Source: Leidyana gryllorum EB-2025a (taxonomy: Eukaryota; Protista; Apicomplexa). From it: DNA of 7,929 nt. Both the position numbers and the translations under genes were made by a program. The notes below the pieces were generated by a model. It was given only the letters and a program-made list of their open reading frames with translations, was not told the DNA's origin and made no database searches. Positions 1-7,929 of the stretch are shown piece after piece. The first letter of the stretch is position 1. Every line of letters starts with the position of its first letter. Where the stretch lies: the NCBI GenBank assembly GCA_048772705.1, contig JBLWGC010000162.1:1-7929 (forward strand), written 5' to 3'.

Positions 1-64
1 ACCAGCGCGGGCCCGGCCCAGTAGATTTCGAGTCTAACCCCCTTAACCACCCGGGCAAGTTGCC
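1..64 (-). pseudogene. tRNA-Ser(CGA), 3' end runs off the window; carries lesions
   Basis: Matches the intact copy at 6947-7028 (GGCAACTTGCCCG..GACTCGAAATCTAC) but has A14>G and a 1-nt insertion in the anticodon stem. Confidence 0.8.
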
Positions 65-125
65 AACGGTAGAACTCGGCATGCCGCAGGCAGTGGCTTC
101 ACATACGGTTCAGCAGCTTGACTCG

Positions 126-198
126 GACCGCTCGCGCTGTCCGAACCCGCGGTCTCGCCATTGAAAGTCTTGCGCTCTACCGACGGAGCTGGCGCGGC
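126..198 (-). pseudogene. tRNA-Lys-derived pseudogene (loop now reads TTC)
   Basis: 5' half GTCGGTAGAGCGCAAGACTTT matches Lys at 7837-7910; anticodon, T and acceptor stems are disrupted. Confidence 0.8.
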
Positions 199-294
199 AG
201 GGAAGTGCGGACCTGGTAACAAGTTCCTTCCGTATTGGTCGCAGAATGTTGGGGCTCGAGTCCATGGCGACTCTTTATCAGAGATTTACTCACT

Positions 295-368
295 TGGTCA
301 CGCCCGGGCTCGAGCCGGGGACCTTGAGCTTATTAGGCTCACGCTCTAACCGACTGAGCTACGCGACC
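295..368 (-). tRNA. tRNA-Ile(AAT), T54>C variant
   Basis: GGTCGCG/CGTGACC acceptor, TGAGC-CTAATAA-GCTCA anticodon arm, T-loop CTCGAGC instead of TTCGAGC. Confidence 0.85.
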
Positions 369-467
369 ACTTCTGCGACGACAGATGGCACCGACCCGGA
401 TGCTGGATCCCGCAGGGCTGAAATCAAACCTCAAAGCCATATAGACACTGGCGGACAGCACCCAATT

Positions 468-509
468 TTCTAAGCTGGAGTCAGACGCGCTACGTTCCGC
501 CATAGGCCC
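468..509 (-). pseudogene. tRNA-Trp(CCA) 5'-half fragment
   Basis: Reverse complement GGGCCTATGGCGGAACGTAGCGCGTCTGACTCCAG; flank 510-547 is homologous to 2580-2617. Confidence 0.75.
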
Positions 510-577
510 AAAATCATCCCCCGCTCCAGACTCATTGCCTTGTGGTCCAACATCTTCGATCGTTCCAAACCATCTTC

Positions 578-649
578 AGGGCACCCGCGGAGTTGAACCA
601 CGGACTTGCTGATCTGCAGTCAGCTGCTCTACCACTGACCTACGTACCC
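578..649 (-). tRNA. tRNA-Cys(GCA), with 2 stem mismatches
   Basis: GCTGA-CTGCAGA-TCAGC anticodon arm; D-stem GGTC/GAGC and a G7:G66 mismatch. Confidence 0.85.
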
Positions 650-745
650 ACAAACTACCCGCCATACTCGCTCAACTCGATTCTGTCTTCTCTTCTGAAG
701 CAAAACGGCCGTTATTGTGCACGAGCTCATACAACAACGGGTCGT

Positions 746-816
746 GCATCTGTGGTCTAGTGGTAGAATGTGTCGTTGCCACCGAGACGACCCAGGTTCG
801 ATTCCCGACAGACGCA
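746..816 (+). pseudogene. tRNA-Gly(GCC), degenerate
   Basis: 5 substitutions versus the intact copy at 2635-2705, four of them breaking stem pairs. Confidence 0.8.
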
Positions 817-959
817 GGAGGCACGCCTCAAACCGCCGTGGCAAATTAACAGAGACGCTGACAACCTTGGTCGCACGAGGCCGGGGCATTCTGACACTGG
901 ATGTAACAACCCCCTGAGATAAGATCGAATGTAAGTTACGCGGTGGCACGGCGGTGATC

Positions 960-1033
960 GCTCCCCCAGCTCAGCTGGTTAGAGCATCGGCCTTATGTGC
1001 CGAAGGTCGAGGGTTCGATCCCCCCGGGGAGCA
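960..1033 (+). tRNA. tRNA-Ile(TAT), intronless, U8>C
   Basis: GCTCCCC/GGGGAGC-A acceptor, TCGGC-CTTATGT-GCCGA anticodon arm, GGTTCGATCC B-box, one T-stem mismatch. Confidence 0.85.
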
Positions 1034-1174
1034 AATCAACCCAATGACAGCCGAACGCGACCGCCGAGTACTTCAGCATTTGACACCTATGAGTGCCCTA
1101 GCCGGGCAGGCCGACCAGGAGGCTGTTTGACCTTAAGGTATCATTCTCCCTCGCTTGGAAGAACGTTGCCAGTG

Positions 1175-1198
1175 GGTGTAGTAGCTCAGTCGGCAGAG
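1175..1198 (+). pseudogene. tRNA-Asn-like 5' fragment (acceptor strand and D arm)
   Basis: GTAGCTCAGTCGGCAGAG is identical to Asn at 5783-5855 and the upstream flank is similar; it is fused to a Ser fragment. Confidence 0.65.
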
Positions 1199-1228
1199 TC
1201 TACCCCATAACCACTCGGGCAACTTGCC
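1196..1228 (-). pseudogene. tRNA-Ser(CGA) 5' fragment
   Basis: GAGTCTACCCCATAACCACTCGGGCAACTTGCC matches the D-arm/acceptor end of the Ser copy at 2779-2860. Confidence 0.75.
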
Positions 1229-1290
1229 ACCTGTCCAACTGGGCATCTTGCGCCCAGTGCCGTCACATACGGTTCAGCAAGCTCGACTCG

Positions 1291-1362
1291 GACTTCTCGC
1301 GCTGCCCGAACCTGCGGTCTCCCATCAAAAGTCTTGCGCTCTACCGACGGACTGGGGGCGGC
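1291..1362 (-). pseudogene. tRNA-Lys(TTT)-derived pseudogene
   Basis: AAAAGTCTTGCGCTCTACCGAC core; the degraded 3' half resembles that of the 126-198 copy. Confidence 0.8.
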
Positions 1363-1462
1363 AACGAAACTCGGACTTAATAACAAATTCCATTCGTATT
1401 GATCGTTGAATCTTGGGCCTTCCTCGGGTACAGGGCGAAGCTGTATCAGAGATGCACTCACT

Positions 1463-1536
1463 TGGTCACGCCCGGGCTCCAACCGCCGACTCAGAACTTA
1501 TTAGGCTCACGCTCTGGCCGCCTGAAACACGCGACC
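1463..1536 (-). pseudogene. tRNA-Ile(AAT) pseudogene
   Basis: Paralog of 295-368 with the same flank; D and T arms are disrupted. Confidence 0.8.
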
Positions 1537-1691
1537 GCTTCAGAGTTGAGGTGAACAGTCACTAGCCGAAGGGTGTTTAGCAAAGCCTTATGATTGGTAT
1601 GAACCGGCCACTCCGACGTTCCTCCACCGAGAAGGGGTACTACCAATTCGCACGGGATTCCTGATGGAAGGCGTAGCCCGTTCCCACTCTC

Positions 1692-1773
1692 GGCTAGGTG
1701 GCCGAGTGGTTAAGGCGGCGGCCTGCTAAGCCGTTGGGTTTCACCCGCGTGAGTTCGAATCTCAACCTTGTCG
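1692..1773 (+). tRNA. tRNA-Ser(GCT), 2 stem mismatches
   Basis: GCGGC-CTGCTAA-GCCGT anticodon arm, long variable arm GGGTTTCACCC, G73; T4:T69 and G49:A65 mismatches. Confidence 0.88.
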
Positions 1774-1968
1774 GTTGCATTTGAGAAAAAGCGCAAGGAT
1801 TTAAGTGAGCTTTCTGTCCCACCCAAATCCAACGCCTACGCTGGGCGCTATATACAGGAGCCACTTAAAATATTTCAGAGGTCAGTAGAGAGACCCGTGT
1901 TGCGTGTGTCCAGTTGAGGAAGCGCTAGTACGGAAAATTCAACAGACTCTTCTGGGATGGGCTGAGCC

Positions 1969-2040
1969 GGTTGCGTCCTGTAGTGGTTAGCACTGGAGAC
2001 TCTGAATCTTCCGACCTGGGTTCGATTCGCGGCGCGACCT
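1969..2040 (+). pseudogene. tRNA-Gln(CTG), D-arm disrupted
   Basis: GGTTGCG/CGCGACC-T acceptor, GGAGA-CTCTGAA-TCTTC anticodon arm; TCCTGT replaces the expected A-box/D-stem start. Confidence 0.8.
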
Positions 2041-2102
2041 TGGAACTGGTCCTCACTACTCCCTGAAACTTCGCCATGTCTTGGGCTGCGGGGACCATCC
2101 GT

Positions 2103-2174
2103 GCAGCAATGGTCTAGTGGTTACGACGTCTGCTTCGCACGCAGAAGTCCCGAGTTCGATCCTCGGTGGCTGTA
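2103..2174 (+). tRNA. tRNA with Val body and CGC (Ala-type) anticodon; probable pseudogene
   Basis: Near-identical to Val(AAC) at 6395-6467 but the loop is TTCGCAC; also C6>A and a 1-nt variable-loop deletion. Confidence 0.8.
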
Positions 2175-2229
2175 GCTCGCAACTTTCAGCGAGAACCGAA
2201 GCAGAGAATCTTAAGCGAAACCACCTGCG

Positions 2230-2301
2230 TTTCGAGACCGGGAATCGAACCCGGGTCTTCCGCGTGACAGGCGGAGACATTAACCACTATACTGACTCGG
2301 A
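2230..2301 (-). pseudogene. tRNA-Asp(GTC), degenerate
   Basis: TCCGC-CTGTCAC-GCGGA arm and T arm are intact; acceptor stem, U8, D-stem and discriminator are mutated versus the other Asp copies. Confidence 0.82.
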
Positions 2302-2392
2302 CGCTCCGAACACGCCGGCCTCCAATCCCAGAAGTCTTTCTATTCCGGCTCACGGACAAAAAACGCGTGGAGCGACGAACCAACAAGACTGC

Positions 2393-2472
2393 GGCAAGAT
2401 GGCTGAGGGGTCTAAGGCGCTGTATTCAAGTCGCAGTTCGAAAGGGCGTGGGTCCAAATCCCACTCTTTTCA
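2393..2472 (+). pseudogene. tRNA-Leu(CAA), degenerate
   Basis: GGCAAGATGG start, loop TTCAAGT, variable arm TTCGAAAGGG, T-loop TCCAAAT (T55>C). Confidence 0.8.
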
Positions 2473-2509
2473 GGTTGAGCCTCACACGGCAAACACAAAA
2501 GAGTCTGAT

Positions 2510-2579
2510 TGAGCCCATAGTGATTCGAAAACGCAACCTTCTGATCTGGAGTCAGACGCGGTACGTCGGCCATAGGCCC
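2510..2579 (-). pseudogene. tRNA-Trp(CCA) pseudogene
   Basis: TCTGA-CTCCAGA-TCAGA arm is intact; D-loop has deletions and the T-stem has lesions. Confidence 0.8.
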
Positions 2580-2634
2580 AAAACCATCTCCCGCTCCAGA
2601 CTCATTACTTGGTGGTCAGGAAAGGAGGTCTCAC

Positions 2635-2705
2635 GCATCTGTGGTCTAGTGGTAGAATGTCTCGTTGCCATCGAGACGACCCGGGTTCGATTCCCGGCAG
2701 ATGCA
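2635..2705 (+). tRNA. tRNA-Gly(GCC), intact
   Basis: GCATCTG/CAGATGC-A, TCTCG-TTGCCAT-CGAGA, CCGGG-TTCGATT-CCCGG. Confidence 0.95.
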
Positions 2706-2778
2706 GAGGAGATAATCCATGGTTGATTTTGCCAATGTTTCATGCCTCATTTAGTGTCTGACCTTCAATCACATCACA

Positions 2779-2860
2779 CGACAACTCTTGGATTTGAACC
2801 AGCGCGGGCCAGGCCCAGTAGATTTCGAGTCTACCCCCTTAACCACTCGGGCAAGTTGCC
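2779..2860 (-). tRNA. tRNA-Ser(CGA), two T-stem mismatches
   Basis: Identical to 6947-7028 except the 3' T-stem strand (CCAAG versus CCAGC). Confidence 0.87.
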
Positions 2861-3002
2861 AACTGTCCAACTCGGTATGCCGCAGACAGTGGCTACGTAT
2901 ACGGCTCTCGCGCATGACAAGCACGCTGCGCGATATGGTCTTGGCCCTTCAAAGGTCGTAACTTCGAGTATTTAAATACGCTGCGTGCACCCGTACGAAG
3001 TT

Positions 3003-3075
3003 TGGACAACCTGGGTATCGATCCCAGTACCTCTCGCATGCGAAGCGAGCGCTCTACCATTTGAGCTAGCCGCCC
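3003..3075 (-). tRNA. tRNA-Ala(CGC)
   Basis: G3:U70 pair, CTCGC-TTCGCAT-GCGAG arm, eukaryotic Ala T-loop ATCGATA, A73. Confidence 0.93.
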
Positions 3076-3171
3076 GTTGCGCAGACCCGCTAGCGTTTAG
3101 GGGCCCTGACATACTATGAGGTGTTTCGAAGAGGGTACGGCTCTCGGCCAAAGCTGCGGCTCAGTGAATTG

Positions 3172-3244
3172 TCCACTGTAGTCTAAGTGGCTAGGATATG
3201 CGGCTCTCACCCGCACGATCCGGGTTCAAGTCCCGGCAGTGGAA
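3172..3244 (+). tRNA. tRNA-Glu(CTC), intact
   Basis: TCCACTG/CAGTGGA-A, TGCGG-CTCTCAC-CCGCA, CCGGG-TTCAAGT-CCCGG. Confidence 0.95.
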
Positions 3245-3347
3245 GTCATTGAAGTACTGGATCAAAGTGCTCCGGTTCGATTCCCGCTTTGATGTATCGA
3301 TAGAGAACGGCTGTCACCACGTACAAAATGCAACAGCGTTGTTTTTT

Positions 3348-3418
3348 GCATCTGTGGTCTAGTGGTATAGTGTCTCGTTGCGATCGAGACGACCCGGGTT
3401 CGAATTCCCGCAGATGCG
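3348..3418 (+). pseudogene. Gly-body tRNA with GCG anticodon
   Basis: Paralog of 2635-2705 with loop TTGCGAT, a slipped T arm (TTCGAATTCCCG) and G73. Confidence 0.8.
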
Positions 3419-3495
3419 GAGGACACACGGTTGTTTTTACACCATTTCAGGGATTTATGCGTAAGTTGGTGTCTGGCCCCTCCAATCACATCGCA

Positions 3496-3565
3496 CGACA
3501 ACTGCTGGATCTGCCCAGGCCCAGTGGAATTCAAATTTACCCCCCTTTCCCACTCCGGCCTGTCG
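3496..3565 (-). pseudogene. tRNA-Ser pseudogene (loop reads TGA), internal deletion
   Basis: CGACAACTGCTGGAT and CCAGGCCCAGT match the Ser(CGA) copies; the flank CAATCACATCGCA is shared. The right boundary is approximate. Confidence 0.7.
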
Positions 3566-3637
3566 ATTCTGGCGTGAGGCGAGGAGTGGCCGGCCGCGGT
3601 AAGTGCTTATTTTCACCGCCTTCCATGACTACCTAGT

Positions 3638-3710
3638 GCCTCGGTAGCTCAGTTGGGAGAGCGCCAGACTGAAGATCTGGAAGTCCCGTGTTCGATCCAC
3701 GGCCGAGGCA
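3638..3710 (+). tRNA. tRNA-Phe(GAA), intact
   Basis: GCCTCGG/CCGAGGC-A, CCAGA-CTGAAGA-TCTGG, CCGTG-TTCGATC-CACGG, G20. Confidence 0.95.
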
Positions 3711-3902
3711 GAGAGTTTGTGACATTTGGTGTCGTCCCTCGCGCCCGTGCGAGCGTTCTGCCCCTCATCGGATACCTGTTTCAAGAGACACACGCCCCTT
3801 TCACAGTCCGGAAGCTTCGTGCAGCCAGTAGTCTGACGGCCCGCGGTGCTCAGATGGCAAGGCATCTGTCTAGGTCGTGCTGTGGAGTCGGGGGATAGTT
3901 TT

Positions 3903-3972
3903 GGGTCTCTGGCACAACGGTAGCGCGTCTGACTCCAGATCAAAAGGTTGGTGTTCAATCACTCTGGGTTCG
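3903..3972 (+). pseudogene. tRNA-Trp(CCA) pseudogene
   Basis: GGTAGCGCGTCTGACTCCAGATCA core; T-arm deletions and acceptor mismatches. Confidence 0.8.
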
Positions 3973-4013
3973 ATAAGATTCAATCATTTCCGCTTGGCGC
4001 GCGGACAAGACAG

Positions 4014-4094
4014 TGACATGACACGGCATCCGAACTCACGCCCTTTGGAACTGCGTTTTGAATAAAGGGGCTTAAACCACTGGGTCATCTGGCC
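4014..4094 (-). pseudogene. tRNA-Leu(CAA) pseudogene, heavily decayed
   Basis: Reverse complement GGCCAGATGACCCAGTGGTTTAAG..TATTCAAAACGCAGTTCCAAAGGGCGTGAGTTCG resembles 2393-2472. Confidence 0.75.
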
Positions 4095-4188
4095 AGCTCG
4101 CTTTCTGTCCCGCCACCCGAAGCGTTTCCTGCGTGTTGAAGCTAGGGGATAAAAAGGCCGCTGTTTAAGGTGGGGGGGGTCAGCTGCC

Positions 4189-4240
4189 TCCGACATAGTA
4201 CGAGAGTTAGTAGTTCCGCCTGCCACGCGAACGCCCCCCG
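4189..4240 (+). pseudogene. tRNA-Asp-derived remnant (loop reads GCC)
   Basis: TCCGACATAGTA..GTTAGTAGTTCCGCCTGCCACGCG aligns to Asp; it sits 94 nt from a divergent Leu, as in other Leu-Asp pairs. Confidence 0.7.
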
Positions 4241-4293
4241 CAGTGGAGCCAGTTCACATGTCAAGCTATCGCGTTTTGTGTCCTTACTATATG

Positions 4294-4366
4294 GCCGCCC
4301 TAGCTCAGTCGGTGGAGCGCAAGAGTCTTAATCTCTCAGTCGCCAGTTCGAGCCCCGTGGGCGGTG
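4294..4366 (+). pseudogene. tRNA-Lys(CTT), degenerate
   Basis: GCCGCCC/GGGCGGT-G acceptor, loop GTCTTAA, anticodon- and T-stem mismatches; 3' flank shared with Lys(TTT) at 7837-7910. Confidence 0.82.
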
Positions 4367-4499
4367 CGGATGAATGTCTCTGGGGGTAAGAATAAAATAT
4401 TTTGCATGCAAGCACACTAGAGTAACTCCAGTTGGCCCATCAACGCTGTCTGCCAAACGCCATCACGTTGACTATTAGTTTGCAAACCACCTCTCTACT

Positions 4500-4579
4500 T
4501 CCGGTGGGACGGAATCGAACCGCCGACTATCTGATGCCAGCACTACAGTCAGATGCTCTACCAACTGAGCTACCCCCGG
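4500..4579 (-). tRNA. tRNA-Tyr(GTA) with a 7-nt intron (4536-4542)
   Basis: C1:G72, A73, TCTGA-CTGTAG[TGCTGGC]A-TCAGA, GGCGG-TTCGATT-CCGTC; one acceptor mismatch. Confidence 0.9.
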
Positions 4580-4760
4580 CCGTCCAACAGCCTTAGACGA
4601 TCAGTTCCAGGCCGATACAGCACTCCTACGTGCTCTATCAGCTCAAACGAGTAGCTAGAAAGCATATATAGACTAGATCTAAACTCGAGATGGTTCACCG
4701 TTCTACCCGGATTTCAAGGTCTGCACTGACTAACTATTCCCGATCTTGAACTCCAACGGC

Positions 4761-4840
4761 TGACAAGAGTGGGATTCGAACCCACGCCCTTTCGGACTGC
4801 GGCCTTAACACAGCGCCTTAGACCACTCGCCCATCTTGCC
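4761..4840 (-). tRNA. tRNA-Leu(AAG), one D-stem substitution
   Basis: GGCAAGA/TCTTGTC-A, CTGTG-TTAAGGC-CGCAG, variable arm TCCGAAAGGG, GTGGG-TTCGAAT-CCCAC. Confidence 0.9.
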
Positions 4841-4934
4841 GGAGTGTTTTTGGCTCGCCGTTCCACCCGTTTCCTGTCCGTGAAATCTCAAAATGCGAGG
4901 AGTTCTGGGGTTGGAGGCCGGCATCTTTACTAGG
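4841..4934. repeat. Conserved spacer of the divergent Leu-Asp pair (also 2302-2392, 6174-6267, 7248-7326, decayed 4095-4188)
   Basis: Shared motifs CGTTT.CT.TCCGTG.AA..TCAA.ATG and TGGGGTT..AGGCCGG. Confidence 0.9.
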
Positions 4935-5006
4935 TCCGAGATAGTATAGTGATCAGTATTTCCGCCTGTCACGCGGAAGACCCGGGTTCGATTCCCGGTC
5001 TCGGAG
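4935..5006 (+). tRNA. tRNA-Asp(GTC), D-loop GG>GA
   Basis: TCCGAGA/TCTCGGA-G, TCCGC-CTGTCAC-GCGGA, intact T arm. Confidence 0.9.
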
Positions 5007-5189
5007 TAGTTCCAGCCCTCACAACTGGTGCAACTCAGATTTTGTCTCAGCTGGTCTGGACTTCATTCGGGATTGTACGAGACTGTCGTCTGGGTGCGGT
5101 GTATCGGCCTCCAGCCCCGAAGAAGTCGTACGGCCGGGGGTGCTCACTTCCTAAAGCATCTCTATCGGCGGCTTGCACCACCGATAGGC

Positions 5190-5259
5190 GGCTGTTTGGT
5201 CTAGTGGTATGCACTTGTTTCGGGTGGAAGAAGTCCTGGTTTAATATCCAGAACAGCCC
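5190..5259 (+). pseudogene. tRNA-Pro(CGG) pseudogene
   Basis: GGCTGTT/AACAGCC-C acceptor, Pro-type D arm TGGTCTAGTGGTATG, loop TTCGGGT; the T-loop is destroyed. Confidence 0.75.
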
Positions 5260-5360
5260 GTCTGATAGTTGTTGACCCAACACGGCACTCGACCCGTCGC
5301 GGACAGCTAAGACAGGATCTGAGTTGTTGACTCAACAGGCTGCAACCCGGCCATTCGCCC

Positions 5361-5433
5361 AGACGCTACTGGGACTCGAACCCAGAATCCCCGGTTCCGT
5401 AGACCGATGCCATATCCATTAGGCCATAGCGCC
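5361..5433 (-). tRNA. tRNA-Arg(ACG)
   Basis: GGCGCTA/TAGCGTC, D-loop AATGGATA, TCGGT-CTACGGA-ACCGG, CTGGG-TTCGAGT-CCCAG; one D-stem mismatch. Confidence 0.9.
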
Positions 5434-5554
5434 GACTAGCGGAGCCGTCAAATGGAAGTGTGTAGCGATCAAGACAGGACATCGGCAGCTACGGCCGATG
5501 GTGGGTCTGGACAACTTCACCCACATCTCCCATTCGAGACATCGGGGACATACT

Positions 5555-5590
5555 ATCCAAGCCAGGATTCGGGCCTGGGTATGCACGGCC
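5555..5590 (-). pseudogene. tRNA 3'-half remnant, possibly His-like
   Basis: Reverse complement GGC-CGTGC-ATAC-CCAGG-CCCGAAT-CCTGG-CTTGGA shows a perfect 5-bp T-stem with a 7-nt loop; the His identity is a guess from the GGC loop end and 4-nt variable loop. Confidence 0.4.
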
Positions 5591-5593
5591 GGA

Positions 5594-5637
5594 TGCGGGT
5601 GAGAGCCGCATATCCTAGCCACTTAGACTACAGTGGA
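5594..5637 (-). pseudogene. tRNA-Glu(CTC), truncated after the anticodon stem
   Basis: 44 nt identical to the 5' part of 3172-3244, with a conserved upstream flank at 5638-5682. Confidence 0.88.
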
Positions 5638-5782
5638 CAACTCCCTCAGCTGCAGCTTTCGCCGAGAGCCGTACCCTCTTGACAAGACGTGGTCTGTCGG
5701 GTGAACCTACAACAAAGGGGTTGCAGAATCATGTTGTAGAAAGTGGAGGGTGTCTCTAGCAACCTCTGAAACATTGTAGCTG

Positions 5783-5855
5783 GGTCTTGTAGCTCAGTCG
5801 GCAGAGCGTGTGGCTGTTAACCACAAAGTCGCAGGTTCGAAACCTGCCAGGACCG
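5783..5855 (+). tRNA. tRNA-Asn(GTT), intact
   Basis: GGTCTTG/CAGGACC-G, TGTGG-CTGTTAA-CCACA, GCAGG-TTCGAAA-CCTGC. Confidence 0.94.
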
Positions 5856-5960
5856 TTTCAGAGGCACCCCAGACACTGACTGACTGCCCTGCTCTCGCAA
5901 TGGTACCTGTGGTCTGCGACCCTTCAGAGTGACTCCCGCCACGTGTAGCCATACGTACTT

Positions 5961-6033
5961 TGGACGACCTGGGCATCGATCCCAGTACCTCTCGCTTGCT
6001 AAGCGAGCGCTCTACCATTTGAGCTAGTCGCCC
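5961..6033 (-). tRNA. tRNA-Ala(AGC)
   Basis: GGGCGAC/GTCGTCC-A with G3:U70, CTCGC-TTAGCAA-GCGAG, T-loop ATCGATG. Confidence 0.94.
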
Positions 6034-6093
6034 ATCCGCACTACATGGAAGACCTATTGCATCCAGTGGCTGACCGACTGCCCACACAACGGC

Positions 6094-6173
6094 TGTCAAG
6101 AGTGGGATTCGAACCCACGCCCTTTCGGACTGCGGCCTGAACACAGCGCCTTGGACCACTCGGCCATCTTGCC
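6094..6173 (-). tRNA. tRNA-Leu(CAG), one acceptor mismatch
   Basis: CTGTG-TTCAGGC-CGCAG; differs from Leu(AAG) at 4761-4840 at 4 positions including base 34. Confidence 0.9.
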
Positions 6174-6267
6174 GGGATGTTGTTGGCTCGCCGCTCCACG
6201 CGTTTTCTATCCGTGGAATCTCAAGATGGAAGGACTTTTGGGGTTTCAGGCCGGTGTGTTCGGAGCG

Positions 6268-6339
6268 TCCGAGATAGTATAGTGGTTAGTATTTCTGCCT
6301 GTCACGCGGAAGACCCGGATTCGATTCCCGGTCTCGGAG
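6268..6339 (+). tRNA. tRNA-Asp(GTC), G53>A
   Basis: Full cloverleaf; B-box reads GATTCGATTC. Confidence 0.88.
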
Positions 6340-6394
6340 CACAGTTGATCTCGCTTAAGATTGTCTTTTTTGGTGCCCGCTGAAAGTTGCGAGC

Positions 6395-6467
6395 TACAGC
6401 CACCGAGGATCGAACTCGGGACCTTCTGCGTGTTAAGCAGACGTCGTAACCACTAGACCATGGCTGC
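6395..6467 (-). tRNA. tRNA-Val(AAC), intact
   Basis: GCAGCCA/TGGCTGT-A, TCTGC-TTAACAC-GCAGA, CCGAG-TTCGATC-CTCGG. Confidence 0.94.
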
Positions 6468-6529
6468 ATGGATGGTCCCCGCAGCCCAAGAGAAGTGGCG
6501 AAGCTTCAGGGAGTTGAGGACCAGTTCAA

Positions 6530-6599
6530 GGGTCGCGCCGGGATCGAACCCAGGTCGCAAAATCCAAAGTGTCGAGTGCTAACCACCAAGGACGCAACC
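6530..6599 (-). pseudogene. tRNA-Gln pseudogene (loop reads TTG)
   Basis: Inverted paralog of 1969-2040; the anticodon stem is disrupted and there are small deletions. Confidence 0.78.
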
Positions 6600-6755
6600 G
6601 GTTCAGCCCATCCCAGAAGAGTCGGACTAGCGCTTCCTCAACTGGACACATGCAACACGGGTCTTGTATACAGACCCCAGCGTGAAGAATTGGATTCGAG
6701 TCGGGCAAAAACCTCAGTTCAATCATTCAACCAGTTGCGCTCTCCCGAATGCTAC

Positions 6756-6837
6756 CGACAAGGGTGAGATTCGAACTCACGCGGGTGGAACCCAACGGCT
6801 TAGCAGGCCGCCGCCTTAACCACTCGGCCACCTTTCC
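6756..6837 (-). tRNA. tRNA-Ser(GCT), one acceptor mismatch
   Basis: Inverted paralog of 1692-1773 with an intact T arm; A3:G70 mismatch. Confidence 0.9.
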
Positions 6838-6946
6838 GACGACATCTCTTACTCGCTGGCACTTTTTCACAACGGTTTGGGGTCCTAGTCAAGCTTGCTG
6901 AACCGTATGTGACATCACTGGCCGCAAAATGCCGAGTTCGACGGGT

Positions 6947-7028
6947 GGCAACTTGCCCGAGTGGTTAAGGGGGTAGACTCGAAATCTACTGGGCCTGGCC
7001 CGCGCTGGTTCAAATCCAGCAGTTGTCG
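6947..7028 (+). tRNA. tRNA-Ser(CGA), intact
   Basis: GGCAACT/AGTTGTC-G, GTAGA-CTCGAAA-TCTAC, variable arm GGGCCTGGCCC, GCTGG-TTCAAAT-CCAGC. Confidence 0.95.
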
Positions 7029-7092
7029 TGCGATGTGGTGGAAATGATGCAATTCCCAGCATCAAAAACTCATATGGGTCGAGACAGGGAAT

Positions 7093-7164
7093 GTTTCCTT
7101 AGCTTAGGAGCAGACCATTCGCTTTGTAAGCGAAAGGTCGCTGGTTCGATTCCGGCAGGAGGCT
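7093..7164 (+). pseudogene. tRNA-Thr(TGT), D arm degenerate
   Basis: TTCGC-TTTGTAA-GCGAA and GCTGG-TTCGATT-CCGGC are intact; the D-loop GG and D-stem are altered. Confidence 0.82.
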
Positions 7165-7197
7165 TCAGTCATTAGCCTAAACATGGTTGCGATCATC

Positions 7198-7247
7198 CGC
7201 CCGCATTTTCGGACGGCGACTTGCACACAGCACTCGGCCATCTTGCC
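7198..7247 (-). pseudogene. tRNA-Leu(CAA) fragment with internal deletion
   Basis: Reverse complement GGCAAGATGGCCGAGTG^CTGTGTGCAAGTCGCCGTCCGAAA; about 10 nt of the D arm are missing. Confidence 0.75.
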
Positions 7248-7326
7248 GAAGTGTTACCCGTTTCCTGTCCGTGAAAGTTCAAAATGCGAGGAGTTCTGGG
7301 GTTGGAGGCCGGCGTGTTTACTAGCG

Positions 7327-7382
7327 TCCGAGATAGTATAGTGGTCAGTATTTCCGCCTGTCACGCGGAAGACCCGCGTTCG
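7327..7382 (+). pseudogene. tRNA-Asp(GTC), 3' end lost after the T-loop
   Basis: Matches Asp through GACCCGCGTTCG, then diverges. Confidence 0.85.
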
Positions 7383-7703
7383 GGCATCTGTGCGTTACTT
7401 CCCTTCTGAGTTCCAGCGTGTGAACGGCTTCCGTTGCGACTTGTTGTAGTTCGTGTTGGCCTGATGGTCAACTTCCTATCGGGTGGCCAAATTCGACTTG
7501 GTGAAATTTCCAACCGAATTAACATCCATCTGGATACTTCCCTACATATTTGGCACTTATATAGGGGCATGTATAAGATGGTGAAAAGGCATTATTAACG
7601 AACGTAAAGCCCAGAACAGCCCCGTTGCTTGTCGGTTGACCCGACGCTCCATCTCATCTGAAGATGGTACGGCTTCCGTCCAAAGCTGCAGCTGAGGAAG
7701 TTG

Positions 7704-7776
7704 TCCACTGTAGTCTAAGTGGCTAGGATATGCGGCTCTCACCCGCACGCTCCGGGTTCAAGTTCCGGCAGTGGAA
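7704..7776 (+). tRNA. tRNA-Glu(CTC)
   Basis: 2 differences from 3172-3244; the cloverleaf is retained (C61>T gives G:T at 53:61). Confidence 0.92.
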
Positions 7777-7836
7777 ATCCAGCAGAGTGTGCTTGTAGGC
7801 AACGGTTCCATTCCTACTCCCAGAGACATTGATTTG

Positions 7837-7910
7837 CACCGCCCGCGGGGCTCGAACCCGCGAACTGCAAGATTAAAAGTCTTGCGCTCTACCGACTGAG
7901 CTAGGGCGGC
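7837..7910 (-). tRNA. tRNA-Lys(TTT), 1-nt longer variable loop
   Basis: GCCGCCC/GGGCGGT-G, CAAGA-CTTTTAA-TCTTG, GCGGG-TTCGAGC-CCCGC. Confidence 0.9.
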
Positions 7911-7929
7911 AATGAAACTTAGTTTAGAA

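Follow-up and report, generated by a model that had tools for sequence, protein, structure and literature searches.

Shuffled tRNA gene arrays on many contigs of a gregarine-like apicomplexan assembly

How a stretch of DNA made up of tRNA genes on both strands arose in an apicomplexan, and what it does there, is the question raised by contig C162 of Leidyana gryllorum EB-2025a. The window analysed here is the whole of this contig (7,929 bp), so the edges at which an earlier note saw the array cut on the left and running out on the right are both contig ends. That note had counted about 48 tRNA-derived units on both strands, and a search of the contig with the 28 consensus bodies gave exactly 48 (Table 1). 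Its 18 amino-acid families became 19, of which 18 have long units and His only a 35-nt fragment; no Met unit is among the 48 mapped in this way. ARAGORN called 31 tRNA genes, and Rfam RF00005 gave 29-30 matches with a top score of 70.8 bits. Only ~18 of the 48 units are near-intact (at most 2 differences from consensus), the others being mutated, truncated or chimeric. Several ARAGORN labels proved to name bodies of other isotypes with mutated anticodons, namely Ala-CGC at 2102 (a Val body), Arg-GCG at 3347 (Gly) and Stop-TTA at 4294 (Lys). The contig is a protein-free array. Short open reading frames in the window overlap tRNA units. The homology of spacers between copies, also claimed earlier, is borne out by two pairs within the window: an inverted one (1690-2468 and 6098-6839, 80% over ~790 bp) and 4754-5006 with 6087-6339 (87%).

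Table 1. Features of contig C162.
Feature	Position	Strand	Basis or remark
Whole array, 48 tRNA-derived units	1..7929	both	one piece of the array compartment
Ser(NGA), truncated by contig end	1-64	-	body mapping
Lys, decayed	127-198	-	body mapping
Ile-AAT, intact	295-368	-	body mapping; Ser/Lys/Ile block 1..373 has a 79% copy at 1196-1541
Trp fragment	459-509	-	ARAGORN/body mapping of 459..649
Cys-GCA	579-649	-	ARAGORN/body mapping of 459..649
Gly-GCC, mutated	746-816	+	Rfam/body mapping of 746..1033
Ile-TAT	960-1033	+	Rfam/body mapping of 746..1033
Asn 5' stub fused to Ser stub	Asn 1175-1198, Ser 1197-1228	Asn +, Ser -	body mapping, junction analysis
Lys remnant	1324-1362		block 1175..1536
Ile-AAT, decayed	1463-1536		block 1175..1536
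Common cassette: Ser-GCT, Gln-CTG, Val body with CGC anticodon, Asp (-), mutated Leu	1690..2472		at least 40 copies elsewhere in the genome, 84-100%
Trp, decayed	2509-2579	-	body mapping
Gly-GCC, perfect	2635-2705	+	body mapping
Ser-CGA unit, inverted partner of 6916-7043	2764..2891	-	in contig C117 one neighbourhood gives way to the other within their 128-bp homology
Ala-CGC, divergent pair with Glu-CTC	3003-3075	-	ARAGORN, body mapping
Glu-CTC, perfect, divergent pair with Ala-CGC	3172-3244	+	ARAGORN, body mapping
Gly body, anticodon shifted	3348-3417		body mapping
Ser remnant	3496-3559	-	body mapping
Phe-GAA	3638-3710		body mapping
Four decayed units: Trp (+), Leu (-), Asp (+), Lys body	3903..4366		Lys body reads TTA, 7 changes
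Tyr-GTA, perfect, 7-nt intron	4500..4579	-	
Leu-AAG and Asp-GTC, head-to-head pair	4754..5006		most frequent adjacency in the sample
Pro, decayed, converging with Arg-ACG	5190-5259	+	body mapping
Arg-ACG, perfect	5361-5433	-	body mapping
Chimera: Glu positions 1-44 and His positions 36-70	5556..5637	-	body mapping, junction analysis
Asn-GTT perfect (+), Ala-AGC mutated (-)	5783..6033		Rfam, body mapping
Inverted common cassette: Leu-CAG, Asp, Val-AAC, decayed Gln, Ser-GCT	6087..6839		
Ser-CGA	6947-7028	+	ARAGORN/body mapping of 6916..7164
Thr-TGT	7093-7164	+	ARAGORN/body mapping of 6916..7164
Leu remnant and Asp broken in T arm	7207..7382		five other contigs match at 96% as far as 7382 and then diverge, so the junction is young; 3-nt overlap with Leu-CAA 5' end
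Leu-CAA stub with leader, non-tRNA piece 7449-7610, then Pro 3' stub	7383..7703		7449-7610 is a piece of a 600-bp non-tRNA segment with no Rfam match
Glu-CTC, converging with Lys-TTT	7704-7776	+	ARAGORN, body mapping
Lys-TTT	7837-7910	-	ARAGORN, body mapping

Genome-wide mapping of the array, which had been proposed as a check, placed the same DNA on at least 85 of the 237 contigs of the 15.5-Mb assembly. A first look returned 11,591 tRNA candidates, and all 30 of the top loci inspected proved to be solid arrays. One Asp 25-mer occurs 518 times in the genome versus 0 for a control; scaled from it (1.64-1.78 Mb), the array compartment comes to ~1.6-1.8 Mb, or 11-12% of the assembly, an extrapolation rather than a count, which redundant contigs may have raised or collapsed repeats lowered. 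We estimate ~10,000-11,000 tRNA units, intact and decaying, for all 20 amino acids and initiator Met, and 6,500-7,000 copies callable by ARAGORN. The complete set consists of 28 tRNA bodies with individual flanks and has been multiplied ~200-fold or more through duplications and inversions of the DNA itself. The consensus cloverleafs form 16-17 of 17 stem pairs and carry internal A and B boxes, as canonical Pol III tRNA genes do. The host appears to be a gregarine-like apicomplexan: its best HSP70 matches of ordinary length reach 77%, and in an HSP70 tree (one gene, sparse sampling) it groups with Gregarina and Protomagalhaensia (92/92). The sample analysed in detail covers 113 kb and 666 units centred on Arg-TCT and Asn genes, its copies being non-independent; the lengths of contigs, the borders of arrays and the layout of contig C117 were read from coordinates alone.

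Among 317 near-intact genes, a T4 run lies within 15 nt downstream in 1% and oligo-T within 30 nt in 7%, figures similar to those upstream, so that the canonical terminator is generally missing. The genome has 103 T-loop-plus-T4 matches, just a few of which are isolated tRNA-like ends in gene-rich contigs, and terminated tRNA genes are scarce outside the arrays; lone terminator-less tRNA genes on large contigs might supply the cell instead of the arrays. Leader and trailer pair well in Asn, Ser, Trp and Arg-ACG, but such pairing is unsupported in general (permutation p = 0.23). The explanation that we favour, and consider somewhat probable, is that of a genuine genome-wide tRNA compartment, duplicated and shuffled, transcribed by read-through, mostly silent, and a tolerated by-product. 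What we infer here is transcription, read-through and silencing: the arrays would hold most of the working tRNA genes of the cell, with Pol III starting at the internal A and B boxes and passing the missing terminators (median ~370 nt), and RNase P and RNase Z would cut the long precursors. With dosage redundant, single copies would drift almost neutrally, and most would probably be silent in repeat chromatin; amplification would thus be largely a tolerated by-product of location in a duplication-prone compartment.

The earlier note had offered a tRNA reservoir and a structural domain as possible roles. The two are not mutually exclusive, and the arrays are probably both the tRNA source of the cell and part of a retroelement-rich repeat compartment: reverse transcriptase hits number 150 and share 14 contigs with array units. 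A stronger version, in which the arrays are maintained as chromatin of centromeres, pericentromeres or chromosome ends, such as platforms for TFIIIC and condensin, and tRNA output is secondary, would account for the alternation with retroelement nests (on C43, C13, C72, C71, C123 and other contigs) and for an array-type Pro unit 2.3 kb from the start of gene-rich contig C2, and a chromosome-end location has been proposed for the arrays of Entamoeba, where a structural role is suspected (PMC2652664). We nevertheless regard it as rather unlikely, since conservation spans the whole mature tRNA and not the A and B boxes alone, and the contig ends inspected showed no telomeric repeat.

The tRNA bodies diverge at 0.49-0.76 times the spacer rate, and divergence falls sharply at position 1, from 17% to 5.5%, a step that fits body-limited gene conversion as well as selection. 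Together with the ~30% of sampled units within one change of consensus, this conservation could speak for adaptive dosage, that is, thousands of active copies selected to feed a very large uninucleate cell with a small genome, much like the amplification of tRNA genes and rDNA in oocytes; in gregarines, trophozoites can reach macroscopic size (Porospora, PMC9250747). Yet site class does not filter recent changes (stems 1.2%, invariant loop sites 1.3%, variable sites 1.5%), which from these sequences look neutral or nearly so. Amplification has not spared defective variants, as shown by a Pro variant whose acceptor stem is broken and which occurs many times, the anticodon is wrong in 20 of 342 near-intact units, 5S genes number only two (a lower bound), and Porospora has 14 annotated tRNA genes (Table 1 of PMC9250747), which together make selection for dosage unlikely. 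With 317 of the 666 sampled units at 5 or more differences from consensus, copies form a continuum from intact through diverged to dead around a conserved functional consensus, as in a birth-and-death family.

Growth and rearrangement of a tRNA-only mosaic at the DNA level, as the earlier note had proposed, are supported. Flanks were duplicated together with the genes, in direct or inverted blocks of 0.15-3 kb whose median length drops from ~500 to 230 bp as identity declines. The 663 spacers fall into 127 adjacency types, without a periodic unit or a head-to-tail repeat of 1-5 tRNA types, and with inversions present. Overlap is at most 5 bp in 51 of 74 junction classes and at least 41 bp in 16; most junctions show little or no homology, and a smaller part are exchanges within tRNA units common to both partners. 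For instance, in contig C117 window positions 4754-7043 are joined to 2891-1690 in reverse orientation, the switch falling inside the inverted Ser unit. In line with such duplication and shuffling, the genome has two Ku-domain genes. No signal of CpG decay was seen (C to T 0.198 at CpG versus 0.187 elsewhere). An assembly mosaic or strain mix, hiding a smaller and more regular array, could be suspected from the many short contigs, from blocks of 98-100% identity ordered differently in C117 and C162, and from a share of sampled words of at most 7% in any sequencing run; it becomes very improbable given that copies differ in graded steps (75-99% identity), that 73 of the 127 adjacency types recur, that the Ku-domain genes occur once each, so that the gene-rich part of the assembly is not duplicated, and that an independent metagenome contig of a related species has the same design, with tRNA bodies 93-99% identical, spacers unalignable and a different gene order. 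Many decayed copies and nearby retroelements aside, tRNA-derived SINEs or retroposed pseudogenes can be practically dismissed, as all 28 bodies are involved, their flanks are homologous, the intron is kept in 25 of 25 Tyr units (none is intron-less), changes at position 58 show no excess and no reverse-transcription signature, and, as claimed at the outset, there are no poly-A tails and CCA is not encoded.

The closest known case is that of the Entamoeba tRNA arrays, with ~4,500 genes in over 10% of the genome (Tawari et al., PMC2652664). Both systems have thousands of genes of mixed isotypes, by extrapolation 11-12% of the assembly here, some arrays that include 5S RNA, and spacers unrelated between species. 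On the other hand, the 25 arrays distinguished in Entamoeba are tandem repeats of 1-5 tRNA types; their copies are mostly uniform and free of clear pseudogenes, the spacers are STRs in E. histolytica and E. dispar, and gene order is often preserved between species (PMC2652664). In the present genome all members of the set are mixed together without periodicity, with inversions and at 75-99% identity; about half of the units carry clear mutations or breaks, and the related species has another gene order.

The Xenopus 3.18-kb repeat is a tandem vertebrate tRNA cluster, and yeasts have multicistronic Pol III units. There, too, multi-gene units were amplified as DNA, and Pol III read-through into a neighbour has precedent, dicistronic tRNA-5S genes among them (PMC2566860). 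Those cases are regular repeats or rare exceptions, whereas here almost no gene has a terminator close by, and adjacent genes often lie on opposite strands. Bacterial and phage L-arrays, with up to 43 tRNA genes in one operon (PMC8421152), share the near-complete sets and dense packing, but the present genes are eukaryotic, lie on both strands without encoded CCA and exist in hundreds of copies. Within the phylum indicated by HSP70, tRNA genes number 45 in Plasmodium falciparum, 45 in Cryptosporidium parvum, 150 in Toxoplasma and 231 in Gregarina niphandrodes (Table 1 of PMC9250747). The standard eukaryotic anticodon set is the same, and the estimated copy number here is far larger; in a phylum noted for its minimal sets of tRNA genes, a ~150-fold expansion into scrambled arrays is unexpected.

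A search of mainly open-access literature turned up no description of tRNA arrays for gregarines, and short-read gregarine assemblies may have collapsed comparable arrays. The present arrays offer a second, independent case, beside Entamoeba, for asking what huge tRNA arrays are for, in which evolution proceeds by birth and death rather than through uniform tandem units. They make testable Pol III transcription without nearby terminators, the handling by the cell of hundreds of anticodon-switched or suppressor-type copies, and tRNA arrays as marks of centromeres or chromosome ends. A broader and doubtful reading would have a gregarine lineage keep almost all of its tRNA genes, together with U6 and 5S, in megabase, reshuffling, terminator-less arrays, transcribed by read-through and doubling as centromeric or chromosome-end chromatin with retroelement nests; as such arrays would keep making anticodon-switched tRNAs, the cell would have to silence or filter them. 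A U6 gene located in an array carries T7.

The window spans contig C162 end to end, within an assembly of 15.5 Mb and 237 contigs. ARAGORN called 31 tRNA genes in it and Rfam 29-30, and when 28 consensus tRNA bodies, derived from 113 kb of array DNA (the array sample), were mapped back, they gave 48 tRNA-derived units, in agreement with the earlier note, which had counted about 48. About 18 of these lie within two changes of the consensus, and the others are mutated, truncated or chimeric. The homology of spacers between copies, which the earlier note had also claimed, was borne out by sequence comparison in the window.

Extent and copy number were then followed across the genome, a check that the same note had proposed. 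A tRNA search gave 11,591 rough first-look candidates; all 30 loci that it returned were solid arrays, as were three of four further contigs chosen irrespective of tRNA content, and array-type matches fall on at least 85 contigs (a tally over several searches). Callable genes in solid arrays number ~4 per kb. With decayed units included, the array sample holds 6.35 units per kb, tRNA-derived sequence makes up 43% of its DNA, and the 20 amino acids are all represented, as is initiator Met. A single Asp 25-mer occurs 518 times in the genome, evenly split between strands, and scaling this count by sample density extrapolates to 1.64-1.78 Mb of array and ~10,000-11,000 units, 6,500-7,000 of which would be ARAGORN-callable. 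An array on contig C4 also includes a U6 gene, and one of two 5S matches lies on an array contig, C157.

Coordinates of features in the window, in retrieved loci (L) and on other contigs (C) of the assembly
Feature	Location	Remark
Glu-His fusion (chimeric unit)	window 5556-5637	body mapping
Sole stretch of >=40 bp in the window without homologue in other sampled contigs	window 4592-4749	TATA-like run inside
Bodies whose anticodon reads a stop codon: CTA on Gln and Glu, TTA on a decayed Lys	L011:774-846; L041:6542-6614; window 4294-4366	
His body reading GTA adjoining Tyr body reading GTG	L011:2214-2287 and 2626-2705; L012:365-444 and 787-860	one base change each; both on one duplicated segment
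600-bp non-tRNA segment repeated in arrays	window 7449-7610; L035:1-605; L015:2426-3073	94-99% identity; no Rfam match
U6 snRNA gene	L040:1936-2039 (C4)	T7 end; A-rich stretch upstream; Asn and Pro units on either side, both decayed
Lone tRNA-like 3' ends with T runs	C104 near 181,200 and 807,100; C202 near 192,650; C230 near 1,088,320	T-loop-plus-T4 pattern
Partial reverse transcriptase matches every ~1,294 bp	C43:103,000-117,000	between array stretches
Divergent HSP70-family genes in tandem clusters	C2:201,800-211,200; C104:1,252,900-1,268,900; C230:1,579,000-1,594,800	about 40 HSP70-family matches across the genome
Metagenome contig Ga0116230_10329219	L051:1-1203	related species

Three indirect lines argue against the arrangement being an artefact. 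The copies differ in graded steps, and the median length of shared blocks drops with decreasing identity from ~500 to 230 bp; of the 127 adjacency types in the array sample, 73 recur; and the independent metagenome contig Ga0116230_10329219 is likewise dense in tRNA genes, with six on both strands in 1.2 kb. Its bodies are 93-99% identical to those of the present genome, its spacers do not align and its gene order is different.

Each tRNA body is accompanied by one or a few flank types, and the arrays have therefore been copied at the DNA level with their flanks co-duplicated, as had been proposed. An RNA intermediate is disfavoured by the intron retained in 25 of 25 Tyr units and by the lack of any excess of changes at tRNA position 58. 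Block ends avoid the bodies, falling within them in 23% of cases against 41% expected. Among 74 junction classes, 51 show an overlap of <=5 bp, which we interpret as the product of end joining or of template switching, and 16 an overlap of >=41 bp, interpreted as homologous exchange within shared units; the genome contains two Ku-domain genes. In a young example, contig C117 matches window 4754-7043 at 99% and continues with the reverse of 2891-1690, the switch falling inside a 128-bp inverted Ser unit, an order that inversion between two Ser copies would produce.

Within shared blocks, the body-to-spacer ratio of divergence rates is 0.76 for young pairs and about half for older ones, with a sharp step at tRNA position 1. 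In near-intact copies, on the other hand, changes are spread evenly over stems, invariant loop sites and variable sites. Of 81 distinct changes on one side of a stem, 24 preserve pairing, close to the neutral expectation of about a quarter. The consensus is upheld while individual copies drift, a combination that either weak long-term selection or body-limited conversion could produce. The anticodon is mismatched to the body in 20 of 342 near-intact units, seven being Val bodies that read CGC and three reading stop codons. In the array sample, TCA also appears on a Trp body and TAC on an Ala body.

Of 317 near-intact genes, just 1% are followed by a run of four T no more than 15 nt downstream; the first T4 comes at a median of ~370 nt, by which point 1.6 units on the same strand and 1.3 in antisense have been passed on average. 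In the array sample, whose copies are non-independent, 42-43% of head-to-head spacers contain T4 runs versus 13-23% of other spacers, and T-rich runs are therefore placed upstream rather than downstream of genes. The tRNA genes of the metagenome contig, too, mostly have no nearby T4. Since the U6 gene ends in T7, the organism probably does use oligo-T termination. The genome has 103 instances of a T-loop followed by T4, mostly in a few array variants, by a pattern that overlooks families with other T-loops; the lone cases on large contigs are Cys-like, Gln-like and two others, one possibly tRNA-Sec. The arrays are probably the main source of working tRNAs, which would be made as long read-through precursors.

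The closest known case, and one of matching scale, is that of Entamoeba, with about 4,500 tRNA genes in 25 tandem arrays making up more than 10% of the genome, the copies being uniform and free of clear pseudogenes (PMC2652664). Unlike these, the present arrays are neither built of tandem units nor uniform. Our literature search found no report of such tRNA arrays in gregarines; tRNA gene counts are 45 in Plasmodium, 45 in Cryptosporidium and 231 in G. niphandrodes (PMC9250747). The source genome is likely that of a gregarine-like apicomplexan: among matches of ordinary length, a cytosolic HSP70 encoded on the megabase contig C230 is most similar to those of Gregarina niphandrodes and Protomagalhaensia (77%) and clusters with them with support of 92/92, a placement that is likely rather than proven because it comes from one gene and sparse sampling. 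Contig C2 joins array and gene-rich DNA: a Pro unit of array type lies at 2.3 kb, and genes of the HSP70 family near 200 kb.

Reverse transcriptase matches number 150, mainly on small contigs; on 14 contigs they occur together with array units. Array and retroelement stretches alternate across 180 kb of contig C43, which suggests that they share a repeat compartment, possibly a pericentromeric one. The regularly spaced matches on the same contig represent a retroelement fragment amplified in tandem.
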